In this document: positions 1-62,736 of the stretch, in pieces | Position numbering within the stretch: position 1 is the stretch's first letter | How the letters are laid out: each line of letters begins with the position of its first letter | Source of the DNA: Smithella sp. | GTDB taxonomy: Bacteria; Desulfobacterota; Syntrophia; Syntrophales; Smithellaceae | Length of the DNA stretch: 62,736 nt | Direction: 5' to 3' | Assembly (NCBI GenBank): GCA_012522275.1 | Contig: JAAYKU010000052.1 | Coordinates: forward strand, 1 to 62,736 | Program-made: the position numbers and the translations under genes | Notes under the pieces: generated by a model | The model's input: only the letters and a program-made list of their open reading frames with translations | Database searches by the model: none | Told to the model about the DNA's origin: nothing

Positions 1-19
1 AATATACGCTGTCAACGGC

Positions 20-40
20 TTTTTGCCCGCCGGGCAAAAA
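20..40. repeat. Perfect 9-bp inverted repeat (TTTTTGCCC gcc GGGCAAAAA) upstream of the first SDR gene
   Basis: Read directly from the sequence. The T-run precedes and the A-run follows the stem, so it is not a canonical terminator. It could be an operator or an RNA hairpin. Confidence 0.5.
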
Positions 41-84
41 GTGTCCGTGTATCAACCATACGGCAAAGAAAGGAGTATATCGTT

Positions 85-852
85 TTGGAATTAAAAATGT
101 TTGAAGGAAAAATCGCGCTGGTTACCGGTGCCACGGCAGGCATGGGAAGAGCAACGGCGATCGCTTTTGCCCGGGAGGGGGCCAAAGTGATCATGGCGGC
201 CCGACGCACCGAACGCGGGCAGGAAGTTGTGGAGCAGATCACCGGATTCGGGGGCGAATCCATGTTCGTGAAAACGGACGTCCGCAATCCCGCGGATGTC
301 GATAACCTCTTTAAGACCATCATGGACAAGTACGGCCGGCTTGACTTCGCCTTCAACAACGCCGGCGTATCCTCGCCTCATAACCCGACGGTCATCAAAT
401 ACGAAGATGACGAATGGGACCGGATAATGGAAACCAACCTGCGCGGTGTCTGGCTGTGCATGAAACATGAAATCGACATCATGAAAAAACAAGGAGGTGG
501 CGTGATTATCAACACCGCCTCCATTCTGGGCGTCGTAGGCGACTGGGGACTTAGCCATTATTGTGCCTCCAAGCACGGCAGCCTGGGGCTGGCCAAGACT
601 GCCGCACTGGAGTACTGCAAAGACAATATCCGCATCAATACGATCTGCCCCGGTCCCATTCTGACGGAAATGCTCGAATTCGCGCTTCCCTTCATGCCGA
701 AAATGCTCGATGTAATGGCCGCCAAGACGGCACTGCGCCGCATCGGCCAGCCGGAAGAAATCGCGGGCGCCGCCCTGTGGCTTTGCACGGACGAGGCGGC
801 ATTCATGATGGGCAAGGAAATCGCCATCGACGGCGGCTATATCACCTACTAA
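85..852 (+). CDS. Short-chain dehydrogenase/reductase (SDR) family oxidoreductase
   Basis: Contains VTGATAGMG (TGxxxGxG), NNAG and YCASK (YxxxK). TTG start with AGGAG 9 nt upstream. Confidence 0.85.
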   Translation: MELKMFEGKIALVTGATAGMGRATAIAFAREGAKVIMAARRTERGQEVVEQITGFGGESMFVKTDVRNPADVDNLFKTIMDKYGRLDFAFNNAGVSSPHNPTVIKYEDDEWDRIMETNLRGVWLCMKHEIDIMKKQGGGVIINTASILGVVGDWGLSHYCASKHGSLGLAKTAALEYCKDNIRINTICPGPILTEMLEFALPFMPKMLDVMAAKTALRRIGQPEEIAGAALWLCTDEAAFMMGKEIAIDGGYITY

Positions 853-871
853 TGCACAAAGGAGACACACA

Positions 872-1642
872 TTGAATACGAAAAGATATCAGGACAAAGT
901 CGTACTTGTTACCGGAGGCAATTCCGGCATCGGCCGGGCAACTGCTTTTGCCTTCGCCCGTGAAGGGGCCCGTGTGATCATCGCCGCGCGCCGCGAAAAA
1001 GAAGGAGACCAGACGGCAGAGGAAATAAAATCCATGGGGGGCAGCGCCCTTTTTGTAAAAACGGACCTGCGCGAGGCGTCTCAAATAAACGCTTTGTTTG
1101 CCGCAATTAAAGAAAAATACGGCAGGCTGGATTGCGCCTTCAACAACGCGGGCGCCTGGCCCGCCATGAAACGGGCCGGCAATTACACGCTCGAGGAATT
1201 CGACGAAATCATGAACATCAACGTCAAGGCCGTCTGGCGCTGCATGAAGCACGAAATCTCCATGATGATCGACGCAGGCGGCGGCTCTATCGTCAACACA
1301 TCATCCACCGCCGGCTGGGGAGGCCGGGAAGGCACATCCCTTTACACTTCCAGCAAACATGCGGTAATCGGCCTTACACGCGCTGCAGCAGTGGAATTCG
1401 GCCGCAAGAATATACGCATCAACGCCGTGTGCCCGGGCATCACGCAAACGCCGATGCTGGAGCGGCAACTGGCCCAAGGAGGCGAGACGCTCAAAAAGGC
1501 GATGCTTGATATGACGCCGTTGGGTCGCTTTGCCCAACCGGAGGAAATCGCCGGGGCGGTGTTGTTTTTGTGCTCACAGGCCGCATCCTATATCACCGCA
1601 AAAAGCATTGTCATCGGCGGCGGCCAGGGAATCAGAACTTGA
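872..1642 (+). CDS. SDR family oxidoreductase, tandem paralogue of the previous gene
   Basis: Contains VTGGNSGIG, NNAG and YTSSK. TTG start with AGGAG 7 nt upstream. Confidence 0.85.
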   Translation: MNTKRYQDKVVLVTGGNSGIGRATAFAFAREGARVIIAARREKEGDQTAEEIKSMGGSALFVKTDLREASQINALFAAIKEKYGRLDCAFNNAGAWPAMKRAGNYTLEEFDEIMNINVKAVWRCMKHEISMMIDAGGGSIVNTSSTAGWGGREGTSLYTSSKHAVIGLTRAAAVEFGRKNIRINAVCPGITQTPMLERQLAQGGETLKKAMLDMTPLGRFAQPEEIAGAVLFLCSQAASYITAKSIVIGGGQGIRT

Positions 1643-1761
1643 GATAAAGGAGGGCAGATAAAGACGTCTCCCCTCTTCAGTCCGGCGAATGCCGGATTAA
1701 ATCATTCCCTGCAAGCTCATGGCTCGCAGCTCATAGTTTGAAGATTGGACGGTGGCAGGTT

Positions 1762-1794
1762 GGAGCCGTCCTCCGCCGGCGGGAGGACAGCTCC
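1762..1794. terminator. Imperfect GC-rich hairpin between convergent genes
   Basis: GTCCTCC gccggcg GGAGGAC core flanked by GGAGC/GCTCC. No clear U-tract. Confidence 0.3.
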
Positions 1795-1864
1795 ATGTCG
1801 CTCTTTCCGCTACGGGCTGCGAATTTAGAGCTTTATCCCATCGCCTTTTGCCTTCAGCCCTTTG

Positions 1865-2605
1865 TCAGTCCAGGTCAATGACTGTTGCGCCGTCGGGCGC
1901 GGTGAGTTCAAAAACTTTCATGTCCCCCGCGCTTTCCACCTTCAGGTCCGTATAGCGCAAGATTGCGCAGGCCGAGCCGTTCGTAAGGCGAAAGACAATC
2001 CTGCCGGGCGCGGCCGGCCCCGTCCGGTAGTCGTCAAACAAGACGCGATACACTTCTTTTTGCGCCTCATCATAGCGAATAAGCTCCCTGATGAGTCCCG
2101 CTTGCCGGCCCGCCGGCGCGGGGCCGTCCGAAGGTGGTTTTGTATTGCCGCCTGCCTGATTTTCATCTTCAAGATACCGGCAGGAAAGGTGGCCCTTTTC
2201 AGGCACAAAGCACTCACCCGACAAAATCGCCACCATCTCTTCTACACTCACCGCCCAGGGAAGGAAGCGGGCCAGGTTTTCAGCGGACGGTTTCCCGGAG
2301 TAAAACTCCGCCCGCGACGGTATGAAAACACTCATGCGACCGGGCGACGCCGCCAGGTATAAGTCGGGGGGGCCGATCAAGGGCAGCAACTCCAGGCGCA
2401 GCCAGGAAGGGCTTTGCACAATCAGTGCGGCGCGCAGCGGATAATTCCCTTTTTCGGTCGCCAGGTCAATTTGCGCCACGGCAACAAGTCTGCCGGCCGG
2501 CTGCTGCATTGTGTCTGTGGGAAAGCGCCAAGCGCAACCGCAGATAAAAATGAAAACAAGCGCGCATGCCATGCCATAGCGCAAAGACGACACACAGCAA
2601 ACCAT
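1865..2605 (-). CDS. Putative lipoprotein, LolB-like/DUF4292-like
   Basis: N-terminus has a lipobox-like FICGC after a hydrophobic stretch. It lies downstream of the TPR lipoprotein. The family call is tentative and the start is uncertain (ATG at 2605 or 2572). Confidence 0.45.
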   Translation of the reverse strand: MVCCVSSLRYGMACALVFIFICGCAWRFPTDTMQQPAGRLVAVAQIDLATEKGNYPLRAALIVQSPSWLRLELLPLIGPPDLYLAASPGRMSVFIPSRAEFYSGKPSAENLARFLPWAVSVEEMVAILSGECFVPEKGHLSCRYLEDENQAGGNTKPPSDGPAPAGRQAGLIRELIRYDEAQKEVYRVLFDDYRTGPAAPGRIVFRLTNGSACAILRYTDLKVESAGDMKVFELTAPDGATVIDLD

Positions 2606-2652
2606 ATCGGACACACTTTCCGCCGCCGGTGGGCGGCACGCTCCTTGTGTGC

Positions 2653-4359
2653 TCAGGGAGCTTTGTCGAGGTTGTCGATTTTCTTTTTCAGTATGAGACT
2701 GTCCGGAGATATTTTTATGGCTCTGCGATAAAATTCCAACGCCCGGCGGGGGCTGTCTGTTTTCAGATAGACATCGCCCAGATGCTCGAGGATATTGGGA
2801 TCATCCGGCAGAAGCTCCAGCGCCCTTTTAAGATGCTTCAGCGCGCTTTCAAATTTGTTCTGCCTGAAATGAACCCAGCCCAGCGAATCGATGATATACC
2901 CATTGTCCGGCTTGAGTTCCATCGCCTGCAAAATGAACCGCTCCGCCTCATCCAGATTTATCCCCCTGTCCGCATAAGTGTAACCGATGAAGTTGAGCGC
3001 GTCCGCGTTTTTCGGGTCAATTTCGAGCACTTTTTCCATCTGCCTGATGCTTTCTTCAAAGCGGTTCGTCTTTTCCAAAAGGGTTCCGAAAACATAATGG
3101 AGATCTGTGTTCCGCGGAACCAGCTCGATACCCGTCACGATTGTTTTTTCCGCCGCGGCCATGTCTCTTATCTCCTCATACAGTGAGGACAGATAAAGAT
3201 AAAGCACGGCCTGGTCGTTTTTTTGCTCCAACGCCCGCACCATGACCGAGACCGCCTCGTTCGGCCGCCCGAACTTCTTGAGAATCATCGCCGCCTGAAT
3301 CTGCGCGTTGGCGTATAATTCAAACGAGGGAGAAATTTTCTGATAATGGAGGCCGGCTCCGTCGTGGTCGCCCTTCTGGTCCAGCGTGTTGGCGAGCATA
3401 TAACGCAATTTGTCGTCACCGGGCGCCCCTTCCAGAAGACGGGAAAATTCGTCGGCCGCTCGTTCAAAATTGCGTAGATCATAATACAGAAGCCCCAGCG
3501 TCGTGCGCACCTCGCGGTTGTCCGGCGTAATTTTCAGTATCTCCTGAAGCTCTTTTTCGGCTTCGTCCGGCCGACCTGCCTTTTTGTGCAGCTCGGAGAT
3601 TTTCGCACGGTAATTGATCCGCGCGGGGTTTGCCTCCAGATAGCGCCGATACACGCCGATAGCCTCGTCATATTGTTTTCTGGTTTCATAAAGACCGGCG
3701 AGGCTCTGCCAGGCCGCCTCGAAGGCCGGCCTCAGCGCCGTCGCCTTTTGCAAAAGCGCCTCCGCTTCGGCCCAGCGCTGCATCTGCATGAGGGTCTTGG
3801 CGTAATAATACATCCCGATGATGTTTTCCGAATCCATCGCCAGCAGCTTCCGATAGGCGCTTTCGGCCAGATCATATTTCTTTTCCTGCGCGTGAATCGT
3901 CGCCAGGTAGAGGTAGGCGACAAGATTATGCGGGTCATGAGCGATGATCGTTTCGTATTCACGGGCCGCCTTGTCATAATCGCGCACGGAAAAATACAGG
4001 CCGCCCATGATGGAGCGCAGCTCCATATTTTTCGGGTCTCCGGCCAGCGACGCCTCGCCCAGCGACATGGCTGTTTCCGTATCGTTGTTCTCCACATGAA
4101 GGGAGACAAGCTCTGTAGCCAGGTAGGAGGATTCGGGGTCATGGACAAGCGCCTGCTTCAGCTCGCCGATGGCGCCCGGCAGGTCGCCGCCGCGCCTGAG
4201 GAGCACAGACAGTGAATAATGATAGGCGGCCTGCGCGGAAAACTTTCCGGCAGCAACAGGAGCCTGCGCCGGCTTGCGCTGCGGCGACGAGGCACACCCG
4301 GCAAGACCCGCTGCAAGAAGCAGGCAGGCGATGACGAAGCTGATGGTTTTTTTCGCCAT
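2653..4359 (-). CDS. TPR-repeat lipoprotein
   Basis: Start chosen at MAKKTISFVIACLLLAAGLAGC, a signal peptide with lipobox. Many TPR-like repeats (AxxxYxxAL...P). The longer ORF-track start would overlap the upstream gene. Confidence 0.8.
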   Translation of the reverse strand: MAKKTISFVIACLLLAAGLAGCASSPQRKPAQAPVAAGKFSAQAAYHYSLSVLLRRGGDLPGAIGELKQALVHDPESSYLATELVSLHVENNDTETAMSLGEASLAGDPKNMELRSIMGGLYFSVRDYDKAAREYETIIAHDPHNLVAYLYLATIHAQEKKYDLAESAYRKLLAMDSENIIGMYYYAKTLMQMQRWAEAEALLQKATALRPAFEAAWQSLAGLYETRKQYDEAIGVYRRYLEANPARINYRAKISELHKKAGRPDEAEKELQEILKITPDNREVRTTLGLLYYDLRNFERAADEFSRLLEGAPGDDKLRYMLANTLDQKGDHDGAGLHYQKISPSFELYANAQIQAAMILKKFGRPNEAVSVMVRALEQKNDQAVLYLYLSSLYEEIRDMAAAEKTIVTGIELVPRNTDLHYVFGTLLEKTNRFEESIRQMEKVLEIDPKNADALNFIGYTYADRGINLDEAERFILQAMELKPDNGYIIDSLGWVHFRQNKFESALKHLKRALELLPDDPNILEHLGDVYLKTDSPRRALEFYRRAIKISPDSLILKKKIDNLDKAP

Positions 4360-4408
4360 GAATTTTCCTTGTCTGTCCATGAGGTTTTTAATGTGCCCGT
4401 GTGCCCGC

Positions 4409-5401
4409 CTATGAAACAGCCGGGCCGAGCAGCTTCGACACGGGAACGATCTCGACACCCTTTTGACGTAAAACCCCGCTTGCGTCACGGAGGACCCGGA
4501 TCGTCTCCGGATAGGGGTGCCCGATAATGATCATCGGCGTACGGCTAGCATCCCCTTCGGCTGCGTTCATCAGGATTTGATATATTTTAGCGTAATCTCG
4601 TTCATTATCCAGAAATATTCTACGCGAGGCAATCTTGAGCCGGACCTTGCCGGAGGCGACATCCGCTTTCGATTTTCCCGTCGTGCGCGAATCGATGAAA
4701 AACAAATTGCGTTTTTTCAGCTGCCGGAAAATCACCGTCAGCTTGTCTTCATCGGCCATGAACCTGGAGCCCATATGGTTGTTGACGCCGGAAATATAAG
4801 GCACGCAATCGAGATTTTTGTTCAGCTGCTCGATCAACTCCTCAGGGCTCATGTCTGTAAACAAAGCGCCGTCGCCCGGTTTTTCCTTCGGGTAGGAAAG
4901 AGGCTCCATGGGCAGATGAAGCAAAGTTTCCCGCCCCGCCTTATGCAGTGTCTCCGCCGCCTGGCGGGAATGAGCCACAAACGGCAAAATGGCGAAAGTG
5001 ATCTCCTCGTTAATACTCAAAAGGTCATGCACCAGCTTCATATCGTGGCCGATATCGTCGATGATGATGGCTATCTGTTTTTGCACCATGCCCGGAGGAA
5101 TAATTTTGGCAACGACTGTTTTTCCCTTTGTCTTCTCCCCCGCCACATCTTTTGCCCCGGCCGCTTCCGGTTTTTTCCCTTCCCGGGCGTCAGAGACCGC
5201 CGGTCCGGACGGAGCTTGTGCACCCGCTTTTTCCGCAGCGGCGCCGGGCCTTGTCTGTTCACGCCCCGCCGTAATCATTTTTCTGCCGGCGGGAATTTCC
5301 TTTTCCGCGAACTGAACGACATAAACAATGGCGGCGACAGACAAAACGATCAAAACGGTTAGAAGCGCCGGCAAAATTTTTTTTCTGTTTTTCTTTTTCA
5401 T
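4409..5401 (-). CDS. Divergent polysaccharide deacetylase family protein (YibQ-like)
   Basis: N-terminal TM segment and low-complexity linker. The IIDDIGH...AILPF...LHLPMEP pattern is typical of the YibQ family. Confidence 0.75.
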   Translation of the reverse strand: MKKKNRKKILPALLTVLIVLSVAAIVYVVQFAEKEIPAGRKMITAGREQTRPGAAAEKAGAQAPSGPAVSDAREGKKPEAAGAKDVAGEKTKGKTVVAKIIPPGMVQKQIAIIIDDIGHDMKLVHDLLSINEEITFAILPFVAHSRQAAETLHKAGRETLLHLPMEPLSYPKEKPGDGALFTDMSPEELIEQLNKNLDCVPYISGVNNHMGSRFMADEDKLTVIFRQLKKRNLFFIDSRTTGKSKADVASGKVRLKIASRRIFLDNERDYAKIYQILMNAAEGDASRTPMIIIGHPYPETIRVLRDASGVLRQKGVEIVPVSKLLGPAVS

Positions 5402-5432
5402 GACACTTATGGAGACTTTCCTGAATCGCGCA

Positions 5433-6752
5433 TTACCGGTTCAGATTGTTTTGCATGATCTGCCAGCTTTTCAAAATATCAATCGCCGTCTTGAGCTGGC
5501 TGTCACGGGCGATATCAGTCGCCTCTTGAACGGCTTTTGAGTTGTTCTCTTCGAGCTTCGTGCCATCCTCTCCGGCCGGACTGATGTGGCCCTCCAGGTC
5601 CTTTTCACGAAGCATCTCCTCCGGCCCGGCCTCCTTTTCTCCATCGGGGCGCAAAAGTTTTACGACGATGTCCGGTTTAATCCCTTCCGCCTGAATGGAT
5701 TTCCCGCTGGGTGTGTAATAGCGCGCCGTGGTCAGCTTCAGGGCGGAGCCGTCCTCCAGCGGAATGACCGTCTGCACGGAGGCTTTGCCGAATGTCTGTG
5801 TGCCTACGATAAGCGCGCGGCCGTTATCCTGCAGGGCGCCCGCCACAATCTCGGCGGCGCTGGCTGTCCCCTCGTTGACCAGCACAACCATGGGAACCGT
5901 AACGTCCCTGTCACCGTCGTCGCGAGCGCTCGATTTCGTTTCCATCGTTTTGGTCCTGCCGCGCGTAGAGACAATCACGCCGCTCTTTAAAAACATATCG
6001 GAAACTTCAATGGCCTGATTGAGCAGACCGCCCGGATCATTACGCAGATCCAGCACCAGGCCTTTCATCGGCTTTGCCTTAACGCTCAGCTCATCGAGCG
6101 CTTTGCGCAGGTCCGCGGCTGTTCTTTCGTGAAAGGAGGCAAGACGGATATAGCCGATATGATCATCAAATATTTTCGCCTTCACGCTTTTGATCTGGAT
6201 CATCGCCCGCGTCAGTGTGATGTCCCGCGGCTGGGGCGTGTTTTCCCTCATGATGGTGATGGTGACCTGGGAGCCTTTCGGGCCGCGCAGTTTTTTCACC
6301 GCTTCCATGATGGTAATATCTTTTGTGGATTTTCCGTCGATTTTGATAATCTGATCGCCGGAAAGCACGCCCGCATTGAAAGCCGGCGTATCCTCGATCG
6401 GCGAAACAACCGTCAGCACATCGCGCAGGATGGTGATCTCGATGCCTATGCCGCCGAACTGCCCTTGAGTTTCCACTTCAAGTTCCTTATAAAGGTCAGC
6501 AGTCATAAAAGTGCTGTGCGGGTCAAGGGTTTTGATCATGCCGTTTACCGCTCCCTGAATCAAAGCGCCAAGATCGACTTCATCCACATAGTTTTTCTGT
6601 ACGATATCCAGAACCTCATTGAATGTTTTGAGGTTCTTATAAATGCTCTTGTCCGGTGCGGCCTCCCTGCTTGCGGAGTAAGTACCGAACACGGCAAAAA
6701 GTACGATGAAAATGACCGCAAATACCGACAATTTGCCCCATGTATTTTTCAT
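5433..6752 (-). CDS. ctpA: S41 family carboxy-terminal processing protease
   Basis: Signal anchor, a PDZ-like segment (GDQIIKIDG) and an S41 core (LDLRNDPGG, VLVNEGTASAAEI). Confidence 0.85.
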   Translation of the reverse strand: MKNTWGKLSVFAVIFIVLFAVFGTYSASREAAPDKSIYKNLKTFNEVLDIVQKNYVDEVDLGALIQGAVNGMIKTLDPHSTFMTADLYKELEVETQGQFGGIGIEITILRDVLTVVSPIEDTPAFNAGVLSGDQIIKIDGKSTKDITIMEAVKKLRGPKGSQVTITIMRENTPQPRDITLTRAMIQIKSVKAKIFDDHIGYIRLASFHERTAADLRKALDELSVKAKPMKGLVLDLRNDPGGLLNQAIEVSDMFLKSGVIVSTRGRTKTMETKSSARDDGDRDVTVPMVVLVNEGTASAAEIVAGALQDNGRALIVGTQTFGKASVQTVIPLEDGSALKLTTARYYTPSGKSIQAEGIKPDIVVKLLRPDGEKEAGPEEMLREKDLEGHISPAGEDGTKLEENNSKAVQEATDIARDSQLKTAIDILKSWQIMQNNLNR

Positions 6753-6928
6753 GCCCGCCTCACTTTGACGAAGTTTTTTTCATAATGACAGAAATGTTTT
6801 CAACTTTAAAAGTATATACCACTGTCGCTGCTTTTTTCCATACATTTCGGCAGACACGGCATATCATCGCGGCGGACGCGCCCGCAGGAAAGCGCCGCGT
6901 GCCGGCGGGAAAGCAGCCTGCAGATGGT

Positions 6929-8401
6929 CTAGTCGACTGACCAGACGGTGCGGCCGGCTGAATCTTTGAGCATAATATTTTTGTCGGCGAGTTCTTTGCG
7001 GATATCGTCGGCCAGCGTCCAGTCCTTATCGTCGCGTGCCTTTTGCCTTTTGGCAATCATCATCTCCACCCATGAGACATCCAGGCCGCTTTTACCCGCT
7101 TCTATGGAGCGGTCGGCCATGAAAAATTCATCCGGGTCGGACTGAAAAACACCCAGCACATTGCCGAAATGGACAAACGCGCCGGCGGCGATATCGAGCT
7201 GTGCCCTGAGGGCTGCGTCAGGCATCTTTTTTCCTGCCGCGGCAATCTGATTGGCCTGACGGGCCGCTTCAAAAACATATCCCAGAGCCTGCGCCGTATT
7301 GAAGTCATCATCGAGCGCCATGTCAAACTTGCTCACGAATTCATCCCAGCGGCCGGCCTCGTCCGACCCGGACTCCCTTTGCCCCCCGACATCTTGATTG
7401 CCGGCCTGCTTTTTCGCCTCCTTGAGCGCCTGCAGGGCTGTGTAACCGCGAATCAGCGCGGCTCTGGCCTCTTTGAGGGAATCCTCCGAAAAATCGACGG
7501 GGCTGCGGTAATGGCTTTGAAGCATGAACAGGCGCAGCACCTCCGGGTGATAGCGGCTGATCATGTCACGGATGGAAAAGGTATTGCCCAGCGACTTGGA
7601 CATTTTCTCGGCGTTTATTTTAACAAAACCGTTATGCAGCCAGTAGCGGGCAAACGGCTTGCCGGTTGCCGCCTCGGACTGCGCAGCTTCATTTTCGTGA
7701 TGTGGAAAAACCAGGTCCTCGCCTCCTCCGTGGATGTCGAACGTATCCCCCAGATAGCGGCGGCTCATCGCCGAACACTCGATGTGCCAGCCCGGCCTGC
7801 CCTTCCCCCAGGGGCTGTCCCAGGAGGGCTCTCCCTCCTTACTTTTTTTCCATAAAACAAAATCCAGGGGATTGCGTTTTTTGTCATTGATGTCCACGCG
7901 CGCTCCGGCCATCATGTCGTCAAGCTTGCGGCCGGATAACCCTCCGTAAGCGGGATAGCGATCAACGCCGAAAAATACATCACCGTCCGCCTCGTAGGCG
8001 ATGCCCTTTTGCTCGAGCATTTTGATCAGCTCGATCATCTCCGCCATGTGCTCGGTGGCTTTAGGCGTCACGGTAGGGGTTAAAACATTCAGCGCGGCCA
8101 TGTCCTCATCATGCAGGCGGATGTAGCGTTCACTTAACTGGCCGGTGGTAACGCCCTCGCGACCGGCCCGTTCAATGATCTTGTCGTCGATATCTGTAAA
8201 GTTTTTCACGTACGTCACCTGATAGCCGCGGGCCTTCAGATGGCGGAAAATAACGTCAAAAACAACGGCGGCGCGCGCGTGTCCGATATGACAGAGATCA
8301 TAGGCCGTTATGCCGCAGACGTATATTCCTATCGCGCCTTCGTGCAGAGGCTGTAACACTTCCTTGCGTCTCGTTTTCGTGTTGTAAATTTTTTGCGCCA
8401 T
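6929..8401 (-). CDS. cysS: Cysteine--tRNA ligase (canonical)
   Basis: Contains VCGITAYD..HIGHAR, GWHIECSAM, FPHHENE and KMSKSLGN, plus a C-terminal anticodon-binding tail. Confidence 0.95.
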   Translation of the reverse strand: MAQKIYNTKTRRKEVLQPLHEGAIGIYVCGITAYDLCHIGHARAAVVFDVIFRHLKARGYQVTYVKNFTDIDDKIIERAGREGVTTGQLSERYIRLHDEDMAALNVLTPTVTPKATEHMAEMIELIKMLEQKGIAYEADGDVFFGVDRYPAYGGLSGRKLDDMMAGARVDINDKKRNPLDFVLWKKSKEGEPSWDSPWGKGRPGWHIECSAMSRRYLGDTFDIHGGGEDLVFPHHENEAAQSEAATGKPFARYWLHNGFVKINAEKMSKSLGNTFSIRDMISRYHPEVLRLFMLQSHYRSPVDFSEDSLKEARAALIRGYTALQALKEAKKQAGNQDVGGQRESGSDEAGRWDEFVSKFDMALDDDFNTAQALGYVFEAARQANQIAAAGKKMPDAALRAQLDIAAGAFVHFGNVLGVFQSDPDEFFMADRSIEAGKSGLDVSWVEMMIAKRQKARDDKDWTLADDIRKELADKNIMLKDSAGRTVWSVD

Positions 8402-8413
8402 TTTTTTCCTTAA

Positions 8414-9454
8414 TCAGGGATAAACGGGAACCGCCGCCAGTCCGCTCTCCTCCGGCAGCCCGAAGATTATGTTCATGTTCTGCACAGCCTGCCCGGCCGC
8501 TCCTTTGACCAGATTGTCAATCGCGGATACGACAATGACGCGGCCGGTCCTGGGATCGCAAACCATCCCGACGTCACAGTAATTCGACCCGCATACGGAT
8601 GATATGTTGGGAATGTCGCCTGCCGGCAGCACACGCACAAACTTTTCCACTTCATAAAAAGAAGCATAGATGTCCTGCAGCCCGGCCGTGGATATGTCCC
8701 GTTTGAGGGTGGCGTAAATCGTGCTCAGAATGCCTCTTTTCACCGGCAGCAGATGAGGCGTGAAACTGACCGCGAAGCTCTCGCCGGCCAGAACGCCCAG
8801 CTCCTGTTCAATTTCAGGCGTGTGGCGGTGATTACCCACTTTGTATGCCTTGTATCCTCCGTCCACCTCGCAAAACAGTGAGCCGACAACCGGATCCCGC
8901 CCGGCGCCGCTTACGCCCGAGGCACAATCGGCGATAATGGAATCAACCTCGATCAGGCCGTTTTTCAGAAGCGGCGCCAGCCCCAGAATGATGCATGTCG
9001 GGTAGCAGCCGGGATTGGCAATCAGGCCCGCCTTGTCTATCTGCCGCCGGTACAGCTCGGGAAGGCCGTAAACCGCCTGCCCGATAAGAGCGGCGCTTTT
9101 GTGGGGTACATACCACTTTTCATATTCGGCTAAATCTCGCAGACGGTAATCGGCGGAAAGATCAATGACCTTTCTGCCCGCCTCGACAAAGGCGGGCGCG
9201 ATCTCCATGGAAACCCCGTGCGGCAGGGCAAGAAAAACGACATCACACAGTGCGGCAATCTCCTGCGGTGTGGCATCCGCATACACAAGCGAGGTGAAGC
9301 CGGCAAGAGACGGAAAGACTTTGGCCACCGGCACGCCCGCGTAGCGCCTGGACGTGACGGCCGTCAACTGTACCTCCGGGTGGCGTGACAATATTCTGAT
9401 GAGCTCCTGGCCCGTATAACCGCTGGCTCCGTAAACAGCTGCTTTAATTTTCAT
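8414..9454 (-). CDS. argC: N-acetyl-gamma-glutamyl-phosphate reductase
   Basis: Contains VYGASGYTG and NPGCYPT (catalytic Cys). ATG at 9454 has GGAG 6 nt upstream; the ORF-track TTG start overlaps that SD. Confidence 0.9.
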
Positions 9455-9464
9455 AAGACTCTCC

Positions 9465-9490
9465 AAAAAAAAGGGGGCCTGAAAGCCCCC
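9465..9490 (-). terminator. Rho-independent terminator after rpsI
   Basis: Minus strand reads GGGGGC uuucag GCCCCC followed by T8. It lies 7 nt after the rpsI stop codon. Confidence 0.7.
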
Positions 9491-9496
9491 TGAACA

Positions 9497-9889
9497 TTAA
9501 CGCTTGGAAAACTGGAATCTCTTTCGTGCGCCCGGCTGTCCGTATTTTTTCCTTTCGACAACACGCGCGTCGCGCGTCAGGAAACCCGCCTTTTTCAGGA
9601 TGGGCCGTAAATCAGCGTCGGCGGCAAGAAGCGCCTTCGAAATGCCGTGCTTCACCGCGCCCGCCTGTCCGGCAACGCCGCCTCCGGCAACGTTGATGTA
9701 AAAATCGAACTGATTGTTCTTGCCGGTAATTTCCAGCGGCTGGCGAATGATCATTTTCAGACTGGGACGGGGAAAATATTCCTCATAGCTTCTTTTATTG
9801 ACGACAATGTTGCCGCTGCCCGGCTTCATATAAACGCGGGCGATTGCACTTTTTCTTTTACCTGTAGCGTAAAAACGTTCTGCTGTCAT
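9497..9889 (-). CDS. rpsI: 30S ribosomal protein S9
   Basis: Starts YATGKRK and ends with the S9 C-terminal tail KRFQFSKR. Confidence 0.97.
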
Positions 9890-9924
9890 GAGTTCTCCAA
9901 ATCAAAAAATTGTTTCTCCGGTCA

Positions 9925-10353
9925 TTACATCGTCCATGCCTGCGGGCACTGGGCTTCATGAGGATGGGTTCCTCCGCTGTAAATCTTGAGCTTCTTGAGC
10001 ATTTTGCGGCCGAGGCTGTTTTTGGGCAGCATGCCGGCCACTGCTATGCGGATTAAATTCTCCGGCTTTTCCGAAAGCATCTTACCGGCTGTCGTTTCTT
10101 TCAGCCCGCCCGGATAACCGGAATGAGAATAGTACATCTTGTCGGTAAGTTTTTTACCGCTCAGACTGATTTTCTGTGCGTTCACGACCACGATAAAATC
10201 GCCTGTATCTACATGAGGCGTGTAAATGGCCTTGTGCTTGCCGCGCAGACGGACGGCAATCTCGCTGGCGAGCCTTCCCAATACTTTGCCGGAGGCATCT
10301 ACCACGTACCAGTCCTGTTTGACTTCCTTTGCTTTTGCTGAAAACGTCTTCAT
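9925..10353 (-). CDS. rplM: 50S ribosomal protein L13
   Basis: Contains [14 protein letters not shown] and [10 protein letters not shown]. Confidence 0.97.
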
Positions 10354-10388
10354 ATCAAACCGTCACTTCCCTTAAAAATTAAAGAATA

Positions 10389-10417
10389 CTTTTATGCAAT
10401 TCGCTTCGTTTTGTCAA
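10389..10417 (-). promoter_or_regulatory. Candidate sigma70 promoter for rplM-rpsI
   Basis: Minus strand reads TTGACA, 17-nt spacer, TAAAAG, about 35 nt upstream of the rplM ATG. Confidence 0.3.
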
Positions 10418-10498
10418 GAAAAAACTTTGTTTGGCCCCGCCACAGAAGGCCCGCCGGCACACGCGCAAAGCGTGAGCCAGCGGGTTGAAAACATTCAA

Positions 10499-12778
10499 TC
10501 ATATCTGCAGCATGCCCAGCCCGGCCAGAGACACCTTGATCATTATCCTCTGGTCGTCGTACGTTTTGGTGTAGTCCGCCCCGAGCCCCCAGCACTGGTG
10601 GTTGTACATGAACCCCACTGTGCTTTCAATGTTGTGGTGATGGAGGCGGTCGAGCCTGAGCGCCACCCGTCCACTCAAGCGCTCGGTAATAACGGCTTTG
10701 AGATCCATGCTGATTGCTTCCACACTGTCTTGCGTGTAGCGGTACCCAAAAGTCAGCGTGTCGCCACGCCAGTCGCGCAGACCGAGATCGTAATTCATTT
10801 CCTTCCAGCCCGTGTAAGGGTTGTAGCTGTTACGGGCCGCAAGCCAAACGTACGGGTGCGGCCGAAAGTCAAGCTCTATCCCCACATCGGAAAAGGGGCG
10901 TCTTTTCTGCTCGGGCCAGGTTGTGTCGCGTTTCGCTTCGTTGATGTCATACACCTGGAAAAGCTTGAAACGCAGCATCTCGTGATAGCTGAAGGGTCCG
11001 TCTTTATCCCTGGAGCGGGCCGTTACCGTGTTGGTCAGGGCCCAGGCCACGGCGTGTTGCTCAATCAGAGCATCGCCGTCGCTCCAGGCCAAAGTCGTAA
11101 AGGGATCGAGCATCGAGCTGATGCGGGGGATATAATCTGGAATTGAATCCTGCCATATCCAGGAACTGCCCGTTTCATCTCTTTGAAGTATTTTATCCTG
11201 CCGTACGCGGGGGATATATGAATAAACCATCTCCGGTCTGATTTCATGACGAATTTTATCCCATCCCAAAAGATTTACATCAAAGACGCGGAACATCCGG
11301 CTCGAAACATTGAAGCCCGCGTTTATAACCGTCCTGTTGTCGCCGCGCCTGCCCGTGTCATACCCGCTTTTTTCGCGGTTCGAATACCAGAGAATCTCAT
11401 GCAGCGTCAGCTGCGGCGTTATTTTCAGATAATCGGAAACACTCAAGGGCAATGACACGGAAGGGGCGATGTCCATGTAGTGTCCTTTTCTGCCCTCGCC
11501 CCGGTAAAAATAATCATAAGTGCCGGTAAATTCATAATAAACCGGGGTGGAAAAAAGAGGCTGTCTGATACCGGTGAAAATTATCTCCGGATACTGCTGC
11601 AGGGTGCGGCTGTTGCTCGGTGTGGAAAAATCATCGCGATAACCTATGCGCCCCATCAGGTTGAAATTATCCCAGCCCTTGAACACGCGCGCGGTGGACT
11701 CCAGAGACGGCAAAGAGGCGTTTCCCTGGAAGGGAACTTTCCTGAACGGGTCGTCCTCGGAAGCCGAGTAATTGCTCAGATAATAGTTATGGGAATCGAA
11801 ATCACGGAAATACCAGGGGTCGGAAACACGACGCAAATCGGTCCGGATATAAAACTGAGGTTCAAATTCGGTATAATGATTCAGATAATAGGACCAGCGC
11901 TTGTGCGTACCCTGCCAGTCCCGGGCAAGCTCCCCGGGGCCGGTTTCGTAAATATTCTTGCGGTCGGCCATGAAATCACCGTAGAGGGTGCCGAAGGAAG
12001 ACGAACCGGCGAAGTAGCGCAATTCCATTCCCCCTTGAAAGCCCCTCTTCTCGATGAAACGGGGATAAAAGGTGGCGTCCATCTGTTGGGTGATCACCCA
12101 GAAAAAAGGAAGCTCGACATCTATCCCGCCCTTGTTTTTCGAATGGGAAAGGTATGGAAAGAGAAAACCTGTCTGGCGTTTGGTTTTTGCGGGAAAGGCA
12201 ACGATTGGCGTATATAAAACAGGTATGTCTTTGGTCAAGAGGCGCGCATTCTTCACCCATCCGTATCCCTCCAGCGTGACGCTCATGGAGCTGCCGGCTA
12301 TTTTCCAGTCCGGGTTGTCTCCGTCGCAGGTCGTCGCAACCGGCTGCTCGATCGTGTAGGTACTCTCGCCTGTTTTTTCTATCCGCTCTCCCGAGATGTA
12401 AAAATGATTGCGCGCGTAAAAGACTCTGGAGTTGTAGGCCACACCGGTTTTGTCCTGAAGATTGACGACGATTTTTTCGCCGGCAAGCGTATCCTCCTCC
12501 ATTTTCAAAAAAGCCCCGTCCCGGGCAGTCGCCAGATTGTTTTTACGGTCATACTCCACATATTGGGCCGTCAGTGTGCCGTCACCATAGTGAATAACGA
12601 CATTGCCCGCCGCTGAGTAAACATCCCGCTCATTGTCGTAAGCCAGATTGTCCGCCTCGATTCTGACCGGAGCATCCGAAGGCAGCTTCAAGTCCTGCGC
12701 CCATGCCGGGCGACAGCAAAGGAGGATCAGACAGGCGACGGCAACCCGCAGGCAATGATGTTCGAAGTTGTTGAGCAA
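10499..12778 (-). CDS. lptD: LPS-assembly outer membrane protein LptD
   Basis: Signal peptide (..RPAWAQD), an OstA-like N-terminal domain, then a long Tyr/Gly-rich beta-barrel region. TTG start as in the ORF track. Confidence 0.85.
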   Translation of the reverse strand: MLNNFEHHCLRVAVACLILLCCRPAWAQDLKLPSDAPVRIEADNLAYDNERDVYSAAGNVVIHYGDGTLTAQYVEYDRKNNLATARDGAFLKMEEDTLAGEKIVVNLQDKTGVAYNSRVFYARNHFYISGERIEKTGESTYTIEQPVATTCDGDNPDWKIAGSSMSVTLEGYGWVKNARLLTKDIPVLYTPIVAFPAKTKRQTGFLFPYLSHSKNKGGIDVELPFFWVITQQMDATFYPRFIEKRGFQGGMELRYFAGSSSFGTLYGDFMADRKNIYETGPGELARDWQGTHKRWSYYLNHYTEFEPQFYIRTDLRRVSDPWYFRDFDSHNYYLSNYSASEDDPFRKVPFQGNASLPSLESTARVFKGWDNFNLMGRIGYRDDFSTPSNSRTLQQYPEIIFTGIRQPLFSTPVYYEFTGTYDYFYRGEGRKGHYMDIAPSVSLPLSVSDYLKITPQLTLHEILWYSNREKSGYDTGRRGDNRTVINAGFNVSSRMFRVFDVNLLGWDKIRHEIRPEMVYSYIPRVRQDKILQRDETGSSWIWQDSIPDYIPRISSMLDPFTTLAWSDGDALIEQHAVAWALTNTVTARSRDKDGPFSYHEMLRFKLFQVYDINEAKRDTTWPEQKRRPFSDVGIELDFRPHPYVWLAARNSYNPYTGWKEMNYDLGLRDWRGDTLTFGYRYTQDSVEAISMDLKAVITERLSGRVALRLDRLHHHNIESTVGFMYNHQCWGLGADYTKTYDDQRIMIKVSLAGLGMLQI

Positions 12779-12810
12779 ACCAAAGCCACCTTTTATACTG
12801 ATTTTTCGCG

Positions 12811-14088
12811 TTATGCCTTACCACAAGAATGTGTTTGTTGAAATGTCTGTTTTATCTCTCCGGCCAGATAAAGGGAGCCTGCAGCACAGATCATATCATC
12901 CTCGCCCACTTGTGACAAAGCCATGTCGGCGGCCTCGTCGGGGCTACGCACCACAACGGCTCTTCCTCCCAGACTTTCCACGATGCGCGCCAGCGCGCCG
13001 GGAGCAACGGCGCGCTCAGAGCGCAGCGCCGGCAAAAAGGTGGTGTCTGCCAGCGGCACAATTTTCTGCAGCATTCTTTTGCAGTCTTTATCCGCCAGCG
13101 CGGCAAAAATCAGCATCAGCCTGCGCCGGGGAAAATCATGCCGCAATGAACGGCACAAAGCGGCAATGCCCGACGGGTTATGAGCACCGTCGAGAAGAAA
13201 CAGGGGCCTGTCGCACAAGACCTCCATGCGCGCCTCCCAGCGCGTATTTTCCAGGCCGGTGCAAACTGCCTCGTCCGTAAGGGGGTATCCGGTTTTTTCC
13301 ACAATCTCGACAGCGGCCAGCGCGAGCGCGGCATTGGACCATTGATGAGCGCCCGGCAGGGAAAGTCTGATCCCTTTGATGCGGCGGTTTATTCCCAGAT
13401 AATCTGCGGCGCCGCCCCTGCGTCTGATGATTCTGAAGTCTCTCCCGAGACGATAAAGTTTCGCCTCTCTCTGGCGGCAGACCCAAGAAATGACCTCCAC
13501 GGCTTTTTTCTGCACTGCACCGGTTAGGCATACTCCCGAGGGCCGGACAATTCCGGCTTTTTCGGCGGCGATGCCCGAAAGTGTCCTTCCCAACACGGCC
13601 GTGTGCTCCAGGCCGATATTGGTAATGACCGAAACCACCGGACGGCAGACATTGGTCGCGTCGAGCCTGCCGCCGAGGCCGACCTCCATCACGGCAATGT
13701 CCACCTGCTCGCGCTGAAAATGAATAAATGCCGCCGCGGTCAGAACTTCAAAGTAGGTCACGGGCAGAGGTGCCGCTTCACTGATTTGTGCCACAATGGC
13801 GGCGAATTTATTAAAAGGGATCTTCTTGCCGTCAATGACAATTCTTTCGCGCACATCTGCCAGATGGGGCGAAGTGTAAAGACCTGTCTTGTAGCCGCCC
13901 CGCTTCAGCACAGAGGCGATCATTGCCGCCGTCGAGCCTTTGCCGTTGGTGCCTCCCACCAGAATCGTCCTGCAGGAGTTTTGGGGGCTGCCGAAGCGCT
14001 TTAGAAGCGCGGTTACGGACTCGAGGCCGAAGTGCATCACGTTGATATTCAGGCCGGAAAGGTAGGCATCTGGGTCGAATTTATTCAT
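12811..14088 (-). CDS. folC: Bifunctional folylpolyglutamate synthase/dihydrofolate synthase
   Basis: Mur-ligase P-loop VGGTNGKGST with FolC-like length and layout. Confidence 0.85.
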   Translation of the reverse strand: MNKFDPDAYLSGLNINVMHFGLESVTALLKRFGSPQNSCRTILVGGTNGKGSTAAMIASVLKRGGYKTGLYTSPHLADVRERIVIDGKKIPFNKFAAIVAQISEAAPLPVTYFEVLTAAAFIHFQREQVDIAVMEVGLGGRLDATNVCRPVVSVITNIGLEHTAVLGRTLSGIAAEKAGIVRPSGVCLTGAVQKKAVEVISWVCRQREAKLYRLGRDFRIIRRRGGAADYLGINRRIKGIRLSLPGAHQWSNAALALAAVEIVEKTGYPLTDEAVCTGLENTRWEARMEVLCDRPLFLLDGAHNPSGIAALCRSLRHDFPRRRLMLIFAALADKDCKRMLQKIVPLADTTFLPALRSERAVAPGALARIVESLGGRAVVVRSPDEAADMALSQVGEDDMICAAGSLYLAGEIKQTFQQTHSCGKA

Positions 14089-14103
14089 CTGGGAGCCGGC
14101 GCA

Positions 14104-14871
14104 TTAAAGACGAATAACCTGACCGTCTTTGACAATGTGAATTTTTTTATCCCGGAGTGAAAGAATTTCACGGCGAATCGCACTTGCATACTGGGGCTTT
14201 ATGTGGTGGATGTAAATATCCGGTTCGATCCTGTTCATTTTTTTCAGCTCGGCGGCAAGCGTCACAGGCGTGAGGTGGCCCGTCTTGTCTGCTGTTTCCT
14301 GCATGCCGCCGGGCAGAGACGTTTCCAGAAAAACCGCCTTCAGCCCTTCGACTGCCGCAGCCGCCTTCCAGACATTTTCCGTCGGTCCCGTGTCACCCAG
14401 AAACAAAACGGCTTTTTTCCCATGCTCTATCAGGAAGCCCAGACTCTCCACCGTGTGATCAAGTTGCAAAGCCTTGACCTGAAAACCGCCAAACTGTTTT
14501 TTCCTTCCGGGACTTACAGTCTGAAACTTGAGCAATGGCTCAGCAACGCTGGGAATTCGCGAAAAATCAGGCCAGATTACATTATTGAACAGGTGACGAC
14601 GAAGGCTATCGATAATGCCTTTGCTGCTTACCACGGTAAGCGGTCTTTTGCGGCCGGCATAATACAAATTATCAACAAGAAACACAATGTCACGCACATG
14701 ATCCAGATGCGCGTGCGTGACAAAAACGTAATCAATAAAAAGCTGCTGTCTGAGCGACAGCACCGGGGTAACGGTTCCCGCATCGATAAGAATTCTGTTT
14801 TCAATCAGAAAGCTTGTTGTATTGAAATCAGGCAGTTGAGAACCGTGACAACCCAACACGCGTATTTTCAT
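14104..14871 (-). CDS. MBL-fold hydrolase, class II cyclic-nucleotide phosphodiesterase-like
   Basis: THAHLDH motif in a context resembling the class II PDE signature. ATG at 14871 (MKIRVLGCHG). Confidence 0.6.
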   Translation of the reverse strand: MKIRVLGCHGSQLPDFNTTSFLIENRILIDAGTVTPVLSLRQQLFIDYVFVTHAHLDHVRDIVFLVDNLYYAGRKRPLTVVSSKGIIDSLRRHLFNNVIWPDFSRIPSVAEPLLKFQTVSPGRKKQFGGFQVKALQLDHTVESLGFLIEHGKKAVLFLGDTGPTENVWKAAAAVEGLKAVFLETSLPGGMQETADKTGHLTPVTLAAELKKMNRIEPDIYIHHIKPQYASAIRREILSLRDKKIHIVKDGQVIRL

Positions 14872-15089
14872 GCACAACCCCCGCCACCCGCGGCATCGTA
14901 TTGTAATAACTTCGAATTTAGTTAGCACACCCCGGTTTTACAGACAATGATTTTGTGCGAGCTGACCCACGACCTTTTGAGCTTTAAACCTTTCGGATCT
15001 TATGTACGTCATCGATATGCCGTACAATGAAAAAAACGCGTTACGCTCAACTGGTCGGCCGAAAATCAGTCAGCACAAATCTATATCGT

Positions 15090-15112
15090 AAAAGCGCCGG
15101 CTGCGTACCGGC
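15090..15112 (-). terminator. Candidate terminator after the DUF169 gene
   Basis: Minus strand reads GCCGG uacgcag CCGGC, then GC and TTTT. The stem is only 5 bp. Confidence 0.4.
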
Positions 15113-15153
15113 CGGCATTATCTGCATTTGGGTTCGTTTTCAAAATACAATTA

Positions 15154-15975
15154 TCATTTTGACGCAAGCAGGGCCTGCCAGGTGTGGCGCTCCAGAAAAG
15201 ATCCGGAAACATTGTTTTCCATTTCCTCAAACAGCGCGAAGGGAACGGCAAAAGTCATAAAATTTGTCTCACCCAGTTGCTTGCGTACATACAGACGGGC
15301 GGAAAGGTCAGTCAGTCCCGCCACCGCGCGGGGCCGGTCCGATTTTGCCTCGCGATAGGGATAGATACCGATGACTTGACAGCCGGCGGCGTAAGGGATG
15401 ATCACATTTTCATTGTCGCCGCGACCGTAATTGGCCAGCACCGTCAAGGCGGAAAACTGATCCGGATCGACAAAGAAAATAATCGTCTGCGGTTTTTCCT
15501 TTGATGGATCAACGGCGGAAAGGGGCTTGAAGACGACGTACTTCGCGGGTATCTCGGTCATCGGCAACGCGTCGATAAATTTCCGGACATTTTCAGGGGT
15601 ATTGATGTAGCGCTCACCGTTTAAGAAGTTTTCGTGGCTTTCCTTCGTCATAAAAGGCTTGAGTTGCTCGGCCGCCGCGACACCGCCCGGCCGGGAGGCG
15701 TTGCCCGACGACAGGAAATGACAAAAACCTTCTTCACCTCCTGGAAAGTTTTTATACTGGTTACCAAAACCCAGTCCCACGCCGCCACCGAAGCATCCGA
15801 AAGTCTTAATGTCGGCCACAGACGTTCTCCCTTTAGCGGCAGAGGCAACCAGCCACATTACGCAGCCCCATTTGCCCTCGGAAAACTGCATGGCCCCGTC
15901 CGGTTTATCATCGGACCACAAAAGGGCCACCGGTTCATATTTTAGACGAACAGCCCTGGCAATTTGACTTTCCAT
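15154..15975 (-). CDS. DUF169-like protein
   Basis: Cys/Gly-rich core (GCVMW, FGCFGGG) and FFVDPDQ segment resemble DUF169. ATG at 15975 has AAGGAA 5 nt upstream. Confidence 0.55.
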   Translation of the reverse strand: MESQIARAVRLKYEPVALLWSDDKPDGAMQFSEGKWGCVMWLVASAAKGRTSVADIKTFGCFGGGVGLGFGNQYKNFPGGEEGFCHFLSSGNASRPGGVAAAEQLKPFMTKESHENFLNGERYINTPENVRKFIDALPMTEIPAKYVVFKPLSAVDPSKEKPQTIIFFVDPDQFSALTVLANYGRGDNENVIIPYAAGCQVIGIYPYREAKSDRPRAVAGLTDLSARLYVRKQLGETNFMTFAVPFALFEEMENNVSGSFLERHTWQALLASK

Positions 15976-16050
15976 TAGAGTTCCTTTGTCGGCAAAATTG
16001 TTCAATCCGCGGCCCGCCGGCTGTTACAGATCAAGCAGCACCGGCACCAG

Positions 16051-16079
16051 ATTATAAAAGTCCATCAATACCGGGTGAA
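16051..16079 (-). promoter_or_regulatory. Candidate sigma70 promoter for the DUF169 gene
   Basis: Minus strand reads TTCACC, 17-nt spacer, TATAAT (perfect -10). Confidence 0.4.
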
Positions 16080-16159
16080 TTAATTAAAATAAATCAAAAC
16101 ACTACAAAAATGGATCGCGGCACAACCATCGTAAAAAGCGGCAAGGGTAAGGGCCGGAG

Positions 16160-16420
16160 TCAATCGGCCGTAACTTTAAACACTTCGTCACCAGGGCGCA
16201 CCCGGTCGGAAACTTTCATGCCGATGGACTGGCCGACTGTCGCTTTTTGCACGGGTTTGTTGTCAACCTCCATGGACTGGATCACATCGGTAAATTCCGT
16301 CGTATGGCCGGAAAATTTCACACTGTCACCAACGTGCAATTCGCCTTCTGTGATGCGTACAGCAGCCACGGATGGTTTGGCGAAAAATTTTACCACCTCA
16401 CCTATTTTTTTTTCTGCCAT
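16160..16420 (-). CDS. Small translation-elongation-factor-like protein (EF-Tu domain 2-like beta-barrel)
   Basis: The 86-aa protein has IGEV..F.K..VA.V.I..G.L..GD...F and GQ..G..V patterns like EF-Tu domain II. ATG at 16420 has GGAGGAA 6 nt upstream. Confidence 0.6.
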   Translation of the reverse strand: MAEKKIGEVVKFFAKPSVAAVRITEGELHVGDSVKFSGHTTEFTDVIQSMEVDNKPVQKATVGQSIGMKVSDRVRPGDEVFKVTAD

Positions 16421-16548
16421 GGTCGATTCCTCCACATAAACCGGTCGGATCTGTTAAGGTTTGCGACGACACAGCGCTGTCGGCGCAAGTCGCCCCTTCA
16501 CGCCTGCCCATGGCAGAATTACATTTTTTAATTAAAAAAAACAACCAT

Positions 16549-16574
16549 AAAAAAGGCGGGATAATTATCCCGCC
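16549..16574 (-). terminator. Rho-independent terminator ending the ribosomal supercluster
   Basis: Perfect palindrome GGCGGGAT AATT ATCCCGCC flanked by A6/T4. On the minus strand the hairpin is followed by T6, 30 nt after the rplQ stop. Confidence 0.75.
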
Positions 16575-16603
16575 TTTTGACTTATCACTTAAACGAATCG
16601 ACG

Positions 16604-17017
16604 CTATTGTTCTTTATTTTCTTTAGCTTTGCGCTTGGATTTTACCTTTTCCTTGGTCTTCTCATCGGGGAGATATTCAATGATGGAAACAGGGGCATTG
16701 TCGCCGAAGCGATAGCCGACCTTCACGATGCGCGTGTATCCGCCGGCGCGGTCGCGGAAACGCCCGGCAAGCTCACCGAACAGTTTGTCGACCATCTGTC
16801 TGTCACGCACAATCGCCAGAGCCTGACGCCTGGCATGCAGATCGCCCCTCTTGCCCAGTGTGATCATGTTGTCCGCCAGCTTGCGCAACTCTTTGGCAAT
16901 GGTATCCGTGGTGCGGATGCTCTCGTGTTTTATTATGGATGTCACCATATTCCGGAACATGGCTTCCCGGTGACTGGACGTCCGTCCCAGCTTTCTTCCC
17001 GCCTTACCGTGATACAT
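16604..17017 (-). CDS. rplQ: 50S ribosomal protein L17
   Basis: Contains [15 protein letters not shown] and GGYTRI. Confidence 0.95.
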
Positions 17018-17088
17018 TTTTAAATTTTCCTTTCCTGACTGTCAAACCTTACGATCGGTAATTATTTCTTTGTGTTTTCCGCGGCTGT

Positions 17089-18063
17089 TCAGGATTCCTC
17101 TTCCAGCTTCATCCCGAAAACCAGACCGTATTCGCTCAAAATGTCTTTGAGCTCAGAAAGTGACTTGCGGCCGAAATTTTTCGTCTTGAGCATGTCCGCT
17201 TCCGTACGCTGAACCAGCTCTCCGATGGTGTTGATACCCGCGTTTTTCAGGCAGTTGGCCGAACGCACGGACAGTTCAAGATCTTCAACGGAGCGCGACA
17301 GGATTTCAGTAAGATTTTCCGTTTCACCTTCAGGTTCGGGCATGATCTCTTCTTCATCAAGTTCTTCGAAGTTGATAAAGACATCAAGCTGCTGCTTGAG
17401 TATTTTTGCCGAGAAAGCCATGGCGTCTGCCGGAGCAATGCTGCCATCGGTCCAGATCTCCATGACCAGTTTGTCATAGTCCGTTATCTGGCCGACACGG
17501 GCGTGCGAAACGACATAATTGACTTTCTTGATAGGAGAAAAAATCGCGTCGGTATTGATGGTGCCGGCAGGCTGATCGGGCTCTAGTTCTTTTTTTGCCG
17601 GGAGATAGCCCTTGCCCGTCTTTACGACCATTTGAGCCTTCAAGCTGCCGCCGCCCGATATTGTGGCGATGTAATGGTCGGGATTGAGCACCTCCACCGT
17701 TCCATCCGTAACAATATCCGCCGCCGTTACGACGCCCGTGCTCGTCACGTCGAGCGACACATTTTTCGTGTCTGCCGAACCGAGTTTGAAGCGAACGCCT
17801 TTGAGATTTAAAATAATATCCGTAACATCTTCCTTGATTCCTGGAATCGTCGAAAACTCGTGCAAGACCCCGTCAATTTTTATCGAAGTGATCGCGGCCC
17901 CCTGAATGGAGGACAAAAGAACTCTCCTCAACGCATTGCCCAGGGTTATACCAAATCCTCTTTCCAAAGGCTGAATTGTAAATTCTCCGTAAAACCGTGT
18001 ATGTGTCGCTTCATCGACATCAACACGTTTGGGACGAATCAAACTCGACCAGTTTCTCTGCAT
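17089..18063 (-). CDS. rpoA: DNA-directed RNA polymerase subunit alpha
   Basis: N-terminal [11 protein letters not shown] and a C-terminal domain with [15 protein letters not shown] at 18063 is preferred; the ORF-track start is an upstream TTG. Confidence 0.95.
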
Positions 18064-18110
18064 AATTAACCCCATTTTCAAGCTGGTTTAATGGATACTG
18101 AAAACTCTGT

Positions 18111-18740
18111 TTATTTTGAATAAAGCTCAACAACAAGCTGCTCTTCGACCGGCATGGTTAAATCTTCGCGTACCGGCAGCACTTTAACGGTTGCCTTGAA
18201 GTTGTCTTTATCCAGTTCCAGCCAATGCGGGATGCCGCGTCTGGCCACGGTTTCCATTGCTTCTTGTATCCGGTTTATCTTTCGGGACCCTTCCCGGACA
18301 GTGATTTCATCACCTGCCTTGAGAAGGTAAGACGGTATATTGACGGTTTTGCCGTTTACCAGAAAGTGTCTGTGGCCCACCAGCTGCCTGGCCTCCACCC
18401 GGGAATTGGCGAAACCGAGGCGAAAGACCATATTGTCCAGCCTGCGCTCCAGCAGCACCAGGAGATTAGTACCGGTGATGCCCTTCTGTCGGTCGGCCCG
18501 CACAAAGTAGCCGTGGAACTGCTTTTCCAAAAGTCCGTACATTCTTTTGAGCTTTTGTTTTTCCCGCAGCTGGGTACCATAGTCCGAATTTTGTTTTCTG
18601 TGGGACTGGCCATGGTCTCCCGGAGCGTAGCCTCTTCTCTCGAAGGAGCACTTCTCCGAATAACAACGATCGCCCTTCAAAAAAAGCTTCAAGCCTTCCC
18701 GGCGACACAATCTGCATGAAGAATCAGTATACCTTGCCAA
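18111..18740 (-). CDS. rpsD: 30S ribosomal protein S4
   Basis: MARY.. N-terminus with four Cys ([10 protein letters not shown]) and an S4 domain. TTG start with GGGAGG 7 nt upstream. Confidence 0.95.
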
Positions 18741-18781
18741 AAAACGCCTCCCTTTAGTTTTAAATCATTATAAAATATTTT

Positions 18782-19174
18782 TTATACTCTGCGCCGCTTC
18801 GGGGGTCTGCAGCCGTTATGCGGAACCGGCGTCACGTCACGGATCATGGTAATCGTCAGTCCGGCCAACTGCAAAGACCGCAGCGCCGATTCCCGCCCGG
18901 CGCCCGGCCCCTTGATATATACCTGCACCCTTCTCATGCCGTGCTCCTTAGCCTTGCGGACCGCATCTTCGGCCGCCATCTGCGCGGCAAACGGCGTACT
19001 TTTACGCGACCCTTTAAATCCCTGCAGACCGGAAGAAGACCAGGAGATGACATTGCCGGTCATGTCCGTAATCGTGATAATGGTGTTATTGAAAGTGGAC
19101 TGAATATGGGCCACTCCGTCTGTAATGTTTTTCTTTTCCTTTTTCTTACCTGTTTTTCTTACCGCTTTGGCCAT
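18782..19174 (-). CDS. rpsK: 30S ribosomal protein S11
   Basis: Contains [15 protein letters not shown] and tail [13 protein letters not shown]. Confidence 0.97.
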
Positions 19175-19206
19175 TTCTCCTCCGGTCGAAAATAATCTTT
19201 AAGTTG

Positions 19207-19575
19207 TTACTTTTTCTTGCCCGCGATGGCTCTTCTGGGGCCTTTTCTCGTCCTGCCGTTGGTGTGCGTCCTCTGCCCCCGCACCGGCAACCCCTTGCGA
19301 TGGCGCAGACCGCGATACGCGCCGATATCCATCAAGCGCTTGATTGACATGGAAACTTCGCGACGCAGATCACCTTCAACCTTGCCTTCTTTGTCGATAA
19401 TGCTTCTGATTGCCGAAATTTCAGAATCCGCCAGTTCGTCGGTTTTCGTATCCGGGCTGACTCCCGACTCTTTGAGGATCTGCTTTGCCCTGGTTTTTCC
19501 GATACCGTAGATATAGGTCAAAGCGACTTCCATTCTTTTGTTCTTGGGTAAATCAACACCTGAAATTCTTGCCAC
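19207..19575 (-). CDS. rpsM: 30S ribosomal protein S13
   Basis: Starts ARISGVDLP and contains [18 protein letters not shown] start with GGAGG 6 nt upstream. Confidence 0.97.
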
Positions 19576-19600
19576 CTGTAACCTCCTGAATTATGTAAAA

Positions 19601-19714
19601 CTATCCCTGGCGCTGCTTGTGTTTCGGGTTTTCGCAGATAACGCGCAAAACACCCTTGCGTTTCACAATTTTGCACTTCTCGCATATTTTTTTCACTGAC
19701 GATCTTACTTTCAC
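19601..19714 (-). CDS. rpmJ: 50S ribosomal protein L36
   Basis: Not in the ORF track. Hand translation gives (GTG)[36 protein letters not shown], with GGAG upstream. Confidence 0.9.
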
Positions 19715-19724
19715 TTCAAACTCC

Positions 19725-19943
19725 TTACTTGGTTCTGTAAGTAATCCGGCCCCGGGTCAGGTCGTACGGGGATAGCTCGACCGTAACTTTATCCCCCGGC
19801 AGTATTTTAATAAAATGCATCCGCATTTTACCGGAAATATGAGCCAGAACTTTATGCCCGTTTTCCAGCTCGACGCGGAACATTGCGTTCGGCAACGGCT
19901 CGAGAACCCGGCCTTCAACTTCTATTGCATCTTCTTTGGCCAT
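19725..19943 (-). CDS. infA: Translation initiation factor IF-1
   Basis: Contains [26 protein letters not shown] and MR..FI.I.PGD.V. Confidence 0.97.
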
Positions 19944-19973
19944 TTAACTGTGTACCACCATGCTCGAAACAAG

Positions 19974-20723
19974 TCAATTCAACCTGCTGAGAATATCCGG
20001 ACCGTTTTCTGTGATGGCAACCGAATGCTCGAAATGAGCCGACAAGCTTCCATCTTGCGTCACGACGGTCCAACCGTCCGATAAAACATTAACACTGTAG
20101 CTGCCTTCATTCACCATCGGCTCAATAGCGAGAATCATGCCCGCCTTGAGTTCGATCCCGCGCCCTTTCTTGCCGAAATTCGGAATCTGGGGATCTTCGT
20201 GCATGTCTCTGCCTATCCCGTGACCTACAAAATCCCGCACAACCGAATAACCAGCCGCTTCCACCGTCTGCTGAACCGCGGCGGAGATATCCCCGAGGCG
20301 ATTGCCGGGACAGGCATGTAAAATGGCTGCCTGCAAACTCCGCTCGGTTATTTCCATGAGCCTTGCAGCCTTCCCGCTCACACGCCCAACGGGCAGAGTA
20401 ATGGCCGAATCGCCGTAAAATCCCTGGTGGTAAACACCGAAATCCAGCCCGATAATGTCGCCTTCGACCAGGACCCGCTTCGATGGCATACCATGCACCA
20501 CCTCTTCATTGACCGAAGCACAAAGAGCGTAGGGATAACCGCGATAACCTTTAAAGGCCGGCCTGGCTCCACGTTTTTCGACAATGGTTTCCGCGATTTG
20601 ATCAAGCTCGAGCGTGGTCACGCCCGGTTTGACTTTTTCCCGCAGAACACTCAACACTTCCGCAACAATCCGGTTGCTTGCCCTGGCTTTTTCAATTTCG
20701 TCCGGCTGTTTCAAAATAACCAT
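19974..20723 (-). CDS. map: Type I methionine aminopeptidase
   Basis: Metal-ligand contexts are present (GDI.GLD, HGIG, ILAIEP, FEH). ATG at 20723. Confidence 0.93.
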   Translation of the reverse strand: MVILKQPDEIEKARASNRIVAEVLSVLREKVKPGVTTLELDQIAETIVEKRGARPAFKGYRGYPYALCASVNEEVVHGMPSKRVLVEGDIIGLDFGVYHQGFYGDSAITLPVGRVSGKAARLMEITERSLQAAILHACPGNRLGDISAAVQQTVEAAGYSVVRDFVGHGIGRDMHEDPQIPNFGKKGRGIELKAGMILAIEPMVNEGSYSVNVLSDGWTVVTQDGSLSAHFEHSVAITENGPDILSRLN

Positions 20724-20752
20724 GAGCTTCAACCCTTGCCGTAAAAGCGCAT

Positions 20753-22060
20753 TTACCGGCGCCTCGCCATATGTCCCTTTTTCATAAAACCTTCATACTG
20801 ACGGGTCAGCAAATGCGACTCGATCTGGCTGGCCGTGTCCATTGCCACACCCACAACAATGAGAAGCGACGTCCCGCCGAAATAGAAAGGTGTGTTAAAT
20901 TTGGAAATCAGCACGCTGGGCAAAACGCAGATAATGGAAACATAGATCGCGCCGCTGAACGTGAGCCTCTCGAGTATTTCTTCGATATACTCGGCGGTTT
21001 TTTTACCGGGCCGTATCCCGGGGACGTATCCGCCGAATTTTTTCATATTGTCTGCCATATCATCGGGCTTGATCGTGACCGCCGTGTAGAAGAAACAGAA
21101 GAAGAAAATCAGGGCGACAAATAAAATTTCATAGCCTATTCTGCCCGGCATTAAATATCCGGAAATGGTCTTCATCAGGCCGGCCGGCGCGAAATTGGCG
21201 ATCGTCGCGGGAAACATGATCACCGACGAAGCGAAAATCGGTGGGATAACCCCAGAGGAATTTATCTTGAGGGGCAGATGAGTCGTCTGCCCGCCGTACA
21301 TTTTTCTTCCGACAATTCTTTTTGCGTATTGGACGGGAATTCTTCGTTGCGCCGCCTCGACATAAACGATCGCGCCGATCACCGCCACCATGAAAATCCC
21401 CAAAAGAACAACCATGAGGAAGTGGATTTCACCCGACGAGTACAGACTCCAGGTTCTGCTGATTCCAGCAGGAAGCCTGCAGACGATTCCCGCGAAAATA
21501 ATCAGGGATATCCCGTTGCCGATGCCCTTTTCGGTCATGGTCTCACCCAGCCACATCAGAAACGACGTTCCGGACGTCAGAGTGATGATCGTCATGATGA
21601 TGAAACCCCAGCCGGCATGCAAAACGATGGGGGCACCCGTTGGGCTGGCCATCTGCTGCAATCCCCAGGCAATACCGAAGCCCTGTATGATGCTGAGTCC
21701 CACCGTACCATAGCGCGTGTACTGGGTGATCTTGCGGCGCCCGCTCTCGCCTTCCTTGGAGAGTTTCTCCAGGTGCGGAATGGCAACCGTCAGCAGGCTG
21801 AGAATAATCGACGAAGTGATATACGGCATGATGCCCAGGGCGAAAATGGAAAATGAGCTCAAAGCTCCGCCTGTGAAAAGGTCCATAAGCCCCATCATCG
21901 ATCCGCGCGCGTGTTCAAAAAAGGCCAAAAGCGCGGTGTTGTCTATTCCCGGTGTAGGAATGAACACACCGATGCGGTACACGGCCAGAAGAAGCAAAGT
22001 AAACAGGATTCTTCTTTGCAGCTCAGGAATTTTGGAAACGCCACCCAGTCCTTCTAACAA
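20753..22060 (-). CDS. secY: Preprotein translocase subunit SecY
   Basis: Contains ILFTLLLLAVYRIGVFIPTPGI and ten-TM architecture. TTG start lies 1 nt after the rplO stop. Confidence 0.95.
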   Translation of the reverse strand: MLEGLGGVSKIPELQRRILFTLLLLAVYRIGVFIPTPGIDNTALLAFFEHARGSMMGLMDLFTGGALSSFSIFALGIMPYITSSIILSLLTVAIPHLEKLSKEGESGRRKITQYTRYGTVGLSIIQGFGIAWGLQQMASPTGAPIVLHAGWGFIIMTIITLTSGTSFLMWLGETMTEKGIGNGISLIIFAGIVCRLPAGISRTWSLYSSGEIHFLMVVLLGIFMVAVIGAIVYVEAAQRRIPVQYAKRIVGRKMYGGQTTHLPLKINSSGVIPPIFASSVIMFPATIANFAPAGLMKTISGYLMPGRIGYEILFVALIFFFCFFYTAVTIKPDDMADNMKKFGGYVPGIRPGKKTAEYIEEILERLTFSGAIYVSIICVLPSVLISKFNTPFYFGGTSLLIVVGVAMDTASQIESHLLTRQYEGFMKKGHMARRR

Positions 22061-22061
22061 T

Positions 22062-22508
22062 TCAGATTACCTCTTCCACGGACCCGCCTGCAGCGGTTAT
22101 TTTGGCTTTGGCGGCCATGCTGATTTTAGCCATTTTCACTGTCACGGGAAAATTGATTTCACCTTTGGCCAGAATCTTGATTCCGTCTCTTTTTTTCTTC
22201 ACCAGACCGCTGGCAAGAATGGCCGCCTCGTCGATGAGCGCGTCCTTTTCAAATACGCGAGAAAGGTCCGAAAGATTCACGGCGACATAACTTTGCCGAA
22301 AAGGATTTCGGAAACCTCTTTTCGGCAGCCTGCGCGCCATGGGCATCTGCCCGCCTTCAAAACCGTCGCGCACCCCGCCGCCGGAACGTGATTTCTGCCC
22401 TTTATGTCCTTTACCGGACGTGCCCCCGTGGCCGGAGGCATTGCCTCTGCCTACTCTTTTTCTTTTCCTGGTCGCACCGGCCGGCGCTTTGAGGGAACTC
22501 AGATCCAT
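22062..22508 (-). CDS. rplO: 50S ribosomal protein L15
   Basis: Contains [21 protein letters not shown]. Confidence 0.95.
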
Positions 22509-22513
22509 AAACC

Positions 22514-22702
22514 TTACTCCTTAATCTCTTCCACGGAAACCAAGTGGCTTACCTTGTTGATCATGCCGCGAATTTCCGGGGTATCAAGCAGTTCGACCGT
22601 ACCGTTGATCTTTCTCAGGCCGAGACCGCGTATGATTTTTTTCTGTTTTTCCGGCCGCGCGATAACACTTCTTACCATCTTGACTTTTAGCTTCTTGCCC
22701 AC
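22514..22702 (-). CDS. rpmD: 50S ribosomal protein L30
   Basis: [20 protein letters not shown]...[11 protein letters not shown] aligns to L30. GTG at 22702 gives a 62-aa protein and clears the rpsE stop. The exact start is uncertain. Confidence 0.85.
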
Positions 22703-22727
22703 AGTATTCACACCCTCGTCAACTTTC

Positions 22728-23225
22728 CTACCTGCCCCGCCGAGCGGCAATTTCCGCCGGGTCCTTCAACTGACAAAGCCCCTCTACGGTGGCTTTGACC
22801 AGGTTATGCGGATTATGCGAGCCGAGGCATTTTGTCAAAACATTATGGACGCCGGCAACTTCCAGAACCGCCCTTACGGCGCCGCCGGCAATCAGGCCGG
22901 TCCCCTCCGAAGCCGGCTTGAGCAGCACCTTGCCCGCGCCGAATCTGCCTATGACCTCATGAGGAATTGTTCTGTCCGTCACCGCAATCCTGGTCATAGT
23001 TTTTTTGGCCATTTCCATTCCCTTGCGGATGGCTTCCGGTACTTCATGCGCCTTGCCCAGTCCCGTGCCCACCATGCCCTGGCCGTCTCCGACCACGACG
23101 ATCGCACTGAAACGAAACCGCCTCCCCCCCTTAACGACTTTTGCCGTCCGATTGATGGCAATTACCCGGTCAAGGAGCTCCATTTCCTTCATTTCTCTGG
23201 CTTCAATAGTTTCTTCTCTGATCAT
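22728..23225 (-). CDS. rpsE: 30S ribosomal protein S5
   Basis: Contains [23 protein letters not shown]. Confidence 0.97.
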
Positions 23226-23246
23226 GAGTCCTGTACAATCCGATGA

Positions 23247-23612
23247 TTAAAATTTAAGTCCACTTTCCCGCGCAGCCTCGGCCAATGCTTTCACGCGGCC
23301 ATGATAGAGAAATCTGCCTCTATCAAAAACAACTTTATCGATGCCCTGGGCTTGCAGACGCGCAGCAATCAACTTGCCGACTTCACGGGCGACATCAACT
23401 TTTTTTATGCCTTTTAGCTTACCCGCGAGCTCTTTGCTCAGCGTGGATGCCGCCGTCAGCGTCGTTCCCTGTGCGTCATTGATCACCTGCGCATAGATAT
23501 GCTTATCCGACCGGAAAACAGAAAGGCGGGGCCTGTCGGGCGTGCCCGTAAGTTTTCCTCTGACCCGTTTTTCTCTTTTTGCTCTGACTTTCAGCGTCTT
23601 TTTGGAAGCCAA
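23247..23612 (-). CDS. rplR: 50S ribosomal protein L18
   Basis: Contains [22 protein letters not shown]...[12 protein letters not shown] start with GAGGTG upstream. Confidence 0.95.
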
Positions 23613-23647
23613 TGTTCCACCTCTCGAACCTGATATTTAATAAATTT

Positions 23648-24190
23648 CTACTTTGCACCTGCCGCCTTGCCGGCTTTGCGGCGGATATACTCGCCTACAT
23701 ACTTGATGCCTTTTCCCTTGTATGGTTCCGGCTTTTTGAGCGCTCTGATTTCCGAGGCCACCCGACCGACCAACTCTCTGTCGACTCCGGAAACTACCAG
23801 ATTGACCTGCTTGTCGATCGTCAAATCGATTCCCTTGGGAATGCCGTATTCGACAGGGCTGGAAAAACCCAAAACGAGTTTGAGGGTCGAACCGGTAAGC
23901 TCGGCGCGATAGCCGACACCGGATATCTCCAGCGCCTTCTGAAAACCTGTATCCACTCCGGTAACCATATTGCTGATCAGCGTTCTGGCCAGGCCGTGAT
24001 ATGAACGGGCGAGACGATCATCGGAGGCCCTCTCTATGGTCATCTGACCATCGGCAAGCTTCAGCACAACACCCTCCGGCAATTTAGAAGACAGCACGCC
24101 TTTGGGCCCTTCAACTTTGACCACACCCTCACTGTGAGTGATTTTCACTCCTTTTGGTATCGTGACCGGTTTTTTACCTATTCGCGACAT
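23648..24190 (-). CDS. rplF: 50S ribosomal protein L6
   Basis: Starts MSRIGKKPV.IP.GV and contains PEPYKGKGI.Y. Confidence 0.97.
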   Translation of the reverse strand: MSRIGKKPVTIPKGVKITHSEGVVKVEGPKGVLSSKLPEGVVLKLADGQMTIERASDDRLARSYHGLARTLISNMVTGVDTGFQKALEISGVGYRAELTGSTLKLVLGFSSPVEYGIPKGIDLTIDKQVNLVVSGVDRELVGRVASEIRALKKPEPYKGKGIKYVGEYIRRKAGKAAGAK

Positions 24191-24224
24191 GAACTAGAAC
24201 TCCCGTTTATAATCTGCAGTTTAA

Positions 24225-24626
24225 CTACCAAATGTTGCAAAGAACTTCTCCTCCGACATTGAGCTCTCTGGCTTCCTGGTCCGTAATGACGCCGCGTGAG
24301 GTCGAAAGAATCGCAATGCCCAGGCCGTTGAGTACTTTCGGAATACCGTCCGCCGGCACATAAACCCTGCGTCCAGGCTTGCTCACTCTTTTTATTTCGG
24401 TGATGACGGTCCGTTTCGTATCCGGGTACTTAAGCGCGATCTTTAACAGCGGATGCCCCTTTTCATCTTTCACGACATCGTAATTGCTTATATAACCGGA
24501 TGATTTCAGAACTTTGGCGATATTTAAGTTCATCTGCGACATACGCACATTAACACTTTTAAAGCGCGCTTTGTTTCCGTTACGAATCCTGGTCAGCATA
24601 TCGGCGATAGGATCTGTCATCCCCAT
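24225..24626 (-). CDS. rpsH: 30S ribosomal protein S8
   Basis: Contains DPIADMLTRIRN and tail GGEVLCNIW. Confidence 0.97.
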   Translation of the reverse strand: MGMTDPIADMLTRIRNGNKARFKSVNVRMSQMNLNIAKVLKSSGYISNYDVVKDEKGHPLLKIALKYPDTKRTVITEIKRVSKPGRRVYVPADGIPKVLNGLGIAILSTSRGVITDQEARELNVGGEVLCNIW

Positions 24627-24648
24627 GCTTTTTCTCCTCCAACTAAAA

Positions 24649-24834
24649 TTACCAGCTTGACTTTATGACACCGGGAAGCTCGCCCTGTAGGGAGAGTTTC
24701 CTCAAACAAATTCTACACATTTCAAACTTTCTGTAATAGGCGCGCGGTCTGCCGCAAATCTGACAGCGGTTGTATTCCCTGACCGCAAACTTCGGTTTTC
24801 TTTTTGCCTTTGCAACTAATGACTTTTTCGCCAC
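24649..24834 (-). CDS. rpsN: 30S ribosomal protein S14, type Z (zinc-binding, 61 aa)
   Basis: Short form with CQICGRPR...CRICLR. GTG start with GGAGGAA 6 nt upstream. Confidence 0.95.
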
Positions 24835-24859
24835 GCGTTATTCCTCCGGAACTTCCTCG

Positions 24860-25399
24860 TTAATTCTTGAAAGGGACACCCATCAGCTGAAGCAGCATCC
24901 GGGCTTCTGCGTCCGTCCGGGCCGTCGTTACGATGGTGATATTCATTCCCTTGATTTTCTCAACCTTGTCGTATTCAATTTCAGGAAAAATGATCTGTTC
25001 ATGAAGACCGAGAGAATAATTCCCTCTGCCGTCAAAAGCTGTACGCGAAATCCCCCTGAAATCTCTGACTTTCGGCAAAGCTACATTGACCAGCCGGTCA
25101 AAAAATTCATACATCACTTCTTTTCTTAAGGTGACCGAACAGCCGATGGGCATGCCCTGACGCAGCTTGAAGGTCGCTATGGATTTCCTTGCCTTGGTGA
25201 TGACCGGTTTCTGGCCTGTGATCATCGCCATTTCAGACGCGGCGCTGTCCAGCATTTTCACATTCTGAATCGCCTCTCCCAGCCCCATATTAACGACGAT
25301 TTTCGACATTTTCGGCACCTGCATGGGATTTGCATAATTAAACTCCCTGATCAAAGCCGGTACCACTTTCTCTTTATAATACTCTTTTAATCTTGCCAT
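24860..25399 (-). CDS. rplE: 50S ribosomal protein L5
   Basis: Contains VPK..KIVVNMG.GEA, DFRG. and [10 protein letters not shown]. Confidence 0.97.
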
Positions 25400-25405
25400 T
25401 TTAGT

Positions 25406-25729
25406 TTAACCCACATCGATAACATCATTGCACTTACTGCATATTCGCACTTTTTTCCCATCATCGAGGATACGGTTCCTGATTCTGGCCGCCTCCTTGC
25501 ACTTTCCGCAAATGACGCTTACTTTGGAAACATCCATCGCCGCTTCCATTTCCACGATGCCGCCTTTACTTTTTTGATCCGGCCGCTTGTGTTTTTTGAT
25601 GATGTTGATTTTTTCAACAACCACTTTGTTCTTTTCAGGAATGGTCTTCAGAATTTTCCCGGTTTTTCCCTTATCTTTTCCGGAAATTACCTTTACCATG
25701 TCTCCCTTTTTCAGTCTGCCTAAACTCAT
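25406..25729 (-). CDS. rplX: 50S ribosomal protein L24
   Basis: KOW motif KKGDMVKVISGKDKGKTG and a C-terminal CxxC..CxxC. ATG at 25729 has GAGG 6 nt upstream. Confidence 0.93.
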   Translation of the reverse strand: MSLGRLKKGDMVKVISGKDKGKTGKILKTIPEKNKVVVEKINIIKKHKRPDQKSKGGIVEMEAAMDVSKVSVICGKCKEAARIRNRILDDGKKVRICSKCNDVIDVG

Positions 25730-25749
25730 TTCCACCCTCTACCAAGCGC

Positions 25750-26118
25750 CTATAAAACTTCCGGCGCAAGAGATATGATCTTCATGAACTGTTTTGCTCT
25801 GAGCTCGCGCGCGACAGGCCCGAATATTCTGGTTCCGATCGGCTCCATCTGATTGTTGATCAACACCGCCGAGTTGTCATCGAATTTAAGATAAGAACCG
25901 TCCGGTCTGCTGACCTCTTTTGCCGTGCGCACAATGACCGCTTTCATCACATCGCCTTTTTTGACCTTGGAATTCGGAATCGCCTCTTTGACTGACACCA
26001 CGATCACGTCACCCAGGCTCGCAAAGCGGCGCTTCGACCCGCCGAGCACTTTAATGCAGGCGACCCGTTTGGCGCCGGAATTGTCGGCTACGTTTAGAAC
26101 TGTCTGCATCTGAATCAT
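25750..26118 (-). CDS. rplN: 50S ribosomal protein L14
   Basis: Starts [17 protein letters not shown]. Confidence 0.97.
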
Positions 26119-26164
26119 AAAACAAACTCCATCATACCGGGATACCCGCCGCCCGGGTCGGCTT

Positions 26165-26422
26165 CTATTTCGCCTTTTCCAGAATTTCCAGCATCCGCCA
26201 TCGCTTGTCGCGGCTGATGGGCCGTGCTTCCATAATCAATACTTTATCGCCTATGGCGCACTCATTGCGCTCGTCATGAGCCTTGTACCTGTCATGCCTG
26301 CGTACATATTTGTGAAAGACAGGGTGCTTAACCAGCCTTTCCGTCCGCACCACAATCGTCTTGTCCATCTTATTGCTGACCACGACACCCTTGAGAGTGC
26401 GCTTGTTGCTTTTCTCAGCCAT
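26165..26422 (-). CDS. rpsQ: 30S ribosomal protein S17
   Basis: Contains [14 protein letters not shown] and ...HD..N.C..GD.V.I.E.RP.S. Confidence 0.95.
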
Positions 26423-26423
26423 G

Positions 26424-26618
26424 TTAACCTGCGGCCTCCTTCTCCTTCAGCACAGTAGCGATGCGGGCAATATCCCTGCGGATGCGCCCCAGGCTCGCAG
26501 TTGATTCCAGCTGTCCTGAAGAATGGCGAATTTTTAATCGAAAGATCTCTTCTTTCAGTTCATTACTTTTATTCTGAAGCTCGTTAATACCGAGACCTCT
26601 GATTTCGCTAATTTTCAT
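26424..26618 (-). CDS. rpmC: 50S ribosomal protein L29
   Basis: Contains L..EL..LKEE.F.L...... and ..IRR.IARI.T and has the expected size and position. Confidence 0.93.
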
Positions 26619-27030
26619 CAGATATCTCCCTTGATATAAACTTGGTGGAGATGGACAGTTTGTGCGATGCCAAACGAAACGCCTCTTTAGCCGTATCTTT
26701 GCTGACCCCTTCCATCTCGTATAGAACCGAGCCCGGCCTCACCACGGCTACCCATGCTTCGGGAGCTCCTTTTCCCTTACCCATGCGCGTTTCGGCGGGC
26801 TTTTTCGTCACGGACTTGTGCGGGAAAACCCGAATCCATATTTTGCCGCCGCGCTTCACATAACGGGTCATGGCAACGCGGGCAGCCTCAATCTGGCGTG
26901 CTGTTATCCAGCCGCACTCGGCGGCCTGCAGGCCGTAATCGCCAAAGGCGATAGAGCCGCCCCTGGTCGCCTTCCCCCCCATGCGCCCTTTTTGCAATTT
27001 CCTGTATTTAACACGTCTTGGCATTAACAT
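26608..27030 (-). CDS. rplP: 50S ribosomal protein L16
   Basis: Starts [15 protein letters not shown] and contains RMGKGKG. Overlaps rpmC by 11 nt. Confidence 0.97.
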
Positions 27031-27092
27031 AGCTTATAACTCCCGTATTTCTGTATCCGCAGGACCGACCTTCAGGCAGAAGCCCGGCGGCA

Positions 27093-27740
27093 TCACGGCT
27101 GTTTTTCATTTTTTCCGGGCAGAACTTCTCCGTGAAAAATCAATACTTTTACACCGACGAGTCCGTATGCGGTATTGGCCTCGGTAAACCCGTAGTCTAT
27201 ATCAGCGCGCAGTGTATGCAGCGGAACGCGTCCCTCACGATACCACTCGGAGCGTGCTATTTCCGCGCCCCCGAGTCTTCCGGAACATGTTATTTTGATG
27301 CCCTTGGCGCCGAACTTCAGCGCATAACCGACACATTTTTTCATTGCACGTCGAAATGCAACACGTCTTTCCAGTTGCTGGGCGACATTCTCGGCAACGA
27401 GCTGTGCGTCTGTCTCCGGCTTACGCACCTCAAGAATATTGATGATAATCTCTGACGCGGAATATTTTTCGATTTCGGTTTTCAGCTTCTCTATTTCGGA
27501 GCCTTTTTTCCCGATAATCACGCCCGGCCTGGCTGCATAAATATTGACTTTAGCCTTATTGGCCGCCCGCTCGACATCGATGTGTGAAATACCGGCATTA
27601 TAGAGTTTTTTCTTGAGGTGCTTGCGAATTTTGAGATCCTCAAGCAGCATGCCGCTATAATTTTTTTCGGCAAACCATACCGATTGCCAATTTTTAATAT
27701 AGCCTAAACGCAGTCCTACCGGGTTAACCTTCTGCCCCAA
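27093..27740 (-). CDS. rpsC: 30S ribosomal protein S3
   Basis: Starts GQKVNP.GLRLG and has KH and S3-C domains. TTG start with GGAGG 7 nt upstream. Confidence 0.97.
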
Positions 27741-27752
27741 TACCGTCCCTCC

Positions 27753-28085
27753 TTACAATTCATCCACAACAACTGTGATATGTGATGTCCTCTTTTTAAT
27801 ACTCGCCGCCCTGCCCTGAGCTCTGGGCCTCCACCTTTTCAGTGACGGCCCCTGGTCCACGAATATTTCCTTAACGTAGAGCGTGTTCTCATCAATATTA
27901 GGATTTTGTGCCGCGTTGGCCACAGCCGATTTGAGCACCTTGGCTACAGCACCGGCGGCGTATTTTCTTGTAAACATCAGGATATTACGGGCTTCCTGTA
28001 CCTTCTTGCCGCGCACCAGATCAACAACCAGCCTTACCTTCTGAGGCGACATTCTGATATATTTTGCAACTGCTTTTGCTTCCAT
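27753..28085 (-). CDS. rplV: 50S ribosomal protein L22
   Basis: Contains R.SPQK.RLV.DL.RG and ..R..PRA.GRA..I.KRTSHI. Confidence 0.95.
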
Positions 28086-28120
28086 ACCTTATAACTCCCA
28101 GCGTATCCTTCGTGCGAAAA

Positions 28121-28402
28121 TTATTTTTTCACTTTTGTTTTCCGGTCACCGGCATGCGAATAAAAAGTTCTTGTCGGCGCAAACTCTCCGAGTTTATGTC
28201 CCACCATATTTTCTGTCACATATACCGGAATAAATTTTTTCCCGTTATGCACTGCAAACGTGTGGCCGATCAGCTCAGGCGTAATGGTCGAGCGCCGCGA
28301 CCAGGTCTTGATGACATTTTTGCTGCTTTCGGCCTCCATCTTTCTCACTTTGACCAGCAGACTTTCTTCGATGTAAGGGCCTTTTTTGATTGAACGAGCC
28401 AC
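28121..28402 (-). CDS. rpsS: 30S ribosomal protein S19
   Basis: Starts ARSIKKGP and contains ..TWSRRS.I.PE..GHT.AVHNG. GTG start. Confidence 0.97.
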
Positions 28403-28405
28403 GTT

Positions 28406-29230
28406 TTATTTACCTCTTCTCTTTACAATATATTTATCTGTTCTTTTGTTCTTTCTTGTTTTATGTCCTTTGGTCGGGATTCCCCACGGTGTGCACGGAT
28501 GCCGTCCGCCGGAAGACTTGCCCTCACCGCCGCCCATCGGGTGGTCCACCGGATTCATGACCACGCCGCGGGTGTGGGGGCGTTTGCCCAGCCATCTGGT
28601 GCGCCCCGCCTTGCCAATGCTGACATTCTCATGCTCATTGTTACCGACCTGCCCGATAGTGGCCATGCACTCGATGAATATCTTGCGCACCTCACCTGAA
28701 GGGAGTCTCACCTGGGCGTAATTCCCTTCTTTGGCCATCAGCTGCCCGAACGATCCGGCAGACCTGATCAACTGACCGCCGCGGCCTACTTTCAATTCCA
28801 CGTTGTGAATCAATGAGCCCAACGGTATGTTTTTCAAAGGCAGGGCATTGCCGGGCTTGATGTCCGCGCTTTCGCCGCTGACTACAACGTCGCCGACGCT
28901 GATCTGCTGAGGCGCCACGATGTATCTTTTTTCTCCGTCCCGATAGTTGAGCAAAGCGATACGTGCCGAGCGGTTCGGGTCATACTCGATAGAGGCGACT
29001 TTGGCCGGAATATTATCCTTGTTACGGCGAAAATCAATGATGCGGTATTTTCTTTTGTGTCCCCCACCGATAAAACGCGCCGTAATCCGGCCATGCGCGT
29101 TGCGTCCACCTGATTTTCTGATCGGTTTGAGCAGACTCTTGACCGGCTTGTCGGAAGTAATCTCCGCAAAATCGGATACGCTCTGAAATCTTCGCCCCGG
29201 TGATGTTGGTTTGTATTTGATAATTGCCAT
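28406..29230 (-). CDS. rplB: 50S ribosomal protein L2
   Basis: Contains GRN..GRIT.R..GGGHKR.YR and [15 protein letters not shown]. Confidence 0.98.
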
Positions 29231-29251
29231 CAGTTTAATCCTTAACTAGTT

Positions 29252-29539
29252 CTATACGCCTTCGGCGACTTCGATACGACTGCCTTCCGCCAGTGTTACA
29301 ATTGCCTTCTTCCAAGATCTCTTCTGGCCCATGATTCTTCCCAGTCTCTTCTTTTTCCCCAAGACATTCAACACCCGGACATCGGTAACTTTTACTTTGA
29401 AAAGCTTTTCCACGGCCTGAGCAATTTCTACCTTATTGGCCCGTCTGTCCACCTGAAAGTGATATTTGTTGGTCTCTTCACGGTCAATGTTGCTCTTTTC
29501 CGTTATCAGTATTTTTTTAATAATCAAATGCATTTCCAT
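29252..29539 (-). CDS. rplW: 50S ribosomal protein L23
   Basis: Contains ..I.TEKS and F.V...ANK.EI..AVEK.F.VKV. Its start shares one nucleotide with the rplD stop (TAATG). Confidence 0.95.
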   Translation of the reverse strand: MEMHLIIKKILITEKSNIDREETNKYHFQVDRRANKVEIAQAVEKLFKVKVTDVRVLNVLGKKKRLGRIMGQKRSWKKAIVTLAEGSRIEVAEGV

Positions 29540-30162
29540 TATGACAACAGCGCCCCCTCGATCTTTTTAACTGAGGGTTCAAGAAGGATCAGATGCTCAT
29601 ATTTCAATATGTCATAAACATTGATGCCTTCCGACCGAATCATTTTTACATTCTTAATATTTCTCGACGACTTCATAAGAACGGTATTTTCATCGTCGAT
29701 TACAAAAAGAACTTTCTTAAGGCCGAGACGATCGACAAGCTTCTGAAAAGCTTTCGTGCTGATTTCTTCCATCGGAAAATCTCGCAGAATCGTCATCTTT
29801 TCGTCCCTGAACTTCATACTCAAGGCGGAAATCAATGCCTTGCGGCGGACCTTCTTCGGCAGACTGTAACCATAGTCACGCGGGTGCGGGCCAAAAACAG
29901 TCCCTCCTCCCCGCCACAGCGGCGAGCGCGAGGTGCCGGCCCGGGCGCGCCCTGTTCCTTTTTGACGCCATGGTTTTTTCCCGCCGCCGCTGATGTCGCC
30001 CCTTTCCTTTGTCTGAGCCGTTCCGGAGCGCCGCGAAGCCAGTTGCATCTTGACCACGTCATAGATCGTCGCTTCATTGATTTCCGCGCTGAACACGGCG
30101 TCGCTCAATTCAATTTCAGAGACCTTATTCTTCTCAATATCAAAAACATCCGCAAGTGCCAT
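29539..30162 (-). CDS. rplD: 50S ribosomal protein L4
   Basis: Contains GGGKKPWRQKGTGRAR.G..RSP.WRGGG..FGP. Confidence 0.97.
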   Translation of the reverse strand: MALADVFDIEKNKVSEIELSDAVFSAEINEATIYDVVKMQLASRRSGTAQTKERGDISGGGKKPWRQKGTGRARAGTSRSPLWRGGGTVFGPHPRDYGYSLPKKVRRKALISALSMKFRDEKMTILRDFPMEEISTKAFQKLVDRLGLKKVLFVIDDENTVLMKSSRNIKNVKMIRSEGINVYDILKYEHLILLEPSVKKIEGALLS

Positions 30163-30180
30163 GTTAATTACTCCGCCGCT

Positions 30181-30822
30181 TTACACTCTTTTTTTCTTGG
30201 CCTGCCTGATGAGCACATATCCGTTTTTTGCGCCGGGCACCGACCCTTTCACCAGCATCAGATTCATTTCTGGCCGGACCTGCCAGACCTGCAGGTTCTG
30301 CACCGTTTTGCGCACATTACCCATCTGGCCGGGCATCTTGGTTCCCTTGAAAACCCGGGCGGGATTTGCACTGGCCCCGATGGACCCGGGAGCGCGGTGA
30401 AACATCGATCCGTGTGAACCGCGCCCGCCTCCGAAACCGTGTCTTTTCATCACTCCCTGAAAGCCCTTGCCTTTGGAGGTGCCGACCACATCGATAAAGT
30501 CCCCTGCCTTGAAAATATCGGGGGTGATTTCCTGACCTGCCTCATATGAGGAGGCGGCATCAAAGGGAAATTCCTTCAATACGCGAAAAAAGCCTCTATT
30601 CGCCTTATTAAAATGACCCTGGCGCGGCCTGGTGACATTTTTTTGTTTGACCCGGCCGTAACCGACCTGAACAGCATCATAGCCGTCTTTTTCTTGTGTC
30701 TTCACCTGCACGACAATCGAGGGTTCAACCTCAATGGCCGTAACACCGACGGCCGCTCCGTCTTCGGCGAATACTCGGGTCATACCCAATTTTTTCCCTA
30801 TGATTCCCTTGCTCATCGTCAT
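30181..30822 (-). CDS. rplC: 50S ribosomal protein L3
   Basis: Contains G.IGKK.GMT..F and KGKGFQG.MKRH.F. The start may be the third codon (ATG at 30816). Confidence 0.97.
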   Translation of the reverse strand: MTMSKGIIGKKLGMTRVFAEDGAAVGVTAIEVEPSIVVQVKTQEKDGYDAVQVGYGRVKQKNVTRPRQGHFNKANRGFFRVLKEFPFDAASSYEAGQEITPDIFKAGDFIDVVGTSKGKGFQGVMKRHGFGGGRGSHGSMFHRAPGSIGASANPARVFKGTKMPGQMGNVRKTVQNLQVWQVRPEMNLMLVKGSVPGAKNGYVLIRQAKKKRV

Positions 30823-30863
30823 CCAACTTTTTTAGACAAATAAGGCCACGTATTCATTATCTG

Positions 30864-30888
30864 AAAAATGGCCGGCCCAAAGCCATTT
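30864..30888 (-). terminator. Terminator-like hairpin between rpsJ and rplC (possible attenuator)
   Basis: Minus strand reads AAATGGC uuugggccg GCCATTT, running into a T5 run. It sits inside an 87-nt gap. Confidence 0.3.
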
Positions 30889-30909
30889 CCCACTGCAAAG
30901 ATTCAACAC

Positions 30910-31218
30910 CTACGCTTTGATTTCCACGTCCACGCCCGCTGAAAGATCCAGCTTCATAAGCGCATCTACCGTGGCCTGCGTCGGCTCAACAATATCTATC
31001 AGTCTTTTGTGTGTACGAATTTCAAACTGCTCCCGCGATTTCTTGTCCACGTGCGGGGAACGGTTGACGCAGTATTTATTGATTTCCGTGGGAAGAGGTA
31101 TGGGACCGGCGACACGCGCGCCGGTCCGCTTTGCAGTATCCACTATTTCCTCTACAGAACGATCCAGAAGTTTGTAATCGTAAGCTTTGAGACGGATTCT
31201 TATCTTTTGTTCTTTCAT
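30910..31218 (-). CDS. rpsJ: 30S ribosomal protein S10
   Basis: Contains [10 protein letters not shown]...LD and GP.PLPT....[24 protein letters not shown]. Confidence 0.98.
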
Positions 31219-31240
31219 TGCTTGAATAACCTACAGTTTT

Positions 31241-32434
31241 CTATGCGATAACTTTGCTTACGACACCGGCACCCACGGTTCTTCCACCTTCACGAATAGC
31301 AAAACGTAGCTGCTCTTCCATCGCGATAGGCATAATAAGCTCAACAGTCATTTTCACGTTGTCACCGGGCATCACCATCTCGACACCTTCGGGAAGTGTG
31401 GCCACACCGGTTACGTCGGTTGTCCGGAAATAAAACTGGGGACGATAGCCGGAGAAAAACGGTGTGTGACGCCCCCCCTCTTCCTTGGTCAGGATATAGA
31501 CGGCTGCTTCAAACTTGGTGTGGGGGGTAATGGATCCGGGCTTGGCGACAACCTGGCCTCTTTCCACTTCCTCGCGCTTTATGCCACGAATCAACAAACC
31601 CACGTCATCTCCGGCACGCCCTTCATCGAGGGTTTTGCGGAACATTTCCACGCCCGTGACGACAGTTTTAATCGTGGGGCGAATACCAATAATCTCAACT
31701 TCCTCCCCGACTTTGACGATACCGCGATCAACTCTTCCCGTCACGACCGTGCCACGTCCGGAAATGGTAAAAACGTCACCGACCGGCATAAGGAAGGGCT
31801 TATCCGTCTCACGCTTCGGCTCGGGAATGTAACTATCCACTGCGTCCATCAGCTCGCCGATGCACTTCGCTTCCGGCGAATTCACATCCTCGGACTCAAG
31901 AGCCTTGAGCGCCGATCCCCGGATGATGGGAATCTTGTCGCCGGGAAATTCGTACTGGGTCAGAAGCTCGCGCAGTTCCAGTTCAACGAGGTCCAGAAGC
32001 TCCGGATCATCGACCAGATCCACTTTGTTCATAAAAACGACAATGTAAGGAACCTGCACCTGACGTGCAAGGAGGATGTGTTCACGTGTCTGAGGCATCG
32101 GACCGTCGGAGGCGGCAACAACCAGGATCGCTCCGTCCATGTGCGCGGCGCCGGAGATCATGTTTTTGATATAGTCAGCGTGGCCGGGGCAATCCACATG
32201 GGCATAATGCCTTTTTTCCGTCTCGTATTCCACATGGGAGATATTGATGGTCACGCCACGCTCTTTTTCTTCCGGGGCGTTGTCAATGGAATCAAAGGCA
32301 CGAAATTCCGCATGTCCTTTTTTAGCCAGATACTTGGTGATGGCGGCAGTCAATGTTGTCTTGCCGTGGTCCACGTGTCCGACAGTACCTATATTTAAAT
32401 GCGGCTTGGTCCTTTCAAATTTTTTCTTTGCCAT
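31241..32434 (-). CDS. tuf: Elongation factor Tu
   Basis: Contains [22 protein letters not shown] and the full three-domain length (397 aa). Confidence 0.99.
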
Positions 32435-32490
32435 TTCACCTTTCCTCCTTAACTTTGAATGGTTGGTTTCCTTGTCGTTAAAATTATTCC

Positions 32491-32961
32491 TTAAAATCTG
32501 TAATGGGCAAAAGCCTTGTTGGCCTCGGCCATTTTGTGAACTGCTTCACGTTTTTTGACCGCGCCACCGCGGTTATTGGCCGCGTCAATCAGCTCAGCCG
32601 CCAATTTTTCACGCATCGTCTTTTCGGTCCTCCCCTGGGCATTGGAAATAAGCCAGCGTATAGCCAGCGCCGTGCGCCTGGCCGGCACCACTTCCGTCGG
32701 CACCTGATAGGTCGAACCACCGACACGCCTTGATTTGACCTCGATAAGCGGTTTGACGTTGTTTACCGCCTTTTCGAAAAACTCCAGCGGCTGTTCCTTG
32801 ACCCTTTTTTCAATGATATCAAAAGCGCCGTATAAAATACTCTCCGCAACGCTCTTTTTTCCCTCTTTAAGCAAGGAGTTTACGAACTTTGCCACCAGCT
32901 TGCTGTTATATTTGGGATCGGGCATAATTTCCCTTTTTTCAATTTCTCGTCTTCTCGGCAT
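32491..32961 (-). CDS. rpsG: 30S ribosomal protein S7
   Basis: Starts MPRRR....R...PD.KY and contains VGG.TYQVP.EV. Tail is [10 protein letters not shown]. Confidence 0.98.
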
Positions 32962-32976
32962 TTTACTGTCCTTCGC

Positions 32977-33348
32977 TTAGCTTGGCTTTTTCGAACCGTA
33001 CTTGGAGCGTCCCTGCTTACGATCGGCCACTCCTACGGCATCCAACGTCCCTCTGACAATATGGTATCTTACGCCGGGCAAATCCTTTACACGGCCGCCA
33101 CGCACCAGCACCACCGAGTGCTCCTGCAAATTATGCCCCACTCCGGGAATATAGGATGATACTTCATACCCGCTGGTCAGACGAACACGGGCAACTTTCC
33201 GCAGGGCCGAATTGGGTTTTTTGGGCGTTGTGGTGTAAACCCTGACGCACACACCGCGGCGCTGAGGCGAACCGGCCAGGGCCGGGGCGTCTGTTTTTCT
33301 TTTGATTTTGGTTCTTCCCTTGCGAACCAGTTGACTTATTGTCGGCAT
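32977..33348 (-). CDS. rpsL: 30S ribosomal protein S12
   Basis: Starts MPTI.QL.RKGR and contains ..[16 protein letters not shown]. Confidence 0.98.
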
Positions 33349-33445
33349 CTTTCCTCCCGAACTTTCTGCTGTAATTTTGCAAACAGCAACAAATCGACGG
33401 TAACTAGCAATTCAAGCGGTTTCTGTCAAGCAATTTCTTGCTTTC

Positions 33446-37546
<4,101 letters not shown>

Positions 37547-37593
37547 AGATTATTCTCCTGCTTTTACAAAATACTGTTGTCAGTGCGGGAAGA

Positions 37594-41709
<4,116 letters not shown>

Positions 41710-41747
41710 ATTTTCCTTAAATACTTTTTTTAAAAAAAGAGATTACA

Positions 41748-42137
41748 TTACTTAATCTCGATTGTACCGCCCACTTCCTCGATTTTCTTCTTGATGTCGG
41801 CAGCCTCATCTTTGGATGCCGCCTCCTTGATTGGCTTGGGCACTCCTTCCACCAGGTCTTTGGCCTCCTTCAGGCCCAGACCGGTAATCGCGCGGACCAC
41901 TTTAATGACCTGAATCTTTTCCGCACCAAAACCAGTCAGCATCACGTCGAACTCTGTTTTTTCTTCAGCAGCGGCGGCGGCGCCCGCGGCCGCTCCGGGC
42001 ATCACCGCGGCAGCCATCACGGGGGCGGCTGCGGAAACTCCGAATTTTTCTTCAAGCTCCTTCACCAGAGCGGAAAGCTCCAAAACAGTCATATTTTCAA
42101 TGAATTTCACAACATCGTCTTTTGTTATTTCTGCCAT
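41748..42137 (-). CDS. rplL: 50S ribosomal protein L7/L12
   Basis: Ala-rich hinge and a C-terminal domain with ..[12 protein letters not shown]. Confidence 0.97.
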
Positions 42138-42166
42138 TTTTGAGTTCCTCTTTAAGTATTATTTAA

Positions 42167-42691
42167 TTAGTTTAATGTTTTTTTCTGGTCACAGTAGGCG
42201 TTGAGCACCTGCACAAAGTTTCTGTGCACGCCGCTCAGTACCGAAACAAATGAAGTGGGCACGGCCGCCATGACGGAAACAAGTTTTCCCAGAAGCACTT
42301 CGCGGCCGGGCAATTCCGCCAGAGCCTCAATATCGGCTTTCGAAAGCATCTTGCCGTCAATAATCCCGACTTTTATTTCCAGTTCCGGATTTTTTTTGGC
42401 AAACTCGACTAAAGCCTTTGTCGGCGCGACCGGGTCTTTGTAGCTTAAGACAACGGCAACAGGCCATTTGAAATGCTCGGCAAGAATCTGAAAATCCGTT
42501 TCCTTCGCAGCGATGTTCAAAAGTGTATTTTTCACCACTTTCAATTCGGCATCGTTTTTGCGAAGAGCATTTCTGAGCGCTTCCATTTTTCCCACCTTCA
42601 TGGCGTTGAAACTGGTCAACACGCCCAAATTCGCCTGTTTGAGCTTCTCCTGAAGCCCGGATACAATTTGTTCTTTCGTTGTTCGATTCAA
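42167..42691 (-). CDS. rplJ: 50S ribosomal protein L10
   Basis: L10 family pattern and position. TTG start with AAGGAGG 8 nt upstream. Confidence 0.95.
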   Translation of the reverse strand: MNRTTKEQIVSGLQEKLKQANLGVLTSFNAMKVGKMEALRNALRKNDAELKVVKNTLLNIAAKETDFQILAEHFKWPVAVVLSYKDPVAPTKALVEFAKKNPELEIKVGIIDGKMLSKADIEALAELPGREVLLGKLVSVMAAVPTSFVSVLSGVHRNFVQVLNAYCDQKKTLN

Positions 42692-42951
42692 ACTGTCAGC
42701 CTCCTTTCCTAGTTATTTTACCTGAGGCCTGAAAGCCAGCTGCATACAAAAGAGAAACGGTTCATCCGCCTGATACCGATACACGTTTCCGGAAAAATAT
42801 TACCTGAAATAAGAAACTATTTTACTCAACGAGTCTCGGCAGGCCCTTTCACGTTTAAACTTACGTACCTGCTGTCTTCGACCTTTGTAATTACCGCTGC
42901 TGCGTCATGGAACGCCCTTACGAACCCCCATCCGCCATTATCAGCCTGTCA
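42692..42951 (-). promoter_or_regulatory. Long untranslated region upstream of rplJ; candidate L10 autoregulatory leader
   Basis: The 260-nt gap is the largest inside the supercluster. L10 leaders are known at this position in many bacteria. I did not verify the structure. Confidence 0.25.
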
Positions 42952-43653
42952 TCAGAGCGCGCTCTTGATATCGAGCGGATCCACCTTTACACCGGCACCC
43001 ATCGTGCTGGAAATCGATATGCTTCTGATATAGGTCCCCTTGCTCGATGCTGGTTTCAGTTTAACAATCACATCCAGAAGAGCATGTATGTTTTCCCTCA
43101 ATTTTTCGGGACCGAAAGAGACTTTTCCCACCGGAGAATGCACGATACCGGTTTTCTCTACACGAAATTCAACTTTACCCGCCTTAAGCTCTTTTACGGC
43201 ATTGGCCACCTCAAAAGTGACCGTTCCAACTTTGGGATTGGGCATCAACCCGCGCGGCCCGAGAATTTTCGCTATCTTGCCGACCGAGCCCATCATATCC
43301 GGAGTGGCGATTACCCGGTCAAATTCCAGCCAGCCCTCCCTGATTTTTTCAATGATGTCGTCACTGCCGACAAAATCCGCCCCGGCATCAAGAGCCTCTT
43401 TCTCCTTTTCGCCTTTGGCAAAAACAAGCACACGCACCGCCTTGCCCAGGCCGTTGGGCAGTACGACACTGCCACGGACCATCTGATCGGCGTGAGCCGG
43501 ATTGACGCCCAGGCGAACCGCGGCATCCACTGTCTCGTCGAACTTGGCCCCCGGCATCGACGCAACCATTTCCGTAGCCTCTTTGAGCGTATAGCGCTTC
43601 GCCGAGTCTACTTTATCCCTTGCCGCTCTAATGCGTTTACCTCTTCTTAACAT
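42952..43653 (-). CDS. rplA: 50S ribosomal protein L1
   Basis: L1 family pattern (FDETVD..V.LG.DP...DQ.VRG...LP.G.GK). Confidence 0.97.
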
Positions 43654-43671
43654 GATAAAAACCTCGTTTTA

Positions 43672-44097
43672 TTAGCCTGTTATTTCTATTCCCATGGACC
43701 TTGCCGTACCGGCAACAATCCGTATTGCGCCTTCGATATCGACGGCGTTGAGGTCGTTGAATTTCAGCTGCGCGATTTCCTGGACCTGCCTGGCCGTAAT
43801 GGTGCCTACCTTGTCCCTTTTAGGATCCGCCGCTCCTTTGGCGACTTTGGCCGCCTGTTTGAGCAGTACGGACGCAGGGGGTGTCTTGGTTATGAACGTG
43901 AAGGAGCGGTCGGCGTAAACTGTGATCACGACCGGCACGACCATGCCTTCCTGATTTTGCGTCATCGCGTTGTACGCTTTACAAAACTCCATGATATTGA
44001 CGCCGTGCTGCCCCAGTGCCGGTCCGATCGGCGGCGACGGAGTCGCCTTTCCCGCCTTGATCTGTAATTTGATGTTCGCGATAACTTTCTTTGCCAT
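43672..44097 (-). CDS. rplK: 50S ribosomal protein L11
   Basis: Contains IKLQI.AG.A.P.PP.GPALGQ.GVNIM.FCK. Confidence 0.98.
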
Positions 44098-44158
44098 TTG
44101 AATTCACCTGATCTAAATTTTTTTATGCCGAATCGCGCGCCCTGAAATCATTGCCTTC

Positions 44159-44692
44159 CTATTGCCCCTGTGTAACCTGGATAAAATCCAGCTCCACCGG
44201 GGTTGGCCTGCCGAAGATGCTCACAATCACCCTCAATTTGCTCTTTTCAGGCCGTACCTCATCTATCACACCGTCAAAATTCGTAAAAGGGCCGTCGATT
44301 ATCTTTACGTGGTCGCCTACGTCAAATTTAAATTTTGGTTTCGGCTTGAGCGTTCCCTCGTCGATCCTGATCTTAAGATTTTCGACATCCTTGTCCGGAA
44401 TCGGCGAGGGCTTTTCCTTGCTGCCGATGAATCCGGTAACTTTCGGAGTGTTTTTTACTATATGCCAGTTGTCATCGTTCATTTCCATGCGCACAAGGAT
44501 GTACCCGGGGAAGAACTTACGCTTGGAAGTTTTCTTTTCTCCTGAAACCAGCTCCACTACATCCTCTTCAGGGATGAGGATATCGGAAAAATACTGCTTA
44601 GCCCCGGCCAGCTCGATCCGCTCCAGCAGACTCGCTTTGACTTTGTTTTCAAAGCCGGAATAAGTATGTACGACGTACCATTTAAAAGCCAT
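44159..44692 (-). CDS. nusG: Transcription termination/antitermination factor NusG
   Basis: Starts WYVVHTYSG.E and has KOW motif GD.V.I.DGPF..F.G. Confidence 0.97.
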   Translation of the reverse strand: MAFKWYVVHTYSGFENKVKASLLERIELAGAKQYFSDILIPEEDVVELVSGEKKTSKRKFFPGYILVRMEMNDDNWHIVKNTPKVTGFIGSKEKPSPIPDKDVENLKIRIDEGTLKPKPKFKFDVGDHVKIIDGPFTNFDGVIDEVRPEKSKLRVIVSIFGRPTPVELDFIQVTQGQ

Positions 44693-44695
44693 GAT

Positions 44696-44899
44696 TTAAC
44701 CCAGAATCGTCTTGACTACTTTCGCCAGAATAAAGTCCACAACTCCCAGATAGATGGCTATAATCGCCACGACCACCATCACCACGGCCGTCGAGGCCAG
44801 CGTCTGTTTACGTGTCGGCCAGGTCACTTTTTTCAGCTCCGCCCTGGCCTGCGTGAGAAACTGAAGGGCTCTGTTTATGGTCTGCTTGATTTTTTCCAT
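44696..44899 (-). CDS. secE: Preprotein translocase subunit SecE
   Basis: 67 aa with a single C-terminal TM segment and E..KV.WP.RK motif. The position before nusG is conserved. Confidence 0.9.
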   Translation of the reverse strand: MEKIKQTINRALQFLTQARAELKKVTWPTRKQTLASTAVVMVVVAIIAIYLGVVDFILAKVVKTILG

Positions 44900-44925
44900 A
44901 TCACCAGCTCTTTATCCGAATGAAG

Positions 44926-45002
44926 TGGCAGGCCAGGAGGGACTCGAACCCCCAGCATCCGGATTTGGAGTCCGGCGCTCTATCCATTAGAGCTACTGGC
45001 CT
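44926..45002 (-). tRNA. tRNA-Trp (CCA)
   Basis: Hand-folded cloverleaf: acceptor AGGCCAG/CTGGCCT, anticodon loop CTCCAAA, T-loop TTCGAGT. CCA is encoded. Confidence 0.9.
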
Positions 45003-45018
45003 GTTGTCATCCTTTTGG

Positions 45019-45168
45019 CTACTTTGTCTCCCTGTGCAGCTTGTGCCCACGGCAAAACTTGCAGTACTTCTTGATTTCCAGGCGGTTTTGCATCGTGCGC
45101 TTGTTTTTGGTTGTCGTGTAATTGCGCTGCTTACATTCCGTACAGGCTAAAATAATATTGTTTCTCAT
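45019..45168 (-). CDS. rpmG: 50S ribosomal protein L33
   Basis: Not in the ORF track. Hand translation gives [49 protein letters not shown], with GGAG upstream. Confidence 0.9.
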
Positions 45169-45181
45169 AATTCTCCTTAAC

Positions 45182-45257
45182 TGGAGCCCACGACCAGGAT
45201 TGAACTGGTGACCTCATCCTTACCAAGGATGTGCTCTACCGACTGAGCTACGTGGGC
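45182..45257 (-). tRNA. tRNA-Thr (GGT)
   Basis: Acceptor GCCCACG/CGTGGGC, anticodon loop TTGGTAA, T-loop TTCAATC. CCA is encoded. Confidence 0.9.
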
Positions 45258-45298
45258 ACAAATCACAAAAGGCAGGTCTGCACCCGAAGAAAATACAC

Positions 45299-45374
45299 TG
45301 GAGCGGGAAACGGGATTCGAACCCGCGACCCTCAGCTTGGAAGGCTGACGCTCTAGCCCCTGAGCTACTCCCGC
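45299..45374 (-). tRNA. tRNA-Gly (TCC)
   Basis: Acceptor GCGGGAG/TTCCCGC, anticodon loop CTTCCAA, T-loop TTCGAAT. CCA is encoded. Confidence 0.9.
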
Positions 45375-45397
45375 TTGCCCGTCTATAAATAAACATA

Positions 45398-45482
45398 TGG
45401 TGGAGGGGGGAGGATTCGAACCTCCGTAGGCTCCGCCGGCAGATTTACAGTCTGCTCCCTTTGGCCGCTCGGGAACCCCTCC
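45398..45482 (-). tRNA. tRNA-Tyr (GTA), long variable arm
   Basis: Acceptor GGAGGGG/CCCCTCC, anticodon loop CTGTAAA, 13-nt variable arm. CCA is encoded. Confidence 0.9.
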
Positions 45483-45498
45483 CGTTATGCTTCTTGCC

Positions 45499-45574
45499 TG
45501 GAGCTGGCGATGGGACTTGAACCCGCAACCTGCTGATTACAAATCAGCTGCTCTGCCGATTGAGCTACGCCAGC
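45499..45574 (-). tRNA. tRNA-Thr (TGT)
   Basis: Acceptor GCTGGCG/CGCCAGC, anticodon loop TTTGTAA, T-loop TTCAAGT. CCA is encoded. Confidence 0.9.
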
Positions 45575-45662
45575 AAAACTTTTTTATTTCCAACAACATC
45601 GCAGGGCATCAGTTTTAAATTAAACGCAAAAAAGCTGCTGCACTGATTCGTGCGAATTGCAG

Positions 45663-45709
45663 TCTTTAAATTTTAAAGATGCTTTTGTCAAGTAAATTTT
45701 TAAATTTAC
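45663..45709 (-). promoter_or_regulatory. Candidate promoter with AT-rich UP-like element for the tRNA/ribosomal supercluster
   Basis: Minus strand reads TTGACA, 17-nt spacer, TAAAGA. It is preceded by the 8-bp AT palindrome GTAAATTT tt AAATTTAC. Confidence 0.35.
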
Positions 45710-45744
45710 TTCAAAAAACATTGGCCGGCGGGACAAAATGATGA

Positions 45745-46293
45745 CTATTGCTTATCGCTGAAATAATCTGCAGAAAAAACATATATCTCCGTTTCCCTGT
45801 CCTTCCACGCATCGGACAGCAGCCCGGCTTTATGGCAGGTTTCCTGAAGAAATGTTTCTGTGTCCCAGCCGTATTCCAGGGCCACCTGCGGCAGAAGCAG
45901 ACCGGAATTGTATCCGCGGACAATGTAAAGGCCATGCCTGCCGACTTCAATCTCGCCGATATCGGAAATCCTGGAAAGAGGGCTCAGGACTGATATTTCG
46001 AAACTCAAATCCTTTATCTCTTCACTCTTGAGCGACGGGAAACGCGGGTCGTGAAAGGCGGCGGCAACGGCCATTTCCTGAACCGTGTCGCTCAAAGGTT
46101 TGACCGCCTTGATATAGCCGATGCAGCCGCGCAGATGCCCCCTCTTTTTGAGCGTGACGAAAGCGCCCCGTTTTTCTTTAAGAATGGGCAAATCCGTTGC
46201 CGGTTTGGGCATCTCCCTGTTGCCCGCCTTTGCCATAATAGCTTTTTTGGCTATTTCCAAAAGAGCCTTTTTATCCGATTCTGTCAGTTCCAT
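45745..46293 (-). CDS. AMMECR1 domain protein (AmmeMemoRadiSam system protein A type)
   Basis: Hallmark LRGCIG motif in the expected context, and the ~180-aa size fits. Confidence 0.85.
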   Translation of the reverse strand: MELTESDKKALLEIAKKAIMAKAGNREMPKPATDLPILKEKRGAFVTLKKRGHLRGCIGYIKAVKPLSDTVQEMAVAAAFHDPRFPSLKSEEIKDLSFEISVLSPLSRISDIGEIEVGRHGLYIVRGYNSGLLLPQVALEYGWDTETFLQETCHKAGLLSDAWKDRETEIYVFSADYFSDKQ

Positions 46294-46316
46294 TTCTTCC
46301 TCTTTAAATTTGTGTC

Positions 46317-47135
46317 TTAATAAAATACCGCGGACGCGTAGCCTACCACTGAGCTTTTATCTCCTGTAATATCACCGGAGTCGGCATATTTAAGAAGCTC
46401 GGAATGACGCGCTCCGAGCAGCTTCGCGGCCATCATCACCGCCGCCATCGGCCCCCCCCCGCAGGCTTCGGCTTTTTTATGGTCGAGGCTTTTCATAAGC
46501 CCTTCCGCGTCATTTTGACGAATGCTGTCGAGCACAACACCATCGAGCAGGCCGGCTTGCTCATGATCATAGAAGTGGGACAGGTCCGTGCTGGCCACGA
46601 TCAGCACCCGCCTGCTTGCCGACACCCGGTGGATCACCGAAGCGAGCTCACGGCACACCTCCCGGCTTTGATCCCCCATGACCAGCGGGATGAAGCTGAA
46701 GTCACCGAGTGCCGCCTGCAGAAAGGGGAGCTGAATTTCCAGGGAATGCTCCTGCTGATGCGCCGGAGGGTAATCGATGATGATCTCGCTTAATTTCATC
46801 ATCTCAGCGGCAATCTCCTCATTGACAGGCACCACCCCCAGTGGCGTTTCATAGCCCCCCTGTCCGTACACGGAAACACCGCGAAAAGCGACCCTGTGAC
46901 TCGGCCCGACAAGAATAACCGCATCGTATTTTTTACCGTAAACGAATTTGTAGGCATAAGCCGCCACCTGGCCGGAATACATATAACCGGCATGAGGCAC
47001 GATCAGGCCGATGACCTCACCCGATATTTCTCTGTCGGGAACATTTTTCAGGTACAGGCCGAGATCAGCTCTCAAAACGGAAGGATTTGCCGGATACCAT
47101 GAGCCGGCAATAACAGATTTCCTTATTTTCCCCAT
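46317..47135 (-). CDS. Memo-like protein (AmmeMemoRadiSam system protein B type)
   Basis: Contains VAGSWYP, VPHAGYMYSG and TDLSH motifs. ATG at 47135 avoids overlap with the upstream gene. Confidence 0.85.
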   Translation of the reverse strand: MGKIRKSVIAGSWYPANPSVLRADLGLYLKNVPDREISGEVIGLIVPHAGYMYSGQVAAYAYKFVYGKKYDAVILVGPSHRVAFRGVSVYGQGGYETPLGVVPVNEEIAAEMMKLSEIIIDYPPAHQQEHSLEIQLPFLQAALGDFSFIPLVMGDQSREVCRELASVIHRVSASRRVLIVASTDLSHFYDHEQAGLLDGVVLDSIRQNDAEGLMKSLDHKKAEACGGGPMAAVMMAAKLLGARHSELLKYADSGDITGDKSSVVGYASAVFY

Positions 47136-47145
47136 AGTTCCGTCT

Positions 47146-49458
47146 CTATTTAAACCGCCAGATCGTCCCTTCCGGGCCATCGAGCACTTCAACCCCGGAC
47201 AGGGCCAGCTGATCCCTGAGTCTGTCTGCTTCATCCCAAAGACGCGCCTGCCTAGCTTCCTGCCTTTTTTTCACCAGCGCGTCAATCTCCTTATTGAGGA
47301 TCTGAGTTTCAAAACTCATCACCCCCAACACATTGTTTATTTTTTCCAGGGCTTTGACAATTTTCCCGGCATCCACTTGGCTGATTCTTCCTTCCGTCAG
47401 GGGGACATTGATATGACCAATAAACTCAAACAGGGCAGCCAGAGCGCCGGACATATTCAGGTCGTCATCGAGCGCGCCTGCGAAATCGTGATGCAAATTG
47501 TAAATCAGCTGGTCCGTATCGGTGAAATCCTCTCCGCCGGCGGCAGCATAAAGGCGGCAGATAAACGTGTCAATTTTTCTCAGAGTATTTTTTGCAGCCT
47601 GCAGCGCCTCCGATGAGCAGGTGACCGGCTTGCGGTAATTCACCCCGAGCAGGAAAAAACGTATATCCCTGCCGCTGTAGCCTCCTTTTTTCAGATCATC
47701 GATCGTTACCGCGTTATTCAGGGAGCGTGACATCTTCCGCCCGTCCACCAGGATCAATTCCACACTCATCCAGTATGTGGCGCCGCTGTGCCCGAAAGAC
47801 GCTCTGTTCATTGCGACCATGTTTTCGCAATGGGGAAAAATCTCGTCCGCCCCGCTGATGTGAATGTCATAAACCGTACCCAGGTATTTTTGCGAAATCG
47901 CCGCACATTCCAGATGCCAGCCGGGACGGACATTACCCCATTTTGTCTTGTAGTAAATTCCTCTTTTCAGTTCGGCCAGACCGGTCCTTTTCAAAAGAGC
48001 GAAATCGGCGGGGCTGTCTTTTTCGTAATCGTCGAGGTCCACGGACTTCCCCTGCCTTGTCTTCTTCAGATCGACATTGGAAAGCATTCCATAGTCAGCC
48101 AGTTTGGAAATATCGAAATAAACTGAACGCAGCTTTTCGTACGCATAGCCTCTGTCAATGAGCTTTTCGACGATCTTGAGCATGGCGTCAACGTTTTCGG
48201 AGGCCTTCACATAAATATTATCCTCGCGTATGTTTAAAAACCGGACGTCATCGAGAAAAATGCGCAGATACTTATCGGAATAATTAGCAAGGTCCATGCC
48301 CGCCTTTTCCGAGCCGCGGACAGACTTGTCGGAAAAATCAACGACATCGATTACATGCTTTACTTTATAGTCTTTTGCCACCAGATAGCGGCACAAGATA
48401 TCCGAAACGACCATGCGCCGGTAATTCCCCAGATGAGGAGCGTCGTGGACGGTCGGCCCGCAGGTGCGCAGCGACACTTGTGCCGCCTGCAGGGGTTTAA
48501 GCGGCACTTTCTGACGCTTCAGGATATTGTGGAGGCTCAGCGAAACGAGCTCTTCTTTGACCGCAAACAAGGACGTGCTCAGATAACGCTCGCCGCTGTC
48601 CGGAAAAATCACGACGATCAGCCCTTCTTCCATCTCGCGCGCTTTTGCGGCGGCGACAAACATGGCCGCGCCGGAGCTCATTCCCGCCAGAATGCCTTCT
48701 TCACGAGCCAGTCTGCGGGCCGTCTCGAAAGCGTCTTCATCAAGAATGTTCACCTTTTCATCGAGACGCTTCTTGTCGAAGATCCCCGGGCGGTAGGATT
48801 CGCGCATATTTTTCAGCCCCTGAATCCTGTGCTGTAAATAAGGCTCCACGCCGACAATACGGATTTGTTCGTTGAGTTCCTTGAGTCTTTTGGAGATCCC
48901 CATCGCCGTCCCGGTAGTGCCCAGCGTGGCCACAACCATGCTGACCCGGCCGGCGGTCTGCTCCCATATTTCCTGCGCCGTACCCAGGTAATGGGCGGCG
49001 ATATTATCTTCATTGTTGAACTGATCCGTCCCGAAATACTTGTCCGGATTTTCGCGCAGCATCCGGTAGGCTACTTCAATGGCGCCGTCTGTGCCGAGCG
49101 CCGCCGGGGTAAAATACAACTGTGCACCCAGCGCGCGCAGAATTTTCTTGCGCTCCTCGCTTGCCGCCTCGGACATAGTCAGCAGCAACTTGTAGCCTTT
49201 GGCCGCGGCAATCATGGCCAGACCGATGCCCGTGTTGCCGCTGGTCGCCTCGAGAATTATCTTCCGACGATCCAGCTCCCCTCTTTTTTCGGCATTCTCA
49301 ATCATGAACAAGGCGGTGCGGTCCTTGATGGAGCCGCCCGGATTGACCGATTCCAGTTTGGCCAGAATCCGGACATTTTTATTCGGATTGAGCCGGGTAA
49401 TCTCTACCAGGGGAGTGTTGCCGATCCGATCAATAATACTTTTATAAGAACTCAACAT
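47146..49458 (-). CDS. Fusion protein: cysteine synthase (CysK/CysM-like, aa 1-298) joined to a divergent cysteinyl-tRNA synthetase-like module (aa ~308-770)
   Basis: N-terminal NPGGSIKDR, TSGNTG, GTTGT and PDSGERYLST. The C-terminal part is colinear with cysS at 6929..8401 and has TCGPTV..HLGN, GWHLECA, FPHCENM and KMSRS. Confidence 0.85.
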   Translation of the reverse strand: MLSSYKSIIDRIGNTPLVEITRLNPNKNVRILAKLESVNPGGSIKDRTALFMIENAEKRGELDRRKIILEATSGNTGIGLAMIAAAKGYKLLLTMSEAASEERKKILRALGAQLYFTPAALGTDGAIEVAYRMLRENPDKYFGTDQFNNEDNIAAHYLGTAQEIWEQTAGRVSMVVATLGTTGTAMGISKRLKELNEQIRIVGVEPYLQHRIQGLKNMRESYRPGIFDKKRLDEKVNILDEDAFETARRLAREEGILAGMSSGAAMFVAAAKAREMEEGLIVVIFPDSGERYLSTSLFAVKEELVSLSLHNILKRQKVPLKPLQAAQVSLRTCGPTVHDAPHLGNYRRMVVSDILCRYLVAKDYKVKHVIDVVDFSDKSVRGSEKAGMDLANYSDKYLRIFLDDVRFLNIREDNIYVKASENVDAMLKIVEKLIDRGYAYEKLRSVYFDISKLADYGMLSNVDLKKTRQGKSVDLDDYEKDSPADFALLKRTGLAELKRGIYYKTKWGNVRPGWHLECAAISQKYLGTVYDIHISGADEIFPHCENMVAMNRASFGHSGATYWMSVELILVDGRKMSRSLNNAVTIDDLKKGGYSGRDIRFFLLGVNYRKPVTCSSEALQAAKNTLRKIDTFICRLYAAAGGEDFTDTDQLIYNLHHDFAGALDDDLNMSGALAALFEFIGHINVPLTEGRISQVDAGKIVKALEKINNVLGVMSFETQILNKEIDALVKKRQEARQARLWDEADRLRDQLALSGVEVLDGPEGTIWRFK

Positions 49459-49546
49459 GCAATGCGGCCTTTATTCAATATGGCACGTTACTTTGTGTCA
49501 AAGGTTTTCCGGCGGCTTAAGAAGACATCCTGAATTAGAAAGCTGA

Positions 49547-49963
49547 TCAGCTGTCCATTTTGGGCAGAGGGATTTTTATGAACGAAACACCTTCTTCTTT
49601 CAGATTTACCTCTTCCTGCGGGGTTGTCGTTCCCCTGATGTTTCGTTTTTCTTCTTCGCCGTAATGAATCTTCAACGCCACTTCGGCAAATTTACTGCCG
49701 ACATCTTCGAAATTATCGGCGATATACTGGTGCAGAGTCTGCAAAGAGGTACCATGGCCGGCCTGCGTTTTGTTGCTCTCGTCAAGCTTTTTGGAACTCT
49801 TGCCCATAATGGCAATCGATGACGGTACTATTTCGACATTCGCACTGTTGCAAACGGGGCAGCACACCAGTTTCCGGGCATTCTGCTCGATCCAGGCCCA
49901 CCTGTCCTTAAACCAGCCCTCGAATTTGTGACCGTTTTCACATTTGATATCATAAATAATCAC
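49547..49963 (-). CDS. DUF1178-like zinc-ribbon protein
   Basis: (GTG)IIYDIKCENGHKFEGWF....CPVC matches the usual DUF1178 N-terminus. The longer ORF-track form runs across tRNA-Pro. ATG at 50023 is an alternative start. Confidence 0.6.
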   Translation of the reverse strand: MIIYDIKCENGHKFEGWFKDRWAWIEQNARKLVCCPVCNSANVEIVPSSIAIMGKSSKKLDESNKTQAGHGTSLQTLHQYIADNFEDVGSKFAEVALKIHYGEEEKRNIRGTTTPQEEVNLKEEGVSFIKIPLPKMDS

Positions 49964-50016
49964 GTATCCCACTCTTTTCCGGATAAAATTTAAATACGGT
50001 TTCCAACAAAAACATG

Positions 50017-50043
50017 TGGACATTTCACAATAAATTTTATAAC
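50017..50043 (+). promoter_or_regulatory. Candidate promoter for tRNA-Pro
   Basis: TGGACA, 15-nt spacer, TATAAC, then a GC-rich discriminator (gtcgcgcc) 13 nt before the tRNA 5' end. The spacer is short. Confidence 0.3.
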
Positions 50044-50056
50044 GTCGCGCCCGTGT

Positions 50057-50133
50057 CGGGATGTGGCCCAGCCTGGTAGGGCACTGCGTTCGGGACGCAG
50101 GAGTCGCGCGTTCAAATCGCGCCATCCCGACCA
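50057..50133 (+). tRNA. tRNA-Pro (CGG)
   Basis: Acceptor CGGGATG/CATCCCG, anticodon loop TTCGGGA, T-loop TTCAAAT. CCA is encoded. Confidence 0.9.
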
Positions 50134-50138
50134 TTTCT

Positions 50139-51347
50139 TTATCCGACGACCGACGCCAGCTTGAAGATCGGCAGATACATGGCCACAATCATGCCGCCGA
50201 CAATGCCTCCCAGGAAAACCATCATCACCGGCTCAAGCAGCGATGTCATCGCCTCCACCGCCGCATCCACCTCATCATCATAAAAATCGGCGATTTTGTT
50301 GAGCATGACATCCAGTGCGCCGGTGGCCTCACCGACTGCAATCATCTGAACAACCATCGGCGGGAAAATTCCGGAAGCGGCCAGAGGCTCGGAAATAGGC
50401 TGTCCCTCACTGATGGCCTGGCGTGTTTTCAGCAGTGCGTCTTCAACCACCACGTTCCCCGCCGTTTTGCTGACGATCGACAAGCCTTCCAGGATCGGCA
50501 CGCCCGAGCTCATCATGGTAGCCATCGTACGCGAGAACTTGGCCACGGCAACTTTTCGAAACACGGGGCCGAAAACCGGTATGCGCAAAAGAGTGGCATC
50601 AACCGCCCAGCGCCCTTTTTCCGTCTTGTAGAACTGGCGGAAAATAAATACACCAATGACAATTACGCCCAGGAAGACCCACCAGTAGCTTTGGGCAAAC
50701 TCACTCATCGAGATAACCACCGCCGTCGGCCCGGGAAGTTCGCTTCCCGATCCCTCAAACATTTTCTGAAAGACGGGTATGACTTTGATCAAAAGCAGCG
50801 CAACGACAAGAAATGAGATAACCAGCACGGCCGCCGGGTAGGTCATCGCGCTTTTGACCTTCCTTTTCAGCTTCAGAGCTTTTTCCAGATAAGTGGAAAG
50901 ACGCCCTAAAACGACATCCAGTATGCCGCCCGCTTCGCCTGCGGCAATCAGGTTCACAAACAGCTCATCGAAGACTTTAGGATGTTTTTTCAGCGCGTCC
51001 GTCAGACTGCTGCCCCCCTCGATATCCTCTTTAACCGTACGGATGATTTTGGCAAAAGCCTTGTTTTCCTCCTGCTGGGCCAGAAGATCAAGGCATTGAA
51101 TCAGAGGGAGGCCGGCATTGATCATCGTGGAGAAGATGCGGCAGAAAACCACTATCTCTTTTTCTTTTACGCTTCCGGCCAGAAAAGGCAAATATTCCAG
51201 AAGGTCCTTCGGCTTTTGGCGTACATCGAGTGTTTTAAATCCCTGCCGTCTTAAAATCATGCGCGCGGCCGCCCCGTCGGCGGCCTCTATTTCGCCTTTT
51301 TTCACTTCATCTTTTTTGGTTGTCCCTTCCCAAAGGAAAATCGGCAT
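50139..51347 (-). CDS. pilC: Type II secretion system F family / type IV pilus platform protein PilC-like
   Basis: Two GspF-type repeats with three TM segments. ATG at 51347 (MPIFLWEG) has AAGGA upstream. The ORF-track GTG start lies inside the predicted promoter. Confidence 0.85.
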   Translation of the reverse strand: MPIFLWEGTTKKDEVKKGEIEAADGAAARMILRRQGFKTLDVRQKPKDLLEYLPFLAGSVKEKEIVVFCRIFSTMINAGLPLIQCLDLLAQQEENKAFAKIIRTVKEDIEGGSSLTDALKKHPKVFDELFVNLIAAGEAGGILDVVLGRLSTYLEKALKLKRKVKSAMTYPAAVLVISFLVVALLLIKVIPVFQKMFEGSGSELPGPTAVVISMSEFAQSYWWVFLGVIVIGVFIFRQFYKTEKGRWAVDATLLRIPVFGPVFRKVAVAKFSRTMATMMSSGVPILEGLSIVSKTAGNVVVEDALLKTRQAISEGQPISEPLAASGIFPPMVVQMIAVGEATGALDVMLNKIADFYDDEVDAAVEAMTSLLEPVMMVFLGGIVGGMIVAMYLPIFKLASVVG

Positions 51348-51395
51348 AGTAAAAATCCTTTCTGGTTTGAGGATGGTTTTCTGATCCGTTCCAAC

Positions 51396-51424
51396 ATCAT
51401 AAAACACCTTCCATGTAATTTCAA
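51396..51424 (-). promoter_or_regulatory. Candidate sigma70 promoter for pilC
   Basis: Minus strand reads TTGAAA, 17-nt spacer, TATGAT, about 45 nt upstream of the ATG. Confidence 0.45.
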
Positions 51425-51449
51425 CATGTTAAATTTTTGAAAATTACAT
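51413..51449. repeat. AT-rich 12/13-bp inverted repeat overlapping the pilC -35 element
   Basis: ATGTAATTTCAA, 12-nt loop, TTGAAAATTACAT, with a one-base indel between the arms. Confidence 0.6.
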
Positions 51450-51460
51450 CAAGAATGCTT

Positions 51461-52216
51461 TTACATTTCTTTATCGTCTTTTTGTGCGATTCTCTGAAGA
51501 AGAATTTCGTACTGAATGATGCCGGCGGCAACGGCCACATTGAATGAGTCGAAATCTCCCGCCATGGGGATCGTTACCAGAAAATCGCATTTTTTTCTGA
51601 CAAGCTGTCTCATCCCCCTGGCTTCGCCGCCCAGGACCAGTGCTGTGGACAAGCGGAAATTCTGACCTCTTAAATCACCTCCCCCGCTTGTGTCAGCTCC
51701 GAATATCCAGAAGCCTCTTTCTTTGAGTTCGTCAATCGTACGCGCCAGATTCGTCACACGGGCAACCGGCAGCTGTACGGCGCTGCCTGCGGAAACTTTG
51801 ATGACCGCCGGCGTTACCATCGCCGCCCGGTCCATCGGCAAAATAATTCCGTTGGCCCCGAGGCAGTGAGAGGTTCGAATGATAGAGCCCAGATTGTGCG
51901 GGTCGACAACACTGTCGAGAATCACGACAAGATCACAAGACAGGCCAGGATTGCGGTTTTTAAGGACATCATCGAAGCCGGCATACATAAACGGCCCGCG
52001 CACAGCGACCACGCCCTGATGATCCGTCCCGCCGGTCAGCTTGTCCAGATACCGGCGCTCCTGCCATTCCAGGGGAATATTCTTTCTTCCTGCCGCCTCG
52101 ATGATCGCCAAAACGGCCGCGCCGCCGCGTCCGCGGGCAATGATGATTTTTTTCAGGGGGGAATGATCCCTGGAAAGCAAAACCCTGACCGGGTTAATGC
52201 CGTAAACCGTCTCCAT
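51461..52216 (-). CDS. rlmB: 23S rRNA (guanosine-2'-O-)-methyltransferase RlmB (SpoU/TrmH family)
   Basis: Starts YGINPV and has the SpoU motifs DPHNLGSIIRT and LVLGGE..G. Confidence 0.85.
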   Translation of the reverse strand: METVYGINPVRVLLSRDHSPLKKIIIARGRGGAAVLAIIEAAGRKNIPLEWQERRYLDKLTGGTDHQGVVAVRGPFMYAGFDDVLKNRNPGLSCDLVVILDSVVDPHNLGSIIRTSHCLGANGIILPMDRAAMVTPAVIKVSAGSAVQLPVARVTNLARTIDELKERGFWIFGADTSGGGDLRGQNFRLSTALVLGGEARGMRQLVRKKCDFLVTIPMAGDFDSFNVAVAAGIIQYEILLQRIAQKDDKEM

Positions 52217-52314
52217 GGGCCACCCTCCATTTACGGGTATGATTATATTTACGACGATCCCTTAATAAATCAAAAGAATTTAGAATTCAGACGATTTCTC
52301 TAAGGGCACAGCCG

Positions 52315-53076
52315 TTATGGTCGGCGTTTCCCCGCGTCAAGCCCGCGGGCAATTTCCTCCGTGATGCGACGGCATGCCTCCAGCGGGTCCGCGGCCTGCC
52401 GGATAGGCCTGCCTACAACAATATAATCCGCACCCGCCGCCATGGCGTCAAAGGCGCCCATCGTTCTTTTCTGGTCGTCCGCGGCAGGCTGTGACGCATC
52501 CCGGATACCGGGGGTAACAATGATAAAATCATCCCCCAGCTCATTTCTCAGGGCGGCAATATCGCGGGGGGAGGCCACTACGCCGGACGCACCCGCCTTG
52601 TGTGCCAGCCGGGCCAGTTGCACAACCAGTTCATCGGTTGTTTTTTCAAAGCCGATTTGAGCCAGGTCCGCGTCGTTGAGGCTGGTCAGCACAGTTACGG
52701 CCAGAACGACCGGGCGGGGGATTCCCTGCTTCCCGGCGCAGGCTGCAGCGGCATAAACCGCATCGGCGATCATTTTTTCTCCCCCGGCCGCATGGACATT
52801 GAACATATCCACGTTCATTTTCACGGCCGCCTCGGCGGCGCGGGCAACCGTATGGGGAATGTCGTGAAATTTCAGGTCGAGAAAAACGCGGGAGCCGCTT
52901 TGCTTGATCTTGCCGACAATTTCCGGACCGGCCGCGGTAAAGAGCTCTTTACCGACTTTAAACATGCCGACATGCCCTGAAAGAAGCGCAATCCAGCGCT
53001 GAGCCTCGTCAAGTCCCGCCGCGTCCAGAGCGAAGATCAGCCTTGCGGCCGCGTCGCTATTCGAGATATTCTTCAT
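52315..53076 (-). CDS. pyrF: Orotidine 5'-phosphate decarboxylase
   Basis: Contains [20 protein letters not shown] and VGRPI. ATG at 53076 overlaps the rpoZ end by 20 nt. The longer ORF-track form is rejected. Confidence 0.9.
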
Positions 53077-53326
53077 CGCCGATGAATTCCGTATTGTCCG
53101 GAATGGGTTTGAAATCTTCCTGAGAGCCCTGCAGGTATTCCGGATGGGCATAACAAACCTTCCCTGCGGCAATTTCTCTGAGCGCCAGTACGATCTCCCG
53201 GTTCCTGCTTTCCAGCAGCGGCTTCGATCCCTTGAGCAGCTGACGTGCACGCATGGACGCCAGAGACACAAGACCGAACCTGGTCTGAGCCATTCTCAAT
53301 GAATCTTCAACTGTAATCCTCGCCAT
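53057..53326 (-). CDS. rpoZ: DNA-directed RNA polymerase subunit omega
   Basis: Starts [10 protein letters not shown]...RF.LV.LAS.RARQL. Confidence 0.92.
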
Positions 53327-53351
53327 ACAACTAAAACCTCCTTATACTTTC

Positions 53352-53960
53352 CTAACAGGATTTAAAAAAACAGTCTATCTTGCCGCGCAGGCGGCTGATT
53401 TTACATTTCTCGGCTTTGTATATGGCCATCATCTGACCGATGGCCGCTTCCAGCTCTTCGTTAAAAATCAGGTAATCATACCACAAAACTTCCTTTAATT
53501 CACTTTCGGCCTGGGCAAATCTGTTTTTGATCGCTGCGGGGCTTTCGTGACCACGTTTTTCCAGGCGCCGCAAAAGTTCATCCAGCGAGGGAGGCAGCAC
53601 AAAAACAAATACCGCATCCGGAAACCTGTTTTTGATCGCCTTCGCGCCGCGCGGCTCAATATCCAGAAGCAGGTCTTTTCCGTCGTTTAAAACGCGTTCG
53701 ATGGCGCCTGTGGATGTGCCGTAAAAATTCCCATAATTTTCCACCCATTCGACAAACTCATCCTGCCCGATGCGCTGCTTAAAATCATCACGGGAAATAA
53801 AATGGTAGTCTTTCCCGTTTACCTCACCGGGGCGCGGCTGCCGCGAGGTGTAGGAAACGGAAAATTCAATTTCCGGGTACACTTTCAGCAGATGACGGCA
53901 AATGCTGCTTTTTCCCGTTCCGGACGGGGCGGAAATAACTATAATCAGACCCTTATCCAT
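53352..53960 (-). CDS. gmk: Guanylate kinase
   Basis: P-loop SAPSGTGKSS and TSRQPRPGE..G.DYHF. ATG at 53960. Confidence 0.93.
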   Translation of the reverse strand: MDKGLIIVISAPSGTGKSSICRHLLKVYPEIEFSVSYTSRQPRPGEVNGKDYHFISRDDFKQRIGQDEFVEWVENYGNFYGTSTGAIERVLNDGKDLLLDIEPRGAKAIKNRFPDAVFVFVLPPSLDELLRRLEKRGHESPAAIKNRFAQAESELKEVLWYDYLIFNEELEAAIGQMMAIYKAEKCKISRLRGKIDCFFKSC

Positions 53961-53964
53961 TTTA

Positions 53965-54843
53965 CTACTCGATATTCTGGGCCTGCTCGCGCAGCTTACC
54001 CAGTTCGCTTTTTGCCTCGATGACCTGACGAGCAATGTCCAGATCATTGCATTTAGACCCGATAGTGTTGATTTCCCGGTTCATTTCCTGCAAAAGAAAA
54101 TCTATTTTTCTGCCTTCGGCATCGTCACTTTTGAGCAGACCCTCAAATTGCGAGATATGGCTCCCCATACGGACAATCTCTTCGGTAATGTCGCAGCGGT
54201 CCGCCATGACGGCCACCTCCTGCGCCAGCCGCGCATCGTCGAGTTCGAATCCCGCCGCCAGGTCTTTAATCCTGGCGGAAAGTCTCCTTTGGTAGTCGAG
54301 GACCACCTGCGGTGCCCGCTCACGGATCAGTTCCATCATTTCCCGGATGCTTTGCAGTCTCATCTGCATGTCGGAAAAAAGGGAGGCTCCCTCCTCCTGC
54401 CTCATGCCGACCAGTATCGACAGGGCTTCCCGAAGTGTTTTTTCCACCTGATGCAAAAAAGCAGCGTCGAGCTCCCTGGCGGCAGGCGGTGCGAAAATAT
54501 CCTTGAAAGAGGTCAGATCCCTGAGGGTGATCGGCTCCGTAATGCCGAATTCATCTTTCAGCCGCGTCAGAACATTGAAATAACTACGCGCCGCATCTAC
54601 ATTTAAATTGACGTCGGCCGATTCCGCCCCCTCCCCTTCCAGGCGAATCGAAACATCGATGCGGCCGCGCCTGAACCTTTCTGAGATTTTCTTTTTGAAC
54701 TCCAGCTCCAGCGGAAACAAAATGGAGGGCATTTTGAGTGAAATCTCCAAAAAGCGGTGGTTGACGGACTTTGCTTCCACGACAATATTGCGCCCATCGT
54801 ATAATGTTTCCACACGGCCGTAGCCGGTCATGCTTTTAATCAT
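53965..54843 (-). CDS. yicC: YicC family stress-induced protein
   Basis: MIKSMTGYGR N-terminus and C-terminal E..R..EQ.QNIE are typical of YicC. Confidence 0.88.
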   Translation of the reverse strand: MIKSMTGYGRVETLYDGRNIVVEAKSVNHRFLEISLKMPSILFPLELEFKKKISERFRRGRIDVSIRLEGEGAESADVNLNVDAARSYFNVLTRLKDEFGITEPITLRDLTSFKDIFAPPAARELDAAFLHQVEKTLREALSILVGMRQEEGASLFSDMQMRLQSIREMMELIRERAPQVVLDYQRRLSARIKDLAAGFELDDARLAQEVAVMADRCDITEEIVRMGSHISQFEGLLKSDDAEGRKIDFLLQEMNREINTIGSKCNDLDIARQVIEAKSELGKLREQAQNIE

Positions 54844-55408
54844 GTTTACCCCTTTGATCTTTTGTCTTACCCGACGATGCCTTGAGTATTTTCAGTTGCA
54901 GTAAATACCTGGCACGTATTGCAGCGAACATGGCCAGCTGCCCGGCTTCCGCGTAATCAGGATAAGTCCAGGGCAGAGAAGAAAACTTCTTGTCCTGATA
55001 AACCAGCGTCAGGTCGGCATAAATCCCGTCACGCAGATAAGGCCTGTGAGTGTAGCCCTTGCCTGTGGCCAGGATCAGATGAGCCGCCGACAAATAACCG
55101 GGGTCAATATTGACCGACCGGCGGCCGTCTTGCACCGATTCATTTTCCAGATCGTTTGTCGCCAGCTTGATATCCGGCAGGCTCTCCGGCCGGATAAGCT
55201 CCTCCATCGACAAAAAGCGCCTGCCGAGCCCGCGGCCCATTTCCGGACGATAATAATCCGTGTAATCAAACGGCATCCAGGCGCTGAGAAAATCGGGCTG
55301 ACCGTAAAGAGACGACAGCTTCACGACAACGTCGTTTATTATTTTTTCAGCCGGGGCAAAAACGCTGAAAATTAGCTTGACCGGCTCTGCGTCCGCTGGT
55401 TTGCTCAT
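54836..55408 (-). CDS. DUF4416 family protein
   Basis: The N.DPGY...A.L.LAT.K...HR.YL..GIYA.L.L...... pattern was recognised from memory of DUF4416. Overlaps yicC by 8 nt. Confidence 0.6.
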   Translation of the reverse strand: MSKPADAEPVKLIFSVFAPAEKIINDVVVKLSSLYGQPDFLSAWMPFDYTDYYRPEMGRGLGRRFLSMEELIRPESLPDIKLATNDLENESVQDGRRSVNIDPGYLSAAHLILATGKGYTHRPYLRDGIYADLTLVYQDKKFSSLPWTYPDYAEAGQLAMFAAIRARYLLQLKILKASSGKTKDQRGKHD

Positions 55409-56394
55409 AACACGCTTAAGAGCTCTTCCCTGGAAACGGTGGACGTGCCCACCTTGCCCACTACGATGCCCGCGGCATGATTGGCTAGGGAGGTCGCCTC
55501 CTTCAAATTCGCCCGCGCCGCCAGGGCCAGTGCCAGGACACCCACCACCGTGTCTCCGGCTCCGGTGACATCATACACTTCTTTAGCACGAGCGGGAAAA
55601 TGCGTATAAGTAACCGGAGAGCCGTTTTCAAACAGGCTCATTCCCTCTTCGCCCCTGGTGACGAGCAATGCCCTGAAGCCATGCCTCTTGAGCAGCGTCT
55701 CTCCCAAGGTTAAAAGGTCCTCACCGTTGCCGATCTCCATACCCGCGGCCCGCTGCGCCTCATAGTGATTGGGCGTGATAATATCCGCGCCCGTGTAAAC
55801 GGAAAAATCGCTTTGTTTGGGGTCCACGCACAAAAAAATGCCGGCATCCGACGCAATGCTTCTGATGCCTTCCATCAACTCTCTGGTAACAACGCCTTTA
55901 TTGTAGTCGGAGACTACAATGGCGCCTACCCGGTTACGCACGGACCTTACATAACGGAGAATCTTCTCCAGGCTCTTTTCCGGAATCACCCGCCTGCTTT
56001 CCTTGTCGAAACGGACAACCTGCTGCCCGTGGGCGACAACCCTCGTTTTCAGTGTCGTCGGCCTTTCTTTCTCAATGACAATGCCGGACTTGTCTATGTT
56101 GCGCTCCTTCAGCTGTTTGAGTAATTCACGGCCGGCATCGTCCGCGCCGATCGCTCCTGCGACATAAACTCTGCCGCCCATCGTATAAATCGTATTGAGA
56201 ACGTTGGCACACCCTCCCAGCATCATGGAGTCCTTCTGAATATCGACAACAGGCACCGGCGCCTCCGGTGAGATTCTTGAGACTCTTCCCCAGATAAAGT
56301 GATCCACCATGACATCTCCGACGACCAGAACACCGGAGTTTTCAAAATTGGCGATGATCCCCAGTTCTTTATACCCGGAAGCTTTCCTGCTCAT
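55405..56394 (-). CDS. D-glycero-beta-D-manno-heptose-7-phosphate kinase (RfaE/HldE domain I only, PfkB family)
   Basis: Contains VLVVGDVMVDHFIWG.V.RISPEAPVPVV and DVTGAGDTV. At 329 aa it has no adenylyltransferase domain. Confidence 0.85.
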   Translation of the reverse strand: MSRKASGYKELGIIANFENSGVLVVGDVMVDHFIWGRVSRISPEAPVPVVDIQKDSMMLGGCANVLNTIYTMGGRVYVAGAIGADDAGRELLKQLKERNIDKSGIVIEKERPTTLKTRVVAHGQQVVRFDKESRRVIPEKSLEKILRYVRSVRNRVGAIVVSDYNKGVVTRELMEGIRSIASDAGIFLCVDPKQSDFSVYTGADIITPNHYEAQRAAGMEIGNGEDLLTLGETLLKRHGFRALLVTRGEEGMSLFENGSPVTYTHFPARAKEVYDVTGAGDTVVGVLALALAARANLKEATSLANHAAGIVVGKVGTSTVSREELLSVL

Positions 56395-56428
56395 TTATCT
56401 AACACCCTGCACGACACCGGAAATTTAC

Positions 56429-56453
56429 AAAAAGAAAAAGCGCGACGCGCGCT
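56429..56453 (-). terminator. Terminator-like GC hairpin plus U-tract inside the divergent intergenic region
   Basis: Minus strand reads AGCGCG cgu CGCGCT followed by TTTTCTTTTT, ending 34 nt upstream of the heptose kinase ATG. Confidence 0.4.
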
Positions 56454-56560
56454 GTATTTTATAAAAACTGATGAACATTATTATCAACGGCGCCATTTGT
56501 CAAATAGTTTCGCGGTACCCCCTTTATCACATTTGTCCCCGGTAAAATATTAAACTTCTC

Positions 56561-56589
56561 TTGACACATATTTTTTCTCTCCCTATAGT
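56561..56589 (+). promoter_or_regulatory. Candidate sigma70 promoter for waaA
   Basis: TTGACA, 17-nt spacer, TATAGT, about 80 nt upstream of the ATG at 56669. Confidence 0.55.
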
Positions 56590-56668
56590 CATGCGGGTAC
56601 GGCGCCAAGGCTGTTAAAATGACATATCCGTCCGGCGCGGCCTGCACGAAAGGTAAAGACTCCTGATT

Positions 56669-57910
56669 ATGTCACAGCTGATTATTTTCATCTACCGTGT
56701 TTTAACAGCTTTGATTGTCTGGCCGCTTTGCCTGGCGGTGCGCAACCACCCTAATTTCGAAAACACAATCAGACAAAGGCTGGCCCTGAAACTACCTGAT
56801 GTACCCGGAGGGGATTTAATCTGGTTGCACGGCGCCTCTTTGGGAGAGATCAGGGCGCTGGCCGGCCTGATCGAAGACTTGAAAGCACGAAAGCCGGGAA
56901 CCGTAATCTGTCTGAGCGCCATGACCGCGACAGGCAGGCAGGCGGCGATGAGCATTAAAGGCGCGGATATCGTCATACCCCTGCCGTTTGATGTCCGTCG
57001 GATTATGAATAGATATATGCGACATCTGGCCCCGAAGGTTCTGGTCATCGCCGAGACCGAAATATGGCCGAACATGCTTCTGGCAGCCGAGGCAAACTCT
57101 ATCCCCGTGATCATCATCAACGCGCGCCTTTCAGAAAGAGCTTTCAGACGCTATTTGCATATAAAACCCCTGACACGCCGCCTCCTGGAAAAGGTCCGCA
57201 TTCTGGCCATGGCCGAAGAACATGACGAGCGCTTCAGAGCCCTGGGGGCGGCCAACGTCGGCAGCGCCGGCAATATCAAGTTTGACACGGTGGCAAAGCT
57301 CGAGATAGGGCGGGTGGAGTCCTTAAGAAAAGAGCTCGGGATCGGCAAAAGACCCGTCTTTATCGCCGGCAGCATCCGCACCGGAGAGGAAAGAGATATC
57401 ATCGAGGCCATCGCCGACATACGCAAAAAAATCCCGGAAACATTCTGCGTTGTGGCGCCCCGTCATCATGAACGGATAAAATTCGTGACCGACGCGGCCG
57501 CACAGCGGGCAATGACCTGGTCCTTCAGAAGCGAGGGCTCTGCAGGCGCGGATATTTTAATTCTGGACACGGTAGGTGAGCTTTTCGATTTCTACGGCCT
57601 TTCCGACGCGGCGTTTATCGGAGGGAGCCTCGTTAAACTGGGCGGTCAGAATATTCTTGAGCCTGTCGCCTGGGGTGTGCCGACCGTTCACGGCCCGCAT
57701 ATGGATAATTTTCTCTGGGCAATGGAAGTGATCGGCCGATACACCACCACGGTAACAGACGCGGCCGGGCTGAGCCGGGAGATAGTTTCCATCATTTCCC
57801 GGCCCGACGTGTATCGTCAAAAAGCACAAATGGCCCAGGCGGCCCTTGACGGCGCCAAAGGCGCAACAAAGCGCTATAGTGATGAGATTTTGCAGATATT
57901 TACAAAGTAA
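56669..57910 (+). CDS. waaA: 3-deoxy-D-manno-octulosonic acid (Kdo) transferase
   Basis: N-terminal TM segment, IWLHGASLGE motif and GT-B glycosyltransferase layout. Confidence 0.88.
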   Translation: MSQLIIFIYRVLTALIVWPLCLAVRNHPNFENTIRQRLALKLPDVPGGDLIWLHGASLGEIRALAGLIEDLKARKPGTVICLSAMTATGRQAAMSIKGADIVIPLPFDVRRIMNRYMRHLAPKVLVIAETEIWPNMLLAAEANSIPVIIINARLSERAFRRYLHIKPLTRRLLEKVRILAMAEEHDERFRALGAANVGSAGNIKFDTVAKLEIGRVESLRKELGIGKRPVFIAGSIRTGEERDIIEAIADIRKKIPETFCVVAPRHHERIKFVTDAAAQRAMTWSFRSEGSAGADILILDTVGELFDFYGLSDAAFIGGSLVKLGGQNILEPVAWGVPTVHGPHMDNFLWAMEVIGRYTTTVTDAAGLSREIVSIISRPDVYRQKAQMAQAALDGAKGATKRYSDEILQIFTK

Positions 57911-57967
57911 AACATTCTTCCAGAGGTAAAGCCCACAAACTTTCTTTGCATTGCTATTATTGACGAC

Positions 57968-58003
57968 TCCGTAAAAAGTACGGATGCTGCGCAGCTTTTT
58001 ACG
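57968..58003. terminator. Inverted repeats between convergent waaA and the UPF0182 gene
   Basis: CGTAAAAAG ... CTTTTTACG (9 bp), plus an alternative local hairpin TCCGTA aaaag TACGGA and the GCTGCGCAGC palindrome. Confidence 0.35.
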
Positions 58004-58042
58004 AAGCCATCGTATTTGAGTTTTGCCAAGTCCGGGCCGGTG

Positions 58043-60775
58043 TTACGGTTGGCCTACGGGCCGGATGGCACCAGCATCAGAGAGCTTTTGCAAATCTTCA
58101 CGTAGTTTTTGCACTTCTTCACCATAGGCCGCCCAGTTGCCGTCTTTGAGGAGTCGCTGGGCCCGGTCGTAGCGTTCCAAGGCGCGTCGAGCTAGATCCC
58201 CCACAGAACCACCGGAAGACGCAAGCTCCTCCATCGCAGTTTTACCCGTGACGCCTCGAGACGTATCGGCAAGTGCCCTGTGCCCTAAAAGTTCATCGAG
58301 AGCCTCTTGCAGTCCTTTTTCCATGACGACGCGATTGCCGTCGGAGGCCATCACGCGGCGTAATTCCGGCAGGCGTCCTTCAACTGCCCTCAGAAACAAA
58401 GGTTTGATGTACAAAATGGAGTTCTCGATGGGAATGACCAACTGTGACCCTCTGAGCACTCGGGTGCCGGCCTGATCCCACAGCGCCAGCTGCTGGGCGA
58501 TCTCGGCGGTCTGATCGATACGCGCTTCGATCTGCATCGGGCCGAATACCAGCTCACCCCGCGGGAAACGGAATAACAGGAGGCTGCCGTAATTCTCCCC
58601 GTCGGAACGTCCTGAAAGCCACGCGATCATATTGTCACGCTTGTCCGGTGTGAAGGGGATCATGAGAATGAATTCCTCCTGGCGTTCCTCAGGGAACCGG
58701 AGAATCGTGTAGTAGCTTTCCATGGTCTGCGCCGAGCCAAACACACGTTCACTGGGAAATTCCCAGACGTCTTCACGGTTATAGAACATAACCGGATCAT
58801 GCATGTGGTAAATACGGAACATCGCGGCCTGAATGTCGAATATATCCTGGGGATAGCGCACCTGAGCGCGAAGTCCAGCCGGCATTTGTTCAATCGGAGT
58901 GAACAGAGCCGGAAATACTTTCGCGTATGCGCGAATCAGCGGATCTTGTTCTTCGCCGATCGTGTAGAGTGTGGTCTGACCGTTGTAGGCGTCGATGACA
59001 ATCTTGACCGTGTTTCTCATATAGTTGAGGCCCTGCCGATAGGGTCGCGAGTACGGATAGCGGCCCGAAAAGGTATAGGCATCGTAAATCCAGTACAGCC
59101 GCCCGTCAACAACCGTGATATAAGGATCATCGTCGAAGGACAAAAACGGCGCAAGTGCCCGTACACGCTGATGTATGTTACGATAATAAGCAATTCGGCT
59201 TTCAGGGTGAATATAATCTGTGATCAGGTAGTTGATGGTGCCAAAATGTATGGAAAAAATGAGCCGGCGGAAAAGAGAGGCGATGGAAACGCCGGTTTTT
59301 TCCGCATAGGTGGCAAACACGTTTTTCTCACCGTGCGGATAATCGAACTCTTCGATACCGGCCAGTACGATGACGGGTTCATTGGTGCGCTCACCGAAAT
59401 AAATCTCCGGACGGTTTAACTCCAGCGCCACGGAAGGACGGGGAGGAATGTCACGGATGAAAAGCTCCGGCAGACCTTCTTCCGTGAAGACGTTGACAGG
59501 ACTGGCGACCACGCCGTAGCCGTGCGTGTAGATGAAGGTCTTGTTCACCCATGTTTGGGAATCCGGCGGCAGTCTTTTCTGATCGAGCTCACGCGCGGCC
59601 AGCATGATCTGGCGATAATCACCGTTGAAGTTATAGCGTGCGATATCAATGTCATTGAAATCATAATAAGGACGGATGGCCTGAATCTGGGTGTACGTGT
59701 CCATCAAAGGCCGGTAATCCCACAGAGGAATATTTTCAATAGTCAGGCGATTGTTTTTCAGGTCTTTGCGCGTGAGACTGTAGTCCACCGGATATGGTTT
59801 TTCGACGATGTCATGGAGCCGGTATGCTTCGCGCGTGAGGGTAATGTGGTGCTCCAGATAGGGGCGTTCTCTCTCCAGTTCGTTGGGATCGACGGAAAAG
59901 CGCTGGACGGCTGCGGGAAGCAGCGTGCCGAACACGATGCCTGTAATAACCACAAGTACCAGCCCGGTAAGGGGAGCGGTAAAACTGTTCTGAATCAATC
60001 CATAGAAAGTCAGAGCCAGGCCCACCAGGCAAACGACCATCCTGATCGAATAGCCCGGAATACGGATTTTATCGTCCACATAGGTGATACCGTAGATCAG
60101 ACCCTCCGGCGAGAACAAGAGTTCAAAACGCCCCAGCCAGTAGCTGAAAAGCTGTACGCATAAGAAAAGGGCCAACAAAACCAGTGCATGGCGTTTGACG
60201 GCCGGGGCGAGCATCACATTGCGCGGCATGAAAACAATGGCCTGCCCTGTAAAATAAGCACCGGCCGTCAGTAAGGCGGTGATAAGCAGCAACGTCATGG
60301 CAAAATTCTTGATCATTTCGAAAAAAGGTAAAGAAAAGATGTAAAAAGCGATGTCACGCTGAAAGATCGGATCAGCATGGTCAAAGGGTGACTGATTGAG
60401 GTACATCAATACATCCAGCCAGTGCTGTGCGGGATAAGAGCTGATCGTCCATGCCATCACCGCCAGCATGGCGACCAGAGCCCAGCGGGCGGTTCGAATA
60501 GGGATTGCCAGTTGCTGCAGGACGATGACGGAGGGGGAGCGCTTTGTAAATCGATAGGCTAAGTAGAGATTCACGCCACCAAAAATGATGAAGATGAGGA
60601 AAAAAAGCGCCCGGATGATGTATTGAGTGGAGAAATAGGTCCAGAATACCTGCGTGAAGTTAAGTGATTCGAAAAAATGATAATCCACAAAGGCGGAGAT
60701 AAAAATTTTGAACAGCCCCGAAAGGACAAGAAGAGCGATCACACCGATCACGACGGGTTGCATTTTTTTTGACAT
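58043..60775 (-). CDS. UPF0182 family (COG1615) large membrane protein
   Basis: 910 aa with about 7 N-terminal TM segments. The C-terminal region (FYNREDVWEFP, MIPFTP..RDNMIAWL, LVIPIENSILYIKPLFL) is typical of UPF0182. Confidence 0.75.
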   Translation of the reverse strand: MSKKMQPVVIGVIALLVLSGLFKIFISAFVDYHFFESLNFTQVFWTYFSTQYIIRALFFLIFIIFGGVNLYLAYRFTKRSPSVIVLQQLAIPIRTARWALVAMLAVMAWTISSYPAQHWLDVLMYLNQSPFDHADPIFQRDIAFYIFSLPFFEMIKNFAMTLLLITALLTAGAYFTGQAIVFMPRNVMLAPAVKRHALVLLALFLCVQLFSYWLGRFELLFSPEGLIYGITYVDDKIRIPGYSIRMVVCLVGLALTFYGLIQNSFTAPLTGLVLVVITGIVFGTLLPAAVQRFSVDPNELERERPYLEHHITLTREAYRLHDIVEKPYPVDYSLTRKDLKNNRLTIENIPLWDYRPLMDTYTQIQAIRPYYDFNDIDIARYNFNGDYRQIMLAARELDQKRLPPDSQTWVNKTFIYTHGYGVVASPVNVFTEEGLPELFIRDIPPRPSVALELNRPEIYFGERTNEPVIVLAGIEEFDYPHGEKNVFATYAEKTGVSIASLFRRLIFSIHFGTINYLITDYIHPESRIAYYRNIHQRVRALAPFLSFDDDPYITVVDGRLYWIYDAYTFSGRYPYSRPYRQGLNYMRNTVKIVIDAYNGQTTLYTIGEEQDPLIRAYAKVFPALFTPIEQMPAGLRAQVRYPQDIFDIQAAMFRIYHMHDPVMFYNREDVWEFPSERVFGSAQTMESYYTILRFPEERQEEFILMIPFTPDKRDNMIAWLSGRSDGENYGSLLLFRFPRGELVFGPMQIEARIDQTAEIAQQLALWDQAGTRVLRGSQLVIPIENSILYIKPLFLRAVEGRLPELRRVMASDGNRVVMEKGLQEALDELLGHRALADTSRGVTGKTAMEELASSGGSVGDLARRALERYDRAQRLLKDGNWAAYGEEVQKLREDLQKLSDAGAIRPVGQP

Positions 60776-60837
60776 ACTGACTCCTTAATGTGATTATTGA
60801 AAAATATTGTGCACCCGCCGCATAACAGACGTGTGAT

Positions 60838-60867
60838 AAAAAAGCACTGCTCTCGCCGATCGGCAGT
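60838..60867 (-). terminator. Terminator-like hairpin plus T6 in the leader of the UPF0182 gene
   Basis: Minus strand reads ACTGC (12-nt loop containing CGATCG) GCAGT, then GC and TTTTTT, about 60 nt upstream of the ATG at 60775. Confidence 0.3.
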
Positions 60868-61107
60868 ATTTTCACAATTTGTGGCATAAATTTCATTTTG
60901 TTTCAACCTGATTGCCTGGTGGATACGCTATTTTTATCTCTTTTCTTAAACCTGCCCCGGTGCATCCCTATGACAAAAGGACAGCATTTCAATATCATCC
61001 ACTTGCTTCCCTCCTTCGGGGCTCAGGCCATATAGACCTATGCTTGAAATGATGGATTATTTTTTCATCCCTTCGTGAATATGGTCTTCAAACTTTGACG
61101 CGACATT

Positions 61108-61130
61108 AAAAGAACTGACAGATTGGTCAG
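61108..61130 (-). terminator. Candidate terminator after the AI-2E transporter gene
   Basis: Minus strand reads CTGAC caaucu GTCAG then TTCTTTT. It is preceded by the palindrome ATCCCGGCCGGGAT, which overlaps the stop codon. Confidence 0.3.
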
Positions 61131-61146
61131 CTTATCCCGGCCGGGA

Positions 61147-62190
61147 TCATTTAATGCTTTGACTTTCCTTCCAGAACCGACGCCCGGATCCCATCATCAC
61201 ACCGATCGGATGGAGCTCATTGATGTTTTCACAGGCGATTTTAATAGCCGAAGCAATTGGTACGGCCAGAAGCGCCCCCACAATGCCCCACAGCCAGCCC
61301 CAGAACAAAAGTGAAAGCAGGATGACGACCGGACTCAAGTGCAATCGATCTCCAAGGATTTTCGGTGTGATGAAATAACCCATGGTCATCTGGGCGGCAG
61401 TGATAGCGATCAGAGTGACCAGTCCGGGCCAGATACCGGGATAAAACTGGACCAGCGCCAGCAGGATCGGGGGGATGGAGGCGGCAACGGAGCCGATGAC
61501 AGGAATGAAATTGAAAAAAAAGGCCAGGGCTCCCCAGGTAATGGCGAAATCTATACCGATTATTGCAAGCACCAGCCAGATAAGGCATCCTGTCAAAAAG
61601 CTGATCAAAACCATCGCCCAGAGATAACGGCTGATCTGAGAAGATATGGAACTGCTGATTATTTTCATCTGATCGGCCATTTTTTTGGAAAGAGCCCGGT
61701 CCATCTTCTGTTGAACATAAGGTTTTCCGGACAGCAAAAAAGCAAGAAAAATCATCACCATCACAAGATAGGACACAATTGAAAAAAAAGATCCGGACAA
61801 GGTGACAAGGACCGAACGCGCTGACTTGCCCCAGTCAAAATCAGTCAACGGGTTGTATGCGAAAGGCAGCGCCCCTGATATTTCCGTACCGATTCGTATG
61901 AACTTTTCTTCATAGCGGGGAAACTCGGCCGCAATAGCAATCACGCGACCATGCAGGAAAAATACGCTGAGAAAAACGACGCCGCTCAACAAAAGCATGA
62001 TCACCGTGATGGCGACCGGCAGGGGAATTTTTCTTTGTGTCATGAAATTTATCGCCGGTCCGAAAATGAAAGTCATCAACCAGGCAATCACCAAAGGCAA
62101 GATAACGGGCTTGGCCACCTTCAGGACAAAGCCGACCGCAACGACAGTCAATATGGTCAGTGAAAGAAGAACAAGCTTGTCTTTATTCAT
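61147..62190 (-). CDS. AI-2E family transporter (PerM/UPF0118)
   Basis: 347 aa, multi-TM, with the conserved C-terminal half pattern (F.P..G......P..L.AL.......) of the AI-2E family. Confidence 0.75.
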   Translation of the reverse strand: MNKDKLVLLSLTILTVVAVGFVLKVAKPVILPLVIAWLMTFIFGPAINFMTQRKIPLPVAITVIMLLLSGVVFLSVFFLHGRVIAIAAEFPRYEEKFIRIGTEISGALPFAYNPLTDFDWGKSARSVLVTLSGSFFSIVSYLVMVMIFLAFLLSGKPYVQQKMDRALSKKMADQMKIISSSISSQISRYLWAMVLISFLTGCLIWLVLAIIGIDFAITWGALAFFFNFIPVIGSVAASIPPILLALVQFYPGIWPGLVTLIAITAAQMTMGYFITPKILGDRLHLSPVVILLSLLFWGWLWGIVGALLAVPIASAIKIACENINELHPIGVMMGSGRRFWKESQSIK

Positions 62191-62631
62191 AATGTTTCAT
62201 CTTATCACAAGCGTCTTGTGCTGTCACCTTTTCCAGCATCTTGGGTGACGTAAATTTTTCAGTTGAAACAAAGTCATCTACGACGCCGTGATGTTATACG
62301 ACACTCAGTGTTTCCTCGCCGGGATATTGTTCAATCGTTGTGAGCAGCTTCGCAATGTCAGCATGATCTTCAATGCGCCCGGGCGTCTTTTCGCGATTTG
62401 CTAAAACCGCCGCAGGTCATATCTTTTTAACTAAAAATTGTAAATTTCCCCTTTACATAATAGGCAATACATTGTAATACATACATTACGTTGAGATTTT
62501 TTCAACAAATAGCAGTTGTATGGACAAAATTAATGCGAAACTGTCGAACTTTTTTACAATTTATTAAAGATGTAATATTTAACCAAAATAATCTGCAATA
62601 AAATCTGTATGATATGGGCATTGGTCGGTTA

Positions 62632-62647
62632 TGGCATTAATTGTGCA
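62632..62647 (+). promoter_or_regulatory. Sigma54-like -24/-12 element pointing out of the window
   Basis: TGGCATTAATTGTGCA has GG-N10-GC spacing and TGGCA / TGCA cores, in an AT-rich context with no long ORFs. Confidence 0.25.
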
Positions 62648-62736
62648 GCGATATCTAAGTGGATTTTATATTTCTAGCCTGTGCTGTACAGGCGATGTCA
62701 TAAATATCCAATATTATTTATATGGCCTATCATTAG

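Follow-up and report, generated by a model that had tools for sequence, protein, structure and literature searches.

The window analyzed here, a stretch of 62,736 nucleotides from Smithella sp. (contig JAAYKU010000052.1), carries at 47146..49458 on its minus strand a single uninterrupted open reading frame that starts with ATG and encodes 770 amino acids followed by a stop codon. A preliminary description had reported this frame of 770 codons and left its strand unstated; read on the plus strand, the same interval is full of stops. HMM searches and alignments bear out the further claim that the frame joins a PLP-dependent cysteine synthase to a second, divergent cysteinyl-tRNA synthetase (CysRS), with a normal cysS present elsewhere in the genome. 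The latter gene (6929..8401, minus strand) encodes a CysRS of 490 residues, with the motifs HIGH, TDIDDK, HHENE and KMSKS and a score of 548.5 bits against the cysS model TIGR00435.

Within the fusion protein, Pfam matches place PALP at residues 10-287, tRNA-synt_1e at 321-623, DALR_2 at 659-713 and CysS_C at 721-768 (E = 5.7e-08). All on the minus strand, a CysM-type cysteine synthase module (residues 1-298, 48565..49458; PALP E = 2.7e-70) is followed by a linker of about ten residues (299-308, 48535..48564), by CysRS-like Rossmann and CP domains (309-623, 47590..48534; tRNA-synt_1e E = 1.4e-77), and by a helical (DALR_2) region together with a C-terminal anticodon-binding domain (624-770, 47149..47589). 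The linker has a mean column conservation of 0.59, versus 0.87 in the N module and 0.74 in the C module. In an AF2 model built from a 31-sequence alignment (pLDDT 83.7, pTM 0.62), both modules are well folded and the linker is disordered, with pLDDT below 50 over residues 289-305; the model contains no confident fixed packing or interface between the CysM and CysRS-like modules. Foldseek returned no solved chain spanning both of them.

As judged from its sequence, the N module is an ordinary-looking, fully equipped CysM-type PLP-dependent β-replacement enzyme, which would form L-cysteine from an activated serine and a sulfur nucleophile. The motifs quoted for it earlier, NPGGSIKDR, TSGNTG, GTTGT and PDSGERYLST, are all there. 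The Schiff-base lysine K45 (49324-49326) within GGSIKDR, the entire TSGNTG loop (residues 72-77) and G180, T181, G183 and T184 of the GTTGT loop (residues 180-184) are invariant in the 31-sequence alignment, and most positions of PDSGERYLST are invariant or nearly so. The module aligns essentially without gaps to the CysM proteins of E. coli (2BHS) and Salmonella (2JC3), at about 45% identity and with the PLP lysine, the Asn loop and the phosphate loop intact; unlike these, the fusion carries a CysRS-like C-terminal extension of 460 residues. Its score lies above the cut-off of the NCBIfam cysKM model (TIGR01136; 361.9 vs 344.15 bits) and below that of the CysM equivalog (TIGR01138; 357.4 vs 394.2 bits), which makes it a member of the cysKM subfamily rather than an assured CysM equivalog. 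O-acetylserine and O-phosphoserine are both candidate donors, as sequence alone cannot tell them apart, and CysM-type enzymes take alternative sulfur nucleophiles.

The C module is colinear with canonical CysRS, as had been claimed, its residues 309-767 aligning with residues 5-487 at 31% identity (E = 7e-74). It shares with canonical CysRS (E. coli 1LI5/1U0B; closest solved structure 8QHP) the complete succession of Rossmann, CP, helical and anticodon-binding folds, and its model superposes on the tRNA-bound E. coli enzyme 1u0b over 481 columns. Against TIGR00435, the fusion scores 365.7 bits, only just above the cut-off of 340 and far from the 548.5 bits of the canonical copy in the window. 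What sets it apart from canonical CysRS is its fusion to CysM, the presence of a separate canonical cysS in the genome, and the replacement of 17 out of 86 canonical-conserved positions in the Syntrophales lineage. The view of the fusion as an accessory paralogue tied to cysteine synthesis is supported.

These replacements were assessed in 78 Syntrophales fusions, relative to the 82 most similar canonical CysRS sequences. The preliminary description had listed four drifted motifs, and the substitutions it quoted are correct: HLGN for HIGH (48424-48435), VDFSDK for TDIDDK, FPHCENM for FPHHENE (47818-47838) and KMSRS for KMSKS (47722-47736), the coordinates being on the minus strand. HLGN, however, is not a product of drift but normal, since 64 of the 82 canonical sequences have N at that position, and the four motifs understate both the extent of the divergence and its order. 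Most of the 17 positions are occupied by residues that are themselves fixed; they include T68V/I, H235C, E238I/V/M, H256N/G, K269R, Q241I, G226S, Y33H and Y26. T68, H235, E238, H256, G226, K269 and Y26 are invariant in the canonical set, in which Q241 and Y33 reach 99% and 96%, respectively. On the side of the fusions, H33, S226 and R269 are each found in 78/78 sequences and C235 in 70/78; position 68, at which the canonical threonine (82/82) presumably binds the substrate amino group, is V, I or M in 78/78. The replaced positions lie around the active site and in the CP domain, a loop of which has also been rebuilt (DFxLLKR..L.ELKRG). Replacements that are fixed rather than random fit a new constraint and not decay.

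Other parts of the synthetase have been kept. H37 and G39 of the HIGH-type motif, which takes the form H-x-G-N/S/T, are present in 78/78 fusions, and D229 is fully conserved; the KMSKS motif is uniformly KMSRS (78/78), its fourth position being K in 82/82 canonical sequences. In the zinc/cysteine pocket, W205, C209 and H234 are retained in 78/78 and C28 in 77/78, corresponding to W514, C518, H543 and C333 of the window protein. Position 238 is never E in Syntrophales, where I, V, M or T takes its place, so that the full set of four protein zinc ligands, which we take to be C28, C209, H234 and E238, is incomplete. The seven conserved positions of the anticodon domain (R732, R736, D745, R748, G755, D760 and G764, equivalent to E. 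coli R423, R427, D436, R439, G446, D451 and G455) are retained at 91-100% in the 78 sequences, with a mean of 0.99. The equivalents of R423, R427, D436, R439 and D451, presumably the anticodon contacts in the 1U0B complex, are kept at 100%. These anticodon-domain positions are shared with canonical CysRS, as are the C28, W205, C209 and H234 of the pocket and the H-x-G-N of its closest subfamily.

The fusion is a genuine, conserved gene. The same ORF of about 770 residues is intact in 78 of 80 Syntrophales GTDB species genomes, complete chromosomes included, and more than 120 protein clusters contain it as well. The CysM module has a median dN/dS of 0.056, the catalytic part of the CysRS-like module one of 0.076 and its C-terminal part one of 0.155; the values of 0.08-0.16 in the CysRS parts indicate strong purifying selection. 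Together, intactness and purifying selection rule out an assembly or frameshift artefact.

The neighborhood of the gene offers no partner of comparable constancy. Directly upstream, across a gap of 88 nucleotides, lies a DUF1178 zinc-ribbon gene (49547..49963, minus strand; PF06676, E = 2.5e-39), which holds this place in 79/79 Syntrophales loci. Immediately downstream is the gene for AmmeMemoRadiSam protein B (46317-47138, minus strand; TIGR04336, 290 bits), the start of which overlaps the end of the fusion gene, followed by that for protein A (45745-46293, minus strand; TIGR04335, 194 bits); this Memo/AMMECR1 pair is downstream in about 58 of 80 Syntrophales loci. Neither DUF1178 nor the pair is found beside the relatives P0121, P0122, P0123, P0125, P0142 and P0143 or beside two Desulfovibrionales genes examined. 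Both are lineage-specific neighbors, constant only within Syntrophales. With no operon partner shared by the whole family, the two modules themselves constitute the functional unit. The window and the loci contain no dedicated tRNA-Cys or other special tRNA, the tRNAs seen being those for Pro, Thr, Tyr, Gly, Trp, Leu and Arg only, and no SepRS, Sec machinery or SelB-like neighbor nearby. Rfam matches near the fusion gene are tRNAs only, with no regulatory RNA among them, and a promoter and terminator scan yielded sites no more numerous than in shuffled sequence.

Beyond Syntrophales, fusions occur in Desulfovibrionales and other lineages. In a neighbor-joining tree, the Syntrophales fusions, split pairs and degenerate fusions form one clade, nested within HIGN-type canonical CysRS. 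The split pairs comprise the standalone CysRS-like members P0143 and P0142 (loci L088 and L089), which sit 2-4 nucleotides downstream of a PALP gene of about 300 codons; its product is about 60% identical to the N module of the fusion, and, within the representative set, it is matched best by the N modules that belong to fusions or to fragments of fusions. At the degenerate end stand the "cysteine synthases" of Desulfovibrionales (120 clusters), in which C28, H37, G39 and C209 are retained at 0% and K266/K269 at 1-5%. Within the CysRS part of these proteins, the Rossmann halves keep 0.38-0.43 of the canonical-conserved positions and the CP domain 0.66, and the seven anticodon-domain positions are retained at 97-100% (120 proteins, mean 1.00). 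Several other sister lineages also keep the fusion after the loss of HIGH, KMSKS and the zinc cysteines, which is why aminoacylation cannot be the function of the family as a whole. The C module belongs to a distinct clade of CysRS paralogues, all of which have a CysM of this type either as a fusion partner or encoded alongside. Independently of this clade, a CysM-CysRS fusion with fully canonical motifs is found in a Nanoarchaeota MAG (P0123). Database labels for members of the clade read only "cysteine--tRNA ligase" or "cysteine synthase", with the risk that the Syntrophales fusions are tallied as a second CysRS gene and that the Desulfovibrio proteins pass for plain CysK.

What can be deduced from these features about the role of the fusion? 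We tentatively propose, with somewhat less than even confidence and by analogy, that in this protein a neofunctionalized CysRS paralogue couples the cysteine synthase to tRNA-Cys and serves as a sensor, much like HisZ or GCN2. The GCA anticodon would be what the C module recognizes in tRNA-Cys, and the remodelled pocket of the Syntrophales form is also likely to take up cysteine, either alone or together with ATP. The binding state of the C module would in turn determine how active the attached CysM dimer is, such that cysteine output could be matched to translational demand. As these organisms live in excess sulfide, a control that responds to sulfur limitation would be uninformative to them. 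The pattern suggests that anaerobes with the fusion link cysteine synthesis to the state of tRNA-Cys. Arguing for such a coupling are the intact and selected state of the fusion, the recurrence of the CysM partnership both as a fusion and as a split pair, and the loss of adenylation chemistry in Desulfovibrionales while the anticodon domain stays. Arguing against it, the strict conservation of KMSRS (78/78), of H-x-G and of the zinc pocket is easier to explain if ATP-dependent chemistry persists, the C module still exceeds the cysS equivalog cut-off (365.7 vs 340), K269R need not be inactivating, given a report on the K269A variant of E. coli CysRS, and the AF2 model lacks a confident interface for an allosteric control of CysM.

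The main rival to a sensor takes these last observations at face value: in Syntrophales, the C module could be a working auxiliary CysRS, if perhaps one of residual or specialized activity, that charges tRNA-Cys in cis with the cysteine made by CysM, a protein-level analogue of SepRS/SepCysS coupling. Speaking for it are the cysS score above cut-off, the full conservation of H37, G39, the KMS-S residues of KMSRS, D229, C209, H234 and W205 (with C28 in 77/78), the normality of HxGN in the closest canonical subfamily, the intact anticodon domain and the very short linker of about ten residues. The K269A variant of E. coli CysRS has been reported to keep translation activity, and the combination of CysM and CysRS is biochemically sensible, since the independent Nanoarchaeota fusion P0123 has fully canonical motifs. 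We nevertheless consider charging unlikely on balance, if a serious contender, as T68, H235, the zinc ligand E238, H256, G226, K269, Y26, Q241 and Y33 are all replaced, a canonical cysS lies in the same window, and several sister lineages keep the fusion without any adenylation motif. Channelling of nascent cysteine to tRNA-Cys charging, the first function put forward in the preliminary description, is still a candidate, though charging cannot be common to the family, in which sister lineages keep the fusion without HIGH, KMSKS and the zinc cysteines. A more distant prospect, and an improbable one, is new chemistry, in which the C module would activate or bind a derivative made by CysM, such as S-sulfocysteine, cysteine persulfide or selenocysteine, or would present aminoacyl-tRNA-Cys to the PLP site. 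In its favor, the fixed replacements gather around the site for the amino acid and zinc (T68V, H235C, E238I/V, G226S, Q241I), a thiol or thiolate is the ligand implied by what remains of the zinc pocket, and CysM-type enzymes can use other sulfur nucleophiles. Against this stand the lack of any positive sign of an alternative substrate, the absence of SepRS, Sec machinery or a tRNA-Cys gene nearby, the degenerate relatives that lack the pocket altogether, and the invariant TSGNTG loop for the free α-carboxylate, which points to a free amino acid and not a tRNA ester at the PLP site.

The two further functions raised at the outset are disfavored. A tRNA-independent cysteine ligase like MshC, acting on a small molecule or on a protein (the DUF1178 product being a conceivable acceptor), could appeal to MshC being a known CysRS paralogue and to the constancy of DUF1178 in Syntrophales. 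The MshC equivalog (TIGR03447) gives only a partial match of 178.1 bits, however, far below its cut-off of 485.1. MshC chains are 413-414 residues long and align with the query (464 residues) only up to about residue 321, short of the C-terminal domain that the fusion has with all its seven conserved positions; with DUF1178 missing beside the members examined outside Syntrophales, we regard this reading as highly improbable. A persulfide synthase of the CysRS type is reported to need K73, K76, K266 and K269 for PLP binding and activity. In the 78 Syntrophales C modules, K269 is R throughout, K76 varies (49 K, 19 R, otherwise another residue) and K73 is K in 62 and R in 15, which speaks against this activity in the C module. 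That the C module is an inert remnant or mere scaffold, or the fusion an artefact, seems scarcely credible. The C module does evolve faster, with 17% invariant columns versus 38% in the N module, and dN/dS is higher in the C-terminal part; yet dN/dS remains in the range of strong purifying selection, the ORF is intact across species and in complete chromosomes, and a length of about 460 residues with invariant motifs has been kept across Syntrophales and Desulfovibrionales.

The literature we searched contains no published description or characterization of a CysM-CysRS fusion, in agreement with the initial impression of an uncharacterized architecture, and the wider cysM–cysRS-like clade is apparently unstudied as well. 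Aminoacyl-tRNA synthetase (aaRS) paralogues outside translation form a small, much-studied set (HisZ, MshC, YadB, PoxA, the GCN2 domain), each of which came with new biology. The present clade is widespread, with at least 80 species of Syntrophales and more than 120 Desulfovibrionales protein clusters, among the latter cultured, genetically tractable sulfate reducers. Its synthetase domains form a natural series that begins near-canonical, passes through remodelled forms and ends catalytically dead, with the anticodon-recognition residues kept throughout, and so invites the question of how cysteine synthesis is set against demand in organisms bathed in sulfide. If the proposed coupling is true, it would be a bacterial, amino-acid-specific counterpart of GCN2 and HisZ, by which Syntrophales and Desulfovibrionales set cysteine synthesis according to the state of tRNA-Cys.

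Among known systems, HisZ, the HisRS paralogue that serves as regulatory subunit of the ATP-phosphoribosyltransferase HisG, offers a precedent for how the fusion might work, though not a homologue. HisZ cannot adenylate, and through it the amino acid exerts feedback. In both cases, an aaRS paralogue is physically joined to an enzyme of cognate amino-acid biosynthesis. The adenylation motifs are lost in Desulfovibrionales and several other lineages; in the lineage of the window, they are altered but kept. HisZ, however, is of class II, not class I, and is a separate subunit on the first enzyme of its pathway, whereas the CysRS paralogue is fused to, or in an operon with, the last; moreover, the anticodon-binding residues are its best-conserved part, which points to tRNA, and not the amino acid only, as the ligand. 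In GCN2, an altered or dead HisRS-like domain is fused to an effector enzyme and takes tRNA binding as its signal, thereby sensing tRNA that is uncharged. The analogy would lie in an aaRS-like domain carried on an effector enzyme; GCN2 differs in being eukaryotic, in having a kinase as effector and in not being specific to one tRNA species. In the SepRS-SepCysS(-SepCysE) transsulfursome of methanogens, too, a PLP enzyme and a tRNA-Cys-binding synthetase join cysteine formation to tRNA-Cys. The protein families differ, SepRS being of class II and SepCysS of fold type I, and the substrate there is tRNA-bound phosphoserine, whereas the PLP enzyme of the fusion retains its loop for a free carboxylate. 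A 2022 review lists only two classes of CysRS paralogues, the mycothiol cysteine ligase MshC and the CysRS* of Desulfobacterales, which charges SelC*. CysRS* is described as lacking the anticodon-binding domain and as genetically coupled to SelC* and SelB*; the fusion has this domain, and its window and loci contain no SelB-like neighbor or special tRNA, unlike what is described for CysRS*. Like both classes, the fusion clade derives from CysRS; unlike them, it conserves the anticodon-binding domain perfectly, and neither of them is tied to a cysteine synthase. It is possible, though rather less likely than not, that the clade represents a third class of CysRS paralogues, a tRNA-Cys-specific sensor hard-wired to a cysteine synthase. 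The window protein would then stand midway, its binding of zinc, cysteine and ATP being still in place.

The minus strand of the window carries, at 47146..49458, a single ATG open reading frame of 770 aa in the ORF listing, the plus-strand reading of which contains many stops. Pfam resolves the product into four domains, namely PALP (aa 10-287, E 2.7e-70), tRNA-synt_1e (aa 321-623, E 1.4e-77), DALR_2 (aa 659-713) and CysS_C, the CysRS anticodon-binding domain (aa 721-768). Both halves exceed the respective NCBIfam cut-offs, with 361.9 bits against 344 for cysKM and 365.7 bits against 340 for cysS, the latter by a narrow margin. A normal cysS, which the preliminary description had also reported, is present in the same stretch (6929..8401, minus strand); it scores 548.5 bits with the cysS model and matches aa 309-767 of the fusion colinearly, sharing 31% of residues (E 7e-74). 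The observations of that description, including all motifs it quoted, are borne out by our alignments; its interpretation is supported in part and needs refining. The linker between the modules (aa 299-308) is short, little conserved and disordered in AF2 prediction, and a structure-database comparison yielded no solved structure spanning both modules. The N module aligns almost without gaps to CysM of E. coli and Salmonella (2bhs, 2jc3; about 253 bits), with an invariant PLP lysine (K45), an invariant TSGNTG carboxylate loop and invariant G180, T181, G183 and T184 of the GTTGT phosphate loop. As it reaches 357 bits with the CysM equivalog model, below the cut-off of 394, we name it a CysM-type cysteine synthase by sequence, with no substrate preference assigned.

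An artificial fusion created by a frameshift or assembly error, a concern raised at the outset, was addressed by cross-genome comparison. More than 120 clusters of proteins some 770 aa long, 73-100% identical, were retrieved by a database search, the named ones all from Smithella or Smithellaceae. Scanning one genome per GTDB species yielded 204 encoding stretches, and in 78 of the 80 loci kept, all from Syntrophales and at 59-88% identity, the gene is an intact single frame of 769-783 aa, complete chromosomes included, which rules out such an artefact. Over 78 pairs, the median dN/dS is 0.056 for the CysM part, 0.076 for the catalytic part of the CysRS module and 0.155 for its C-terminal part. 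That the C module is an inert remnant, or the fusion an artefact, is in our judgement very improbable. Two loci contain damaged copies: in L062 (8001-10314) the frame is disrupted near codon 640, the match of 2314 nt not being a multiple of three, probably due to an indel error or pseudogenization, and in L018 a second copy in three ORF pieces (2257-4593, minus strand; 61-86% identity), probably a pseudogenized duplicate, lies beside an intact one.

For a residue-level comparison in E. coli numbering, by alignment to 1LI5/1U0B, we set 78 Syntrophales fusion proteins against 82 canonical CysRS, which had been collected by exhaustively searching a representative set. Of 86 positions conserved in the canonical set (at least 85%), the Syntrophales C module keeps 61 and systematically replaces 17: Y26 (by H/R), Y33 (H, 78/78), T68 (V/I), T115 (S), R168 (S/T), W184 (L), W194 (Y/H/F), G201 (V/I), S210 (A), M212 (I), G226 (S, 78/78), H235 (C, 70/78), E238 (I/V/M), Q241 (I), S242 (N/G), H256 (N/G) and K269 (R, 78/78). 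In canonical CysRS, a zinc ion held by C28, C209, H234 and E238 is said to select the cysteine thiolate, T68 reportedly binds the substrate amino group, and the C-terminal domain reportedly reads the GCA anticodon. Published work confirms the zinc-thiol mechanism in general terms, as well as GCA/U73 as the identity set. Within the zinc pocket, C28 is kept in 77/78 fusions and W205, C209 and H234 in all 78, and H37, G39, D229 and K266-M-S are kept as well, as are all seven conserved positions of the anticodon domain (R423, R427, D436, R439, G446, D451 and G455). Judged by these alignments, the C module combines a remodelled yet constrained active site with an untouched tRNA-recognition module. 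The change of HIGH to HLGN, initially taken for drift, is not one, because 64 of the 82 canonical relatives carry N at position 40.

An exhaustive search and a neighbour-joining tree place the protein in a single clade nested inside HIGN-type canonical CysRS, with four kinds of member: the Syntrophales fusions; a near-canonical fusion, P0121, with HLGN, TDIDDK, HHENE and KMSRS; the standalone proteins P0143 and P0142, with HIGL or HIGT and KMSRS or KMARS; and fusions such as P0122, P0125, P0126 and P0128, in which the CysRS half lacks HIGH, KMSKS and the zinc cysteines. Only 2-4 nt upstream of both P0143 and P0142 lies a PALP gene of about 300 aa, roughly 60% identical to the fusion N module, whose top hits among the representatives are N modules, either of fusions or of fragments of fusions; these pairs are a split form of the same CysM-CysRS unit. 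The motif-less type, as found by a search with P0126, is a protein annotated "cysteine synthase" in many Desulfovibrionales, for example in Desulfovibrio ferrophilus, Maridesulfovibrio hydrothermalis, M. zosterae, Desulfocurvus, Desulfobaculum, Humidesulfovibrio, Salidesulfovibrio, Desulfoplanes and Desulfocurvibacter. In the best 120 clusters listed, all of 754-817 aa with PALP and tRNA-synt_1e, retention of canonical-conserved positions is 0.38-0.43 in the Rossmann halves, 0.66 in the CP domain, 0.31 in the helical region and 1.00 (7/7 positions) in the anticodon domain; C28, H37, G39 and C209 are retained in 0% and K266/K269 in 1-5%. A further fusion from a Nanoarchaeota MAG (P0123; L082-L085) has canonical HIGN, HHQNE and KMSKS and is placed by the tree with ordinary CysRS; it is an independent event and may be the sole CysRS of a reduced genome. 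P0168 (858 aa) carries, in tandem, first a partial CysRS-like module and then a complete canonical-motif CysRS.

In Syntrophales the gene order is fixed, with YicC, gmk, pyrF, a SpoU methyltransferase and pilC followed by DUF1178 and the fusion. The DUF1178 zinc-ribbon gene (49547-49963, minus strand), 88 nt upstream in the window, is found at this place in 79/79 loci. Directly downstream lie the genes for AmmeMemoRadiSam proteins B (46317-47138, minus strand; TIGR04336, 290 bits), whose start overlaps the fusion end, and A (45745-46293, minus strand; TIGR04335, 194 bits), a pair present in about 58 of 80 loci and adjoined by no radical SAM partner in the window. None of the Syntrophales neighbours, DUF1178 included, stands beside the family members examined in other lineages, and both Desulfovibrionales genomes inspected carry the gene on its own. 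As no neighbour is common across lineages, CysM and the CysRS paralogue by themselves form the conserved functional unit. The fusion gene has no associated tRNA-Cys gene or Rfam element, and its promoter and terminator signals do not exceed background. Nitroreductase-family genes adjoin the fusions P0121 and P0123 in unrelated contexts, and a DUF169 gene lies beside P0121, with another in the window (coordinates given for these genes: L086, 10435-11959; L082, 7293-7802; window, 15154-16005, minus strand); these recurrences may be coincidence. Upstream of secE-nusG-rplK, the window also holds a tRNA cluster (44926-45574, minus strand) made up of Thr-TGT, Tyr, Gly-TCC, Thr-GGT and finally Trp, in which tuf is missing between tRNA-Thr(GGT) and tRNA-Trp. 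A tRNA-Pro(CGG) (50057-50133, plus strand) sits between pilC and DUF1178, opposite in strand to its flanking genes. Many related loci keep this arrangement.

What function does this architecture suggest? Throughout the clade, a fully equipped cysteine synthase is tied covalently or operonically to a CysRS paralogue whose universal functional signature consists solely of the anticodon-binding domain and of a CP-domain motif specific to the family (AYEKLRSVYFD ... DFxLLKR..L.ELKxG ... WGNVRPxW). The common function would be tRNA-Cys binding, and most economically this module would couple cysteine synthesis to the state of tRNA-Cys, following a logic as in HisZ/HisG and GCN2. Since sulfide is never limiting in sulfate reducers and syntrophs, the useful signal would be demand rather than sulfur supply. 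We advance this coupling tentatively, as the leading one of the readings considered, though one that may well be wrong. The zinc-pocket residues, H-x-G and KMSRS are essentially invariant in Syntrophales, so the pocket there must continue to accommodate a ligand; cysteine, alone or together with ATP, is a plausible one.

A pocket of this kind could also serve to charge tRNA-Cys in cis, as the preliminary description had envisaged, and E. coli CysRS K269A reportedly keeps translation activity; several lineages of the clade have lost the adenylation machinery, however, and aminoacylation is for this reason not the common function. For the Syntrophales C module we consider charging rather unlikely, though it ranks next after the coupling. 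The module might instead have an altered substrate or a new chemistry, which we deem improbable. Very improbable is a tRNA-independent ligase resembling MshC, another early proposal, given 178 bits with the MshC model against a cut-off of 485 and the retention of all seven anticodon-domain positions.

In keeping with the preliminary description, literature searches gave no account of a CysM-CysRS fusion, and the clade of CysM-partnered CysRS paralogues to which the window's protein belongs is undescribed. It represents an aminoacyl-tRNA synthetase paralogue recruited to amino-acid metabolism that is widespread and present in tractable organisms. The PLP-dependent persulfide synthase activity of CysRS is reported to need K73, K76, K266 and K269, whereas position 269 is R in 78/78 Syntrophales fusions and position 76 is variable, which argues against the persulfide chemistry suggested earlier for the C module. 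Just two CysRS paralogues, MshC and CysRS*, are named in a 2022 review of aminoacyl-tRNA synthetase duplications. In contrast to MshC, whose matched chains stop before the anticodon-binding domain, and to CysRS*, described in that review as being without it, the clade keeps this domain.
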